Counted from the whole stretch's first letter, positions 1-63,795 are shown. The stretch: DNA of 63,795 nucleotides, filler included, from Vezdaea acicularis (GCA_026025075.1; 3 parts of 3 records of this genome joined end to end with filler, not necessarily neighbours in it), one strand, 5' to 3'. A program made the numbers and translations. Notes: generated by a model not told the origin, from the letters alone.

Positions 1-341
1 TCTACCCAATTGACGCCTATGACCGCAGTAGGATGTGTATTCCGGCGTAGAATAGCTTGTGCTTTAGCCCTTATAAGGTCCTTGCGTGCCGGCACTCCTT
101 TGTCTTCCATCTCTGTGCAATATTTGACTAGGTATGCCTCCTGAGCTGGGGTCAAGTTCTGCTTAGAGGCATGTGCTTCTGCATATGATTTGCGGCCCAG
201 TATAGCACGGTCATACAGGGTACGATAAGGTATGGCATACCGCTTAGCGGCTTGAGCAACGGATGTGTGGTTGCCCTGCTGTATAGCTTTCAATGCAGCT
301 TGTATAAGGGCTTCTTGGTTAGGTGGGGAAGAGTCAGCCAT
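1..341 (-). mobile_element. pogo/Fot1-family DNA transposase, 5' part (HTH-psq + CENP-B-type HTH); the ORF runs off the left window edge
   Basis: ATG at 341-339 opens a stop-free frame to the window edge: MADSSPPNQEALIQAALKAIQQGNHTSVAQAAKRYAIPYRTLYDRAILGRKSYAEAHASKQNLTPAQEAYLVKYCTEMEDKGVPARKDLIRAKAQAILRRNTHPTAVIGVNWV. The motifs S.R/A.AA..Y.IP..TL.DR, LT..QE..L and G.NW are typical of fungal pogo transposases. Confidence 0.85.
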
Positions 342-922
342 TCCGCGTCTTGGGACACTCATAATGCGTGGAAACTTGTGAACGAAATGGGGAAATCATT
401 TATCTATGTACCCTACAGCTACACCGCAAGTTTAGGCGCCTGCATATGCACGCTCGTTGACTTGAATGGGGTCAATGGGGCGCTATCGCGGGGCCGGAAA
501 CCCCATATTCGGCAGAAAAAGGCTAAGCGATATGGCGGTGAATAGCGAGCAGGCGGTCAAGACGTCTAGCGTCATTGTTGATATAAGCGCATCTAACGGG
601 AAGAGGATGACTGCAACAATTTTGACGTTCCCAAATGCCTCTCGTGCTTGATTGGTATCTCACAGTGCACGAAGTAATAGCCCGAGTTCATGTTGACCCC
701 TTTGCCTCTCTTCGCTCCGCGTAAATTTGACGAGTTGCGCATTAGTCCGCACTCACCACTCGAGATCTCTGAGATTCCGATTTTTTAGTCATATGGATAC
801 ACCTACTGACTAACTTACTGTTTGATTATGATCTGTTGTCTGTTGTCTGCTGCCATTACCTTTGGTGTTGCAATCCTGCGTTGAGACTACAGTAGTCAGT
901 TGCCTTCCAAAACACAGACGTA

Positions 923-1002
923 CAGTGGGGGGGCAGAAGTCTGGATACACCTTGGCCTCGCTTCACGTGCCGAAGTGTATTCAAACTTCTGCCCTCCCAC
1001 TG
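923..1002. mobile_element. 80-bp Tc1/impala (mimp-like) MITE with TA target-site duplication
   Basis: TA(921-922)-CAGTGGGGGGGCAGAAGTCTGGATACAC ... GTGTATTCAAACTTCTGCCCTCCCACTG-TA(1003-1004): 28-bp TIRs with 3 mismatches and a 24-bp spacer. Confidence 0.85.
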
Positions 1003-1195
1003 TATGCTTCGCTACCCCACGGTTATGCAAATGTTAAGCGAAAATCCGGGGTAGTGCGGTAGGCACGGTAGGCTACCCCAAATCCAGCCCGGACGTACGC
1101 GGAGCTTAGTGATAAGCTGTTCCGCAAGCTTTTGACCCCAAGGTGATGCATCAACAAGCATAGCAGCCTAACGACTTAATCATAACTTCGAAAAC

Positions 1196-2070
1196 ATGGC
1201 TGAACTAAGTGAAGTTAACCGCAAGCACTTTGAGTAAGCAGCCTTATTCTAGAATTTAGCAACCAATCGGCTTAATGGAGGCATGTAGCGCTCACGCATC
1301 AGCGTATGATGCATCACCTTGGGTACAAAAGCTTGCGGAGCAGCTCACCGACGAGCTTCACGCACGTCTGGGCTGGATTGGTGTAGACTGGGTTGATGAA
1401 GATTTGAACGATGGCAAAGAAAAAATGGATGCCTTGGGGACAAAACGGGAGATCAAAATGCTTGATTATGCCTGTGGACCTGGGATGATGTCTCGAGTAA
1501 GTTTGAAGAGCTCATGGCACGAAGCGGTAGAATCATCAATGACCTTACGACTTTAAGGCTTTGGCGCCTTATACTACAAGGATTGTTGGAATCGATGTTT
1601 CCCAGGGAATGGTCGACGTCTACAATAAGGGAGCTCACAACCAAGGTTTGACTATTGACGAAATGCATGCCGTTCAGGGGAACCTACTCTCTACACCACC
1701 GTCTCCGGATCTCATTGAACCATACGAGGCCTTCGATCTTGCTTGCGTGGGCATGGGATTTCACCATTTTGAAGATACAGACCTCGCTGCGAAACGCCTT
1801 GTCGAAAGGCTCAAGAAGGGCGCAGGTAGGCTACTCATACTGGACTTCTTACCTCATGAACCTGTAGATATGGGTGAAACGCCAGCATCACAAGACGTAA
1901 AAAGTACAGTCATGCATATGGGATTCGCAGAGGGGGCGATGCGAAAGTTGTTCAGTGACGCTGGATGTGTCGATATCAAATTCGAAGTCCTAGGCACTGG
2001 TCTGACGCACGGCATGCAGGGCGAGAAAATGAGCAGAAGTATCTTCATCTGTGTTGGAACCAGAGCATAA
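1196..2070 (+). CDS. Class I SAM-dependent methyltransferase; exons 1196-1233, 1289-1496, 1558-2070
   Basis: Motif I LDYACGPG, GIDVSQGMV, FDL..VGMGFHH and G.LLILD. Two GT-AG introns restore the frame. Confidence 0.85.
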
Positions 2071-2095
2071 GCCGCCAAGTCCGGTAGTATTTCAG

Positions 2096-3110
2096 TCATA
2101 TTGGCATGATATGTAGCGTATCTAACGCCGTGATGTCAGCCATCTCTCTATTTTCTTTAATTGATTCCTTGCTTTTCTTCAAGCCTTCTTCTCTTTTTCT
2201 GATGTTCCGCGCGTGCTTTGTCTCCCAGGAAAGGTGGCCATCCTTTTCTGAGTTTTCATGCTTAGTACACAAATCGAGTAGACTCTTCCTGAACTTCTCG
2301 ACTCTCCGGTAGTTCTCTTTGAAGCGGTCGTTCGCAATGGCTACGAGTGTACGCAAGTATTCCTCGGTGACTAAGCTTACTACAGCGCCACTTGTATCAA
2401 CATAGCCAATGATACAATCAAGCGCAAGAGCTATCGAGCGTACGCCAACTATCGGTGTCACTCCATGTGATTTAGATCCAGAGACGTTAATTGCCCCACT
2501 CTCTCGGAATCCAGCCTCAAGGGCGGCTGAAATCACAAGCTGTGCTTTTGCGGAGGACGCAGCTGAGACGTGAAGTATCTGCGAATGTTAGAAGGCCAGA
2601 GAAGAACTCCATCCTTGTGCTCACCATTGGTTCGAATTTGAAGTGTACGAATCTGTACTCGCCAGAAGCCCCCAGCCCAGCACTCGGACTTTCTTGAAGA
2701 CCGAAGAGAGAAGTTAAAGAAATATGCTCTGGCAAATCTTCACCTTGATTTGATAGGCTAAGTGGCTCATGAGAAATGTAAAGCCAATTTCCCCCTCCCC
2801 CCTTCCCACCGAAGGTTGCTTTTTGCTGCCGAAAAGGGTAAATGGCAGAATCACCAGGGCTCTCCAAGGAAATGCAGTCGATAACTTCATCGTTCTTTTG
2901 TCCCTCCAGGAATACACTGACGCGTCCGGCGCAGCTGCTTGTAGTCACTAAACCTGTCCGCGTATTGATCTCCTTTATCAGGTCACGAATACCCTCATCA
3001 ATAGATCCTTTGGGTGAAAGGTCGTTATACTCATTTTTTGGTACAGAAAGCTGTTCAAGTATTTTTCGCTTCTTCTGATCAAAACTGGAGGAAGCATGAC
3101 CCTGCGACAT
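2096..3110 (-). CDS. TYW3: tRNA wybutosine-synthesizing protein 3; exons 3110-2625, 2578-2096
   Basis: DLSPKGSIDE, VTTSSCAGRVSVF, KFEPM/ILHV, AGFRESG and VGVRS motifs; 46-nt intron GTGAGC...CTAAC...CAG. Confidence 0.93.
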
Positions 3111-3791
3111 TGCTGCATTTCAAAACGTCTCCAGATCGTCCCACGTTGTTAGTGACACCAATGTGGAACTAGCTAGCGGATCATATCTTGACTGATTAGA
3201 TTAGATTAGATCCGTATTAAGCGAAGTACTTTGCAGGGGGTTAAACATGAGACAATGGAAGACCTTAAATGTAGGCACGGGGTAATTGAGCTCTTGACAA
3301 CCCTCATGACCTTTAAAAGCCCAAAGTCCCACTCCAGTAACGCTATCACATTTTCTGAAGGATTGAGATCTATCTCGCAGCCAAAGGTCCTGTTCCTCAA
3401 GACTGGTAGCTCGGTTCATTTCGCCTGGCACTGGGAGGCTCCACTTTATGGCCCACGAAACATTTTTGATCCTGTGCACTCCTGAGCTATCATATATGAT
3501 CCTTGATGGGTCACTACACTTGTTCTGAGCTTTAATGTGGATCTCGTAAATGTATGCTATGATACCAAGCACTCCTAGCCTTCCTTACCTTGAGCTAAGT
3601 ACCATCTAGATTTTAGGCGCTCCGTAGGTCGAGCCATCGTTATTGGAGAACCTAAAAACTGAAAACTCTTGTTGAGTCAACTCTACTAGCATATCCAAAT
3701 CTTCAAACACCCGAAATATTGAGAGGATTCTTGTTGGAAGAAGAACAACTGCGCGCGGAGGCACACCACAACATTTGCTCTATCGCCGAGA

Positions 3792-5431
3792 ATGTCTTCT
3801 CAGGATGATTTAGGTCCAACAGGTTCAGCGCTAGTAGATGAAAAAGGCGGCCTTCCTGCAGATAGTATGGGAGCGCTGGTGAGTAATTGAAAATCGATGA
3901 CTGCTATTGGCCGCAGCTACACATATTAGGGCTGACAGACATGCAGGCAGCTTCGATATTTGACGACATTTTACAGAACATAATTCACGACATAGTACTC
4001 AATGCGCATCGGGAAGAGAAAACTGCTCGCATGCGCTCAGCAGTGATAATGGCAGAGGAAGCTGCGAAAATCCAGCAGTCCAGCACGTTGATTCCGAAAG
4101 ATAACCCCAAGCAAAATACTCCTTCCAACACCAAACATATTAAATCTCCCAGTAGCATCACCTTAACAGGATTAATCTACGAGAATGGTAAAGTGTTGCT
4201 CAGGGGCAATCCTCTAGAAACTATAAAAGAGACTATTTGTGCTCGCTGCCGACTACCTCGGATGAATTCTCCAATTACTGGAAAAGGCTCAAAATCAGCG
4301 GACCTGACCAAACCCTATTGTAAATTACATCCTTACATCGACAAGCCAGGCCACGATATCTGGGGCAATCCATTCCCTTCCGACAGCGTGAGCGCCGCGA
4401 AGATAAAGAAGGAAAAGAAGGAGCGAGAGGCCAAAGCCGCTGCAAATGCGCAGGCTCAAGCTGAACGAGCAAGCACACCTTCCAGTCAGGACAAATTGAA
4501 AGGCCTGACGCCCCCAAGCAACGAGGCCAAACATCCGACTGTCACATCTTTTCCCAACGTCCAATGCAACAATTGCTCTCGCCAGATCATCATTACACGT
4601 TTTGCAAAACATCTCGAGCAATGCATAGGCATCGCAGGCCGTCAAAGCAGCAGGAACGCAATGGTAAAGCTTGGTGCAAGTCAGAATGGTAGCAGCACGC
4701 CTTACGGCAGCCGCCCAAGTACACCACTACCAGGAATGAGGGTCAGCCCAAGCAAGAAGGGTAGGGAAGACGAGGACGATGAAGATGATGATGCTGACGG
4801 TTCGAAGAGGAAAAAGAAGAAACCAATGATGAAGAAGCCAATCGACAAGATCGGAAAGGTCAAACCTGTCTCAAAGACGAGAGACCCCAAGGCTACTTCG
4901 TTTACACTTTTAGAGACGGCAAAGTCAAAGCCTCCCTCATCAATTGGTGATGCTACCAAACGACCTCCTGGCAGTATCAGAGAAACTGTCGAAGTTCTCA
5001 AACCTAACGCAAAGGGTCTCGAAAGGAGTCCTCCGAAAGGAAATGCTGATTCCACACCCGGACATTCGCCAGCTACGCCATCCAATAAGATCAAGGATGG
5101 TTTGCCAACTAGCAGTTCTAAGACATCGAATGGCAACGCTTCGCTTGTAAAAAGCTTCAATGGATTAAAGAAGAATACCAGCCCTCCTAAAACACAGCAA
5201 ACCCTACATGATCCAAAGATCCCCGGAAAGCCTATAGTATCGACAGAAAGATCTGTTAGTGGCTTACCGAAAAAACCAATCAGCTCAAGGGATCCTAGCG
5301 GCTCTTTCAAGAAGCGGAAGCGCGAGGAACAGGAGAATGGAGATGCTGCCATTACGAAGGATAAAGAAATTTACCAGAAGAAAAAGCCAAAATACCAGGT
5401 GGACGGAAATAGACAGGCTGCGGGGGAGTAG
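3792..5431 (+). CDS. SGF11: SAGA deubiquitinase module subunit Sgf11-like; exons 3792-3878, 3947-5431
   Basis: N-terminal helix IFDDILQNIIHDIV and Sgf11 zinc finger CNNCSRQIIITRFAKHLEQCIG, followed by a basic low-complexity tail. Intron GTGAGT...GCTGAC...CAG. Confidence 0.8.
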
Positions 5432-6025
5432 GAGATCGGACAGTTTTCTCCCATATTAGCGGCATTGGCGAGGCGTATCTGCGTGTTAATTACGTTTGTG
5501 CTTTACAATTCTGCATGCAGAGGGCGTTGGGTGAATATTGAGAGGCGCCATCTCCATAGCATAAGAGACGCGTTATCGAAGTCTTCCACAAAGGCTGTAG
5601 CAGGGCTCAGGGGCTTAGAAGTACAAAGATTAAGTGGAGTATATGCTGGCTTGCAACATCACATAGGCATAATCAAAGGCATATTAACCGTCTTCTACTA
5701 TGTACTAACCCTTCTACTGTATACTGACCTGTCTCCTGAGAGGATTTGTGGATTTGATAGGGGGTAAAAGCTACAGGGACAACGTGTCAGAAATCTGGCA
5801 TGTGTCCCTGCGTGAAAGGCGAGTGTCGGTCACATTTTGACGACCCTTCTCATTATTGTGACGGGTGATGGTTTCAAGCCAAACCGTAAGACTATTTAGC
5901 CCATTAGTTCCGAATCCGGCCAATCACAATAAGGTCCCAACCCGAGGTTCAAACCACGCCCAACCAGCAACAACACCCCAACGCCGTCTCATATACACTC
6001 CAACCTTTTCCCGCCCTCTAAAATC

Positions 6026-6973
6026 ATGAGCGCATCAGTGTTCACATCCCTCTTCAAGCACTCATCCGCTACCGCCCCCGCCCCAACAACCACTCCCCAG
6101 CCCGCCACAATCCCATCGGCACCCCCACCACTCCCTCCAAATGTCCGCATAGCCCCCATAACCAACCAGACCCACCTCCACTCCTTCCGCCGCATCAACA
6201 GCCTCCTCCTCCCCATCCGCTACCCCGACGCCTTCTACACCAGCATCCTCACCGAGCCCGCCAGCGCGTCCCTCACGTACGTCGCGCTGCGGGATGATGC
6301 TCCCAGGCGCAAGCGCAAACGAGATGATACTAAAGAGGCAGATAAAGAGGACACGTCGAGGGAGAGAGGGCAAAGAGAGGAAAATGCAGATGGCCGGAAA
6401 GACGCGGCGGTAGAGGGAACGGGAGAGGAAGCGGCGGAGGGAAAGGTCATCGGCGGGATTCGTGCGAGGTTGGAACCGCATCTTTCTCCTATACCAGGCT
6501 TGCCGCTATCGATCAATTCTACAACAGAGCCTCTCAGCAGCAACGGCACGTCCACCACCTACCCTGATTCATCTAGCGACGGCGCCACCAACCGTCCACC
6601 CCCACCACCACTACAACAACAACGCCTCTACATCCAAACAATCTCCCTCCTCTCCCCCTACCGCTCCCTAGGAATCGGAACCGCCCTCCTCCAATCCATT
6701 GTCCAACCCGCTGTACGCGACCATGGGATCTCGTTGGTGTACGCGCATGTCTGGGAGGCGAACGTCGATGCGGTGGAGTGGTACCGCAAGAAGGGCTTTC
6801 AGGTCGGGGAGCTGGTCGAGGGGTATTATCGCAAACTGAGGCCCGGCGGGGCGAGAGTCGTGTGGAGAGAGGTGGGGATTGTGGAGAGATTGGAGGCGGA
6901 GGGAAAGGGAGGGATGTGGGAGGAGAGGGAGGGGAATGGGGAGGGAAGAGTCAAGGACGAGAAGGGGGGCTAG
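6026..6973 (+). CDS. GNAT N-acetyltransferase, Nat5/Naa50-like
   Basis: LLPIRYPDAFY, YIQTISLLSPYRSLGIGTALL (acetyl-CoA loop), YAHVWEANVDAVEWYRKKGF and YYRKL. Confidence 0.82.
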   Translation: MSASVFTSLFKHSSATAPAPTTTPQPATIPSAPPPLPPNVRIAPITNQTHLHSFRRINSLLLPIRYPDAFYTSILTEPASASLTYVALRDDAPRRKRKRDDTKEADKEDTSRERGQREENADGRKDAAVEGTGEEAAEGKVIGGIRARLEPHLSPIPGLPLSINSTTEPLSSNGTSTTYPDSSSDGATNRPPPPPLQQQRLYIQTISLLSPYRSLGIGTALLQSIVQPAVRDHGISLVYAHVWEANVDAVEWYRKKGFQVGELVEGYYRKLRPGGARVVWREVGIVERLEAEGKGGMWEEREGNGEGRVKDEKGG

Positions 6974-7233
6974 ATGTGAAGTGGTGAACCAAAGCCATCC
7001 TCTGGGTTGGGTCGGCGTTCTGGATTATTTGATACCCGTCGTTACATGGCGAAAGCACGAACACAGCGAGAGAATCGTTATTATTAATAAGATAATGCAC
7101 CAAACCGCTGTCCGCAAATTGATAAATCCAACGCTCACAAGTCCATGCAAACATGATTTACGAATGTTCTTAGATGGCCTCCCACAACCCCTGAGTGCCA
7201 TTCATATCCTATCACTGTGACTGGAGGTTAATC

Positions 7234-8986
7234 CTAGCCAGGAGACCGAACCCCTTTACCAGCTACAAGAGCTATCAATGCAGCACCAACTCCACTCCCG
7301 TCCTTCGCAATTCCAATTCTGATCCTTTTTTCGCCGACAGGACCTATCTCTGGGATATCTCTTAGGGCCTCGCGTATGTAATCCTCAAAGCCAGGATAGT
7401 ATTCGACCAACGAGCCATCGACACCGATGTCAATGACATCTTCCTCCGGTACGGTAGTCGCAGCAGCTTGCAGCTTCTGGGCTGTGTTCTTTGCAGCTTC
7501 GACCATATCGAGGTTCTTGAGGTTCTCGGCAATGGTGGCACTTGGCTTGGTTGGTGGCGAGGAGGTACGCTCAAGACGACCAGAGTTGATTACGATGGCG
7601 CCGATGGCGACAGCGCCAAGACGAGCGCTACGCTTTCCAATTGCTGCAACGATCTCTTTGACTGCTTGAGCGTCTTCTTCACTAGAAGCGTGGACGCCAA
7701 GGTCCTTCTCAAGAGTTTGACGAGAGACGCGGAGGCCAGCGCTAGTGTCCGCTTGTAGAATACTAAGGAAGCTCGTATCCAGCCCCCATTGTTTGTAGAG
7801 CGCAGAGTCTTCCGCGATTACCGTCGTCGAGTGGAGATCATTGCTTGCTGAGCTCTCGTCGGCAAATAAACGGACTTTGGGATTATTGACAAGGGAGACT
7901 AGTGCCCGGCGTAGGATCTCGCCCAAAAACATCCCCGAGACTCGCTTTTCGAACATTTGTATTCCAGGATTCACGCTCTCCTTGTCGAGCGCTTCATCGT
8001 ATTGGGTGTTCGGTAATACACTCATGGCATTATCGAATGAGCCCCATTCCGTATTGATTACCATCTCCCCTGTTGATTTATCATATTCTGCACCACCAGG
8101 CATCGAAGACATCTTCGTGACCTTGGAAAGATCTTCGACGTAAGCCCCGTTAGTCCCGGTACCGAAAATTGCCCCAAGCAGTGTTCCTGTCTTTCCTGGA
8201 GAGGTGTAGGACCGTGCCATTAACGTGCCTACTGTATCATTGACGAGCGCTGCCACTCTGACAGGGAGGTGTAGGGCGTCAATCTCCTGTTGTAGTAAAG
8301 CACATACATCTTTTCCAACCGCTTCATTGATGTCGAAGCCTTTGGTCCATCTAATAAGGTAGCCCTTATTGATACCAACTTGCTGAACTGGGAAACTGAA
8401 AGTAAAGCCTAGTTGAAAAATATCCTCATCTGACGTGGTGTCTCCCTCCAGTCTTCTTCTCTTGTGAGCCTCAAAATGGTCATTGTGATGGGTCTCTAGG
8501 AATAGCTGAATCTGCCTTGCCAGGAAACCAAATAGTTCATGCGCAGTCTTCGCTATCATAAGATCGCGTGGTATGGGGACTTTGGATTGTGTAAGTTTAA
8601 AGGTGGTATCTCCTTGTAGTTGTATCGAGCAAACACGGAAATTTGTTCCCCCAAGGTCGACAGCTAAGAACAGACCCTGTTATTTGATGAGTTAGGGCAT
8701 TTAGTGTTAGAGGGCATAGAGCTCTAACCTTTTCCGTACCGTTGGGCACTGCTGTTACGTATGTAGGTATTTGACTCATCATCTGCCCGGACTTCTGGAG
8801 ACCCTCATCTAGACACACGGGATATCAGCATCTAAATTACAGGCCGTTAAGGTGCACATCCTATTTGCACGTGAAATTGTGCTACTAACTCATTTGTTTT
8901 AGAAACTCCTTCACCCCTCTCACAACTTCTGAAGCTGGGTAGTCAAATTCAGCGGCTACCCGCTTAGCCTCTGCCAATAAAGACAT
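7234..8986 (-). CDS. GLK1: Glucokinase (hexokinase family); exons 8986-8890, 8808-8729, 8676-7234
   Basis: MSLLAEAKRVAAEFDY start, [70 protein letters not shown] and DGSGVGAAL. Confidence 0.93.
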
Positions 8987-10359
8987 ATCGGCTATTCCGC
9001 AGGTATCAGGAGTAGTATCAAAGAGGTTGAGGTTCGGGCATACAGCGGGTGGTTCTCGTGGGCCGAAAGCTGATTGTAATACAGGAGGATAGATAGCCCG
9101 AGAGCGGCCCAGAGAATCGGAGCGGATATATTGAACAACTAAGATTATCAGGAGCAATGCAATTGAAAGAAGTTGAATTGAGCGCCGGATGCTGTGGACA
9201 GGATCCGGAGGAGGGGCAGCTTTATACACTTTGCGCTCGGAAAGATCAGGAGATGCTGGAACCGACTGTAAATCAAAGATATGGACACGAAGAGAATTAC
9301 TAGGGCTCGAAGCGCGAGAGGTTTTCGGCGACACCGTTGCTGATTGAGAAGGCTGAGGCCGAGAATGGCAGGAGAAAGAGTATCAAGCCACTAATTGGAG
9401 TGGAGCATGCGAGAACCGTAACCAGCGATTCGCACAGCCCTCGGCGTTGACTTCGGCCCTACCGTCGGTACTTGCAGATGATTGCAACGTAGGTGGTCCG
9501 CAAGGTGCTCTTAAAACATAGGAGACGATAGGCTATTCGTGCTGATGCCCAAGCAATCAGGCATTGGAGGGAAAATACCGCCTGCAGGCCGATTCAAGGC
9601 AGACCACCTGCAAATGGAGGGGTTCGAGTGCGGGGCAATTCGTTCGAGGGTCCTTCGCTGTGTCTTCGGGAGGGTCGGCCAGTAGCGTGCGTCCTTGGAT
9701 ATTCTGAGCCGGTGGCGAACGCCGGCCAGATATGTGAGGTAAAATCTGCGAACATCACAATTGTTCTATGCGAATTTTTATCTCCTCATGATTGGTAAGT
9801 TTGTTCTAATTAAGTGAAGAGAATGATCCTTCAATACAAAAACATATGAAGTCCGTCACGTAGTAATCGAATCGTTAGCATCGGGCCTCGTGATGCTAGT
9901 AAACATGTCTCTGCTCCCCTGCAACCTTAGCTTTTGTAGTTCTCAGATAGACACCAATACGAACTTAGGGTTCTTCGTAATATGTAATCCAAATTCGCCT
10001 TCAATTGACAATTTGCTACAAGAACATTGATGCCACGTCGAAGTCCCTCCCTCTTGGGCTTAAAGTGAACGGAAACCTAGTGACCAGCCGATGGCAATTG
10101 CTTAGTGAAGAGCATGTCGATATTTTCTCAAAAAATAGAGAAATACCCTATATACCCAGAAGCCTTAGATTATGAATTTACTTGACTCTACAGCGCCTTA
10201 TCCCAAGACCATCTGGTCTATTATTTAGATAATCTCAACCCACCAATCACCAGTCGGAACCTTCGCTTAGTCATCTACGCTTCCCGGAGATTCTCGCGAG
10301 TAGCTTCAACATCGAACCAAGAAAACTTTAAGAGCGCCCACCTCCACTATCGTGCCAAA

Positions 10360-11065
10360 ATGGGCGCCAACGAGTCCAAACCACAGAGCTCAGGCAAGCA
10401 GCATGTTTTCGCCAGGTAATTGCACCCCATCCGCCTTTCCTAGCCCCATTGACCCACCACCCCTCCTCCAAACGGGACCGTCTGCTTACAACGCACGCTA
10501 CCACCAGCTCAACACCGGTTCACTTCTCTAAGGAGCTCGTCGACTCTCTGCAAGGCAGTGCTGAGGTACGTAACTCCTCACCACTTTAAAATTCCTCAAA
10601 TCTTCCAATTGACCCCTAGTCCAGACAGACGGCACCCGCCAAAAAACGCTCGAACTACACATCCAATCCCGCGTCGCGGACGAACTGAAGCGCCTCGCCG
10701 CGCGCGACGCCGAGCTGCTCAAATCGCTTGAAGACAAGATCTCTGCCGAAGAATCGCCCACCTCCATCAGTAGTAGCAGCAGCAACAGCGCGGAAGCCGG
10801 GAAAGACGCCCAAGAGGCGTCCGCCCGCGCGCGAGACCTCGGCAGGGAGAGCATCCAGCGCGATGTCGACAAGCTGAAGAAGAAGCTGCAGAGCCGCCGG
10901 AAGCTGGAGGGGTTGGATGAGGGGGTGGAGCGGGCGAAGGCCGAGCTGGTGGGGTGTTTGAGGGAGAATGAGAAGAGGCCGTTGGATTGTTGGAGGGAGG
11001 TTGGGGCGTTTAAGAGGGAGGTGGGGAGGCTGGAGAGGGAATTTGTGGATAGGGCGTTAGGGTAG
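10360..11065 (+). CDS. MIC19: MICOS subunit Mic19 (DUF1690); exons 10360-10415, 10508-10565, 10625-11065
   Basis: Myristoylation-type start MGANES, PVHFSKELVDSLQ, LELHIQSRVADELKRL and C-terminal CLRENEKRPLDCWREVGAFKREV. It is missing from the ORF track because of introns. Confidence 0.88.
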
Positions 11066-14000
11066 GCACGGGTAGTGAATGAGGGTGGTGGGGGAAGGGA
11101 GGGGGTATGGGTGGACTACAGATGTTTGAATGGAATGGGGTTCTTGGGGCTTGAGCTCGACGCTATGCGATGGATTTTTTCTAGGACGTGAGACTTTCGC
11201 GGATGCTGGAGGCCCTGTAAGACTTAGCACGAACGCCATACATACCCCTTTTCCCAATCGATCGATTAAAGCTTCCACGATAGCCGGTATGCAGGTACAA
11301 ACGTGGGGTAGGGTGGCCCGTAAAGGGGGCAATCGGCCGCTAATTCCAGGTACCCGTCAATGGCTCACCGTTGGAGCACCTCCGCCAGACCAATATGAAA
11401 GCCACTAGAACACCGTGCTTCGTGAAGAAATATTCGAACTAATGCAGTCTGATAACCCCCTCCGAACTCTAGGGGTATTTGAAGGATTCCGAATGTTACC
11501 GTAGTCAAAACGGTAGATGTCACGGGAAATTTCAACAAAGGTCTTTTATATCATGCGAGTAAGCATGATACGTAGCTTATGAGATTCTTTTGGTGTTGTA
11601 TATTGTACTCCCGATCCCGGGGAAGCCCGCAGAGCTGACTTCCCAAAGGTGCTTACCTGTCCTGCTTGGGGGAAGAATCCTGAGGCCAAATACAGCTGGA
11701 GCCATAGTGGCCGTTTCAGCCTTATGCTTATACCTTAACAACGAGGCTCTTGATGATGACATACGTGACTCGAAGTCACATGAAGGCCCGCTAGATCGGC
11801 ATTGCCTCGTCTCACCTCATCGTGTTGCATCGCCGACGGCGCGTACAAGTGTTGCACCTTGACTCATCGTCCCGATGGCCCCTTGCCACTAACCATTCGC
11901 CCGAAGCAAGGGCCGATGTTCGGATATCCTTTACGAGGTCGTGACTGTCTCGATGGCCATTTCGAAGTCCAAGGTCACTCCGAGGTACCCGTAGGCAGTC
12001 AACATAGTGCTGAGTCACCAATAGAGTTTGGGATAGTATACAGCGTGCGTTGCAGACTCCTTTCAGCCACAGTGCGCCACGTTGAGTGGAAGCTGTCATA
12101 TGGATGCAATAATAGCTTGGCTGGATGGCAACCTTCCAGGCGCCTGGATCCTCAACGGGGCGATATGGAGGCTCCATCCCGCTTCTGACGTCCAAACATC
12201 AAGCCGAGAATCGAAATGACCTCGAAACACCCATGTCAAAACCGGGTTCGTCGCGATAGTCTAGTTTCAATCTTAATGAAAGCGTGGCGTATCAGACTCG
12301 ACGTTGTGCGACTTTAGCGTCATCGTGATCGTGGTCACGGTCATAGGCAGCAAAGGGACTCGGCTGCCTAGAGTAGCACGGTCGGATGAGGGGCGGAGCA
12401 TGGACGGTGAACGAGGAATTTGGCGGGAGCCGTTTGTGGCGATGGTGTGTGACTGCCTTTCCTTGTTCCGCCGGATGCAGACCCGAATCCAGAGGAAAGG
12501 AACTCAGCCTTTTCCAACGCCGTGGGTGTGATAATGAAACAAGTTCTCTCTCTTCGGCGCAAGCTCGGATGTGGCTTCGATCCGGCCTCCTCCTCGGCCA
12601 TGGAAGGAAAAACAAAGATGCGAAGGCGAAAGAGTTTTTCCGGCGAGATCTTCGGGATGACTCTTCGGTAGATGCCGAGAGCTCGGGTGCGGTGGGTGCC
12701 AGGGACTTTTTGCACAAAGATCATCAAAAGGTACCAAACGAGCGTCATATGATGCCTCACCGTCCGAACTGAGACCTTTTCTTCATAAGCGCGATGTTTG
12801 ATTGGTCTGCGCGGGCCCGTCGCTATCGCCGCTTGCAGGCCAATTAATGACACATTCTCGCTGGCGGCGACTGATTGGCGGCGAACAAAAGGATTTCGCA
12901 CATCGTCCTCCCACGCATCGCCCGCATGGCTGCCGCCGATGGTCGGACTGAGCGTCAAGCGGCTGCATGAAGGTGGAGGACGCTTGATCGGCTGTTGCGA
13001 ATCAAAGGAAGGCTGAGTGTCAATCCGCCTTCGACTCGCCCACCCTCTCCAGCCAAAAGCGGGGGTCCTTGACCGGATTATCGCTGTCGTCATTGGCTGA
13101 TGGCGAGGCCAGGACAAGGACAAGAGCGACCGTATGTCGAGCATGGAGGCATGGCTGGGAGGATCGGGCGATGAACGACGGGCGACACGGCCGTGAGAAC
13201 GACGGAGCCATGGATGAGACGACGGCTACTCAAGGGCCGCACTGCAGCCTGGCCATACCCGCGAGAGTTATCAAGAATGGGATATGAGGGCGAGGCAGTA
13301 ACCCGATCGAAAAGGACTCTGCGGAGAGGCACCAGGCTTTTTCTGTCGGGACCAGCAGGGTTGACTTGAAGGCAAACACACAAACTGGTAGAAGCTCTCT
13401 GGTAGCCTCCCGCGCCGCTCCATCAGGCTAGAGTGCACCTCGCGTTTCTGATGTTGCATCTCTCGAGAAGTCGACTCCGTGCTACAGAAGGCGCCTATCT
13501 GGTATCATGAGGAGGACCGGACCCGACTCTATCGGCATACCGCGCTTGAGCCCGCGTCTCTGGCCCTCGTAGACGTTTTCATCGCGATGCATGGAAGCCT
13601 CTCAGAGTAGGCGGCGTGTCGTTGAGGTATTATCGGCATTATCTCGTCAGGTGGCGAAGCTTCTTTATTCCTTTCTGGCTTCGCTTGATGCCGGCCGCTC
13701 ACTCTTCCTTTGCCTGCGCCGGTGCCCTTTCTTGCTTGGACCCTCCCCCCCCCCCCTTTAGTGCCACGCCGCCGCCCCCTCGAGGTCAAGCGGCCAGTGC
13801 GACGCTGATCGTCGTCGCCCAGAACTCTGATGGAAGTTCTTCGAGATCAGATACGAACGCTGGCCGCTCCCGTCCATGGGCAGCCGCGAGGATGATCATA
13901 ATGAGACACGGCGAAGCGCCCGGCGATCGCCCATGCTTCAGCGTTCAGCGTCCAGCGTCCAGCAGCGCGCAAAGGCTGGCTGAGAGTGGGTGAGCTTGAG

Positions 14001-14920
14001 GAGAAATCATTTGCATGGATCTCCCAATAGGAATGCAAAAGGTGTGCCACCGGCTCGTGTGTAGCCACTTCGACCAACTGCGAGGGATCTGGGCGGGAGC
14101 GATGGTGCGTCGCGCGTTGTCTCCGCTGGGGCAAAGGTGGCAGGTTGGGTTGCGAAACGAGAGGGTAGAGTCATCTTAGAATTGCAGATGCACAACCGCA
14201 GGCGCTCCTGCCCCCCCGCCGCCCGCTCGCGCTACTGCCCATCCATCAAAAACCCACCGTCGCCCCCAGCTGCTGAAGCCCTTCTTCAGTGCGAGCAGCG
14301 ATGAACGATTCGATATCTCAACGATAAGTGCAGCTCGAAAGGGTTTGCCAGATCGTTTTCATCCCGACCGTACTCCGCTTCTCTCCCTCTACTTCCACCT
14401 CCCTCTCTGCCCGACCAGCCACGGTTTGTTTGATCCTCCGCCGTAAGTTCCCTCGCCGCGTTTGAGACAAAGCGTCTCTCCAGCCTGCTCGCCATGAAAG
14501 TCCGAAGACTCACATTCAGCCGTCACAGTCACACCCATTTCAATAGCAGGAGGACTTGCCACTCCCCTTGTCCTTCCGTCCTCATTTAAATTTTCTCGGC
14601 CATCCGCGGTGTCTGCTCTCCTTCACATCACGGGTGCGACCGGTACTGTGGCCACTTGCCAAGATCTAGTCATAGCTCAAGTCGGCTTTACCGCCGTCCT
14701 GTGACTGCTTCGAAGGCAATTGCAACTGCCTTTTGCGATTCAGCTTTAGGGCTACATCTCCACTCCTTCCACCAGAACCGTCAAGTTCATTTAAAACTAC
14801 ACAACTCTCATCGGATGCCTACCACGAGTGTTCAACCTTTAAAGATTTAAAATCACCACCCGACTCTTCACCCAATCTCTACTCTTAAATCCTTTCTCAT
14901 ATTTACGAACTTCAATCATC

Positions 14921-15022
14921 ATGTCTCCCATTTGCGAATTCGGACTTGCTCCGGTCACTGGTCTTCTTGTATCGAGCCTCACTTCAAATGAACTTTCCAC
15001 TGTCATGGGTGCGCCATGTTAG
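14921..15022 (+). promoter_or_regulatory. Upstream ORF (33 aa, MSPICEFGLAPVTGLLVSSLTSNELSTVMGAPC*) in the cyclin 5' leader
   Basis: ATG in ATCATCATG context (A at -3); TAG at 15020-15022, 94 nt before the cyclin ATG. Confidence 0.55.
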
Positions 15023-15116
15023 GAAAGTTCTCGATCTCGACACCTTTGACTCCTAAATTTAAATCAACATCAGATACCTTACAAAGTTTCTGATACCTTT
15101 ACAATCTCATCGGAAC

Positions 15117-16322
15117 ATGGCATGTACCTTTGAGCCTCGAATTGAGGCGACCGCCCAACTTCGAAATCTTAACCACCCTTACTCTTCCTCAAACTCATCC
15201 CCCGCCTCATCATCCGCCTCTTCAATTTTTTCAATCAACGATGCCTCCTCACAAGCATCCTCAGTCTCTTCCTCTTCTTCAACTTCATCCGTCTCGTCAA
15301 CAAACTCTCTCAACTTCGTCTCAGAAGCCGAGAATACATCTCCAGAATCGGAATACATCCCTCGACGCGTTGCCTTACCGTCATTCAATGATGCTACAAT
15401 CACCATCAGGGGTAAAAGACCACATCCGACCGATGATGACGTTCCAGTACCTGCGGATCAGCGGTTACATCCAAGACGAACAAAGCGAAGGCGTAACGCG
15501 GACGACTCGCGCAACGGTGTATCAGACGGCGGGTCCGCACGACCTCCTCCGTCCCTGGTTCGCCAGAGCGATCGCAAAGTCACCTTTGTGGACAACCTTG
15601 TCGGTAAGCTAGGAAACGGTCTCACGAACGCAAACGAAGATAAGCTAATACAATTTTCCTTGATCGAAGATTCCGCTGCTCAGATCGTTGAAGTCATATG
15701 GCCTCTCTCTGTTGTACGCCGTCGAAGCGAAGTTGCTCTCGGTGGCAAGGGCGTGCTCCCACTCCGGACTTTCATCCAGGAGACACTGCGCCGATCGCGG
15801 ACGAGTTACTCGACCCTTCAAGTTGCTCTATACTACCTGATCGTCCTCCGGCCTCACGTGCCGAAGTTCGATTTCACGATGGAGCAACCTGAAGATAGTC
15901 AGTCTCTCCGCGCTCTGCAGTGTGGTCGACGCATGTTCCTTGCTGCCCTCATCCTCGCTTCGAAGTATCTCCAAGATCGAAACTACTCGGCACGTGCATG
16001 GAGCAAGATATCTGGTCTCAACATTCAGGAGATCAACGTGAACGAGATGACCTTCCTTACTGCAGTTAACTGGAAGTTGCACATCTCCGAAGAACTCTTT
16101 AACAAGTGGGCGGACATCGTCCTCAAATATACTCAAACAACGACCCCCCCACCCCCATCACCCTGCGAACCCTTCTCATGCTCGTTCTTCACGGAGAACC
16201 GACAGTGCGGTTGGGCGTCGGTCATCCCGCGGCTCACTCCGGAGCTGGACACGATCGAACTCAACGACGACGTCAACGACGAGCTCGTTCCGTTCGTTGC
16301 GATGAAGATGCGGAAGCGGTAG
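15117..16322 (+). CDS. Pho85/Pcl-family cyclin, Pcl5/Pas1-like; in-frame intron 15604-15669
   Basis: LVRQSDRKVTFVDNLV/DSAAQIVEVIWP, FIQETLRRSRTSYSTLQVALYYL, CGRRMFLAALILASKYLQDRNYSARAWSKISGL and EMTFLTAVNWKL. The 66-nt GTAAGC...GCTAAT...AAG intron. Confidence 0.88.
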   Translation: MACTFEPRIEATAQLRNLNHPYSSSNSSPASSSASSIFSINDASSQASSVSSSSSTSSVSSTNSLNFVSEAENTSPESEYIPRRVALPSFNDATITIRGKRPHPTDDDVPVPADQRLHPRRTKRRRNADDSRNGVSDGGSARPPPSLVRQSDRKVTFVDNLVGKLGNGLTNANEDKLIQFSLIEDSAAQIVEVIWPLSVVRRRSEVALGGKGVLPLRTFIQETLRRSRTSYSTLQVALYYLIVLRPHVPKFDFTMEQPEDSQSLRALQCGRRMFLAALILASKYLQDRNYSARAWSKISGLNIQEINVNEMTFLTAVNWKLHISEELFNKWADIVLKYTQTTTPPPPSPCEPFSCSFFTENRQCGWASVIPRLTPELDTIELNDDVNDELVPFVAMKMRKR

Positions 16323-19258
16323 TTCGGTTGCTTCTTTTAGCTTGGCCAACCTTGCACTTAATGTACTATACTGCTCCCAGTCCACGGACTGGAGCCCTTG
16401 TATGATCAGGAATAGGAGAAGCTTGTAAATTTTAAAGGTGCCTTTCCCCCGATGATGTGCATTGAAAGTCCAATGAAATGATGTGAATGCGAGAAACGAT
16501 TGCCTCTGTCATGGAAAGGTGCAAGGGGACCGATGCGTTTTGCACGCAGAATAGGCAGCACTTTTTCGTGACCGATCACATGATCGAACGAGTATACTAA
16601 AGGGGGAAATTCTTGGAACGTCCGAGCCTCAGTCTTATTGGGCGATCTTGGATACGAAACCCGATTTCTCTGTCTACGAATGATATAATCCCCTAATCAA
16701 ATGGAGAGAGATTTCGTTCGAAGCCACGCTATGGATTGGCCACGGCTCCCGACGGGCGAAGCGAGAGTTGTCTCTCTCTGTCTTTCTGTCGTGCACACCC
16801 CGACGCCGCGCCCTCCGGCACCTTCCGGTGGAGTCTCTATCTTGAGATACTCGTACCGCAGCATGTCATCCGACGCAACCGCAACGGGGATGAGCTCGAT
16901 CAAGATGCATCGAAGGGACGGCCGCAAGATACACCGGCGGAGCGTACCTCGAAGCCTCACTCGTCCATATGAGCTTATCACGTCTGATGTACTCCTACTC
17001 CGTCCAGCGACCACCGTGCCTGCCACCAGAGGGGCCCGTTTCGCAAACACCACACCTCTGACATCGTTTCGTGCACATGGCGCCCGTCCAGTCACGCCGT
17101 CCTGGGGGGAGGGAGCAGATGGAGCCTTACCGCGTTGGGACGGAGGGTATCTGCGACATGGCTGCGGCGGCGCACCAATGGAGGCTGACGAGCGAGGGCG
17201 ACATGCAGCAATATTGCTTGGGACTTGGCGTGCTGGGAAGAAGCTTGGGCCGGTAGCTTTGACGCGAGCTCACCCATTGGCGTTCGAGGGCTTCCCAACC
17301 TTCGTCTCCCCAACTCGCCATCTGCGGCTTCGCTCGATCGACCAACCAACGCCCATGGACACGGGCAAGGGGGGGGTGTTTTCTGGCACTGACACCATCG
17401 ATCACCGTTCAGGAAACGGCAGGCGCAGCCGCGAAGGGTTCACCATTGCGCCTTCCAGAGCATGCACGGGCAAGGGCGGGCATGGGCGAGCATGGGCGAG
17501 CATGGGAAAGCGAGGGAGGGCGGCGTGAGGGGGGCGCGAAGATGGCTGGCCCGTCCGCTGCTCGCTGGCACTTCCCGGGACCGCCCAGCGCGCCCCGCCT
17601 GCGTTCGCTTGCTGGCCGCTTGCGGTTGCGTCCTCAGCCCAGATGACAGGCGTCCCTCCGCCATCGTTGCAACCGTCGGACGCCTCATTCTTCGCACCGC
17701 ACCGCGACCATTGCGTCTGCTCCCCTCCTCCCCCCTCAATCTCGTCAACGGAACCCGCATCGTCGGGGACTGCACGGCCGCGGGTGGGCTCTTTTTGGGA
17801 ACTCATTGCCTTGGGACCGCGCGACTGACCCGTCGCATGCTCCAGCCGCAGGGATAATTAAGCGACGTGCCCCCCGGTCTAGACTTGGGGGGAGGGAACA
17901 CCCCCGTCGAGTCCGCCCGCCCAATTCCTCACTTCCTCGCTCCTTTTACCCTTCCGGCCGACGAAAGGACGGACACGCGAGACGCAATCCGCAAGCCGTC
18001 CCGCCGTCTCCTCGCACCGTCGGAACGGCCAAGGGCCCCCTTCGGTCCAGCGCGGACGGCCAATGGCCGGAGCGGAGGGAATGCGGCGGTGGGACCCTCT
18101 CTTCGGCCAGACGTCGTCTTGACCCTTCAAGTGGCATGCGCGGGGCAGCCATCTGCCTCCACATCCGCCATGTCAGCGGGACCCTCTGGGACAGGGACGG
18201 GGGCCGCGACACGGACGCCCACGCTCGGGGGCCACGCAGGGCCGGTCAGAGGAGCAGGGCATCGCGTGCGGAATGCGTGGAGAGAGAGATGAGGAGAACT
18301 GCTCTCGGAGGAAAGTGTCCTCGTCTCCTCTGCTATCTGCTGCTCCTCTGCACGTCTGCACCTCCGCCCTTTTCGACCTCACCTCTCCTCGCTAGTCCCG
18401 TCCACCGGTCCGGCGCGGGGGGGGGGTCCTTGGCTCGCCCCAACCGCCGGCGGCGTCGAAAAGCAAGCTCGGCGCACCCCTGCTGATCATCTCGACCCCT
18501 CTGCGATGAAGAATGCAACGCTGAACGTTGAGCGTGGCCATCTAGCCCTCTCCGTCCGACGGTCGGCCTGCGTCGCTGGGCGCTTCTCAGAGCAGGATGC
18601 CGGGTCGTGACGCCGACTCGGCTCCCTCGCCTTGGACGTGTGCATGGCCGGTGCCCCCGATGCGTCGAAAGGGTCCCGCTTTGGGTGGGAGGGGGGAGGG
18701 TTTCTCCGGTCCGTGTCGTAAGCGAAGGGGAGGGGGAGGGCATTTCCGCAATGCTTTTCTCTCCTCCCTCCTCTTGAGCCCTGCGCTGACAGCTGCACGG
18801 GAATAATGGAGGGGGGGGAAAAGAAAGACATCGGGACGATGAGCTGTGAGGAGTGGTCGAGCTGGTCGAGCTGGCCGAAGAGGTCCCGGTCCGCCCCGTC
18901 TCGTCCTCTATCATTCACACGCGCCTGCCTCACCCACACCAATATTTGGAATCGCCTTTTTTTCTTCTGCATCGCCGCGCTCCTTTCGTTCGAACGGACG
19001 GCGCGAGCGTCATCGCTCCTCAGCTTCAGCCATGAAGGCCGCCGCCCCTGGCGGCTGCTCCATGCGGGTCTGTGAGGCGCAAGGCGTCGCCCTCGGGAGG
19101 GGGCCCCTTTTTCCTCATTCGGCTGGCGCCGTGCCCGTCCCTGCGTGGGGACGCATGTGCAACTCATCATAAGGCGGTCATGGCGATGCGGTAATCATTC
19201 ATCATTCGGCGTATCGACCGACCCGCCCACCGCGCGAGGCCGTGGCTGAGGACGCCGG

Positions 19259-19289
<31 letters not shown>
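19259..19289. repeat. (TGC)10 microsatellite
   Basis: Direct reading. Confidence 0.9.
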
Positions 19290-19290
<1 letters not shown>

Positions 19291-20670
19291 GAAAGGGCCG
19301 ACGGTGCCCCTCCTTGGGAGCCAGCGCGCGGCAGGCCCGGTCCAGACTACGGTGGTGCAGAAGGTCACCCTCTGGTGCGCGACTCGACTCGTCTCGTCGC
19401 CGCTCGCGTCTGGGGCTGCATCCCCTCGTCTGGCTTTCTCCGAACGGCGAGCTCGCACTTGTCAGAAAGCAGAGACACGAGCAATATTGCGCGCGCTACT
19501 CCGCTTTGATCGCGCGGACAAATACGCAAATACACGGCAAAAAGCCCCGTTCTCCCCAATCCGATCGAATCCCATGCGCGGCCAGCCACGCCCATCGCAA
19601 CGGCGCTCTGGCTCCGCGCCGCGCTCTCGAAGAGGATGCAACGTTACCGACATCCCCGAGAGCGTTTTCCCCCCCCCCTCCTTCCCTCTCTCCTCCTCTC
19701 TCCTGTCTCCTCGCTCGCCTTCCCCCCCCCCTTCCTCAGCGTCCCGCCAGCCCGCTCCTCCCCCTCCTCCCTCCACCCCCCCGGACGCCCGCTCCAATTA
19801 ACCCTAAGCCCTTTCGGACGCCGACATGCCTGTGCCGGCGCATGGCGAGATGGACTTGCCCAAAGGATGTTGTCGGGCCCCGATCGAAGGCGGATGGCTG
19901 GCCCTGCCCGCAGACCTGGCGTCCGCCATACATAACCTCCATCAGCTGCTGTCGCACGACCGTCCACCCACGGAGACCCCGTCGCTCCCATCGCACGCCC
20001 ACACCGCACGCCTTCTCCGTTCTCTAAAAGCGCCGCCGCGAACAAGCTTACTGGTGATCGACAGCGCCCGCCAGCAGTCGGCCGGGACAACCCTCGACCG
20101 CGACCTGGGACCTTCGACGTGCGACGTGCGCAGTGCGACTTCCATCCACCACGACCGTTCCGCCGGGTGACCGTTCGAACGCGATCGCGATCCAGCGTTC
20201 TGATAGTTCCCCCTTCTCGCTGGGCCCCAGCACGCGCGCCGTCCGCAGCGATCATTACCGCTTTGCACCTCGCACTTCCCACCATTGGGCCCGGCGCGCT
20301 GTCGCTTCCATCCGACACTAAGTGCCTCGTCCCAGTTGGCCTCTTCCCCCCCCCCAAGGCCCAGACCACCCTTTTCGCATCCCTGGTCCGCCGACCTCGA
20401 CTCGCCTTCCCAGCACACCGGCCGCCGGTGCGCGCGAGGTGATCGTCGCTCAACTTCCTGGACCTGGTCAAACATCAACACCGACATTCCCTCCCCCCCT
20501 CCACCTCCTCCTCCTCCTCCTTCTCTTCCTCGCGACATCATAACGCAATTGCCCGCGCGCGCTGATACACGACCGCTGCACAAGAACACCGCTGCGATAT
20601 TTACGCCCCCCGGATAAAAGACAGGAACCGCTCGTCATCGTCGTGGTGGCTGCGTGATTTCGTGACCTGG

Positions 20671-20760
20671 GTATGGATGTTCCCTCACCTCGCTGCTTCA
20701 TATCCTCCTCCTGCGTCCGCCGGGACCCCGTTGTTTCGCGCACCAATTGACTAGCTATAG
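20671..20760 (+). other. Probable 5'-UTR intron of the C2H2 transcription factor gene
   Basis: GTATGG donor, pyrimidine-rich body, TTGAC branch-like site and TAG acceptor. It contains the only ATGs between 19897 and 21261. Confidence 0.55.
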
Positions 20761-21261
20761 ACCCTGCCGCGAGCTCCCACGCCGATCTTCCGTCGTTCAA
20801 CGTCGAGGAACTCCACCGGGCGAAAGATACTCCTCATCATCGTAATTCTGCTACTTATCACCGACGAAGGCGCCCCCTCCTCACCCTCTCGCCGCGGCCC
20901 TCGGACAACGTCTTACTCGAGGATAATCTGACTTTGATTCAACGTTTAATACGATCGCATACGTGCGAGCGAAGCGTCAACATCGTGGACGGTGCCCCTA
21001 GTAATTGATTTCCCAACCCGCCGGCCGTCTTAAGGTCCTGATCAGCCGTCTTTCCAGTCGGCCGCACACGGATTGCCCTTCGTGGCGCACCAGGCTGCTC
21101 AATACTGGGCTCAACCTCAAGTACTTCAAGCCCCATATCCCCCCCGTAATAGCCTTCCGACCCCGCCGACGTCCGAGTCGGAGGTGTTCCGCCCGTTCGC
21201 TGGCCACCAGCAGGACCCGAACGGCACCGTGGCGACGACACTCGCCTTACTCCCGCCGCAG

Positions 21262-22680
21262 ATGACTTCCACCTCGGAATCATTAGGACCACACCCGGCG
21301 AGCTTCTCATCGAGGAGGTCTGCGGCCTCGAACCTTCCGAACTTCCAGCTCCCTCCGCCCGATCTGCAGAAGTTCCCCGGGATAGGCGCGATCAATCCCA
21401 CGCAACCCTCTCCGGTCAATGTCGGTAACCTCTTGACACCGCCCTCGAACTTACCGGGAGATGGCCTCAGCCCACTCTCCTCGGGGGTCAACAGCAACAG
21501 CTCTGCGAGCACCAATCCCGGAGTCCCGCCTTACACACCGGTCGGTTTCTGGCAGCCACCGCCTCCGATGAGTGAGCATCCTCCCATCTGGCCCCATACT
21601 CATGATGTTCAGATTGGCTAATGTCCCACAGACCGCGAGACTTCGTACCAGAGTAGACCCGTCTTCTCTCCGTCGCTGAATTCCATGGTCAGGAACTCAA
21701 ACTCCCCCTCGGCTACAGAAAGTTCGTTGCCCCCGCCACCGTATGACAACCTCCTGCCGCCTTTCGCAACCTCGATGCCAATGTCAGGGCCTGCCAGCAC
21801 GAGCCTCCCGAACATGGGCTCGCAGCAACAACCGATGGGAGGTGTATATGGACCGATGCATCCAACGACGCAGCCATCGCCTGTCCACGCTCCAGAGCCC
21901 TACAACCCCCTCCGAGCACCTCCGACTCCCTCGTACTACAACTCAGCCCCGTCTTCGGCCCAACAGGCGACCTTCCCATCGTCCTATACCGCGCCCTCGC
22001 CAAGCCAACAGAGCCCCATGTCTTCGAGCGCACCAGGGTCACGGATCTCCCCGATTGCGAGCGGATCGATGCAACATCCGAACCAGCTCCAACCGGCTCT
22101 TGGTCCGCCGACCCATCACTTCCAGCGACCTTTCAACTACAGCCTCCCACAAATGTCAGGCCCCATCGCCACAAACGTCCACAACCCGGGCGGGCAGATG
22201 GCCGTGGTCGGTGGCAGTATGCCTGGTGGAATGATGTCCGCGTACGGGAATCACGGGAACGTCTCTCATATGTACGGTGGCCAGGCACATCAACAGCCGC
22301 AGCAGAACGAGAGGCCCTTCAAATGCGACCAATGCCCGCAGAGCTTCAACCGGAACCACGACTTGAAGCGGCATAAGCGCATACATCTCGCGGTCAAACC
22401 ATTCCCCTGTACCCACTGCGAGAAGAGCTTCTCGAGGAAAGACGCCTTGAAGGTATTATTTTTTTCCCCGTAGCGTACCTCTAAAATCGTAGAACCTCCT
22501 CACTAACCCCGGGTTTTATAGCGCCACGTCCTCGTCAAAGGCTGCGGCAAGGCCACCGCCTCCGACTCGCGAGAAGACGGCTCCATGTCTCCGCCCGACC
22601 GCTCCGAAATCACGAGTAATAGCAGCGGCGACGATAGTCCCTCCATGAACGGCGCCAACGTCAAGAATGAATCGTCATGA
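21262..22680 (+). CDS. C2H2 zinc-finger transcription factor; exons 21262-21571, 21632-22452, 22522-22680
   Basis: P/S/Q-rich body plus two fingers: FKCDQCPQSFNRNHDLKRHKRIHLAVKPFPCTHCEKSFSRKDALK/RHVLVKGC. Introns have GCTAAT and ACTAAC branch points. Confidence 0.88.
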
Positions 22681-23381
22681 CAACCAATCTCCCCCACCAC
22701 ACCCTCCCCCGCCGTGCCTTTCTACTAGCTCGAGCTCTCTTTTCCCCCCTTACGCCGCTTTTCCTCTACAGTAGGATCATTGACTTTGAGGCGGGCGGGC
22801 GATATTTTGTATTCGGCCCCCCCCCCCAAATCCCTTTTCATAATGTTCAATGCTAGTTTTACCCTCCCTCCCCTTTTTGATTCTTGTTCGGCAAAAATCA
22901 AGGCCGAGCTCGTAGAGAAATTTTCGATGATATCTCGGATAAGGGTCTTTTTTTGTGTCCATCCGTCTGTCTGTCTGTTCTGTCTTTAGGGAAACGATCC
23001 GGCGGTCCGGCGTGGCCCCCTTTTTGCAAAAATATCCTTGTCCTTTTTTTTCCCCCTCCCTTTCTCTTTTCTGGGCTTGGAGGGGTGCTTTGGTCCTTAG
23101 TTGTTTCACGCTCATATACCTCCACCCCACCCCCTTTTTTTGGCTTAATGGCGCATAGGATTCTTCTCTCTTTCTAATTTCTTTTCTCTCTCTCTCCGCT
23201 TTTAGGCGATGACCCCTAGGCGACGTGTCTTGAGCTACGTTAGCTAGACCTAAGCTTCGATGCTTGCTTGCGTGCTTGCGCTCTTCAACGGACGCGCCAC
23301 GCACCCAGGTGTGAATGGTATGATAATGTCATGGCTTGCGTGTTACCCGTTCTCCTTCGCGTCGACGTATCATGTAGAAAT

Positions 23382-23481
23382 NNNNNNNNNNNNNNNNNNN
23401 NNNNNNNNNNNNNNNNNNNNNNNNNTTAATTAATTAANNNNNNNNNNNNNNNNNNNNNNNNNNNNNNNNNNNNNNNNNNNN
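23382..23481. other. Artificial assembly spacer (N44-TTAATTAATTAA-N44)
   Basis: Six-frame stop linker embedded in Ns; identical to the spacer at 45998-46097. Confidence 0.97.
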
Positions 23482-25170
23482 ATCATCTGTATGCGCCAAG
23501 CAACGTCCTGTCTTGTCTGAGAAGCCAACCGGTTGTTGCCGCCGGTCGGTGCAGATTGCAGGGGCCCCTCCCTTTTCTCGCCTGCTCCGAACGAAACCTT
23601 CTCGGTACGCGAACCATCGTTGGACAGGTAAGTCATGAAGCATGGACGAACGAACGCCACGGACCAAAAGCCGCACCGGCAACCGTTCCTCAAAAACTCT
23701 ACGCGTCACAAAAACGTCCATGATTACCCGAATGACGAAATTGGGCGGGCTTCTGCTACAGTACGTCTCGCCATCAAGCGGGTCCGAGAAACGCTGGAAT
23801 CTAGAGATGAAAGGATGGGCCTGCTTCGGGGGTAACACGGGGTACATACAGCACACTTTCGAGCCTCGGACTTTGAACTTCGTGCGTCCTGTTGCATTTC
23901 GCAGCCTGCAGCAGGCGTGCATTGGGCATGGCCAGTACGCGTGTACAGTACATGACATGTACATGAGAAGAAGAAGAAAAACATGGACTATATGCCCGTG
24001 ACGGTGTACTGTGTACGGTAACGACTTCCATCGATCCTCGATACGTGTGCACTTTCTGTTCTCGCGCATCCAGTGTACGAGTACCGTCTGGATAAAGAGA
24101 CAAAGTTTTCTGCACCGGTTTATCCACATGCAGAGGGAAGTCAAAAGAGAAATTCTCTTCCTCCAGCGCACAAAGTTTGATGCTTAGGATCCACCGCTCG
24201 CTCACTTTTTCTCTTTCTCTTGCGGTTTGTGCTACTACTACTGCCAACGACGCCCTCGGTTCCTGTTGCTCAGAAGTGTGCAAGGTTACCATTTCCCAAC
24301 GTGACGCAGCGTCGCTCGCAACCGCGTCCGTGCACGATTGGGAGAGGTAGAGTGAATCATTCTTCTCGGAAGGACGGAGCTTCCAAGCAGAGGAAAGAAA
24401 TGAGATGAAGTGTGTGTTCTACATGATATCTAAACGGTGTTGATGGCGATGAGGTCCCTTGGCACGTGCTTTGGAACGACCGTTCGAATGAGCCCCGAGA
24501 GAGAAGAGAGAGCTCATCCCAGTTAGCCGAGCCCTACCACCAACCAACCAACCACCAGCAAACGAGACCCCCACGGCCCTTCCACCGCCCCATCCAAGCA
24601 CGTACAGCATCCCACCCCCCCTCCTCACCGCAAGCCAAACCCCAAAGGAAGTCAGAACCGAGACGACCCAACACCGCTTTCAACCTCTCTCTCAGAAAAC
24701 AAGAGTAACTTACAGCGAAACCCTTTGAAGCACCTGAAAAAGCGCAAAGCTGGATCTGAACAGGCTCGGTCTGCGGTCCAATCAACGGTTGGGTCCGGCA
24801 TGGAGCATGGCACGAGATGGCTGGGATTGGGATAGGTGTACGACCGTTGGGGAGAGAAGTGTGGGACTCTCCTCTACAGTACACACACATTGCCCCTTCT
24901 CGGCTTTTGTATGTGTGTATGTATCACTCGTTAGCATATCCACCAGCCTAAGTGACTACGGACCCACTTACGACGAAGAGAGCGCCGCCGTTCTCAACGG
25001 GCTAGACTCCGCGCTGGCTGTTAGAGAATACCGTAGACAGCGAATGTGAGGTGGAGTAAGGCAGCCGTTCATCGCGCGGGGGAGGAGAGGAGGGGGAAGG
25101 AGCATGGCAGGCGCAGCGGTGGCGTGAGAGAGGAAGGAAGGATCGATGCCAGGGAGTGACATGCTATGTT

Positions 25171-25211
25171 CATGCCATGCCATGTTCATGCCACGCCATG
25201 CCATGCCATGC
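25171..25211. repeat. Imperfect (CATGC)n pentanucleotide repeat
   Basis: catgccatgccatgttcatgccacgccatgccatgccatgc. Confidence 0.75.
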
Positions 25212-28200
25212 TCGCCGGCAACTCCTTCCTCTGATACGTATCATTGTCGCCTACTATGTACGACGATCAGGATACTATCATCAAAGCATACGGCTTCATC
25301 AGCCCTGTACATCTACTTCTCCACTCTTTAAAGTGCTGCAGCTCCGAGGAAAACCCTCCCCTTCTACATCTCTCTCGCCGCCAAGTCTCCGTCTCGCTTT
25401 CGCGATGTGTGAGGAGCTCCGTACTGCATCGGAGAGATAGTGCGTGAGTGAGCAGGCAATATCGTCGTCCAAAAACGTTACTTCCCCGCAGCAGACTTGG
25501 GACGAGTGGTGGTATGAGTGATGACCTTCGTGCGATCCGGTCTCGGTCATGAGTATACTTTGAATCATGGCATCAAGAGCTCCAGCCTCGAGAACTTTCG
25601 GTCATGCGGTTTGCGTGCATGCGTGGGAAGCTTTACTCGGCCAGCCAATCATCGCGCGGAAGGGGTTTCGGTTCCCCAGCCCCTTCGCTGCGGTAAACGA
25701 GTGATGTGCCTACTCCAAGTTCTCAGCGCGTTATCATTCAATCTCTCCACCGCGCGAAGAGGTATTCTTAGCAAAAAAAACCGATGCCCATCATTTACCT
25801 AGTCGGGCCTGGCCGCCGTTTGAGGCTGTCGGTGCGCTCGGTTGATAACAGGCTTTGCCTCGCCTTCCTGCTCTGCCCTTCGACGCGCCATGATTGGTGG
25901 AAGCGGGGATGATGGCGCGATTCCGTGCAGCGCCCGCCCAATCACGATCGAGCCCTCGCAACCATGCGATCGGCGCAAGAGCCGACTCGAGCTGAGCAGA
26001 CGTGCGCGAGAGAAGGAGAGAGAAAGAGAAAGGTGGGGACTTGCAGCTGGCCTTGTTTCACGCGCAGTGAAATACGAGGGGCGCGGTGAGGGCGGACAAA
26101 GGTTGTCCCTCCGATCGCAGTCCGGTGAAGAGCAATACGGTGCACGAAAGATATCGGATGGGATCGAAGGGTGTGCCGTATGAATCGTTTCCTCCGTCAT
26201 CGAGTCTTCATCCAAGCAAACAAATGCGGTGCCCTTGCGATCTTTGGCTGGCCTCGCACGTTTTTTGCCGAGGGCAAGGGCAAGGGCTATCGAGGGGTGC
26301 GCGTTCGTTCGGCCTCGCTAGTCAAGTTCCCACCAAGGGCCCTTGACAAAAAACCGTTGACGGTTCCCGCTCTCATAAGGACGAATCGGCAGTTCAATCA
26401 CCATCCTGGCCCTGCTGCCGCCGCCGCCGTTGATAGCATGATCGAAGGGGGGGTTCAACGGCCAGCCCCATGCCCATGATTCCCGCAGGCATTCCGCCGG
26501 GGGGAGGGCGACATGGCTTTTCCCTCCGCGATCCCAGCCCCCTCTCTCTTCGACCAGGCTCGCCGCGGTGGAGAGTCGGAAGCGAGAACGGTGATCAGAA
26601 AGTGCCCATCTACTAGCGGAACGCCCGTTTTTCGCCACTTGGATGGATGGTGGAAAGTGGAAATGCCCGTCTCACGCCGTTCGACCAATCCGAAGGCGGA
26701 CCAGACGCAATGGGCGATGGCGGATGTGCGACGGTAAGACAACGCCGTGCCATGTGGGAACTTGTAAGGACCCATGTGACTCACAGCCGGAGAAGGTGAG
26801 GAGCTGCGCTCCGGTTGCGGTGATAACTCGCGGCGCGATCAGAGGCGGCGACGAACGCTTGACGTGACTGCCCTTTTCCACCTGAGCACACCACGATAGC
26901 GGCGTAAGCGATCGGGCCCCCTCAATCGCCCCCCCCCCCTCGGTTCTCGTGACGAGCTGCTGCTTCCAGTCATGATGGCGTAAGCGTCTATCTGGCGGCC
27001 TAGGTCAAATCAGCCGGGTCGAGACTCGCACGTCAATGACTGCAGCGTTCGGTTCGAGGCCAGAGGACCGAGGGAGGTTGAGCGCGGCAAAGGCTTTGCG
27101 GGTGCGGGAAGACAAGGGCTCCGCAAGCTCCCCCCCTTGTCGAGCAAGGGCCGACAACCCCAAGCTCTCTCCCCTCAGCTTTTCTCCCATCCGCTCGATG
27201 CACGTAAAACGGCGCTGCAGCAGACCAGGCGTTCTCTGGTTGCAGGCCCCCTTGACGCCCTTTGCTCATCTTCCGCGAGTTGTTGCCATTCCATCGATTG
27301 TGCCTGCTCGACTGTGTGCCATGTCGAAACCATCTCCCTCCCCCCGCCTCCCTCGCGGCTTGCAGCGATACATGGGGGCTGGACAAAGGTTGACGTTGCG
27401 AGAGGGCCGATGACCTAGTCGTGACCCCATGCTTCCCGCGACCACCGAGCAAGGAGGGGGCGTTAGTTACGTTACCGCAGTGTTCCCTCCCCCCCCCCCC
27501 CCCCCCCAAATCCCCCGTCCCGTTCGCGACCGTTTTCTGACAGGCCAGGGAAACCATTGTTCGCCATCATTCGTCCATCTCGAGTTCGGAAGTCCTTCCG
27601 CATACATCTCAAGATCGCCTCTACTGTAGATATCATTCGTTCATCCGATTCTTTCGTGCAACGACCTGTATACTCTGTTTTTGGATACGCGTTTTTCTCG
27701 CCGTGAATATGTTGTGCAGAGTAGATGCTAAGCTGTACGCTACACTGTACTTTTCTATGACGGACGGGCAGTGATGTGAAGGAGACTGCAGCTTCTCGAA
27801 CCTTCGCCCTGCAGCTTGCTGTGACCTGAGCGTCCCCCGTCGAACCTTCCCGATGTCATTTGTTCCCCTCTCTCTATCTCTCATGTAGCCGGCAATACCT
27901 TCCTCGGCCATCACTGCAGTAGACCAAACGGCAGTTCCTTAGGGCTTTGGCGTAGCGTGCTTTTCCCGATTCGAGCTGTTGATGTCGCTTGCACGACTTC
28001 TCCTCTTTTCCGTGGTTTTCATCACACCCGGGCAACGCATCCCGCCGCGTGCCTCTCATCCTCCGATCCTGATCACATCGAGTTACTGATAAGACCGAGC
28101 TTCTGGACTGAGCTTCCTCTTGTCCTTGTTCTCCAAGGGAGCTTGTAGGGCACGGTCCAGCCCTCGCACTGGGCCGGAAGGAGCTTTCTCCGGGGTGAGG

Positions 28201-29658
28201 AGAGCACACTCGAAATCCCGGACCGAGCTTCTCGCCTTTTCGGGTTAGGCTCTGGGTGGGGAGAGAGGTTTGCTTGTCTACTGGAGGAAGCTTGGGACAG
28301 CTCTCGTCGTCGTCAACGATAGGATGGAGGTTTCGGGGGGTAGATAGAGTAGGAATGTGATATTATGAAGTGGATACTCTATACGTATACCGAGATCCGT
28401 ACGTAGCAACGGCGACAAAACCCAAGAACCAGACCTAATGAACACCCACGTGATGATAACCGCGAAACCCCAGAAAGCCATCAATAGCAGTCACAGCCGC
28501 TCGATTTCCAAACACTCATTCATTCATCGGGAAGTCCATCCATCCTCACCTTCTCACCCCCTCCCCCGGCCTGTGCCCGCTAAAACTTCACGAGCGAGCG
28601 AGGCCTGCCCAACATCGCTTATGCAGCCGGCGTTTCAAACACTCCACCTGCTCACCACCTCCGAGGGGAATATCTCATTTCGATTCGCAATGGCGTGAGC
28701 AGGAAGCTGTGGTTGGAAGCAGCACCGAGCACACGCTCTCTCCTCCATGCCTCTTGCGAGACGAAGTCCGGTCCAGAGCCCTCCACGAGGAAACCCGGGT
28801 TTCACTTCACCGAGGGCGTTGAACAACCTCCACTCCTCCCTAACCGATGAGAGGGAGGGAAGGGTTGGACGAAAGTGTCGAAACTCCCGTCGATACTTCC
28901 AAACTTCCGAAAAACACACTCCTCGAGTTTGTCACCGTGGGATGCACGATCCCATCTGGAACTCAAAAATCCAGAGCCTTCATTCTCGAGGCGAAGGGTT
29001 GGGGGCAACTGTAGCCGGGGCGGGAGGGTTGGGCATAAGCCAGGCTACCTCGTTCGGCACGTGCGAAAAGAACTGCAGGTCAGCATAGAGAAAGATCGGC
29101 GGGGTTTTAGGAATGAGGGCCTGAGATGGCGATATGAGAGATGAGGGGCTGGGTCTTGGGGGGCCAGGCAGCGAGTTGGTGGGGGGATTGGGGCAGGAAC
29201 GGCGTTCGATGGGTCTCTCACGGCTGTGGATTGGTGGAGGGGCTGTATTTGGAGGAGGTCTGGTCGCTCGGTCTACCGCACACAACTTTCGTTTCGATAC
29301 GGGGACGGTTTTGATATTCACTAGTTCAGCTAGCTATTATCTGCTTTCCTCCTTAGCCGCTTCCAAACTCTCGGGACAATTTTAGTTGGTGATGAGATTT
29401 GTGGAGAGCATTCTCGCTGAATGTAGGAGAGACGTTGTGTTCATTTCCCATATCAGACATCGTTCCAGTTGCGAGCCCTCCCGTCGATGCTAGTAGGATA
29501 GCTACCCCCAGCGTGGATTCCTGGATTCGAAGCACCCAGTCTCATATGACCTATGCCCACATAAGGTGTTTGTAAGTCGTTTTGGCCCACACGGGCAGCT
29601 ATTCCACAAGTCAGTAGAGACTCCTGATGAAATACTGGACGCACTTACTCGTCGGCTT

Positions 29659-31979
29659 TCATCTTTTCTCTCGATCATGTCCGGGTGCATCGCGACGAGA
29701 CTCAGCGTAACCCGCCTCAATGTCGTCTTTCGATCTGCCGTCGCCTATCCTCTTCGGCTCGTCATCATCCTCGTAGTCATCATCTCTTCGGCGGTGCCTC
29801 TCATGTCGACTGGAATACCTCGAGTCTGTGTGGATTAGTACATCGTTTGTTAGTCGTAGGGTAAAGGGGTAAGCAGCTTACCCCTAATCTCCTTTGTCCG
29901 CTTAGCTAGTTGTTCGATCTCTTCCTTGGGAAGGACGCGTAGTACAATGACATGATCCAAACGCTCTTCGAATCTCTCGTGAGCTTCTGTCAAGGCATCT
30001 GGATTCACCAACTTCCGGCTGATCTTGGTCCATTTGGCATTTGCCGGAATCCCCTTCTTAGCCCCATCCTTGAGCGGCGCCACGCCCTCTCTCACAGGCT
30101 CAGGCTCTTCTGGGAATTTTTCACGCGGTGGTCGTAAGATGCCCTTAGGCTTCTTCTCCGCTTCTGCATCCTTTGAAGGAGGAGAGACGACACGGACTAC
30201 CGACTTTCGCCGTTCTTGCGCACCTGTGTCGTCCGCACGGTCTGCACGACCTCTACGGTGCTCTTCAGAGTCGGCGTCGCTGCGTGGTCGTTCTAGGTCA
30301 TCGCCTCGGGGCTTGTATCGGTTCGATTCGGGTTCGTATGGTTCCCGACCGCGCTCTGGCTCATCTCCCGTAGATCGACGGTGTTCATCACGAGCGGGGT
30401 CACTCCCCATGTTTCGCGGCCTTGGTCGATCGTGCTTTTCGAGCCTTTCTCGCTCCCTCGTAGACTCCAGAGTCTCGTCTGCCGTCTTATGGCGGTCGTT
30501 CCTTTCCGGCATACCCCTTTCAGGCTCGCGAGGACGGTCGGGTTCATCATCACGCGGTTTATAGCGCGAATCTTTGTCTGTACGTTCTCTATGTGCTTCC
30601 TTTTCCTCTTCGTCTCGCTTTCGTCGACGATCTTCATCTGCTGAACGTTCGCGATGTGGGTCCGCGCTCTTCTCCCTGATGGGCATGGCCATGGGTATTG
30701 GAAGGGTATTCCCGTGGCTTGCGATACCTCGCCTGCGATCAATGCTCTCATCTCGAGGTCGTTGTAGATCTCTGTCGTTATGATCATGGTCATGTTGGCG
30801 GTAGGGCCTCCCGTCTCGACCTCGATAAGGAGCACCCTCATCACCTCGGAATGCATATCGGTCCTCGCTTCCGGAGCGGCGGCGACGATCATCGTACTCA
30901 TCATCGCCATAGCGACGCCGATAGTCATCAGGATCCATATCTCTTCCTCGGCTACTCCTAGGCTTAGGCTTAGGCTCGGTAGGGAAAGGGTCACGGTCAA
31001 TAGGATACGGTGCTGGCTTCTGATGCAGGGCCGGTCGCCGAGAAGCCTCATCATAGTAGCCCTCATCTCTTGGATCTCGATAACTCTGACGATACTCATC
31101 TCGCATGACGGGCTTCTGAGACTGCCCTAAGCTGCCAGATCTTTGCATTGGCTCTGCCCAACCACGATAACTCACTGGCGGGCCTGCTTCTCTGCCATCT
31201 CGAGGGCCATACCTGCCATAATCTCCCAGGTTTAACGGTCTTTCGCCACGCTCAGCACTATGCCTCCTGTGCCTAGGACCTGGCTCCTTCCAAAAGTCGT
31301 GGGGTTCAGTATAAGTGTAGTCGTTAGGATCTACCTTGCCAGCAATATAAGCTCTAGGAGGAGGGTCTCGAACGCGATAGCCACGTTCTTCGTTATTCGT
31401 GGGATCTCGAACAAGAGGCCCACTTTGATGATATCCCTTGTATCCTGCTCTACTTCGGTCCGTGCTGGGGACGAGTCGCTCGCGATCATACTGATCAACG
31501 CTGGCGAGCCTGCGATGGTCTCTAGATCCTTTAGATGATGCTGGCTGTAGATAATAAGATTCGTCGTAGTCGAAGTTTGGGTTCTTAAGGCCAGGGCTGG
31601 TCGCGACGTTTGGTGCATATTCATTAGTGTTATGTATTACAGATTTTGGTCGAGTTGAAGGGGCGGCGTTTTGCGTGATCACAGGTCGTCTTCCTCCTGT
31701 GTCAAGAGTCGATCTTCGGGTGCCAAAATGATCTACTGGAGCTCGTAGTGTTGAAGGTGATTCGGTAACGTAGGCGTCCGAGAGAAGTCGTCTATCGTCG
31801 GAGATCCGTTCACCGCTCGCTCGTGGGGAGACATAGTCATCTGCCGACGGACGATATGTCGAGTAGTACTGTGAGCCATATGCTGGTATCGTGCCGGTAG
31901 ATGAACGCCCCGAAACCCCAGTAGCGATACGGCGGCTACCCGGTGAGACCGCTCGCCGGCGAGGTCGGAAATTGTCCAT
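29659..31979 (-). CDS. Conserved fungal hypothetical protein, R/D/E-rich disordered body with a conserved C-terminal domain; exons 31979-29882, 29825-29659
   Basis: Long ORF ending in KGILRPPREKFPEEPEPVREGVAPLKD...IP..AKWTKISRKLVNPDAL...ERFEER.D.VIVLRVL..EEI, a block recognisable from filamentous-fungal proteins. 56-nt GTAAGC...ACTAAT...CAG intron. Confidence 0.8.
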
Positions 31980-34344
31980 TGAGACCACGTTATATGGGAC
32001 TAATAGTGGTCATCAAAAGGTTTTGATCGACGTTCTTATCTGCTCGATAAACGTTTTGAAAGCAGTTGCGTCAAATTCTGCGCCAGCACACGAAGAGGGG
32101 TTGTGTGGTTGTAGCCGCTGCAAGAGACGTTAACGACAAGTGTGGCCCAAGCGGTGAGTCAATTTGAATGCAACGAACTTCACCAGGGCTAAAGCCTTAT
32201 TGAGACCCAAGCGTAGGTGTTCTCCTACTCGACCAGTGTCGCATTCAAAGCGTTCCCTGATATAGACAAGCCGGGAGGAAACTCTACTTCTTTGGGAACT
32301 TTAGGGGGAAAAGATCGATGCCTGATCGACAATGAGACGGATCAAGGCCCAAAATTGTCTGAGAGCCCAAGATCCACAACTCTGGATGAAGCTATTCCGC
32401 TTGACCGTTCACGTGAAGTAGTTTATCGTAGTTTATATGCCTCTCGAGCAGCAAAGTGGAAATGATAATCAGCACGAACGTGGCTCAAACGACGTCAGCA
32501 GATGACGATCAACAGCTGGCAGTCGATGATTGTAAGGACGTCTCCACACGATACTGACTCTTCGCATTAGCGAGTTTGGTCAAGTTGAGCAGACAAGCTA
32601 CTAGAGACAGTTGAAGACGGGGAGGCCCTTTAGGTGGGGGTATAGACTACCATAACTGAGGCTGATCTGCAAAATAGGTGTTTTGTGAAGCCATACAATA
32701 TACTTTGTTAGCCATATTAGCGAACAAAGAACAGCGTGACACCTCGAATTGTCGCCACCATGATTCTAAATTCTTGAGAATATGGAAGAAGCTTCGTAGA
32801 AGTTCTAAGAGTTGAGGCTAATTCAAGAAGCAAGTTGATTGGTTAGGGAGACTTGCTCATATCGGATCTGCAGAGGGCCGATATTTTCAAGGGAATGAAG
32901 ATCCCGTCAGCCCTACCCAGCGTTAGGGCAATAAGAACCTCAGTACCCTCGCAGATCCAACTAGAACACCTTGACACGTCAATGCTATTAGCGATTGCAT
33001 TGGAATACCTAGACCACTTCCCCGACAATGCATGACATTACTTAGGGAACTTATCCTAGTTCAATGGAGGGATTAACGCGCTGCCTCCACAGTCCTTGTT
33101 GCCTTTCATCTGCTGAACGGCTTAAGGCGATTGCTTAGTAACGCAAGGTGGTTCTCCTTTAGGAGCACTGACGCGCAATAGAGAATTCCAATTTGTTCAC
33201 ATGAGATGGAATCTTCGAGAGTGCTATCTGCTTTCGTTTTTGTCCCCCCACTCGACATATTCTCTCCCCGGAAAAAGCTAGAACATAGACACCATCTCGC
33301 GAAGCGCAAATTAGATATTAAAAACACGAGACACGGTACAAATATCATAAGCTATTAATTGGGAAAATTATTTTGGTGATGGATACATAAAGCTCTTATT
33401 TTTCTGTATGTTGACTTTGTTGATGGTTCAGCTGCAATGGATCATGGAGGCAGACCGAGATGGGTGCGCGAATCGACGCCGTGCATATGAAACCACAGCT
33501 AGAAGCCAATCGGCGCACACCACGATATAGTATATAGCGACATGCTGCAACATGATTCGATGAGAGAGTGGAGTCGACATGATCGGAGTCGGTGACTTGC
33601 ACGATGAAGTCTCGAACAATCTAGCATCATTGGATGGTCGCGCGCAGCGTTGATAGTCGGGCGACCGACGCCCATGAGAGAGAGGGTGTCGCATTGCATC
33701 GCAACGCTTTAATCTTCTTAGTTGTCTCTTGTATTCTTCGATTATAATTCCACCTATGAATACTCCAGAATATTCTCGAGAAGCACGAGTGAGGTCGAGA
33801 GAGCATCGCATGTGCGCTCCATGTGGAAAATGGGAATGGTATGAGCAGGGGTTGCTGTGGAGTCGTGCAAATTATCTTAACGAGCCAATCACAGATCGAC
33901 ATTCGGACGGATTAATGGGCCATTTCGCGTGCGTGCAGCAACAAACAACGAGGGTGCGCTGCCAACGCGAACCGGGATCACTGCCAGCCTCGCTCAGGAA
34001 GGGTTCCCTGCCCCCCTCAAATCGCTCAGCTTCTGCCTCCACACCCCAAACCGTCAACCTTTATCCTTCCTTCCATTCCTCGGTTCCAATTCACATCCCA
34101 AAATCGCATCAATCCATCAACCTAGTGCCTCTAGCCTAGTCATCTTAACTTCAACCTCAATCTTCTTCTTGAAAGTCGAGTGATAAGAGCTGTGTTGCTG
34201 CCACGTCGCGTCGTGTCACTTCACCTTTCTTTCCTCCCTTTCCTTACCCCCCTCAGAAGCAAGAGTCCTTCTTGTCTTCCTTTCGAATTGTTGTCATAAC
34301 GGTTCGAAAGGCATTCGAGAAAGGACCCCCCCAATCCAGTCAAT

Positions 34345-35102
34345 CTGGACTTTGACGCCCGAGTCCCGATCCCCTTCAGTGTCTTCCCGTCGTCGTACCG
34401 GAGCGACGCTGTCACGGAATCTACTCAAGTCAGAGTAGAAGGAGAAGTCAATCTTCCCCCTCGAGCTTCGCGCGTCGGACGGGAAGGTCACGAAGAAGAA
34501 ACCAAGTACACTTCTTTCTCCGCCAGCCTACCTCACCGTAAAGACCACGTCCACGTCGAAGAAGAAGCAGAAGTCACCTTTGAACGTGAAGGTCGTCGTC
34601 CTCGCCGCCGCGAAGAATACGCAGAGTTCGAGAAGAAGGAAAGCTTTGACGTAGAGATTGAACGCGACCGGTAAAGCTCACCCCCCCTTTTTTTTCCTCA
34701 GCCCAACACTGTATCTCGATGGGCATTGGCTCGGTGAAAAGCTCATCTGCCTCCCAACCAATGGGATCAGTTCACATGTTTTGTGTTGTCCAAACGCAAC
34801 AACCGCCTCGCTTGTTGTTGTGACAATAGCCTGCCTTTTCCCTCACACATTTACCATTGTACTAATGTGTGCTACGCTATAGTTACCGTGAGCCGTATCA
34901 GCGCTACGCTGAGACAAATATCGAAGTCGAATCTCCTCGACGCAACTACGAGACCGAACTTGACGTGACCGAACGTGAATACCGTCGTCGTACTCAACCA
35001 ATTGCTGTTGAAGAGTACGAAGACCGTTATACTCAATACCGACCAGCCAGATTCGAGACAGAAACCACAGTAGAAGCTCCTCGCCGTCATCACAAGGTCG
35101 AT
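34345..35102 (+). CDS. hex-1: N-terminal extension of HEX-1 (long isoform, putative CUG start); exons 34345-34670 and 34883 onward
   Basis: In-frame, ATG-free coding-like sequence (L)DFDARVPIPFSVFPSSYRSDAV...ERDR/YREPYQ..., joined by a 212-nt intron (GTAAAG...TACTAAT...TAG) in the correct phase to the HEX-1 frame. Confidence 0.65.
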
Positions 35103-35747
35103 ATGGGTTACTACGACGAAGACGGTCATTACCATTCCTTTCGTCACGGTCTCCATAAAGCCGCTGACCGTTTCCTTCATCCAGGCCACCACCATCACCA
35201 CCATTCCTCGGAGGAAATTGATATCGATATTGAGGAGCGTCGTCCTCGCCATGAGGAACGTTCAGAGCGAGTTGCAGTGAGGGAGCGTAACTGTGGGCCA
35301 CCAAACACGATTACTATTCCTTGCCACCACATCCGCATCGGTGATCTCTTGATCCTTCAAGGTCGTCCCTGCCAAGTCATCCGTATCACCACCTCTGCTC
35401 ACACTGGTCAACATCGTTATCTTGGAGTGGATCTCTTCACTAAGCAACTCCATGAAGAATCTAGCTTCGTCTCCAATCCGGCTCCTTCTGTCATTGTTCA
35501 GAACATGCTTGGGCCAGTCTTCAAGCAGTATCGTGTTCTTGATATTCGCAATGACGGCCGCGTGGTTGCCATGACTGAGACTGGCGATGTCAAGCAAGGT
35601 CTCCCAGTCATTGACCAAGGTGGCTTGTGGCACCGTCTCGAAAGGGCTTTTGCCAACGGCCGTGGAAGCGTCCGCGTTCTTGTCATCAATGACGAGGGAC
35701 GTGAGCTCGCGGTTGACTTCAAGGTCGTTCACGGATCTAGGCTCTAG
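35103..35747 (+). CDS. hex-1: Woronin body major protein HEX-1 (214 aa AUG-initiated form)
   Basis: MGYYDEDG start, TITIPCHHIRIGDLLILQGRPCQVIRI, HRYLGVDLFTKQLHEESS, eIF5A-like fold and C-terminal PTS1 -SRL. Confidence 0.97.
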   Translation: MGYYDEDGHYHSFRHGLHKAADRFLHPGHHHHHHSSEEIDIDIEERRPRHEERSERVAVRERNCGPPNTITIPCHHIRIGDLLILQGRPCQVIRITTSAHTGQHRYLGVDLFTKQLHEESSFVSNPAPSVIVQNMLGPVFKQYRVLDIRNDGRVVAMTETGDVKQGLPVIDQGGLWHRLERAFANGRGSVRVLVINDEGRELAVDFKVVHGSRL

Positions 35748-36730
35748 TTCAATCCTATCTAGTAAGACTTTGACCATGTTCCTTAGTGAGACTATTCTAA
35801 CATAAGATTGCAGCAAGCATCTGTGGTTTCATTTTATCTGCACCAATAGGCAACAGCATGTCGCCACATGCAAAATGAACCGACTTAATGCGGATCCTAA
35901 TGAGCTTCCAAACAAGGGCGTCTTCATACTTTCTGCATCTCTCTTCAGGCCTTCAGTCTAAGCTAGTCGCCTGCTTCGAAAAGCTTCTCATGTCGATACT
36001 TCAGGCTTCTCCCATTCAGCGATGGAACACCTGTGCCAGCATGTTTCAATGATGAATCTTAGTTATTCTCTTTTCGGCTGTGGGTAGCTTAAGAAGCTCG
36101 ATGGTCTCTCCAAACCTAACTGTTTGCGACCTCTGGCACACTTTTAGCATTGGGACTAGCGTTGGACATAGTTGGAATCGAGGGGGAAAACAGTGCAATG
36201 GAATCTTTAGGCTGTTGATAATAGGCAATAACTTATGAAGAAGTGAATCTGCTCCCTTGTAACCTTTGATCGCATGCTTTCCGCGTAAGGGACCATTATG
36301 GAGCTAACGTGAGATCATATATATTCGCGCTCCATTTCTGATCCGTAAACCACGGCAGACCTCGTAGGAACCACGCACTCCGCAAGGTACGCCTGACGAC
36401 CGAAGGCACGGAATTTAGCCAATCATGCTTTCAGGTTAGGGCATGGTGTTTTCCAAAGCCATCCGATGTCTCCTACATCATATTCATAGCATGAGGAGAC
36501 AGAAACGGCAACACGCCAGTCATAACCCCTAAATTGGACGGCCACATCAGGAATGACTGCCACTCAAAAGCTTACATTACATATACACGAGGCGAGCAAC
36601 TTCATGGATTGCGGTTGCGCCTCTCCATGAGCCATCAATGCACCAAGGCTTGCTTCATAGTTGGCATTTATAGGAATTTGATTGGAAGCCCTCCAGCTTT
36701 TCCTGTGGGTCTTTTCTAACCGATCATATC

Positions 36731-38667
36731 TTAATTACCCAAAGCAGACATCGTTGAAACCATGTTACCATCAACATCAATCCTATTCAACAGATCATAC
36801 CCAAACCGAAGCTCTTTTTGCAACAGATCCATGAAGTCTTTTCGCATCTTCAAAGCCCGGAGCTCATGCCATGCTGTCTCGACCACTAGATCGCGCAAGG
36901 CCCTAGCATCCCCCTCAACGTCACCAGCATAGATATCAGCAACGCAGAGTGCAAAATCTGCACTATTCCAAGCTACCTTGAGGCGGTCCTTAAATTTTGC
37001 TATGGCGAGCTTCTCTAGTACAGGCATGTCGTAGCGGCATGCAAGAAGATACATGCGCGCATTGAGAAGGAGAGAGGGGTGGGGAGCAGGGGTGATTGCT
37101 GCAGTAGGAGGCTTCTCGATCGCTGGAAGGGGCTCCTTGTAGGGCTCTGCTGCTGGGGCGTCGTAGGTCTCGGGCACGGCCGATGGAGGTGACAGGGTTG
37201 GTGAATGGAGCACCTCTGATGCAAGAATTGGTTCTATGCCTAACTTCGCTGCTACCGATTTGTTCTTTTTGGGTTTTTTCTTGCTTTTCGATGACTTTAT
37301 CTTTTTAAGCACTGGGGCTTTGTCTGACATGCAGCCAAATTCGGGAATAGATTCTTGTTCTGCAGGCTCGTCCATATAGTCTAGTTGCACAGGTTCTACT
37401 TCCTCTGGGGCTGGTTCCACAGCCATAGTTTTCGTATGTACCGGTTGCTTAGGCTCGTCAATAGGTGCAGGTACTGCAAGCTCGTCGAGGGCCGCCCTTG
37501 CTCTCTCCCCATTGTCCATCTTAGATGCTAGGGCTGGCGTAGGTGTACAGTCGTCGTCTGGTAGAGGGGTTGCTTCCATGAACCCATATGGCGCGTTCAG
37601 CGGATCGCTTTTGACCACTGCTGGCTCGACATCGGGATAGATTTCAACATAACTTGAGATTCCCTTCTTCTTTTTCTTCTTCTTTTCTTTGGATGTCGCG
37701 ATGAGGTCCCAAGTGGAGAGATCTTCTGGAGGCCCGGGAACGTCATCAATGATGTCTTTGGTTTCGTCAGCCTTCTCCATGACTGGGAGGTCATACTCTG
37801 GCATGCGTCCAATGGATTCTATTGATTTTTGATTTTTCTTCGATAAATATGGGGCCCAGACTTTCCATGGGTCTCTTTCCGGTTCGTCTTCAGCACTACA
37901 TTCAGCGGCTGATTTGACAGTCTCATTAGGATCTACAATTGTTGTGTCATCAAACATTGGTGGCTCCTTGGCTAGTAGGGCGGTTGAATCGTCCCCAGCA
38001 GAACATTTTAGGCTAGGTTCCACATCAGGGCAAGTCTCTTCACTGACTTGCTCGTCATACGGTTTGGCCTCAAATTGCTTTTCGTCCGCTGAATCCGCTG
38101 TACATGGTGGTGCTTGAAGCTCATCGTACGCATAAGCAGGACTTTCGGGTTGAAATCTAGGTCCCCACCCCGTCATCACGCCGCCAGAGGAGCTTGGACT
38201 ACGGTGAGTAGAAGGAGCGGTCATTCTGTCCACTATTTCCACCTCCTCCAACTTGTTCTTTTCTGCATTTTCCTGGGTAACCTCAATCTCCCCAACGAGA
38301 TCAGCCTTCCAGGACTCCTGTCCTTCGTGCCATATACCGTCGTAGTTCGAATTGTAGATATAATGAAGCAATCGCTTGACTAACACAAGTTCTTCATCAT
38401 CAAGGTTTAGCTGCCCACAATTCTGCCGTTGTCCATTATCTGTATCAGTTATTCTGGCTGCTAATCGCCTGGACCGGAGATGAATCATGAGCTTGTGTTT
38501 TAAGAAGATTTCCCTGCCGCACTTAACCACCAGGTCGATAAATTCGGGCGAATCATTAGCGCTTGCATTGGTATCAGCCTCTGAATAGAAATATCAGTGG
38601 ACACATTAACATACTCAGTAATACCACATTGGAGTTGCTCCCAGCCAGCGTCGACGATTGAATCCAT
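36731..38667 (-). CDS. BTB/POZ-domain protein with a large internal low-complexity insertion; exons 38667-38615, 38561-36731
   Basis: N-half: FIDLVVKCG...HKLMIHLRS...LNLDDEELVLVKRLLHYIYNSNY. C-half: LLLNARMYLLACRYDMPVLEKLAIAKF...DRL...LRDLVV...F.DLL....FGYDLL. Confidence 0.75.
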
Positions 38668-40703
38668 TATCAAGTAATGGCTCCCTGTTGATCCTACACT
38701 GATGCTCACGAGTCTACTGTAGTAGTTTGCACACGAGTATTGGAATTCCAATACTTAAGTCTAAGGGAGCACTACAATATTGAAAATGTGGAGCGGAAGC
38801 TTTGATGAGCTGTCGTGCCCGTGGCTATTGCAAACGGGATATTGACCAATCGCACTTGCTCGCAGCCTTGTTTGTGTAACCCCGGCCAGGCAGCACTTTA
38901 TCAACGGAGATTGAGACATGATAATTGGTTGCAATTGTCATTCTTATCTTCTCAAGTACGCCATAGTAAGCTTGCACACTGCATGCTTCCGGCGGTCTAA
39001 AAATCGCGATAGCGGTCAGCAACTGGGAACTCCCAGCTGTTACGCCAAGACCAAGAAATTTGTGGGCATTCTCCTATCAACATCGAAGAAGTAAGACCGC
39101 CTCCATTCTATGTACAATAACGCTAATCGCAGTTTCTGCAGCATGTATGAAACTCGAAGTTCAGCTTCGGATCTTCAAGCACAAACGAAAGATGGAAGAA
39201 TTGCGGAACGAGACAGCAGAACAATACCTGGAAACCTTCATCGTTGAAGCTCTAAGGCGAGCGACCTGTACATCAACGCATGATCCTTTGGGAAAACAGG
39301 CTAGGTCCGTGCCCGAATGAAGTGTTTCCCAACCAGGTTGGAGGTGATTCCGGTTTCGAATCATGTGGTTTATTCGGCCCTTGGCAACACATCACAATGA
39401 GGGATTGTCCTTCTCGCGTTGCATCCTTTTCGACGAGCTGTGAGCTTTGTGGTTCAGGATAGGATAGATAGTAGGCTGGTCAGCCAATGACCGTCTGTCG
39501 CGCAGTACATGTGATTATTGCTGAGAGCTTGAGCTTTGTCCTCAAATTTCTCCGTCTCTTCTTACCACTAACACTCGCCACCAACTCCTTCATCAGCCAT
39601 CGTCGTCTCCAATTTGGATCTAAGGGCCTAGCTGGGAAAACTTCTCCAATATACATCCATAGCATCGTATAGAAAGGGAGAAGTGTGCAACCGATATTTA
39701 TGCAATGCTTGAGCCGACCTACCGGCCCCTCTCGTCGACCTATCCGCTCGTCTGTCCGCTTGTTCGTCCACTGCTATAATCCCTTGATCTGCCCGCCCAT
39801 CCGCTGCTGCCTTCCCTCAACTGCACGCATTATCTGCGCATTCATGTCTAGGGCCAGTGTCTCAACACGTATTCATAGCTGGTCGGAGAGCGTAGCGTGG
39901 AATCAGCCCTTTAGTTTGAGATTTGGATGAGCACCGATCACTACCGTCAGGAGTTGTGGTGATATAATGTATCGTGATTTGCGGACTTTGCGCTGTGGTC
40001 CAACATTGAATTAGAGGTGGACGGGCAGAAACAAGATCCCACAAGCACCCTGGGCAAGGCCCGTTAGTTGAGATTGTGAGAGATGCATATTACGGAACAG
40101 CCTAGAAGCTTATATTCTGAAGGTTTGCCTGTTCTACGATCTACCTTTTCGCTTGTGATTTTTTTTTCATTCTCCGTGGTTTCAGCCCTTTGACAGGAGA
40201 ACGCTCCAGCTCCAAGTATGCTCGCTCGTTGCTGTGATAGCGACGGAAACATGGTAGCTCACCCCAAAACTAAAATAGGTAGTCCTATTTAAAAGTAGAC
40301 ATGGCTCCTACGGTAATGTGCCAATGAAACAGCAGCTCTTGGAGATCGGGCTTAGTCATGTGTAAGTGAAATAAGACTGCCAAAGGTCAGCCATGCACGC
40401 AAAAGGTCTAATGATCAATTACGCACGTAAACATGGATTGATTGCATGTGCAGGCTGTTTCTCCACAAGACCATCTGATCATCCTTACTCTCGATCTATA
40501 GTGCTATGACGTTGTAGCACCCTGCTAGCTCATCCTGCATATCCTTGCATGTACTCGCATATAATAATCTCGAACTTCTCTCAAGCTTCAGGCTACTCCC
40601 ATTAATTTAAGGAGCAAATGTCATTTTTGCTTGGTGCAGCTGTGTTCTCTTTGAAATAGCAAAGCTCAGTTAATCTCAGCCACGAGATTCGTAGCAGTAG
40701 GAT

Positions 40704-42959
40704 ATGGGAAATTTGTAAGCTGGAAGAGCCCTCGATGGTATCGATCATGGCTGTACAAAGAGTCATTAACTGGTTTATCTACTAGCGAGGAAGGTACACC
40801 GCTCCGGTGGCCTGAGATTGTGGCTGAAGTCCAACGTATCCGCCAATTGGCCATACAGGTGAATCCCTGAGTGAATCGTCTCCATTGGCTTCCTAGCATA
40901 ATATCGACGATACAGCTAGGAACTTCTTGCAATATGGCAAGCCACGAAAGACAGAAAGGATGATCCTTTCCTATGGGGCGACGAGGTATGGCTTCTCGCC
41001 CTCTTAACCAGAAGACACTCAAGAGTATTTAGACTGAAAGCCTTGTCGTACAATTTCAAGATGACAAAAAGACTGTAACTGTATCAAAGCGGCAATCAGA
41101 GACGCTGAACGCGTTAGAAGGATCTCAGAATGCAGATAAGCGGCGCTGTATATCAGAAGACCACCAGCACTGTGACTGTTCCAAGAGGTATTAGGGCGGG
41201 GATCCATTCAAAACTGGACACAAGCTAAGATTCCTCAGTCTGAAGCACACTCGACCTATCTTTGAACCTGAATTCGGGTCATTCATGTTAGAGTCTATGC
41301 CCGGCAAACCTTGGGGTAGTAGTCTGAACGATTTACTCTTGTGGGAGCAAGAGATGGCGGGGCGGTGATTGTCTTCCCAATATTCCCAATGTTGAAACTA
41401 GAGATGCTGACATATATATGACCAGGCGAAGGATCGTGAAGCCCCATTTGAGAAAGAACGAATATATGTTGACATTGACTAATTTCCCCCTTCATGGTGA
41501 CGAGAGGACGCGAAATGATGTTTCTACTTCGGCACACACGGAGAACATGAGATCTCAATTCGTACCGGACGATACTGTGAATTCGTTTGTACGATATAGG
41601 ATTATTTCAGAAAACATGCGTCTAAGGCGTGGCCGTAAAGTAGCCCTTAATATCCCCGTCTTTCAAGATGAGAACACAAAATGGCCCTGGAGAGATCCAA
41701 CGGTTAATCATAGTCTCAATCGTTACCCTGAAGACAAGGAATTAGCACTTGAGGATAACTACATCTATATGGATGCTCCGACGTTTGGTGTCGGGCTTTG
41801 TTGCCTTCAAGTTACATTACAAGCCAAGGACGTAGACGAAGCACGGAAGCTCTATGATCAGCTGGTACCCCTTGGGCCAATTATGCTTGCGCTTACAGCT
41901 GCGACACCCATTTTCAAAGGTTTCCTGGCCAGCACGGATACGAGATGGGAAGCGGCTAGTGCAGCAGCCGATGACAGAACACTAGCAGAGCGAGGAGAAG
42001 CAGTAGGCTCTGTCCGCGTCGCTGTCTTAGACTTGACCCTACTGACTTCTCACAAGGACACAGAAGGACATCAACGATTAGCCTTGAAGCCCAGGTTCTC
42101 TTCAGTTGAGACGTACATAGCGAGAGATTCCCGGTTAAGAGAGGAATTTCAAGATCCTGATTTGGTTTTCGATAGCAACATCAAGGAACGCCTTGTAGAC
42201 CATGGCATGGATAGTCTGCTAGCAACTCACTTTGCGATAATCTTAGGTCGAGATCCGCTGATGGCATTCCGCGAAGACCTCAAATTGCACGATCCTACTC
42301 AGAGCAACCATTTTAATGGCCTCCAAGCACTAAGTTGGAAGACCGTGCGCCTCAAGCCTCCACCGCTGGACAACACCATTGGTTGGCGCGTCGAGTTCAG
42401 GCCCATGGAAGTGCAGATAACAGATTTCGAGAACACGGCATTTGCGATCTTCGTGGTCCTCCTTGCGCGTACAATACTCACCCTGGATCTAAATCTTTAT
42501 ATTCCAATTAAGATGGTGGCCACGAATATGGAGGTCGCAAATCGCATGGATGCGGCGGCTAATGATAAGTTTTACTTTCGTAGAAACCCACTGAGTCCGG
42601 ACGCTTCTAGTGCCAACACTTCAGAGCCTCAGGACTTCGGACTACTTGATCTTAACACCATCATGAATGGAAAGGACGAAGGCGGAGGCTTCTCAGGGCT
42701 TATTACACTTATCGAGAAGTACCTTGTAACGACTGATTTGGACTCTGGTACATGCGAAGCCATCGGCCAATATCTTAAATTTGTGAGCGAGCGTGCGTCA
42801 GGAAAGACTCCTACGATAGCGAGCTCGATACGGTCATTTGTCGCGCATCATCCAGACTATATGAAAGATAGTGTCGTGAGTCCGAGAGTCGGCTATGACT
42901 TGCTTAAGAAGGTTCAGGAGATCACTGAGATCGGAGGGAGATCGGCGAGTTATCTGTAA
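40704..42959 (+). CDS. Glutamate-cysteine ligase catalytic subunit (Gcs1/Gsh1)-like, divergent; multi-exon
   Basis: MGNF/EEGTPLRW, LLAIW...FLWGDE, FEPEFGSFMLESMPGKPW, RLRRGRKVALNIPVFQD, YMDA..FG.G.CCLQVT, LKPPP and IGWRVEFRPMEVQITDFEN. Introns at about 40715-40785, 40859-40919, 40986-41032, 41189-41238, 41375-41425 and an in-frame one at about 42003-42056. Confidence 0.85.
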
Positions 42960-43445
42960 CAATTTTAATACGTTTAGTGGGAACTTTACTGTGCCTCTGA
43001 AAGCAATACCACGCCTTTAGAAGGAAGTACTTTGGAAATGGTATTGAAATGGTTAGTAACATTTGATAGTGTCAAGGCCGGACAAGGAAAATGCTGGCTA
43101 AGGTAGGGATGTGTGGCCTCCTATTCCTTGTAACGACTAGAAAACCGTACAACATTGGGGTCCCCCCTCCTTTCGACTACCCAGTCATGCAAACCGTCCA
43201 AGAAGACCACTCCCTTCTTAAAGCTCTAAAACAGGACATAAAAATGGTGTTCAGGTATTGAGATTAGAACGAAAAGACTACCGGCTCAGAGGTGGACGCG
43301 CAAGACCTTCCAGTTTCTCGTAAATCCAGGGGGCGTGTAACATCGACACCATATGCCCCCTTCTCACTACCGCATTAAGAAAACCTTCAAAAACCCGACA
43401 TTCCATTCGGAGTCTTTCATTCAAAGTTTTTCGTATAAAGAAATT

Positions 43446-43523
43446 CGTTCAAAGCGTCCCGTTCAAAGCGTCCCGTTCAAAGTGTCCCGTTCAAAGTGTC
43501 CCGTTCAAAGCGTCCCGTTCAAA
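43446..43523. repeat. 14-bp minisatellite (CGTTCAAAGYGTCC) x about 5.6
   Basis: Direct reading. Confidence 0.92.
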
Positions 43524-44479
43524 CTCCCCCATCCCCTACCTCAACACCCCGAACACATGGAGAGTTGACTTCGTAGGGCTGGTCGACTGCGGCCATTCTT
43601 CGGATCAGCATGCTCAGATCGAGTCCCTCTCCCGAGCGCTCTTCGCAGCAGAGTGTTTCCACCAGCTCTTAGAAAGGGGCAAGGGGCAGGCCGCAATGGA
43701 CGGGCGATAACGCGTATGCGCATAATAGTGCGAGTCCATTGACAGTCGGGCATCCCACTCCCCTTCACCAACCCAACGCCCAAGCGCATAGACGGTGGTT
43801 GAGCCTGTTGACACAGGGCCGCCTTTGCGTTTTTCGGAGCGGCAGCGCGGTCCGCTCGACCCCCACTCCCCAAAGCTCTCTTCACAGTGGAAACCTCCCG
43901 CCGCTGGGGCCGACTCGCCGACTCCGCGTTTTTCGGAGCAGCAGCGTGGTCCGAACGACTCCTACTCCCCGAGAGAGTGCATAACCAGATGTAATCAGAG
44001 TCTGCAATTGGAAGGCAAAGCAGTTTGAGGCCATGTATCAACACCTATAAACACATAATCTAGGGGTTTGTGTCTGATACCGAGAGAACAAGCCGCTCTT
44101 GGATCGAAAAGTCACTTACGAATGACTTCTAGGGGCAATTATCTAGGAGTGTAAGAGCTTCATGATCCACTTCATTGCTACATTTGTGAAGCATTTCAGT
44201 CAAAGTTGACTTAAGCATTGATTGGATGGAATTAAACAAGTTTTGCCACATTTGACCGATTTGAGAAGACCTACAAGAGAATGCCATTCTCTGAAATAGA
44301 AGTTGATTTTGATACTGAAGAGTCCTGCGCTATATCTTTTCGTAAATATAGCCGAGGGACTTTGCTGACCAACGATCGGAGAAGAGATTGTATGATACCA
44401 ACAGCAGCTAAGACCGCTTACAGAGGAAGGCCATAGTGAAGAGGAACCATAGTCCCACAGCCTCTGGCTTCAAGCCCCC

Positions 44480-45942
44480 TCAGAGAATCATATCTGCGTC
44501 ATCAATCTCCTCCACAGCCGCACTACCATTATTTGTGGTTGGCGCAGCAGCAGTTTCCGGACCGCCGAAGTAATCTTCCATTTCGGCATCTAATTCTTCT
44601 TGCGTCTTCCTGACCCTACCATCTCGCCCCGTTCCACGACCACTCCCTGCACCACCTCTCTCATCTCGCCTACCACCAAGCCTCCTACCACCTCTCATAT
44701 CCTCGCTCCTAGCCCTTCGCCTTGGTGGGCTTCGACCCCGCATACCAGGCACATACCTATCGATTCCTTCCGGTGGTGGCTTGCTGACGTCGCTTCTCCG
44801 AATGCTACCCTCTGTGCTTGCGTCGTCTTCATAGTCGCTAGGATAAGTCACGCGTTCAAAGAGGCTCTTTCCTTCTTTATTTGACAAGGGTGCCGAGTCA
44901 AATGGGTTTCGTGGGCCCGTGGGAACCGTGTTGGAGACGAGACTGAGCTTGATGGGCTGCCCGGCTGCCATTGCGCCATCGAAGTCCCGGATGGCGTCGC
45001 GGGCGCTATTCACGGTTGCATAGGTGAGGAAGGCCTTTCCAGTGGAGCGGCCAGCCCGGTCGTAGACTATTTCAGCACGTGTAACAGGTCCAACTGAAGA
45101 GAAGCGATCCTGAGTCGAAACAATCAGAGAGGGAAAGAAGCTCGCAGTGAAGAATGAATCTTACTTCAAGGTCTCTCTCGCTGATGTCGTAGTGAAGATT
45201 GTCGATTCTAACTCTGGTGCCGATATTACGGCTGAACTAATATGTCAGTCGTGACAATTTAAAGTAAGAAGCAAGGCCGACCTTTCATTGGTTGGGGAGT
45301 GTGAACGACGTCTTCTGGCATTGTCCATGAAACGTCCCCCTCTAGCTGGACGGCGGGCTATGTTTGCTCAGCTTGTATTCGCCAAAGACCAATGCCAACG
45401 AGCCTACTTTCAGTGTTGTCATCGTACTTGTCATGAACCCAATCTCTGGATGTTTTTTAGCCTTGCATACGAGGTCGCGTAAGCTTGAAGACATACCGAT
45501 CAATATTTCTGGAATCATCACGCTCTCTAGTAGTCTACAAAGGGCGAAAACGATGGGGACTAGGTCAGCAGATTATCTTTGCGAGTGATGAGCGAGCGCC
45601 GCTCCAGAAGGTCCCCTTGACTCGCATGTGCTGGGGGTGAGTCCAGTCATGGTGCAGCACGGCTTGCGAAGAATACTGGAGTAGAGGAATGAGGTTTTAG
45701 GCACCTAATTGATTGGCATCAGTAATTTTGTGAAATGGGTAGAAGGGCTGTAGTCTCGAGGATACCTTTCTTACGCCATCGCGGGGCGCTGCTGGGCGAC
45801 GGCGGTCTCGACGTCCACGGCTGTTTCTCTGCTTCAAGTTTCTAGTCAGCAATTTTGGTACCAAGAAGACTCCTCGAGCCAAGATAGAGCGACAAGTAAT
45901 TACCTGACGTTCTGCTATGACATCTTCTAAGCTTAGATCCAT
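44480..45942 (-). CDS. ALYREF/Yra1 (THO complex subunit 4)-family RRM mRNA export adaptor; multi-exon
   Basis: N-terminal UBM MDLSLEDVI, R/G-rich linker, WVHD motif (DRDWVHDKYDD), RRM (RVRIDNLHYDISERDL...YDRAGRSTGKAFLTY) and C-terminal KTQEELDAEMEDYF. Confidence 0.83.
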
Positions 45943-45997
45943 GCTTGTACCCTGAAGATGGCTTGGGAAGTTGCTGGTGGCGCAATCTTAACGTTGA

Positions 45998-46097
45998 NNN
46001 NNNNNNNNNNNNNNNNNNNNNNNNNNNNNNNNNNNNNNNNNTTAATTAATTAANNNNNNNNNNNNNNNNNNNNNNNNNNNNNNNNNNNNNNNNNNNN
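45998..46097. other. Artificial assembly spacer (N44-TTAATTAATTAA-N44)
   Basis: Same six-frame-stop linker as at 23382. Confidence 0.97.
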
Positions 46098-46180
46098 AAC
46101 TACACCCCTCCGTTAACCTTCCGACATTATAAGGTCTTCTCCCATCTGCTACCTGTCGCCTTTGACAGATATCACGCGCA

Positions 46181-48995
46181 ATGGATCTATTCGTAAGAGC
46201 AGCAGCGCCAAATGGCACGACGGCGAACTCGACGACTCGAGCGACTCCTCAGGGCGGGATCCTTGAGGGGGCGAACCCATCTCACTATGATCCCAAAAAT
46301 CCAATTATCTTGTTCATCATTCAGGCAAGTCAAATATCAAAACAGTTCTATTCTACATAATCTCTAACCACATCTGCAGGCGGGTATTATCATAGTCTTC
46401 TGCCGTCTTCTCCACTTCCCGTTGTCGAAACTCCGTCAACCAAGGGTGATCGCTGAAGTCCTTGCGGGTATTCTGCTTGGCCCATCGGTCATGGGCCGCA
46501 TACCTCATTTCAAGCAATCGATATTTCCCGACGCTTCCATGCCGGTCCTTAGCAATGTTGCAAATCTTGGTCTCATATTGTTCCTGTTCTTGGTTGGGCT
46601 CGAAGTGAACATGCGATTGTTCCTAGTCAATTGGAGAGCCGCTTTATGCGTTGGGGCCGCTGGAATGGCCCTTCCCTTTGGTCTTGGCTGCGCAATTGCA
46701 TATGGTCTTTATCACCAATTCTCTGGGGAGCCGGGGACTCGCCATATCAGCTTTCCAGTCTATATGCTCTTTATCGGAGTCGCTATGGCAATTACGGTAC
46801 GTGTGGTCTCTTGAACACGTTTTGGGTATGTCTCTGACAACAAGCCAGGCATTTCCCGTTCTTTGTCGTATTTTGACAGAACTGAAGCTGCTAGGCACCA
46901 ACGTAGGTGTTGTTGTGCTTTCAGCTGGTGTCGCAAACGACGTGACTGGCTGGATCTTACTTGCGCTATGTGTTGCTCTTGTCAATGCAGGAACAGGAAT
47001 CACTGCGTTATGGGTACTTCTCTCATGTGTGGGTTGGATACTCTTTTTAGTTTACGCTGTGCGTCCCGTCTTCATGTGGATCTTGCGCCGTACCGGAAGC
47101 ATCCAGAATGGACCTACACAATCAGTTGTAGCTATAACGCTACTTTTGGCTCTTACATCGGCCTTCTTCACGGGCATAATCGGAGTACATCCTATCTTTG
47201 GCGGCTTCATGGTTGGATTGATTTGTCCTCACGATGGAGGTTTTGCGATCAAGCTTACCGAGAAGGTTGAGGATCTAGTTACAGTGCTCTTCCTGCCTCT
47301 CTATTTCGCTTTGTCAGGTCTCAGCACAAATCTTGGCCTGCTTAATGATGGAACTACTTGGGCATACGTGATCGGTGTCATTGCGGTTGCTTTCTTTGGA
47401 AAACTCATTGGTGGTACATTAGCAGCTCGATTCTGCAAGCTTGTATGGAGAGAAAGCTTCACTATAGGTGTTCTAATGAGTTGCAAGGGGTTGGTTGAGT
47501 TGATCGTATTGGTGAGTGGTGCCCTGTTACCCTTAGCATAAACGGACCTAACACGTATCAGAATATCGGGCTTCAGGCCAAGATCCTCAGCACTCGGACC
47601 TTCACAATTTTCGTGGTCATGGCTCTGGTTACCACATGCGCTACCACCCCGTTGACCAGTGCTCTGTACCCGCCTTGGTACCAGATAAAGCTCGAACGTT
47701 GGAGAGCTGGAGAGATTGACTGGGAGGGCAACTTATTGAAGCCAAGCGATGATAGCAGCGACCAGGACAGTTCCGCACCGGAAAAGCCACGGAGCACTGA
47801 GGTGCAAAAACTTCTAGTCTATCTACGATTGGACAACTTGTCAAGTCTGTTCACGTTTATCACCTTACTTGGTGGTAGCGGTGAAGTCAGGAATACCCCT
47901 AAGGTGCATCCAGCAAAGAGTAGCAGAGCTAGCAAGGGAGCGGAGAGAACTGTCAGAGCCGCTTCAGAACTACAGAACAAGCGATTTGAGGTGAATGGGG
48001 TCAGGCTAGTAGAGCTTACCGAGCGAACTTCTACAGTAATGCAGGTTTCTGAAGTCGACGAGTGGGCCATACGAGATCCAGTCGTCAACGTGTTCCACAC
48101 ATTCGGTCAAATGCACAACGTAGCCGTCTCAGGCCAAGTATGTGTCGTTCCAGAGGGATCTTACGCAGAAACTCTTGTCGCAAGAGCGACAGACTACTCT
48201 TCTGATCTTGTCTTGATACCATGGAGCGAGACAGGGAATATTTCCGAAGCAAATCAATCAGTGTACCGTGAAACCGCTGGGCAGCAATTCACGAGCGGAC
48301 CTCATAATCAATTCATCAAAGATGCTTTGCGGAATACGAAATGCGACACAGCAGTCTTTATCAATCGGGGCTTTGGTGGGCCTTTGGGAGAACACGCAGA
48401 CTCCAGAGGCCTTAGCCGGACGTTCAGCGGTATTAGTGTCATTAGCCAGAGGAAGAGACATCCCATTAGTAATCCTATCAGAGAGCGCAGTCATCACATC
48501 TTCCTCCCATTCTTTGGCGGTGCTGACGACCGGGCGGCCCTTCGATTTACTCTGCAGCTCGTCAAGAACGAACATGTCACCGCCACTATCGTATACATCA
48601 ACGCTGACAATCTGCACGAGGAAAAAGGCTCAAATTCACAGTCTAAGAATGATCGCACTTTCTTCAATACTCTAGTTGATTCGCTCCCACGGGAAGTTGA
48701 GACACGCGTATTCTTCGACAGTGTTGACACTACCCAAGCTCTCCACGATGTGATATTGCGGGCGAGAGAGGAAGTCGAGTCCGCACCTGATAACGCTGGC
48801 AATCTTATCATAGTCGGGAGGGGTGAACATATGCATAATGAAAGTCTAAGTTCTTCTTTCGAAGCGACCAGCTCAGGAGGTCTAGGACCCGAGGTTAGAA
48901 GATCATTGGGAATCTTGGCTGAGGCATTCATTGTCGGAGAGCGGAAGACCAGTGTGCTCGTCTTCCAGGCTAAGGGGAGGAACTTTGATGATTAG
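46181..48995 (+). CDS. KHA1: K+/H+ antiporter (CPA2 family); exons 46181-46324, 46380-46796, 46849-47511, 47562-48995
   Basis: QGGILEGANP..YDPKNPIILFIIQ, LRQPRVIAEVLAGILLGPS, ITAFPVLCRILTELKLL, LMSCKGLVELIVLNIGL and PFFGGADDRAAL. The first intron is GC-AG. Confidence 0.92.
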
Positions 48996-49088
48996 GGATA
49001 TTTTGTAACTCGAGCTCGGGCTCGTTGGACCTAATGCCCGTCATGACGATAGAAACGATCATCTAGCATTGCCCAGTCTTTGGACTTA

Positions 49089-49339
49089 CAGTAGGGGGTC
49101 GTAAGTGTTGTACATTCGCGAAATTATGCCTCCCACATTAATTACGCCCAAAGCACGGCGATCAACGAATCCATTCGTAAGAAACCTGGCTCACAGATTA
49201 CCTAGGGAGGACTTCAATATATCAATTGAACAAATGCCTCATGAAGTGCAGGCAGTTCTTGATTCCCGGGTGTTATACCATATATGAGTGGTCTCGTAAA
49301 TGTACAGTACACGTTTACAACACTTACGACCCTCCACTG
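49089..49339 (+). mobile_element. 251-bp Tc1/impala-type MITE, copy A (TA-flanked)
   Basis: TA-CAGTAGGGGGTCGTAAGTGTTGTA...TACAACACTTACGACCCTCCACTG-TA; non-coding interior; homologous to 51606-51848. Confidence 0.9.
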
Positions 49340-49784
49340 TAGTCACACTTGCTCACTGAACGCTACAGTGCCCGGTCAAAAAGTCTGGATCGCTCGCGTA
49401 TGGGGTCGCTTGATCTGAACGATTCAGACTTTCGACCGGGGTGCACGTGTACTATATCATTGTGTGGAATTGAAGAGGGCATAGCCTTGCGCCTCTCGAT
49501 TCTACTCCGGGCCAGTTGCGAGCAGGTTGCGGTTCGGATCTTGGCCTATCAAGCTGGGGTGGGGTTCAGCCTTGCGCTCCAACCTCTTGTGGTGAAATTG
49601 AGTATTCACCACATTTTCGCTGTTTCTCCGCTCTTTCTCCTTACAAGGGACTTCATGAACATCCACATTACTCATACCTTGCCTACTGAAGTAGCAATTC
49701 TTCCAGTTCAGTATTTCTCCATATTAGCGTGAAGCACTCTCCAATCATCTCGAGCACGTTAAAGCCTGATATTTGGGTCTAGAA

Positions 49785-51564
49785 ATGGCGGCACCTTCTC
49801 CTAGCGATCGATCTAGGCAATCCAACAAAACTAGCCTGTGCCCCTCCTTTCCCCCAACCTATGACTTTGACTTTGACACCGAATGGGAGATCGATTCTGC
49901 CCCAAAACCAATTTTCTCATGTCATATATGTGGACACAAGTACGTATCGATAGATGGTATGAAGGTGGGTTTATCAAATAATGGATGGCCCCAGAGCCCT
50001 TTTGGATAATTTGCTTTTTAGCACCACCAACTCCACTCAGGTTGTTGTTGGGCTCAATGTCCTCTATCGACCCCAAACTACGACCCTACTCCCTCCTCCT
50101 CCCCCACCTTTGAATTTGACACCAATTGGCAGATCGATTCTGCCCCAAACCCGAATTTCCCCCGTATTGTATGTGGACAAAATTTCCTGTCGATAGATGC
50201 TTTGAAGGTGGGTTTATTACATGATAAATGGCCCCAAAGCCCCTCTTGATAATTTGCTTTTTAGCACCACCAACTCCACTCAGGTTGTTGTTGGACTCCC
50301 GTTTCTCTACTAACCCCAAACTACGACCCTGCTCCTTTGAAAATACAACGGGCTTTTGAGTAAGTTCACCGAATTGTGACAGCAATCTCCTAGTTCATGT
50401 ACTAGCAGGCATTACGACTTCGGCTTCTCTGAAGTCCCTTTCAAATTTCTCTATCAACTCGGGAAAGGAGGTGCAGCCGTAGTTGACAAGGTAGAATCTA
50501 CGGAGGCCGCGTACCGGGGGCAATGCTACGCTAGGAAAACTCTTATCTTCACCGAAGATAAAGCGGAGCAGATCCAGCGCGAGGTTTCGATCCACAGATA
50601 CTTTCAACATGAAAATGTCATGCCGATTCTGTTCACATATAGAGCAGCTATAAAGGAGCGTTACCACACAAGACATCTCTATGCAATGCTGATGCCTGTG
50701 GCGGACGGCAACCTCGCTGATTTCCTGGAACATTGGGGAAATACCCCTTTATGTCCTGAAAAGGCCTCGTCTATGGACACCCTGATATGTTGGCCAAAAC
50801 AACTGGCAGATGGCTTGAACTACTTACATAATCATCCCTCAGGCACGTTAGTGCGGCACAACGACATCAAACCATCAAATCTTCTCCTTCAAGGATCAAC
50901 GATACTTTACGCAGATTTTGGGCTCTCCCGTATGTTTGATACGGGGGAGGCGACGACTACTTATACGCCAGCTGTCTCTTTCACCAAGCTTTATTCGGCG
51001 CCAGAAGTGGTAGATGGGCCGCGCAGAAGATCGTCCGACATTTTTTCGCTGGGATGCGTGTTCAGCGAGATACTTACGGTCTTCCTAGGTAAGTCAGTTG
51101 CTGAAGCTGCTAAGTTCCGCGGTCCTGAACGGGCTCGTGAATACGCTCAGCAACCAAACCAAACACTTCACTGGCTTCTTCGACTTCTGTTCTGGCAATA
51201 CAAGTTCGAGATGTTGGATTATTTCGATGTCAAAATGTGTATACTGGCCTGCTTTCGAATGCTAGAGCCACAACCCGACTTGCGAGTTACGGCCAAACAG
51301 TTATGCCTGATGCAAGGATGGGAGAGTAATCTTCAAGATGCCCCCGAACCTATCAACCCTATCTTGTCACAGTTAAGGCTACGACGGATTCCGGCCCCTG
51401 GCAACTTAGAGATTATAAGTACGGTATTGAATCGAGTTATGATCCCGGGCTTTGAGGTTTCGTGGGATGATTTGCATCATTCAGACAACTTCTTGGAAGA
51501 AATCTGGCATTATATCTTTCCATTAGGGCCAGATTGCTTCCAAATTCCCGTTCTCTATTCCTGA
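49785..51564 (+). CDS. Ser/Thr protein kinase with N-terminal duplicated C2H2-like zinc finger (about 538 aa); exons 49785-49964, 50022-50207, 50265-50359, 50409-51564
   Basis: Gly loop LGKGGAAVV, YARK lysine, alphaC REV, RHNDIKPSNLL, ADFGLS, YSAPE and SDIFSLGCVF. Upstream exons splice in frame through 57/57/49-nt introns. Confidence 0.78.
49851..50331 (+). repeat. Tandem duplication of an exon-intron-exon unit, period 243 bp
   Basis: Both copies carry GATCGATTCTGCCCCAAA...TGTGGACA...TCGATAGATG...TGAAG|GTGGGTTTAT...GATAATTTGCTTTTTAG|CACCACCAACTCCACTCAGGTTGTTGTTGG...ACCCCAAACTACGACCCT. Confidence 0.9.
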
Positions 51565-51605
51565 TGACTAGTCACGGTATATGTTACGGCACGAAATGCG
51601 ATATA

Positions 51606-51848
51606 CAGTGGGGGGGTCGTAAGTGTTGTACATTTACGAGACCGCTAATAAATGGCATAACACCCGGGAATCAAGAACTGCCTGCACTCCATGAGGCATC
51701 GATTCAATTGATATATTGAAGACCTCCCCAGTTAATCTGTGAGCTGGGTTTCTTACGAATGGATTCGTTGATCGCCGCGATTAGGGCATGATTAATGTCG
51801 GAGGCACAATTTCGCGAATGTACGAACAAGACTTACGACCCCCCACTG
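51606..51848 (-). mobile_element. 243-bp MITE, copy B, inverted relative to copy A (TA-flanked)
   Basis: TA-CAGTGGGGGGGTCGTAAGTGTTGTACA...GACTTACGACCCCCCACTG-TA. Its reverse complement aligns to copy A over its length with about 23 substitutions (hand count) plus 4- and 13-nt indels. Confidence 0.9.
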
Positions 51849-54800
51849 TAACAACATGGAGAGATGGACATATATGGCCTTTGCAGTCTTACAACGCTTC
51901 GAAATGTAAGCACGACGGCTATCAAGCTATCTTCTACTATTCATGCTCAAACTTTGGCTTGGTGAAACGGACAACCTCTCATAGGCAAGGCTCTCTTCAT
52001 GTCAGGAACTTCCTAATACATGAGAGTTCAATTAGGGACTTCCTCACACATGAGGTACTAATGGCAACTTCTCATGCTGCAATACTCAACGCATAGAGGA
52101 GTGTCATTACGTGGCCCTCATTACGAATCGCGATCAGACAATTTGCGTGAGTAATAAGACAGCACTTATGGCATCATCTCACGTAGCGACAGAGAAATTG
52201 TTTCGCGGCTTGGAGACTTTGATGTTTTTCATTGGCACGCACACATTTGCTTGGTAACAACGAGCTATATGCCTTCACATGAAGTGAGGCAATCAGGATA
52301 TCTAAAGCCACTTTAGACAATTCATGGAGTTTGACCAAACCGGACAAAACGTTGTGACTTATTGACAATGCAATACATGGCTTATTCCACTAAGGGAGTT
52401 TTGGATGGAAGTTCGTATCTAGATACGAATAGCTGAAACTATACGAAGCTCCTCTGGATGAAACCCCGTTGCAGGCCCTCGCACGCCCGCTCAGCAACTA
52501 TCGGGTAACGGATAGCTCCGGCCTGGTAAGAGACAAGGGTATTTCCCACGACAAGTATTCCTCCGTGCCCTGAAAACTGGGTGAAGCCGAATCCCTCGCT
52601 CGTGGGATATCGCCACAGAAGGAATACACCGCCTTTTCTTCCTAGGGAATGAGGTTCATAGCTCGTGACGTCGGTGTTTTCCTCCTTTTTGATCGAGGGT
52701 GTGTAGAACTTGTTACATGAGGCGGAGGAGCCAGTGTTCAATCTGCCATGCGGTAGTAGAAGCTGCCCTCCATCAGTCAGGACGCTCACTGACACAGTAG
52801 TCGATACGGAGGACCTCTCGGGCAAAAGCTAGGGAGGATCCAGTACTTGTGCGGCACTGAAAGGCACAGCGCCCGTATTCCTGACAGGCTTTTCAGCCAT
52901 AGTATCAGATGATGCAACATTTGTTGACACTGGGCTTAGGATTGCAACTCATGACCTCGTTGCTGATGCGGATCGAAGCCAAGGTTTGGAGCGTGGGGGA
53001 GAACTTGGCTGTTACTGATGATTTAGAAACGAGAGATTGTGACCGCCGTCTACGAGAGACTACGCTGGATTAGGATTCGAGTTCCTTATACTCGTTGGCA
53101 AAGCAAGCCTTCAAGTTTACGTCAGCGGCATAGTCGGTGTGAAATTCAATGAGGAAGACTTTGCAATAGCCTGGCTATGAATGCCATACCGAAAGCGATG
53201 CAGAGCAGCCTTTGTTCTTGTTCCCGATCTTATCGCATACAAAAGAAACTGACTGACTCGGGCGTCCTGGCCTTCTCGTACAAGTAGATCAAAATTCTGT
53301 TTCATATCGCATGGAAACTCGGTCTATGAGAGTGGCCCACACCTAGTTATGGAATGACAGGATTCCTGCCTCGCACCGGGTTCTCTGCACAGTGCCATAT
53401 CGCAAACACTCGTCGTAAAATTGCGCATTCCGGTCGCATATGTTGCACAAGGAGCTCATGGTGTGGGACTGTGGGTTGCCTCGACCAGCCGGAATCAAGC
53501 ACACTTCGGACCAGGCTTTGGCCGCTCGCCCCAAATATACAATACTTGCTCGAAAGGCAGAGGCCTCCAAACAATGAGAGTTTGTTCTACAAATGTCTGG
53601 TCGAAGATAGATGCACTCTATGATACAAAGGTTTGCCTCACTCATAAGTTGATGAGTGATGATACCTTGATATAGTCACATGACGGCATTCGATGAGTAT
53701 CGGAAAGCAAGGCGAGACTGACCCCCCCCGCGAATTTGGAGTGAGCACCCACACCAAAAGATAGCAATCGCCACTCCCATTCGTCCGGGAGCAAAATGCC
53801 TCAACTTCTCATTCCGATTTTTCATATATTGAAAGGCAGACACCCTTACGTTTACATTCTGCCACACGGAGGCGAGCGCCTAATTACGTCGCTTAGAAAT
53901 CGTTCACGCCCCATGTGGCCGCGCGATGACCCGAGATTCAAAGTCTCTGAGCTGCCACCTAGAGGAAATCAAGCCTATCAAATGCAAGTATCATTCGGTA
54001 CCGTCACACGGCTGACACAAGTTTTATAGGATGGAAAAAGTATCGTTTTTCCGGCAAGTTTCACGGGAAAGATGCTATGTATCCATTGAGGTTAGCGGGA
54101 TCTGCAGCAGAGTCTGGCCGCCCTTGCGACCGGGTTTAGGGGTTCTCGACATTCTGCAAATGCGGTCCTGACCTTTCAACAGCGCAGATTCCTTCGCATA
54201 TTATTGCGGAACTGCAGCTATGCAGTCTTACTCGAGATCGGGATCTCGGGGGATTCGTTTGAGATTGGGGCCTGAGCAATAGGTCCAATGCGCTGGGCAA
54301 CATCTGAAGCGCAATGTTCCGCCATTGCGATCGGACTCATTGGCCAGACTCATTGGCCAGTAGCACAGCACAGCTCATACCGTGCCAACGTATTGTGTCT
54401 CACCCCTTACCTGGGCGGGAAGATCTACTGTAAGGAGGTCCAACAAGCTTACCAACGTGTCCATGTAGCCGTCCGGGACACGGATAGGTCGTTTGCAGAT
54501 GGATACGCATTGAACCCATCGCACTGCTATCGTAGTGGTGCCAGGTATGGCATATGGGAATAGCAAACAGAGGACAATGTGTCGTGCTGTATATCGTCGT
54601 CGATTAGACTACTGTGCAGTAGAAGCAGATCACACGTGTTCACTTTAGGTTTAGGTCGTCAGATTCCGGCCCGAATGCAGGCTAAGTTAGTGGGCGGCCC
54701 GATCGGTTTAGCTTTTGCTGCACGCTTTGGTACTCCGCACACACGGACGAATCCTGCGAGCAGATCATTAGCCGCCGAAAATATTAATTTCCAGCCTTGC

Positions 54801-55147
54801 GCGACTGCAGTAAACAAACTAGAACTGGGCCGTGATAATAATCATCGACACACAAGAGACTAAAGGTTGAATATAGAGAAAGGAATGACTTGTAGTTAGA
54901 CTGAAAAGAAAATTCGAGATCCTTGAGGTATCTCGGAGCCACAAAAAGAGTGCAGATATCCTGCCTCCTGATCCGTAGCAATCAATAGCTGTGTATCCAA
55001 GCTCCTGTTCCATGACCATTTACTCCTTGTAGCAATGCTCAAACCGTGCCTAATCTTACACAATGAAATTTATGCCCCAAGACTCCTTCGGGTCGCCCCG
55101 AGAGCCATCCGAAACCCATAACGTTACACAAGATAGAAAGGACGGAA

Positions 55148-57013
55148 CTAAACAAAAAGATCATCAATGAGGCAGCATATAGCTGCTGATTGAATCCAGG
55201 GGCGGCCTTGCTCTCGGTTAAGAACCCATTGGTATGTCAGACGCCAGGCGGTATCGAGTTTGGGATCGGCGGCGTTAAGGGGTCTGTGAAAAAATATTGG
55301 TTCCGATAGAGATCTCGGTCGGTTGCGAGGGTCAAAGAGTCTCAAAGGGATAGAGCTTGATTCGAGGGGTCTTTCATGGGAATCGCTATGATGATTATAG
55401 AGTACAGGGTGATTTCCATCAACGCTACGTGTGAACAAGTCGAGGTTTGATGCAGTCGGTTCGATGTGCTCCGTTTCTGGTCCAGAAAGGTCTGAGTCCT
55501 GACTACTATCATCAGTGAGCCAATTCATGAACACCTTGGTTGCAAGAGCAGATTCATCTTCCAGCAGAAGTGAGGGAAGCCCGGCGTTGGCCATATATGA
55601 GAAGATGAAACTCTGGTAAAGCCAGACTCCCATCAGAGTAGACCGAAGTATATGAAGAAGCCATCGATTGACTCTATCTCGAGGGGAGCTGAATCGAACT
55701 AGAAGAGCTCCTTCAGCTCGCGCAATGATTTGATGATTTGCATCGTTGTCGCTGAGAGGAAACAAGAGGGGATTGCGATGCGGTTCGAGATTGGCCGTGT
55801 TGAGCTCGAACAGGCTACCATCATCAGAGGATGAATCATCGTCCATCACGGCTTCCCGCCTCAGTCGCGCCGCCTCTTGTTCGACTACTTCGAGCTTCAT
55901 TAAGTTTTCATGTACTTTCTCCGAATAAATATCGGTGTTCGAGCTATCGACTCTAGTGAAACCGCCGTTCACATCAGATAGGCGATCACCTTGTTTAGAT
56001 ACCGTCTGGTTTCTCCGGAGCTCCTGAATCTCTCCACTTATAGCACTTGCCTTGCTTAGTTCCGAAATATAACTCTCCATAGCGTCTGATGAGCTCTCCG
56101 TCATGAAGCGGACGAAAACGCCAGACTTCGAACTCAAGTCGTTACGACTTTCGTAGTCGTCGTTGTGACTAGATGCTGATGCTAGAGAGTGTAGCACACT
56201 CGCTGAACCGTTGCTCCCTGACTCACGAGACTTTCTCTCTTTATACTTGTTCACATGGTTATCCTCTAAAACTTGGAGGTCGTACTCTTCAAGATCTAGT
56301 CTATCTTCCAAGTCATTATAAGTAGCCTCAAGGGCGCCGTAAAGATCTTTGGCTGCAACGACACGTTCATAAAGGTCAAGCAGCTCCTTGTATTTAGTAT
56401 CAGCGTCCAAGGATACGCGAGATATCCAATAGGTAGAGTAGAAAATCTGCGCGGCCTTAACAAATTCTGCCTCGATGCTACTAGCTTCGTCTCTCGTCTC
56501 GCGGAGTTGGGCTCGCTTTAGTCGAAGCGAGTTCCGTGATCTACTGACGTGCCCAAGACGCGCTGAGATCTTTTGAACTCTCTGTGAGTGCCTCCGAATA
56601 CCATTCGACCATCCGGAAGACTGGGTTGGACGATGGCGCCTTGGGCTTTGAGGTGTGTTCCCGACAGAATGGATAGAAAGTTCGCTTCCTGCAACTATAT
56701 CTTCGTTAGCGCTGGACCTAGTGGTTACAGATATCGAGCGTTGGATATGCTCTATAAATGATGGTGATTCTTGGTCCACGGGGAGATTCGAAGGTTGGCT
56801 TCTACTGTCTTTAAACTCGGAGGTAGTTTCGTGATGGTCAAGAGCAGTGCTCTGGGTTGATCTATGAGCCATCGTGTACACATGTGGGCCTTTGACTTCT
56901 TTGCTTGTCCGCCCCGAACGCTCCGAAAAGCTCTTGGGGGTGGTTATAGAGGGCTGAATATCAGAGGAGAAAGGGTCATTGTTAGGATCATCTTCGGCCG
57001 TGCCAGTTGCCAT
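55148..57013 (-). CDS. Hypothetical coiled-coil protein (621 aa)
   Basis: Long uninterrupted ORF with heptad-like segments (LLDLYERVVAAKDLYGALEATYNDLEDRLDLEEYDLQVLE) and a C-terminal RDRVNRWLLHILRS motif. Confidence 0.72.
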   Translation of the reverse strand: MATGTAEDDPNNDPFSSDIQPSITTPKSFSERSGRTSKEVKGPHVYTMAHRSTQSTALDHHETTSEFKDSRSQPSNLPVDQESPSFIEHIQRSISVTTRSSANEDIVAGSELSIHSVGNTPQSPRRHRPTQSSGWSNGIRRHSQRVQKISARLGHVSRSRNSLRLKRAQLRETRDEASSIEAEFVKAAQIFYSTYWISRVSLDADTKYKELLDLYERVVAAKDLYGALEATYNDLEDRLDLEEYDLQVLEDNHVNKYKERKSRESGSNGSASVLHSLASASSHNDDYESRNDLSSKSGVFVRFMTESSSDAMESYISELSKASAISGEIQELRRNQTVSKQGDRLSDVNGGFTRVDSSNTDIYSEKVHENLMKLEVVEQEAARLRREAVMDDDSSSDDGSLFELNTANLEPHRNPLLFPLSDNDANHQIIARAEGALLVRFSSPRDRVNRWLLHILRSTLMGVWLYQSFIFSYMANAGLPSLLLEDESALATKVFMNWLTDDSSQDSDLSGPETEHIEPTASNLDLFTRSVDGNHPVLYNHHSDSHERPLESSSIPLRLFDPRNRPRSLSEPIFFHRPLNAADPKLDTAWRLTYQWVLNREQGRPWIQSAAICCLIDDLFV

Positions 57014-58685
57014 GAACCATGGGAAGGGTCTCGGATCCTGTTAGTGAGGATCCCTAGCCGCGAGGTTTTAGGAGTCTAGGGTGGTCTTACGGAAAGAAGC
57101 GATCCATCCTTCACATATTTCTATTGGATACCATGGCAAAGAAATCACATTAGTCAGGAGATTAGGAAGAGTCATCCGCCGAAGCAGCTGGGACGACACT
57201 TTGCCACGCTGTAGGGGTGAATGAGTGAATCTTCGTCTCCGAAAGGTAAGGAGCGCGATCGCAAGAATGATGTGGCACGCCGGAGCGAAAAGCAGGCTTC
57301 CAAGATGGGGCGAACGCTCTACTCAATTTTGGCCAGCCCAAATCACTCATCATGCGGCTCACCGATTTGACAGATACAGTGGTCACATAGCTCACGGCGC
57401 ATCGCGGTGTCATGGCTGTATGGGGCCCGATTAGGTTACCTTTCGGGGAGCACCCCACCCCACGGCCAGTCGCACATCGTTCCACGCTAGTAGGGGTTGA
57501 CCATGTCGTTATTTCGCTGGTAGGGGGTGAATATTGGCATGGATCCGTCCATCTCGGCTGTGCGACCAGGACCGAGCCCGTCCATTTTTCAGTCCCACAG
57601 GAGTCGAGCGTTGCTCCTCTTGCTCGGCTTGTTTGGGGGGGGGAAACTGATCCAGATATTTCAAGCCCTTGGATCCGAATAGCGTTGGCAAAGAACCGAT
57701 ATCAAATTCAAATAGGTGGACATTTCACAGTATTCCGTCCAGTGACAACGTCGATTTAAATTGTCTGTAGGTCATGCGGGCGGAAACCGTTACCAAATGA
57801 ATTGTGTACGAGTAAAGGCGACATGCGACGATATATCCCCACGGTCGACGGACCACTTGACGAAAACGCGCAGCGGATCCGCGTAAACTGCCCCAGCGCT
57901 CATTTGTTGGAAATATCTTTCGAAGAGGTGGACGTGTGAAAGGTCCACGGCTTCGCGCACCGAATGTCGATCCAACGAGATCGAAGGACAATGAGGCCGA
58001 CTTTTCGCTCTCCCGCTTCATTCCGGCATTGATTGCGCCTTCCGCATTGGAGGGACCTTGCTCAGTGGCATATCTTGATATTTGGGCAGAGTTTCCCGGG
58101 CGCATGGAAGGATCCTCAGGAGATGATCAGAGAGAACGAACCCGCAAAATCTAGGGTCGTCCCGCGCGGGAATCCAAAGTGGTTGTAATCCGGCAACTGC
58201 GAGGTGGCACCTACTTACGGTCATTGGCTATTTTAGTCAGTTGATTCAAGATCAGTCTACTCCTCGACGGGGATGTTTTCACCAAACCCCCACTAAGCCA
58301 GCCCCGCACCCTCTGCATCAACTGCCTCAGAAGGATGCATTCTGGTGGCAGTCTGCGACACACCCGAATCCGGATTGGCCGCCACATATGCTGCTGCGAT
58401 AGCTTTAAGCCTGCTGGTTGTTGGGGGAGTCATCTAGTCTACGGGCACATGTCCAGATATCAAGGATATGATCCAACATATGCTTCTGATTTGTCTGTCC
58501 ATCCCTGCCAAAACCAGGCCATCACACCACTCTCCCATTCGCCTTCCAGCTTCAATGATTGTGGTACTGCCTAAGAGCCTCATTATGGTTTATAGAGCCG
58601 CTCCATTCGCCCAATATGGGCACCCGAGTAGTAAGATTAACTATTCCATGGTGGACGGCCAACTTGAGGTGCGCCCTCTCGAACG

Positions 58686-60279
58686 ATGTCTACAACAGGA
58701 TGGGAGTGGGATCCGGAGAAGCAGTTGAGTTATCGTACAGAACTCGACAAATATGGTAATCCCCTTGTCTAACTTATGAGACGTACTCGCTAACGAGAGA
58801 TGATATCGTAGGTCGACCTCAAAGGAAGTATTATATGACTCAACCCCAGTCTCAATATAGGTAAGCTCTATCGAACGAACGTCGAAGATCGCCGTTCTTG
58901 AAAGCCCACTTGTGATGTTAGCAATCAGATTGACCCCACGCAGTCCAAATTACCCTCGATACCTTCCGGAGTCCACCACAAAAGGTGTAGATTCGACTTA
59001 CGGTACCTCTGATACTCAGGGACCATATAACAGCACATATGGTACCTATCCTGGTAACCAGGACACTAGAAATAACCCGTCATATGGAGGAAATGTCTAC
59101 GGGTATCAACAGGATGCCACCGGCCAGGCTGCTCAGTACATAGATCAGCCATCCACAACAGCTCCATATGAGGATTATCAAAGTGAATCCGCCGTACCTA
59201 ATCAGCAAGGCGTCGGCGAAGCATCGGCGGGAATAGACTATTCCCAAGACATTCGGTATAATACACGCTACCAGCCAAATACTTATTACGAGCAAATTCC
59301 CCAAAATCCGCCGACGTCTCAAGACGCGCACAGGGTTGCCAGCTCCCAGCTTTATGTGCCTCCGGAGGACACTGAGATTAAGAACGTCGCCTACGGGACA
59401 GAGAGCCGAGATGGTGGGGGCAGCTCCAGAAGAAGAAAGTCTAGCAGCAGCACTACACGATCCAATGGCGCTAAAAAGGACGGCAGTTACGCGATGACAA
59501 ACATAGTGGAGAAATTTGGCCAGATGACAACTAACCCAGAAACGGTATTTGAAAATGAGTACGTGAACGAAGATACGCGGCCTTCTCGGAACTCACGAAG
59601 TAGGCGGAAGAATACAAGCACGAGAGGGGGCCAAAAAAATGAGAGCGCTGAAGGTGGCACTATTCCAGGTGCGAGGCGCATCAGAGGCACTGATGGAGCT
59701 GAGAAGCCCCTTGATCCAAGTAAGTAATTGTTGAATTTCTGCAAGACAATATCTAATGAGTGGCAAGGTTATAAGCTGCAAGACAAGAGCTTATTTGCCG
59801 TTGGCAACATTATTTCATGCCTTTGGTCCGAGCCAGCTGGGACGCAACCGCCTAGCGCAAAGACCGTAGCTGAACTAGATAACGTCCTCTTGTACACGAC
59901 GAAATACGGGGAGAAGGTCTATTCCACTATACGTCGCTTCGTTGTGGTAAAAGAAAGGAACATGTGCTGCTACTGCCTTCCGATATGCACCTACGGCGGC
60001 AATGGGACATCCCGGAAGGGCATGGACGCCAAATTGCACGCGATTATCTACATGTCCGGCACCCAACCCACCGCCGTCAAAGGTGAGCCGAGAATCAACA
60101 ACGAACCCATCGAAGTTGGAATCTATCCAAATGAAGCGAGCCTCAAATACGCCTCACGACTCAATTACGGAAAGCTGTATACGATTGAGCATAACGTCAA
60201 GATGAAGGTGGTCGGCTACGTTGCCGAGTTGTCGGTGCCTAAGGTCGTCCGGACCTGGGAAAGACTCATCTTGGAATAA
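58686..60279 (+). CDS. DUF6590-domain protein; exons 58686-58755, 58812-58860, 58929-59719, 59768-60279
   Basis: N-terminal WEWD mini-domain and Y/Q/G-rich linker, then LDPSY...F.VG.I...LWSEPAG...YSTIRRFVVV...CYCLPICTYGGNG...HAIIY...SRLNYGKLYTIEHNVK. Confidence 0.82.
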
Positions 60280-61299
60280 GACTCGTTTGGGCCCGGGGGG
60301 GGGGGGTTGGAGGGTCCATTTAGGCAGCCAATATGTCAGACCACCCTATTTTCCTATCCCCTGAGCCAATCGAGCGGAAGAGCACCAGCTTTTCCGCCTA
60401 TTTGCGACGGTCGCTTGCATCTTCCCACTCATGCAAGCAGCCCCGGGATGACTGTTGGATCCCGGTGGCGATTATTATACGTTTGACGCAGGCAGGTATC
60501 TGCCTTGCTGTCATCTGGGTTCTGTCTCTCTCTCTCATCGTGAGAGACTTTTCCCATCGGTTATCACGATTTTCCTTCCTTCTTTCCTTTTTCCTTTTGT
60601 TGTTTTGCCTTCGCTTTCTTGTCTCCTCGCCCCGTCCCATTTTTGCTTTTTTTGTCTTCGTTACGAACCCTCTAACCTCCCCCCCCCCCTTTTTTTAGCA
60701 CAGCCCCTTTTCTCGGTTATCTTTCACTATCCTTCTCCACTCTTTCCTAAACTGTCCCCCCTCCTCTCTTTTCCCAAACACCCCTTGCCTTTTCACACCT
60801 TCCCTTTCCTCTACTCCCCCGTCTCATCTTCTTCTCATTTACGAATCCCCAATCTTATTCCCTTACACCAAATTGGAAAAGCCCCCTCAACATTCGACAG
60901 CCTGATGAAAAAACTTGACCCAGTCAACCATTTTTCTTTTCCTTTTCTTTCTCTCGCCTATTTCACCTTCTTCGTAGTATTCTTAACGAAACGAATTTAA
61001 CGAACTTTGGTCCTATGGCTAAACGTCCCGTAATCGCTGCATTCGTGTGCCATTTCGTGAACGCGAGTCCGCCCGACCATTTCGGCCCAGAATATCACGT
61101 GTGATAGTATGACTTCTCACGGCCATCAGTGTTTAGGGTATCAAAAGATCTTTCCATTGCCTTTTCCCGTGCTAAGCTATGCCAAAAAAAAACCACAAAA
61201 AAAAGGCGCTCATGATGTCCCCAATACCCAAAACACCGCGCTAAAAAAAATGCATTATCATATGCTCTACCCCCCTTGTAAAGACAACCAAAATGAAGA

Positions 61300-63795
61300 T
61301 CAAATATATCCACCCCCGCCCCTCCTAGCCGCGACATCACCAGCAATATCCTCACTCACCCTCCGGCTCCACGAGCGATCACTCACACTGCGACTCCGAC
61401 TCCGACTCCGGGCACGCTCATGACTGAGCCGCGGGCTCTCCTGGCCCGGCACCAGCCCCCTTCCGCGCTCCTGCATATCGCGCCTTTCACGCTGTGCGCG
61501 TTCCAAATCAGGGCCCTCGCGCGCAGCGCCCTGGTCCACGTCCTCGAAATCGACGTTCCAGCGAACTTTGCCATCGACGCCTTCTTGCTCGCGGAAGCCG
61601 TAGCGACGGCCCATGTCGAGCACGAGGCGGTCGCGCACGCGCTCCTTGACGGTGCTCAGGTCGGCATAGTCTTCGCACAGACGGCTGCCGCAGAGATAGA
61701 GCATCACGCTCGCGAGGGTGTTTGGCGTGCGGGGCACGAGCGGTCCGCTGGGCCGCAGGTACAGGATTACGAGCGAGATGAGCATTAAGCTGAGGATCGC
61801 CATGCTGATGTATGCGGAGATGAGGAAGCCCTTGAAGAGCTGGCCGCTGGAGTAGGGGATGCCGCCGAGGACGAAGATGAGGGCCTCGGAGAGGAAGGCG
61901 ATCGAGGCGATGTAGGCGACGAAGAAGCTCTTGCGGCGCAGCGCCTGTGGGAATGTTGTTGAGGGGGTGAGCGAGCGCTCCGCCAGAATGGTGGACCGTG
62001 CGTCCGCCTGGCCGTGGTGGAGGATACGCCAGGGTTCGGCGATGCAGACCTCACGCTCGATGCGCTTCCACTGGGAGTGAATGACGATACCCATAACGGT
62101 GAAGATGAAGCGCGGGCCGAAGCTCTGGCTGTCGAGGAAGCGCTCGAAGCCAACATTAGCGCTATTCTTGTAGTACCACACGATGATGACGAGGCAGCCC
62201 GCAGTGACGAGCCCGAAGATGACGTCGCGCACGATGCGAAAGGCGTGGTGCCGGTGGCGCCAGCGCACTTGCGCCGTGACGTTATAGGGGTCGCGCGCGT
62301 CGGGGTCGTTAGCGTTCACGCGGTCATACTCGCGGTGCTCGTCACCTGGGAGTGGTGGTGCTGGGATGATCCCGTAGCGCTCGGTGCCGTCCTCCAGCTG
62401 ATAGTTTCCGAGTTTGTAGCGCTTCGTGCGGAGGGCCGCCAGGATGTCGGGTTTGAGGCTATCAGGATCGAGACGCCGGAAGTCGTTGAGTACGTCGGGG
62501 TTGTGCAGGAGGGAGGCTATGGTGGCGATGCTCGAGGGGTCGTGGTAGATCCCAGATGTGTGCCGACGCGACATCCACCAGAAGGCCAGGATACACAGGG
62601 CGACGAAGGCGAGGAGCGCTTCGAGGACGTGGGCGATGGTGTGATTCACGCGGAGCTCAGGGCCACATCCAACGTCTGTTTCGCAGAACTTCACGAAGGT
62701 GAGCAATTCAGAGGCGAAGGGGGTCAGGAGCGCCACGCTAGTGTAGAAGACCGACACCATGAGCATGAGCCAGTGCCCGCTGAACATGGCAATGAAGGGG
62801 TCAAAGGAGTCATTGGTCGCCAACCAATTGATATTGAACCAGCTTTTGGCGAGGGAGCCCTCGGGTTTGGAGAGTGAGTAGAAGGGCTCGACCATCTTCG
62901 TGGCTGCGTAGATGGCGCCGACCGAAAGCCGGAGGAGCACGGCAATCAAAGTAGGCATATACGCTCCGAAAAAGTACCATTCAGGTGTAAGATCCTTGAG
63001 TGGACGATAATCTGGATTTGCGGTCGGGTTGGTAGCTAGAGTCTTGGTCGGGGACACTGTCTCACGGGTGGCGGTCTGCAGCATCTTCTGCTCATAAGAA
63101 AAAGCATCAGTCCCGGTCAAGGTCGCTGTTGTCTTCCCGTTTGCATCCGTGAGATATTCGGTCGGGGCGAGGATGGTTGCGGTAGTATGACCCTGGCTAT
63201 CCGTCAGGAAAAGCGGACTTGTAATTGGCATGATTGTGGCTACAGTGTGCCCCTGCGAGTCCGTAAAGTAGATGGGAGTCGATGCAGGGTCAACAGTTGC
63301 TGTCGTGTGGCCTTGCTTATCTGTCAGGTACACAGGGGTTGGCACGATTGTTGCTGTGGTATGGCCTTGCCCATCTGTCAGATAAACTGGGGTAGCGCTG
63401 TTACCCTTCGGCGCTAGAGTCGCAGTGGTATGCCCTTGGGAGTCTGTGAGATATATGGGTCCGTTCGAGGGCAATAAGGTAGCTGTCGTTTGACCGGCGG
63501 CATTCGTCAGGTATGTTGGGTTTCCTGAAGGTGCTATAGTGGCAATCGTATGTCCAGCTGCATCCGTCACGTACACAGGAGTTGCCTGTGGTATGATGGT
63601 TGCGACTGTATGCCCTGCTGCGTCTGTTACGTATCCAGGAGCCACTTGAGGCAATACAGTAGCAATGGTATGGCCGGCTGCATCCGTATAATAGATAGGG
63701 CTAGCTTGTGCTCCGACTGTTGCGATCGTCTGGCCAGCAGCATTCGTAACAAAGGCAGGTCCCACCGGTGGGACGACCGTACCCACGGTGTGCCC
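61300..63795 (-). CDS. DUF3433-type multi-pass membrane protein with N-terminal Thr-rich tandem repeats; 5' end lies beyond the window
   Basis: Two DUF3433-like blocks (YMPTLIAVLL...KMVEPFYSL; F.RFLDSQSFGPRF...W..IE.EV...EPWR.L; DPSSIA..ASL; PNTLASV.LYLC.S) preceded by at least 11 repeats of about 20 aa. Confidence 0.82.
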   Translation of the reverse strand, partial: GHTVGTVVPPVGPAFVTNAAGQTIATVGAQASPIYYTDAAGHTIATVLPQVAPGYVTDAAGHTVATIIPQATPVYVTDAAGHTIATIAPSGNPTYLTNAAGQTTATLLPSNGPIYLTDSQGHTTATLAPKGNSATPVYLTDGQGHTTATIVPTPVYLTDKQGHTTATVDPASTPIYFTDSQGHTVATIMPITSPLFLTDSQGHTTATILAPTEYLTDANGKTTATLTGTDAFSYEQKMLQTATRETVSPTKTLATNPTANPDYRPLKDLTPEWYFFGAYMPTLIAVLLRLSVGAIYAATKMVEPFYSLSKPEGSLAKSWFNINWLATNDSFDPFIAMFSGHWLMLMVSVFYTSVALLTPFASELLTFVKFCETDVGCGPELRVNHTIAHVLEALLAFVALCILAFWWMSRRHTSGIYHDPSSIATIASLLHNPDVLNDFRRLDPDSLKPDILAALRTKRYKLGNYQLEDGTERYGIIPAPPLPGDEHREYDRVNANDPDARDPYNVTAQVRWRHRHHAFRIVRDVIFGLVTAGCLVIIVWYYKNSANVGFERFLDSQSFGPRFIFTVMGIVIHSQWKRIEREVCIAEPWRILHHGQADARSTILAERSLTPSTTFPQALRRKSFFVAYIASIAFLSEALIFVLGGIPYSSGQLFKGFLISAYISMAILSLMLISLVILYLRPSGPLVPRTPNTLASVMLYLCGSRLCEDYADLSTVKERVRDRLVLDMGRRYGFREQEGVDGKVRWNVDFEDVDQGAAREGPDLERAQRERRDMQERGRGLVPGQESPRLSHERARSRSRSRSVSDRSWSRRVSEDIAGDVAARRGGGGYI

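Follow-up and report, generated by a model that had tools for sequence, protein, structure and literature searches.

The stretch of DNA analyzed here, 63,795 nucleotides from Vezdaea acicularis (GCA_026025075.1, parts of three records joined with filler; hereafter the window), carries a glucokinase gene on its minus strand (Table 1). Exon 3 alone matched both hexokinase domains of Pfam above their cut-offs (Hexokinase_1, PF00349, 195.9 bits; Hexokinase_2, PF03727, 255.1 bits). The encoded enzyme shares ~70% identity with named glucokinases from Pezizomycotina, lichen-forming species among them, and one protein, P0108, is 98% identical. Upstream of the canonical start the glucokinase frame runs through 132 codons (9382-8987) with no stop and no in-frame ATG. 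The original prediction for this DNA, which had proposed a membrane-anchored glucokinase made from this leader, had described the 132 stop-free codons, the TGA at 9385-9383 and the lack of an in-frame ATG correctly, but had placed the canonical ATG at 8987-8985; it lies at 8986-8984 on the minus strand. The codons ACG (9337-9335) and GTG (9334-9332), from which a 117-residue extension had been proposed to start, were found in the open frame at exactly these positions. They are the first in-frame near-cognate codons after the TGA; the ACG has G at both -3 and +4, and the GTG has A at -3 and T at +4. The predicted hydrophobic segment at 9178-9125, preceded by RR, was likewise confirmed, with a Kyte-Doolittle mean of 2.40 over 19 residues.

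Table 1. Features of the glucokinase locus and its leader in the window (positions counted from the first letter of the whole stretch)
Feature	Position	Strand	Details
Canonical glucokinase gene	7234..8986	-	exons 8986-8890, 8808-8729 and 8676-7234; stop 7236-7234; 539 residues
Linker between anchor and enzyme, 46 residues	8987..9124	-	Cys codons 9040-9038 and 9001-8999
Sole ATG in the spacer from the proposed start to the canonical AUG	9018..9041	-	out of frame; 7-codon ORF ending before the main AUG
Predicted single transmembrane segment	9125..9181	-	19 uncharged residues; Kyte-Doolittle 19-mer mean 2.40
Head of the extension, ~50 residues	9182..9331	-	net charge +4; 37% Ser/Thr/Pro; ends in RR before the hydrophobic segment
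Tandem near-cognate ACG and GTG	9332..9337	-	proposed long-isoform start, at codons -117 and -116 counted from the AUG
In-frame TGA closing the glucokinase frame upstream	9383..9385	-	132 codons before the canonical ATG
Mini uORF (ATG, 4 further codons, TAG)	9391..9408	-	out of frame with the coding sequence; 71 nt upstream of the ACG

Two short ORFs accompany the leader. The mini uORF is relevant only if the transcript begins further upstream, and a search among relatives for conservation of its peptide (9391..9408) found none. The ATG of the 7-codon ORF (9018..9041) is in weak context, with T at -3 and C at +4. Downstream of the proposed start but before the anchor there is a TATAAA (9226-9221). 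Within the loci scanned, this motif was carried by the window and one relative (L033) only, and it was therefore rejected as a conserved internal promoter. A search of Rfam over 8800-10400 gave no match at E values up to 1.

Three parts can be distinguished in the predicted extension: a basic head, a hydrophobic anchor and a linker that leads into the enzyme. The hydrophobic core spans 9178-9125, or 9181-9125 when the whole uncharged span is counted, and RR directly precedes it. Its QLLS start and its end in Q followed by F or Y recur in the corresponding segment of relatives. The relatives' long form is built in the same manner: a Ser/Thr/Pro-rich head of 29-66 residues carries a net charge of +2 to +8, with basic residues adjoining the segment, the segment itself has a median Kyte-Doolittle 19-mer value of 2.37, and a linker of 25-89 residues follows. 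The first Cys of the linker is nearly invariant in these sequences (C107, in at least 90% of those aligned), and the alignment also shows linker motifs conserved within particular clades. Pfam assigned no family to the extension alone, and a search of the ESM Atlas for look-alikes of the extension of P0054, a long form from a relative, gave no usable match. PDB relatives of P0054 cover residue 102 onward only. An AlphaFold2 model of this protein (33 aligned sequences; mean pLDDT 46, pTM 0.43) was too poor to use; it showed only a helix at residues 39-51, which corresponds to the anchor, and left the linker unstructured at low confidence.

The sense strand of the leader is 63% pyrimidine, and the glucokinase frame stayed free of stops in 173 of 20000 dinucleotide-preserving shuffles (~1%). 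At this rate one genome would hold dozens of such open leaders. Thus, taken alone, the open frame of the window could be due to chance; it is the homologous extensions in relatives that indicate otherwise. As selecting only open frames had to be avoided, we fetched 51 fungal glucokinase loci by means of two exon-1 motifs only, which gave an unbiased sample. Frame openness was tested in the 40 loci with at least 200 codons upstream, counting the run upstream of the VKEF motif, which lies ~24 codons inside exon 1. The median stop-free run was 166.5 codons in frame 0, compared with 47 and 12 codons in the other two frames, and runs of at least 100 codons were present in 36 of the 40 loci in frame 0 versus 1 and 7 of the 40 in the others. 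The criterion for an anchor was a hydrophobic 17-mer whose Kyte-Doolittle values average 2 or more and which lies 57-114 codons before the AUG. Of the 49 distinct sequences (the window and 48 loci), 34 have such an anchor. It was absent from 14 loci, 4 of which are cut by contig ends, suggesting that the anchor is dispensable in some lineages. The orthologous leaders thus behave as expected from the original prediction, with no in-frame stop for at least 100 codons in 36/40 and a hydrophobic stretch in 34/49. It should be noted that the loci are phylogenetically related and that the counts therefore overstate their independence; we estimated ~12-13 independent lineages without an upstream AUG, based on sequence groupings and not on a tree.

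Protein-level searches gave a similar picture. When the 165-residue ORF formed by the extension and exon 1 was used in a search for ORFs of near length, four were found, three of which have the open leader and the same hydrophobic segment. A scan of 1.84 billion representative proteins returned 48 matches; 46 of these contained the exon-1 motif, and 30 of the 46 contained the anchor segment. The extension of the window is the most divergent of its group, with only ~32-35% identity to the nearest loci.

We then asked what kind of constraint acts on the extension. In eight close pairs of relatives (the window is not among them; four of the pairs are loci without an upstream AUG), differences within the extension fell 71, 55 and 170 times at codon positions 1, 2 and 3, respectively (chi-square p = 8e-18), which is the synonymous bias proposed for related leaders. 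The excess was also seen in pairs without the AUG, with counts of 4, 2 and 31 for L029/L030, 10, 8 and 25 for L011/L017, and 26, 13 and 38 for L001/L003. DNA alignments of the pairs informative for indels (L001/L003, L029/L030, L024/L026, L039/L042 and L011/L017) contained frequent indels of any length upstream of the proposed start; downstream of it there were either none or multiples of three, plus two compensating pairs of 1 nt. Two other pairs add little on indels: L012 and L018 are nearly identical throughout, and L008 and L010 are too diverged for a gap-free alignment. Together, these patterns support the view that the extension is under purifying selection as protein-coding sequence in many Pezizomycotina relatives.

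The window itself carries a comparable signal. With a profile made only from the extensions of 29 relatives, the window scored 25.3 bits in frame 0, versus 0.9 and -2.0 bits in the other frames. None of 2000 composition-preserving shuffles of the window reached 25.3 bits (1998 of the 2000 were scored, with a top value of 11.9). Codon usage in the window gave log-odds of +0.173 per codon in frame 0 versus -0.27 and -0.49 in the other frames, and +0.215 per codon for the head; this support is modest, as 2.1% of random pieces from outside the training set match the window's codon-usage score.

An in-frame AUG 38-50 codons upstream of the anchor was found in 13 loci only, namely a Pleosporales-like group and L013. 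For the 21 AUG-less loci with an anchor, we searched 30-65 codons upstream of the anchor for CTG, TTG, GTG or ACG with a purine at -3 and G at +4. Such a strong-context codon was present in 19 of the 21 in frame 0, versus 0/21 in frame +1 and 3/21 in frame +2, and in 18 of the 21 one such codon is followed by GCN (Ala). The same context surrounds just 6 of 111 other in-frame CTG, TTG, GTG and ACG codons. The two exceptions, L012 and L018, have no near-cognate codon in strict context and show a CTG with A at +4. In the four nearest distinct relatives the sequence GCAGCA-TTG-GCG stands exactly where their conservation begins, and the window has TCAGCA-ACG-GTG-TCG. In the alignment its ACG-GTG falls on the TTG of L001-L005, a place occupied by CTG-GCN or AUG in other lineages; thus, the ACG/GTG pair coincides with a conserved start position. 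Its form, ACG-GTG followed by Ser, departs from the common pattern of CTG or TTG followed by Ala. The expectation that ACG/GTG would be conserved was therefore borne out for the position and the strong context but not for the codon itself, which in relatives is mostly CTG/TTG or AUG. A hairpin downstream of the start was sought and none was found (mean z of -0.05 in 19 AUG-less loci and +0.13 in 11 loci with AUG). An upstream AUG in a mini-exon or conserved uORF was also considered as a candidate and rejected: the ATG peak 60-90 nt upstream is a motif of the AUG-bearing clade, and the AUG-less loci have no conserved ATG.

The region downstream of the proposed start is strongly depleted of ATG. 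The last 300 nt before the canonical AUG contained 7 ATGs in 42 loci, compared with 74.1 expected from dinucleotide shuffles, and in the 32 loci with a control region there were 6 ATGs in these 300 nt versus 195 in the region 600-900 nt upstream. ATG becomes scarce from a point 60-180 nt upstream of the proposed start. In the stretch that separates the anchor from the canonical AUG, no frame contains an ATG in 47 of the 49 distinct sequences; the window and L019 are the exceptions. Position -3 of the canonical AUG is occupied by A in 29 of 30 loci; that of the window has G, unlike the usual A. The upstream AUGs of the AUG-bearing clade have C, G and A at -3 in 4, 4 and 3 loci, respectively. 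Leaky scanning needs just such a combination: a first start in weak context, a spacer without AUG and a second start in strong context.

Several sequences from relatives (P0162, P0175, P0176, P0186, P0188, P0197, P0100 and P0099) have an ORF that is unbroken from the extension through exons 1-3. Since genomic loci close this frame in intron 1, these ORFs appear to come from spliced RNA, an origin that we infer from their continuity. They suggest that the anchor-coding region is included in the mature mRNA of relatives, some of which belong to the window's own group. Two of these contigs, P0175 and P0176, are colinear with the genomic sequence across and upstream of the start region.

The reading that best accommodates these observations, to which we assign a probability of about 70% on the basis of sequence comparisons, is that the gene yields a membrane-anchored long isoform from a near-cognate start and a soluble enzyme from the AUG through leaky scanning. 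The 5' leader of the glucokinase mRNA would then double as coding sequence. A minority of scanning ribosomes would start at ACG/GTG (9337-9332) and produce an isoform of ~655 residues, composed of the basic Ser/Thr/Pro-rich head of ~50 residues, the transmembrane segment, the Cys-containing linker of 46 residues and the complete enzyme. The other ribosomes would pass the nearly AUG-free spacer and start at 8986-8984, giving the soluble enzyme of 539 residues, so that one gene would supply an anchored and a cytosolic glucokinase. This arrangement may be ancestral to a large part of Pezizomycotina, with CUG or UUG in strong context as the probable start in most lineages and a weak-context AUG in the Pleosporales-like group. 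The membrane-anchored isoform made by near-cognate initiation, as originally predicted, is thus the best-supported reading, given the conserved coding extension, the strong-context CTG/TTG codons and the spliced contigs. The parts of it that we infer are translation in this organism, the precise codon at which it starts, leaky scanning as against two transcript starts, the membrane and the topology.

Other explanations were weighed against this reading. The one that retains most weight, although we consider it unlikely, is the use of two promoters, a long transcript giving the anchored form and a short transcript that starts inside the extension giving only the soluble form. The TATAAA at 9226-9221 could mark a transcript start that excludes ACG/GTG, and in Cryptococcus alternative isoforms sometimes arise from alternative transcription starts, according to the available text of PMC7049704. 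But the motif is not conserved, being present in 2 of the loci scanned, and the scarcity of ATG in all frames together with the contrast between weak and strong starts is required by leaky scanning and not by two promoters. Leaky scanning and two promoters can also coexist, and two promoters would alter only how the isoform ratio is set. It is considerably less probable that translation of the extension begins not at ACG/GTG but at an AUG that splicing brings in from an upstream exon, or at a more distant upstream start in another transcript form. Both the window and L001-L004 do have a CAG immediately ahead of the conserved start region, and the window has an ATG 71 nt upstream; however, joining this ATG to either nearby CAG, as judged by eye, leaves the frame unrestored. 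No conserved upstream ATG or mini-exon is found in the AUG-less loci, 12 of 19 of which are free of ATG over the 160 nt upstream, the contigs P0175 and P0176 show no departure from genomic order across and upstream of the start region, and a frame-specific near-cognate codon in strong context needs no extra exon.

A relic is about as improbable. In this case the extension would have been coding in an AUG-bearing ancestor and would now be an untranslated 5' leader that has not yet decayed in this lineage. That the window has no upstream AUG and the most divergent extension of its group fits this possibility, as do the loss of the anchor in some lineages and the ~1% chance of an open frame alone. 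On the other hand, the AUG-less state is widespread, and AUG-less pairs show the third-position bias and in-frame indels only. The window, moreover, keeps 132 open codons, an intact anchor and the conserved Cys, it shows coding-like codon usage in the correct frame and in no other, and its near-cognate pair is at the conserved position. The remaining explanation, that of a non-coding leader or promoter conserved at the DNA or RNA level, attributes the open frame and the hydrophobicity to pyrimidine richness. A leader with 63% pyrimidine has T-rich codons that specify Leu, Ile, Phe and Val, its frame is open in 173 of 20000 shuffles, and AUG depletion is expected of any 5' leader. Such a by-product would not account for openness specific to one frame in 36/40 loci, a third-position bias of p = 8e-18, in-frame indels or a profile match in one frame, and neither an Rfam match nor excess RNA structure downstream of the start speaks for RNA-level conservation; we regard this explanation as very improbable.

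The orientation of the predicted anchored isoform was considered in the light of the positive-inside rule, by which the more positively charged flank of a membrane segment stays on the side of synthesis. Of 30 relatives, 22 have more positive charge on the N-terminal than on the C-terminal side of the anchor, 6 are tied, among which the window is counted (2 vs 2), and 2 show the reverse. With this rule, the flank charges favor a head that stays on the side of synthesis and an enzyme that is translocated. The suggestion that upstream positive charges could place the catalytic domain in a lumen thus fits the 22 relatives, but the window itself is tied. A translocated enzyme would be either a type II protein of the ER/secretory pathway or a stop-transfer protein of the mitochondrial inner membrane that faces the intermembrane space. 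Bipartite mitochondrial presequences consist of a positive N-terminal part and a basic cluster followed by ~19 or more uncharged residues. By composition only, the heads have a net charge of +2 to +8, basic residues before 19-42 uncharged residues and 6-21% proline. A simple inspection of the heads for amphipathic helices and composition gave no distinction between mitochondrial and ER targeting. According to PMC3045890, plant hexokinases with an anchor are predicted to be secretory and yet are located on the outer mitochondrial membrane. In view of this precedent, we commit only to the term membrane-anchored. As rough odds for the site of the long form, we would give 45% to mitochondria, 35% to the ER/secretory pathway and 20% to other locations. 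The complete proposal, in which a long isoform started at CUG, UUG, ACG or GUG has its head in the cytosol or matrix and its catalytic domain across the membrane and is conserved in much of Pezizomycotina, with such a start kept in several classes of this subphylum, is tentative and rather doubtful as a whole.

The proposed arrangement resembles several known cases of dual targeting. The 6-phosphogluconate dehydrogenase Pgd1 of Ustilago maydis has a tandem AGG-AUU start and a cryptic PTS2 in its 5' UTR (available text of PMC7214817), and yeast GRS1 and ALA1 start at UUG and ACG, respectively (available text of PMC5666671). As in these genes, the glucokinase targeting element is within what is annotated as 5' UTR, in frame and AUG-less, with a candidate near-cognate start, and as in Pgd1 the near-cognate codons are in tandem. 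In those systems a single gene encodes both a cytosolic and an organelle-bound version of an enzyme of sugar metabolism or of a housekeeping enzyme, and the same is proposed here. The glucokinase element differs in being a predicted transmembrane anchor with a head of ~50 residues and a linker of ~46 residues rather than a PTS2 or soluble presequence. Neither glucokinase nor hexokinase is mentioned in the main texts of PMC7214817, PMC6582344 and PMC7049704 or in one supplement of PMC7049704. Within Pezizomycotina, cpc-1 has a conserved N-terminal extension with a near-cognate start, for which A at -3 and G at +4 are most important (PMC5487733, in the part available). It shares with the glucokinase case the subphylum, conservation at the amino-acid level and conserved near-cognate codons in good context; as far as the same part of that source goes, cpc-1 is unlike glucokinase in being a transcription factor whose extension has no membrane segment and is backed by in vitro translation, whereas the glucokinase extension is known from sequence. 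Dual localization in Cryptococcus and Neurospora can rely on a weak-context AUG, a targeting sequence and a strong-context in-frame AUG (PMC7049704, available text). The AUG-bearing glucokinase loci match this leaky-scanning design; the window and most lineages differ from it in their non-AUG first start, and the intervening sequence is a predicted membrane anchor in place of a plain mitochondrial presequence.

The anchor of plant type B hexokinases lies at the very N-terminus, unlike the fungal anchor, which follows a charged head of 29-66 residues; with GTG as the start, the head of the window has 51. The proposed analogy to these enzymes therefore applies to function and not to the extreme N-terminal position. 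Functionally, the likeness is that a member of the hexokinase family bears one hydrophobic anchor in its N-terminal part and that a single gene would give anchored and soluble forms. Plant types B and D have N-terminal anchors and are located on the outer mitochondrial membrane, and the Physcomitrella enzyme PpHxk7 is made with and without the anchor by alternative splicing (both from the accessible text of PMC3045890). Isoform choice would depend on the start codon in the fungal case, as opposed to splicing in the plant.

The long form is already present among automatic gene models. NCBI models of 616-763 residues, named 'glucokinase GLK1', 'hexokinase' or 'phosphotransferase', include the head, anchor and linker (P0052-P0095, P0194 and P0204). 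They come from Pleosporales (Alternaria, Pyrenophora, Parastagonospora and others), Mytilinidiales (Lophium, Mytilinidion) and the Teloschistales lichen fungus Seirophora, and their profile scores were 109-175 bits, versus ~51-62 bits for the listed models whose first residue is the canonical Met. These are unreviewed predictions that start at an upstream AUG, in contrast to the window, which has no upstream in-frame AUG. Among the best 110 matches, 43 models start at the canonical Met and 10 carry the extension; most nearer relatives start at the canonical Met. In the literature searched, outside subscription journals, there was no description of a membrane-anchored or non-AUG-extended fungal glucokinase. 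The original statement that no description was known for fungal Glk1 thus holds for papers but not for automatic gene models.

To our knowledge, the glucokinase of filamentous fungi has been regarded as soluble and cytosolic. If the proposed reading is correct, much of Pezizomycotina, including lichen fungi and major plant-associated groups, makes an anchored glucokinase from the same mRNA, and the ratio of the two isoforms would be set by start-codon choice. Non-AUG initiation has been linked to stress and nutrient signals, as stated in the available portions of PMC5666671 and PMC5487733. A compartmental layer would thereby be added to sugar phosphorylation and possibly to glucose sensing, and, with the topology favored by the flank charges, a glucose-phosphorylating enzyme would be found inside the ER/secretory lumen or the mitochondrial intermembrane space. 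Current glucokinase gene models are inconsistent between lineages. The finding would also represent a deeply conserved natural case of CUG/UUG initiation. Overall, it appears to be a known mechanism, the retargeting of fungal enzymes by non-AUG starts, in a new form that would affect a central enzyme and is widely conserved.

Upstream of the glucokinase extension, the open in-frame N-terminal stretch that precedes the canonical AUG, a conserved block containing TTGGCATGCA, with the palindromic core GCATGC, was found in a subset of the fungal glucokinase loci (L024, L026, L028, L034 and L038-L042), where it is located about 67-114 nt upstream of the AUG of the extension. The depletion of ATGs that precedes the canonical AUG sets in just downstream of this block, which may be a promoter element or may mark where transcription of the long mRNA starts. 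A mini upstream ORF in the window (see table) showed no conservation in relatives, and it would matter only if transcripts start further upstream.

Features flanking the glucokinase gene in the window
Feature	Position	Strand	Remark
Mini upstream ORF	9391-9408	-	five codons; 71 nt upstream of the ACG proposed as near-cognate start
Divergent neighbor gene	10358-11062	+	Pfam DUF1690 match, 105 bits
GNAT-family acetyltransferase gene	5933-6973	+	convergent, downstream of glucokinase; Acetyltransf_1, 40 bits

The divergent neighbor is separated from the glucokinase AUG by ~1.37 kb and matches a family which includes a fungal mitochondrial cristae-organizing subunit. Its protein starts with Met-Gly, a possible N-myristoylation start. 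The acetyltransferase on the other side contains a long insert of low complexity.

In one clade (L011, L014, L017, L021, L029, L030), the predicted N-terminus following the CTG start opens with Ala, an Arg-rich run and then Ser-Leu-Pro, and includes RRxS-like sites which resemble basophilic kinase motifs or the start of a presequence. Exon 1 runs uninterrupted into the next conserved motif in genomic loci L007, L008, L010, L013, L019, L029-L032, L039, L045, L049 and L051; therefore, several lineages lack the first intron of the window's glucokinase gene.

The hydrophobic segment predicted to serve as a membrane anchor was absent from loci L015, L020, L022, L023, L027, L036, L037, L043, L044, L046 and L048-L051, four of which are cut by contig ends. 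These anchor-less loci retain ~45-65 in-frame open codons directly upstream of the AUG, as well as the conserved Cys-containing motif just 5' of it. In L023, charged residues occur within the stretch homologous to the anchor, and thus the anchor looks to have been lost secondarily in this locus. If well-studied molds fall among the anchor-less loci, this would explain why the anchor has gone unnoticed.

What the first reader, a model, noticed from the sequence alone, without database searches (positions are those of the whole stretch)
34297..35747. HEX-1 has a hidden 182-aa N-terminal extension that appears to start at a CUG codon
Seen in sequence: upstream of the canonical MGYYDEDG ATG (35103) the frame stays open through an exon (to 34670), a 212-nt phase-2 intron (34671-34882) and 73 more codons. 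An in-frame TAA at 34297-34299 closes it, and there is no ATG in any frame from 33918 to 35102 outside the intron (about 970 nt of spliced leader). A CTG at 34345 sits in ideal context (AAT-CTG-G: A at -3, G at +4) just before DFDARVPIPFSVFPSSYRSD, a block I recall from long annotated Aspergillus HexA models. The extension is E/R-rich with strongly coding-like codon usage. Inference: leaky CUG initiation yields a minor 396-aa, PTS1-bearing HEX-1 isoform alongside the 214-aa form. It could modulate Woronin-body crystal growth, shape or tethering.
Basis: partly seen in the sequence, partly recalled or inferred. Interest (0 to 1): 0.85.

Follow-up and report, generated by a model that had tools for sequence, protein, structure and literature searches.

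The report
CUG-started long form of HEX-1
The gene for the main Woronin-body protein also encodes a conserved, longer form that appears to start at a CUG codon just after a conserved RNA hairpin, a form that Woronin-body research seems to have overlooked.

Summary
The frame is open from TAA 34297-99, through a GT..AG phase-2 intron (34671-34882), to the MGYYDEDG ATG (35103). The 973 nt of spliced leader hold no ATG.

- In 80 of 80 related loci plus the window, the Leu of (N)LDFDARVPIPF is CTG.
- In 42 of 42 non-identical sequences, G-6, C-4, A-3 and G+4 are invariant.
- Five other invariant Leu positions in the same genes each use 3-5 codons.
- In-frame stops lie as close as 4 codons upstream. 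No locus has an in-frame ATG between that stop and the CTG.
- 23 spliced cDNA-like contigs carry ATG-free leaders that match the genome without gaps. They have no ATG in any frame before MGYYD.
- The extension frame has 0 stops in 20 of 20 sequences, and dN/dS is 0.19-0.42.

The conserved "FERHSRKD" stretch upstream of the CTG is not protein. It is a roughly 60-nt RNA hairpin of about -30 kcal/mol that is read in all three frames in different species. It fits the published orphan "hexA motif".

Best reading: leaky CUG initiation gives a 396-aa form with a disordered N-terminal arm and a PTS1, alongside the 214-aa form. This is a new member of a known kind.

The parts
34068..34082 (+). Conserved pyrimidine-rich motif (ccttccattcctcgg), a likely core-promoter or TSS-proximal element. 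From it I predict a TSS near 34095-34100 (inference).
   Evidence: The exact 8-mer TCCATTCC lies 205-273 nt before the CTG in 8 of 23 unique loci that have at least 330 nt upstream, the window included. The cDNA-like contigs L008, L010, L015 and L025 begin 245-256 nt before the CTG of genomic L011, which is 25-35 nt after this motif.
34265..34326 (+). Conserved RNA hairpin in the mRNA leader. It has an outer stem, an internal loop, an inner stem (CCUUUCGA / UCGAAAGG) and an apical loop. It probably equals the 'hexA motif' of Li & Breaker 2017.
   Evidence: MFE is -30.4 kcal/mol with z = -5.6. RNAalifold predicts the same two stems on 42 sequences. 95.2% of 684 cells are paired, against 40-64% when the partners are slid. 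Pairs 34-91 (UA 13, CG 12, UG 9) and 49-77 (UA 31, CG 6, UG 4) covary. Its 3' arm is read in three different frames in annotated proteins.
34297..34299 (+). In-frame TAA that closes the extension frame upstream. It lies in the apical part of the hairpin.
   Evidence: stop 16 codons before the CTG.
34327..34344 (+). Spacer between hairpin and start. Its last six bases (34339-34344, GTCAAT) form the conserved initiation context.
   Evidence: G-6, C-4 and A-3 are present in 42 of 42, A-2 in 40 of 42 and Y-1 in 42 of 42, while -5 is free. Measured from the consensus hairpin, the spacer is 19-29 nt and occurs in all three phases (26, 12 and 4 sequences).
34345..34347 (+). Proposed CUG start codon of the long isoform.
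   Evidence: CTG in 80 of 80 loci plus the window. It is CTG in 20 of 20 non-redundant ORFs, while five other invariant Leu columns each use 3-5 codons. In 7 of 42 sequences there is no other in-frame near-cognate codon after the upstream stop.
34345..34670 (+). Exon-1 coding part of the extension. It holds the highly conserved N-terminal block LDFDARVPIPFSVFPSSYRSD..VEGEVNLP..SRVGREGHE.
   Evidence: Synonymous codon variation is present at invariant residues.
34671..34882 (+). Phase-2 GT..AG intron of 212 nt. It holds the only four ATGs between 33918 and 35102.
   Evidence: In a relative, an intron at the same position is removed in cDNA-like contigs (L013 against L012, 175 nt). The junction peptide ..RDR|YREPYQRY aligns with the junctions in the cDNA-like contigs.
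34883..35102 (+). Exon-2 part of the extension (1 nt plus 73 codons). It includes the conserved block LDVTEREYRRR.
35103..35747 (+). Canonical 214-aa HEX-1 ORF (MGYYDEDG..., His-rich stretch, eIF5A-like two-domain core, stop at 35745-35747).
   Evidence: Pfam PF21485 and PF01287 match. The PDB Woronin body major protein 8qlw matches at E = 1e-100 and Hex1 1khi at 4.5e-80.
35736..35744 (+). C-terminal SRL tripeptide, described as the PTS1 peroxisomal targeting signal. Both isoforms carry it.
   Evidence: GSRL or GSRM ends all 26 full ORFs. SRL is described as the PTS1 in PMC7762394 (passages).

Best explanation
One hex-1 mRNA makes two proteins. Transcription probably starts about 250 nt before the CTG. 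The leader has no AUG and carries a stable conserved hairpin (34265-34326). Scanning 40S subunits pass the hairpin. A fraction of them initiate at the CUG at 34345, which sits in an invariant strong context (G-6, C-4, A-3, G+4). By established knowledge of near-cognate initiation, Met-tRNAi would be used there. Those ribosomes make a 396-aa protein. Its parts are a very conserved N-terminal peptide of about 50 aa, an R/E-rich arm predicted to be disordered, the normal HEX-1 core, and the SRL PTS1. The other ribosomes scan on through the spliced extension, which is kept free of AUG in all three frames. They start at the AUG at 35103 and make the abundant 214-aa crystal-forming HEX-1. What is shown: the anatomy; conservation of the CUG, its context, the ORF and the AUG-free stretch; spliced mRNAs in relatives that match the genome without gaps; and the RNA hairpin. 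What is inferred: that the CUG is actually used, how the two forms are balanced, and what the long form does. My guess is that the hairpin tunes or supports CUG recognition. Its 3' end lies a roughly fixed 15-19 nt before the CUG. That would be just outside the 40S exit channel when the CUG is in the P site. I also guess that the long form is imported through its PTS1, co-assembles through its HEX domain, and leaves its arm on the crystal surface. There it could limit growth or link the core to other factors.
For: The Leu codon is CTG in 80 of 80 loci plus the window. No locus has an in-frame ATG between the upstream stop and the CTG. The stop lies 4-55 codons upstream.

The context is invariant in 42 of 42 unique sequences, while position -5 is free. 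That is the opposite of a codon pattern.

Codon control: the first Leu is CTG in 20 of 20 ORFs. Five other invariant Leu columns each use 3-5 codons. CTG makes up 16.9% of all Leu codons.

In 7 of 42 sequences there is no other in-frame near-cognate codon upstream. In most of the rest the only ones are AAG or AGG, many of them within the hairpin's 3' arm.

26 of 26 full ORFs have their first Met at MGYYD and 0 ATG in any frame over 627-1089 nt. My sum of the per-sequence expectations is about 76. The 23 cDNA-like contigs have 102-426-nt leaders with 0 ATG.

An intron is removed and the leader matches the genome without gaps (L013, L008 and others against L011/L012; L063 against L062). The 5' ends of four contigs cluster within 12 nt.

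The extension frame has 0 stops in 20 of 20 sequences (182-363 codons). The other frames have 2-8 and 4-23 stops. dN/dS of the extension outside the N-block is 0.19-0.42 in 9 closer pairs. Codons vary at invariant residues of the N-block.

Hairpin. Spacer phases are 26, 12 and 4. The hairpin's 3' arm is translated in three frames in annotated models: about 65, 4 and 5 of 120.

Named hits cover Lecanoro-, Eurotio-, Dothideo-, Leotio-, Geoglosso- and Xylonomycetes.
Against: There is no direct evidence of translation, since no ribosome footprints or peptides were available. There is also no RNA or genome data for this organism.

The relatives are unnamed metagenome contigs and are phylogenetically related. 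The counts are therefore not independent events.

Synonymous variation in the N-block is lower than in the HEX domain (relative codon entropy 0.37 against 0.64, p = 4e-5). N-block dS is lower in 7 of the 9 closer pairs and higher in 1 (L008/L015: 0.325 against 0.157). Part of that conservation is therefore at RNA level.

AlphaFold2 finds no fold in the extension (pLDDT below 50 for most of residues 1-214), so no structural function can be seen.

No downstream hairpin of the kind known to boost non-AUG starts is supported. A hairpin upstream of a start has, to my recollection, no established enhancing role.

The assembled contigs cannot exclude minor transcripts with other 5' exons or an internal promoter for the short form.
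Confidence: 0.8

Rival explanations
1. The extension is translated, but from an ordinary AUG in an upstream exon or alternative transcript that splices into the region just before the CTG. This follows the regulated-splicing idea of Li & Breaker for the hexA motif.
For: Li & Breaker noted that the right shoulder of the hairpin resembles a 3' splice site (passages). In the window a ccAG lies 6 nt before the CTG. In one clade the near-upstream stop is a TAG or AAG that could serve as an acceptor. Many gene models place ATG exons upstream.
Against: The annotated N-termini share nothing with each other upstream of the hairpin. No AG is conserved between hairpin and CTG; L007 and L018 have none. 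The 23 cDNA-like contigs keep the hairpin and leader unspliced and hold no ATG. Stops 4-5 codons before the CTG block any reading from within or before the hairpin. In genomic loci the nearest upstream ATG lies 135-499 nt away, in no fixed frame.
Confidence: 0.04
2. The region from the CTG to the AUG is only a long 5' UTR. Its conservation is at RNA level (structure, localisation or stability signals) and the open frame is a by-product.
For: Synonymous sites near the CTG are unusually constrained. The hairpin shows that RNA-level selection acts on this leader. The extension has low complexity and is predicted to be disordered. A published view treats HEX-1 N-terminal extensions as annotation artefacts (PMC7762394, passages).
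Against: The frame has 0 stops in 20 of 20 sequences over 182-363 codons, while the other two frames have 2-23 stops. Many indels and repeat expansions all keep the frame. dN/dS is 0.19-0.42. Residues are kept while their codons change. An untranslated leader would not need an invariant CUG in an invariant strong context.
Confidence: 0.06
3. The extension is translated, but not by simple scanning to this CUG. Initiation could be hairpin-directed internal entry, or could use another near-cognate codon. The short form could come from a separate, shorter transcript rather than from leaky scanning.
For: The hairpin lies at a nearly fixed distance from the CUG. AAG or AGG codons occur in frame upstream in most sequences. 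Transcript ends for a short mRNA could not be examined.
Against: AAG and AGG are, by recollection, the weakest near-cognate codons. Here they lie in varying phases, many of them inside the stem. 7 of 42 sequences have none. The next downstream near-cognate codon (ATC of VPIPF) is not conserved. The complete lack of ATG in all frames between CUG and AUG in 26 of 26 sequences is what leaky scanning from the cap predicts. A separate short mRNA would not require it.
Confidence: 0.07

Closest known systems
Near-cognate-initiated N-terminal extensions of Pezizomycotina CPC1 (cpc-1) (Ivanov et al. 2017, mBio, PMC5487733; passages read)
   Same: Same fungal subphylum. A conserved in-frame extension of about 180 aa lies upstream of the annotated AUG. 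Near-cognate codons (a CUG among them) are conserved with A-3 and G+4. The comparative logic is the same.
   Different: cpc-1 has AUG uORFs, several near-cognate codons of partial conservation (CUG in 73 of 100 species), and in vitro and footprint support. HEX-1 has a single CUG (81 of 81 here), a leader with no AUG at all, an adjacent conserved hairpin, and no experimental support yet. hex-1 is not mentioned in that paper's main text.
hexA RNA motif (Li & Breaker 2017, BMC Genomics, PMC5640933; passages and supplement table read)
   Same: A long hairpin with small internal loops lies in 5' UTRs or 'introns' of hexA genes. It is followed by a tail whose least conserved bases fall at every third position. 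The species list covers Eurotio-, Leotio- and Dothideomycetes, as does the extension.
   Different: The authors proposed control of alternative splicing and did not name a start codon. Here the hairpin sits unspliced in mature cDNA-like contigs and the 'tail' begins at an invariant CUG. Their figure and alignment were not available, and Rfam 15 holds no model that hits the region. Identity with their motif is therefore inferred from the description.
Known HEX-1 isoforms made by alternative splicing of the intron just after MGYYDD (V. dahliae 188 and 209 aa, and others; PMC7762394, passages)
   Same: Same gene, two protein forms that differ at the N-terminus, both with the PTS1.
   Different: Those forms differ by about 20 aa downstream of the AUG. 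The form described here adds 182-363 aa upstream of it, through a different mechanism and a different intron.
Conserved non-AUG N-terminal extensions in animals (PTEN leader study PMC4892431, search listing and abstract only; Ivanov 2011 NAR, seen only as a reference)
   Same: One mRNA gives a longer proteoform from an upstream near-cognate codon in good context. Such cases are detected by coding-type conservation upstream of the AUG.
   Different: Different proteins and lineages. A conserved hairpin upstream of the start is, to my recollection, not part of those cases.
Structure-assisted non-AUG initiation (START; PMC11165317, search listing and abstract only)
   Same: An RNA structure near a non-AUG start is proposed to influence its use.
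   Different: As I recall it, the enhancing structure there lies downstream of the start. Here the conserved structure lies upstream, and no downstream helix is supported.

Membership tests
HEX-1 / HexA, Woronin body major protein | eIF5A-like two-domain core | tested here: met
   PF21485 (30.2 bits against a cut-off of 27.1) and PF01287 (27.2 against 24.2) match. PDB 8qlw matches at E = 1e-100 and 1khi at 4.5e-80.
HEX-1 / HexA, Woronin body major protein | C-terminal PTS1 tripeptide (SRL) | tested here: met
   The ORF ends ..GSRL* at 35736-35747.
HEX-1 / HexA, Woronin body major protein | Conserved N-terminal hexapeptide MGYYD(D/E) at the canonical start | tested here: met
   MGYYDEDG begins at 35103. 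The paper calls MGYYDD highly conserved (PMC7762394).
HEX-1 / HexA, Woronin body major protein | Self-assembly into a crystal lattice inside a peroxisome-derived organelle | not testable with these tools
   Needs expression and microscopy or crystallography.
[quoted passage not shown] | Frame open upstream of the annotated AUG, with no in-frame AUG back to the first stop | tested here: met
   Met in the window, in 80 of 80 loci and in 26 of 26 full ORFs.
[quoted passage not shown] | Protein-type (not only nucleotide-type) conservation of the extension | tested here: met
   The frame has 0 stops in 20 of 20 sequences, against 2-23 in the other frames. dN/dS is 0.19-0.42. Codons vary at invariant residues. 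Caveat: synonymous sites near the start are extra constrained.
[quoted passage not shown] | A conserved near-cognate codon in a strong context at the 5' edge of the conservation | tested here: met
   CTG in 81 of 81. A-3 and G+4 in 42 of 42. The Leu-codon control varies.
[quoted passage not shown] | Direct evidence of initiation (footprints, peptides, mutagenesis) | not testable with these tools
   No RNA runs were listed. No Ribo-seq or proteomics tool was available.
hexA RNA motif (Li & Breaker 2017) | Long hairpin interrupted by small internal loops or bulges | tested here: met
   In 7 of 7 folded examples there is an outer stem, an internal loop and an inner stem, at -26.8 to -32.2 kcal/mol.
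hexA RNA motif (Li & Breaker 2017) | Location in the 5' UTR or 'intron' of hexA genes, followed by a tail with every-third-base variability | tested here: met
   The hairpin lies 18 nt before the CTG. The tail is the N-block coding sequence.
hexA RNA motif (Li & Breaker 2017) | Match to the authors' own alignment or covariance model | not testable with these tools
   The figure is not held. The supplement table gives only the description and species list. Rfam 15 gave no hit at E <= 1 apart from an unrelated chance match.

The most novel reading that the evidence does not exclude
The hairpin and the CUG form one conserved translational module of a kind not described before. A stable helix refolds just behind the scanning 40S, 15-19 nt upstream of the P site, and acts as a backstop or a regulated switch. 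It would set how many ribosomes start at the CUG rather than at the AUG about 550-1100 nt downstream. This ratio of long, disordered-armed HexA to short, crystal-forming HexA would control Woronin-body core size, shape or tethering. It would do so in the classes that have the module (Eurotio-, Dothideo-, Leotio-, Lecanoromycetes and others). Sordariomycetes such as Neurospora, which appear to lack both the motif and the extension, would build their cores without it.
Probability: 0.2. Interest if true: 0.85.

Novelty: new member of a known kind. Interest (0 to 1): 0.72.

Why it matters
HEX-1/HexA is the defining protein of the Woronin body. All the solved structures that matched here are short-form-sized chains of 176-218 residues. 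If the long form exists, most classes of filamentous ascomycetes make a second HexA species. It would have a 180-360-aa disordered arm and an almost invariant 50-aa N-terminal peptide, and nobody has looked for its partners or its phenotype. That makes several open questions testable: how core size and shape are set, how the core is linked to the membrane and septum, and why lineages differ.

The reading also gives a concrete role to an orphan conserved RNA motif (hexA). It explains why gene predictors give this gene more than 100 mutually inconsistent N-termini. It adds a very clean natural example for the study of start-codon choice in fungi: a single invariant CUG, no AUG anywhere upstream, and an adjacent structure.

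Tried and rejected
- RNA evidence for this organism: none was listed by the look-up of sequencing runs.
- Whole genome: none is held for this window.
- Earlier scan notes: nothing was found.
- Rfam: there was no family hit in 33500-36000 apart from a chance-level Rothia-sucC match at E = 0.99.
- Downstream hairpin that might boost the CUG: RNAalifold gave only -3.69 kcal/mol with no compensatory pair, so I rejected it.
- Coding reading of RFERHSRKD.. (34300-34344): rejected, because the same nucleotides are read in three frames in other species and the spacer changes phase.
- DNA-level palindrome or transcription-factor site instead of an RNA hairpin: judged unlikely, because G-U pairs are tolerated on the sense strand only (for example pair 39-86 is UG in 31 sequences and UA in 10).
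- Met residues inside the extension in annotated models: three were flagged (P0006, P0101, P0104). Two have MGYF or MGYH starts that my pattern missed, and one carries a retained intron. None is a real counter-example.
- L030-L032 first counted as intron-less. They are genomic contigs in which the intron happens to be open in frame, so only 23 contigs are cDNA-like.
- Pfam on the extension gave no family.
- AlphaFold2 on a 423-aa relative with 18 aligned sequences gave no confident fold in the extension, and no fold search was run.
- Beck & Ebel 2013 is not held.
- A locus tag that I recalled for A. fumigatus hexA found nothing.
- My hairpin-to-CUG distance heuristic failed on 5 of 42 sequences. 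It gave 3-7 nt for 10 and 29 or 37 nt for 2.
Full report
**The observation.**
- The canonical HEX-1 ORF runs from 35103 to 35747 and codes for 214 aa (MGYYDEDG ... GSRL*).
- It matches Pfam PF21485 and PF01287.
- It also matches solved Woronin-body proteins: 8qlw at E = 1e-100 and 1khi at 4.5e-80.
- Upstream, the same frame stays open through 73 codons of exon 2, a 212-nt GT..AG phase-2 intron (34671-34882) and exon 1, back to a TAA at 34297-99.
- The 973 spliced nt from 33918 to 35102 hold no ATG in any frame. The expectation is 5.5 by a first-order model (P(0) = 0.004) or 11.6 by base composition.
- The CTG at 34345 has A at -3 and G at +4. From the CTG to the AUG is 182 codons.

**The extension is real and widespread.**
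- The exon-1 translation matched 244 longer proteins at E <= 0.001, of which 120 were listed. All are HexA/HEX-1 models, mostly of 410-580 aa.
- Their source names include Lecanoromycetes, Eurotiomycetes, Dothideomycetes, Leotiomycetes, Geoglossomycetes and Xylonomycetes. No Sordariomycete was among the 120 listed.
- In 119 of these 120 models the block LDF(D/E)ARVPIPFSVFPSSYRSD is almost invariant.
- What the models place before it has no common sequence. Many records are flagged 'partial' and begin right after a stop. Gene predictors evidently could not find a start.

**DNA of relatives.**
- One scan of metagenome contigs used an alignment of the block. It gave 235 confirmed stretches, of which the best 80 loci were kept.
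- In 80 of 80 loci, as in the window, the Leu codon is CTG. No in-frame ATG lies between it and the nearest upstream in-frame stop. That stop is 4-55 codons away, and only 4-5 codons away in about 20 loci.
- I reduced the set to 42 sequences that differ by more than 3%.
- In these, the context is G-6, C-4, A-3, G+4 and A+5 in 42 of 42, A-2 in 40 of 42 and Y-1 in 42 of 42. Position -5 takes all four bases.
- Invariant first and third bases with a free second base is the reverse of a coding pattern. It fits an initiation context. The 'N' that annotators read before the Leu (109 of 119 models) is simply that context.
- As an internal control I took 20 ORFs that share less than 95% protein identity. 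The first Leu is CTG in 20 of 20.
- Five other invariant Leu columns in the same genes use 3-5 codons each, with CTG in 1-8 of 20. CTG is 16.9% of all Leu codons.
- In 7 of 42 sequences no other in-frame near-cognate codon exists after the stop. In most others the only ones are AAG or AGG.

**Transcripts.**
- 26 contigs carry an uninterrupted ORF from the CTG to GSRL or GSRM (415-581 aa).
- Three of them (L030-L032) turned out to be genomic, with an intron that is open in frame.
- The other 23 are short contigs of 1.6-2.5 kb.
- For one species group the comparison with genomic loci is direct. L013 bases 1-458 match L012 2905-3362, and bases 455-2400 match L012 3538-5535. A 175-nt intron at the position of the window's intron is therefore removed.
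- In that group the leader matches the genome without gaps (L008, L009, L010, L013, L014, L015 and L025 against L011/L012). The same holds for L063 against L062 and for L038 against L072/L078.
- These contigs are therefore spliced cDNA-like sequences.
- Their leaders (102-426 nt) contain no ATG in any frame.
- In all 26 contigs the first Met of the ORF is the MGYYD one. No ATG in any frame lies in the 627-1089 nt between the CTG and that AUG. The per-sequence expectations of 1.3-6.0 add up to about 76 by my own sum, although the sequences are related to each other.
- The 5' ends of four contigs fall within 12 nt of each other, 245-256 nt before the CTG. That is 25-35 nt after a conserved TTCCATTCCTC-like motif. 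The window has this motif at 34068-34082.
- In genomic loci the nearest upstream ATG is 135-499 nt away, median 386.
- This contradicts the refuting scenario of an upstream ATG exon, at least for the dominant assembled transcripts of relatives.

**Coding signature.**
- The extension frame has 0 stops in 20 of 20 sequences (182-363 codons). The other two frames have 2-8 and 4-23 stops.
- The extension has no Met or Trp. There is one Cys in one sequence (L030), and it lies in that contig's in-frame intron.
- Its composition is rich in R and E, with much V, T, S, P and Q.
- Many indels and lineage-specific tandem repeats all keep the frame.
- dN/dS outside the N-terminal block is 0.19-0.42 in nine closer pairs. 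The HEX domain gives 0.01-0.22 in the same pairs.
- At invariant residues of the N-block the codons do vary; Ala, Arg and Pro each use four codons. They vary less than in the HEX domain, with relative codon entropy 0.37 against 0.64 (Mann-Whitney p = 4e-5).
- Some RNA-level constraint therefore overlaps the first 20 or so codons. I looked for a downstream helix that could explain it and found none with support.

**The element upstream of the CTG is RNA.**
- The stretch that reads FERHSRKD in the window recurs in other species as ..AFEK.. or ..KGIRE... The same nucleotides are thus read in the other two frames (about 65, 4 and 5 of 120 models).
- Measured from the consensus hairpin, the spacer to the CTG is 19-29 nt, most often 22. 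It occurs in all three phases (26, 12 and 4 of 42 sequences).
- RNAalifold on the 42 sequences predicts two stacked stems.
- For a 17-pair model, 95.2% of 684 cells pair, against 40-64% when the partners are slid. None of 500 shuffles reached the observed values.
- Pairs 34-91 (UA 13, CG 12, UG 9) and 49-77 (UA 31, CG 6, UG 4) covary.
- Seven single sequences from different groups all fold into the same shape: outer stem, internal loop, inner stem. Their energies are -26.8 to -32.2 kcal/mol with z from -3.1 to -6.9. The window gives -30.4 kcal/mol at 34265-34326.
- The apical loop varies from 4 to 20 nt.
- By a per-sequence MFE heuristic, the base of the helix ends 15-19 nt before the CUG in 25 of 42 sequences. 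It ends closer (3-7 nt) in 10 and farther (29 or 37 nt) in 2, and 5 were not scored.
- The window's in-frame TAA lies in the apical part of this hairpin.

**Link to the literature.**
- Li & Breaker (2017, PMC5640933; passages and supplement table) described a 'hexA motif'. It is a long hairpin with two small internal loops in 5' UTRs or 'introns' of hexA genes, followed by a tail whose least conserved bases fall at every third position. They suggested control of alternative splicing.
- Their species list holds Eurotio-, Leotio- and Dothideomycetes. It holds none of the Sordariomycetes that appear in the list of another motif in the same table.
- The description and the distribution fit the element found here. 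I could not compare alignments.
- Here the hairpin sits unspliced in the cDNA-like contigs and the 'tail' starts at the invariant CUG.
- The V. dahliae Hex1 paper (PMC7762394, passages) attributes the N-terminal extensions seen in databases to annotation inaccuracy. It knows only the two forms made by alternative splicing after MGYYDD.
- Ivanov et al. 2017 (PMC5487733, passages) documents the same kind of near-cognate extension for cpc-1 in this subphylum. Its main text does not mention hex-1.
- All ten allowed full-text searches found no paper that links HEX-1/HexA to a CUG start, to leaky scanning or to a conserved long isoform.
- Subscription papers are not in that library. Beck & Ebel 2013, for example, is not held. 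bioRxiv supplements were closed.

**Mechanism.**
- The best-supported reading is leaky scanning on a single mRNA.
- Some 40S subunits start at the CUG and make the 396-aa form. The rest scan through an extension that is kept free of AUG in every frame and start at 35103.
- The AUG-free stretch is the strongest argument that the short form is reached by scanning from the cap rather than only from a separate short transcript.
- AlphaFold2 was run on a 423-aa relative with 18 aligned sequences. It gives pLDDT below 50 for most of residues 1-214 and a folded HEX core.
- The long form is therefore a HEX-1 core with a disordered arm tipped by a very conserved peptide of about 50 aa.
- Both the role of the hairpin (tuning or backstopping CUG recognition) and the role of the long form (capping or decorating the crystal, or linking it to partners) are inference.

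**Limits.**
- No RNA, ribosome or peptide data exist here for this organism.
- The relatives are unnamed contigs and are related to each other, so the counts overstate the number of independent events.
- Absence of the module in Sordariomycetes rests on indirect evidence only.

**Verdict.** [quoted passage not shown] It comes with an adjacent conserved RNA hairpin whose function is open.

Noticed in passing
window 34068-34082; L011/L012, L062, L072/L078 about -285 to -230 from the CTG: A conserved TTCCATTCCTC-like motif lies 25-35 nt upstream of the clustered 5' ends of the cDNA-like contigs. The exact 8-mer occurs at -205 to -273 in 8 of 23 unique loci with enough upstream DNA. It may be a core-promoter element of hex-1.
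   Followed up: partly
extension region of related loci (L035, L045, L008, L052, L057 and others): Tandem peptide repeats that differ between lineages lie inside the extension. Examples are units of about 20 aa ending ..TTVDPPRFQPSY..QQDVEFVQTSRTAPQ.. units and ..YRADSYDLREVDVDAS.. units. They make the extension 182-363 aa long.
   Followed up: no
window 34345-34410 and the same stretch of 42 relatives: Synonymous sites in the first 20 or so codons after the CUG are unusually constrained. For example, CGG is used for Arg in 19-20 of 20 sequences and TCG TCG for Ser-Ser. No supported helix explains this.
   Followed up: partly
window 34239-34275 and upstream flank of the hairpin in relatives: A purine run upstream (AGAAGCAAGAG or CCAAGAAG) can pair with the CUUCUUG that forms the 5' arm of the hairpin's outer stem. 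In one clade a separate AAGACUU/AAGUCUU helix sits there instead. This may be an alternative or additional structure.
   Followed up: no
window 34671-34673: If the intron is retained, the CUG frame ends at once at a TAA formed by the 5' splice site (cgG|TAA). That would give a 109-aa product that carries only the N-terminal block (counted from the CTG at 34345). The four intronic ATGs would also intercept ribosomes heading for the main AUG.
   Followed up: no
window 29850-32009 (- strand) and 36731-38593 (- strand): Long open frames flank hex-1 on the minus strand. The upstream neighbour (719 aa) is very rich in R, D, E and P and of low complexity. Neither was examined.
   Followed up: no
proteins P0031-P0033, P0062, P0118: Some database models of 1093-1992 aa fuse the HexA extension to an unrelated upstream gene. 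This is probably another effect of the missing AUG on gene prediction.
   Followed up: no
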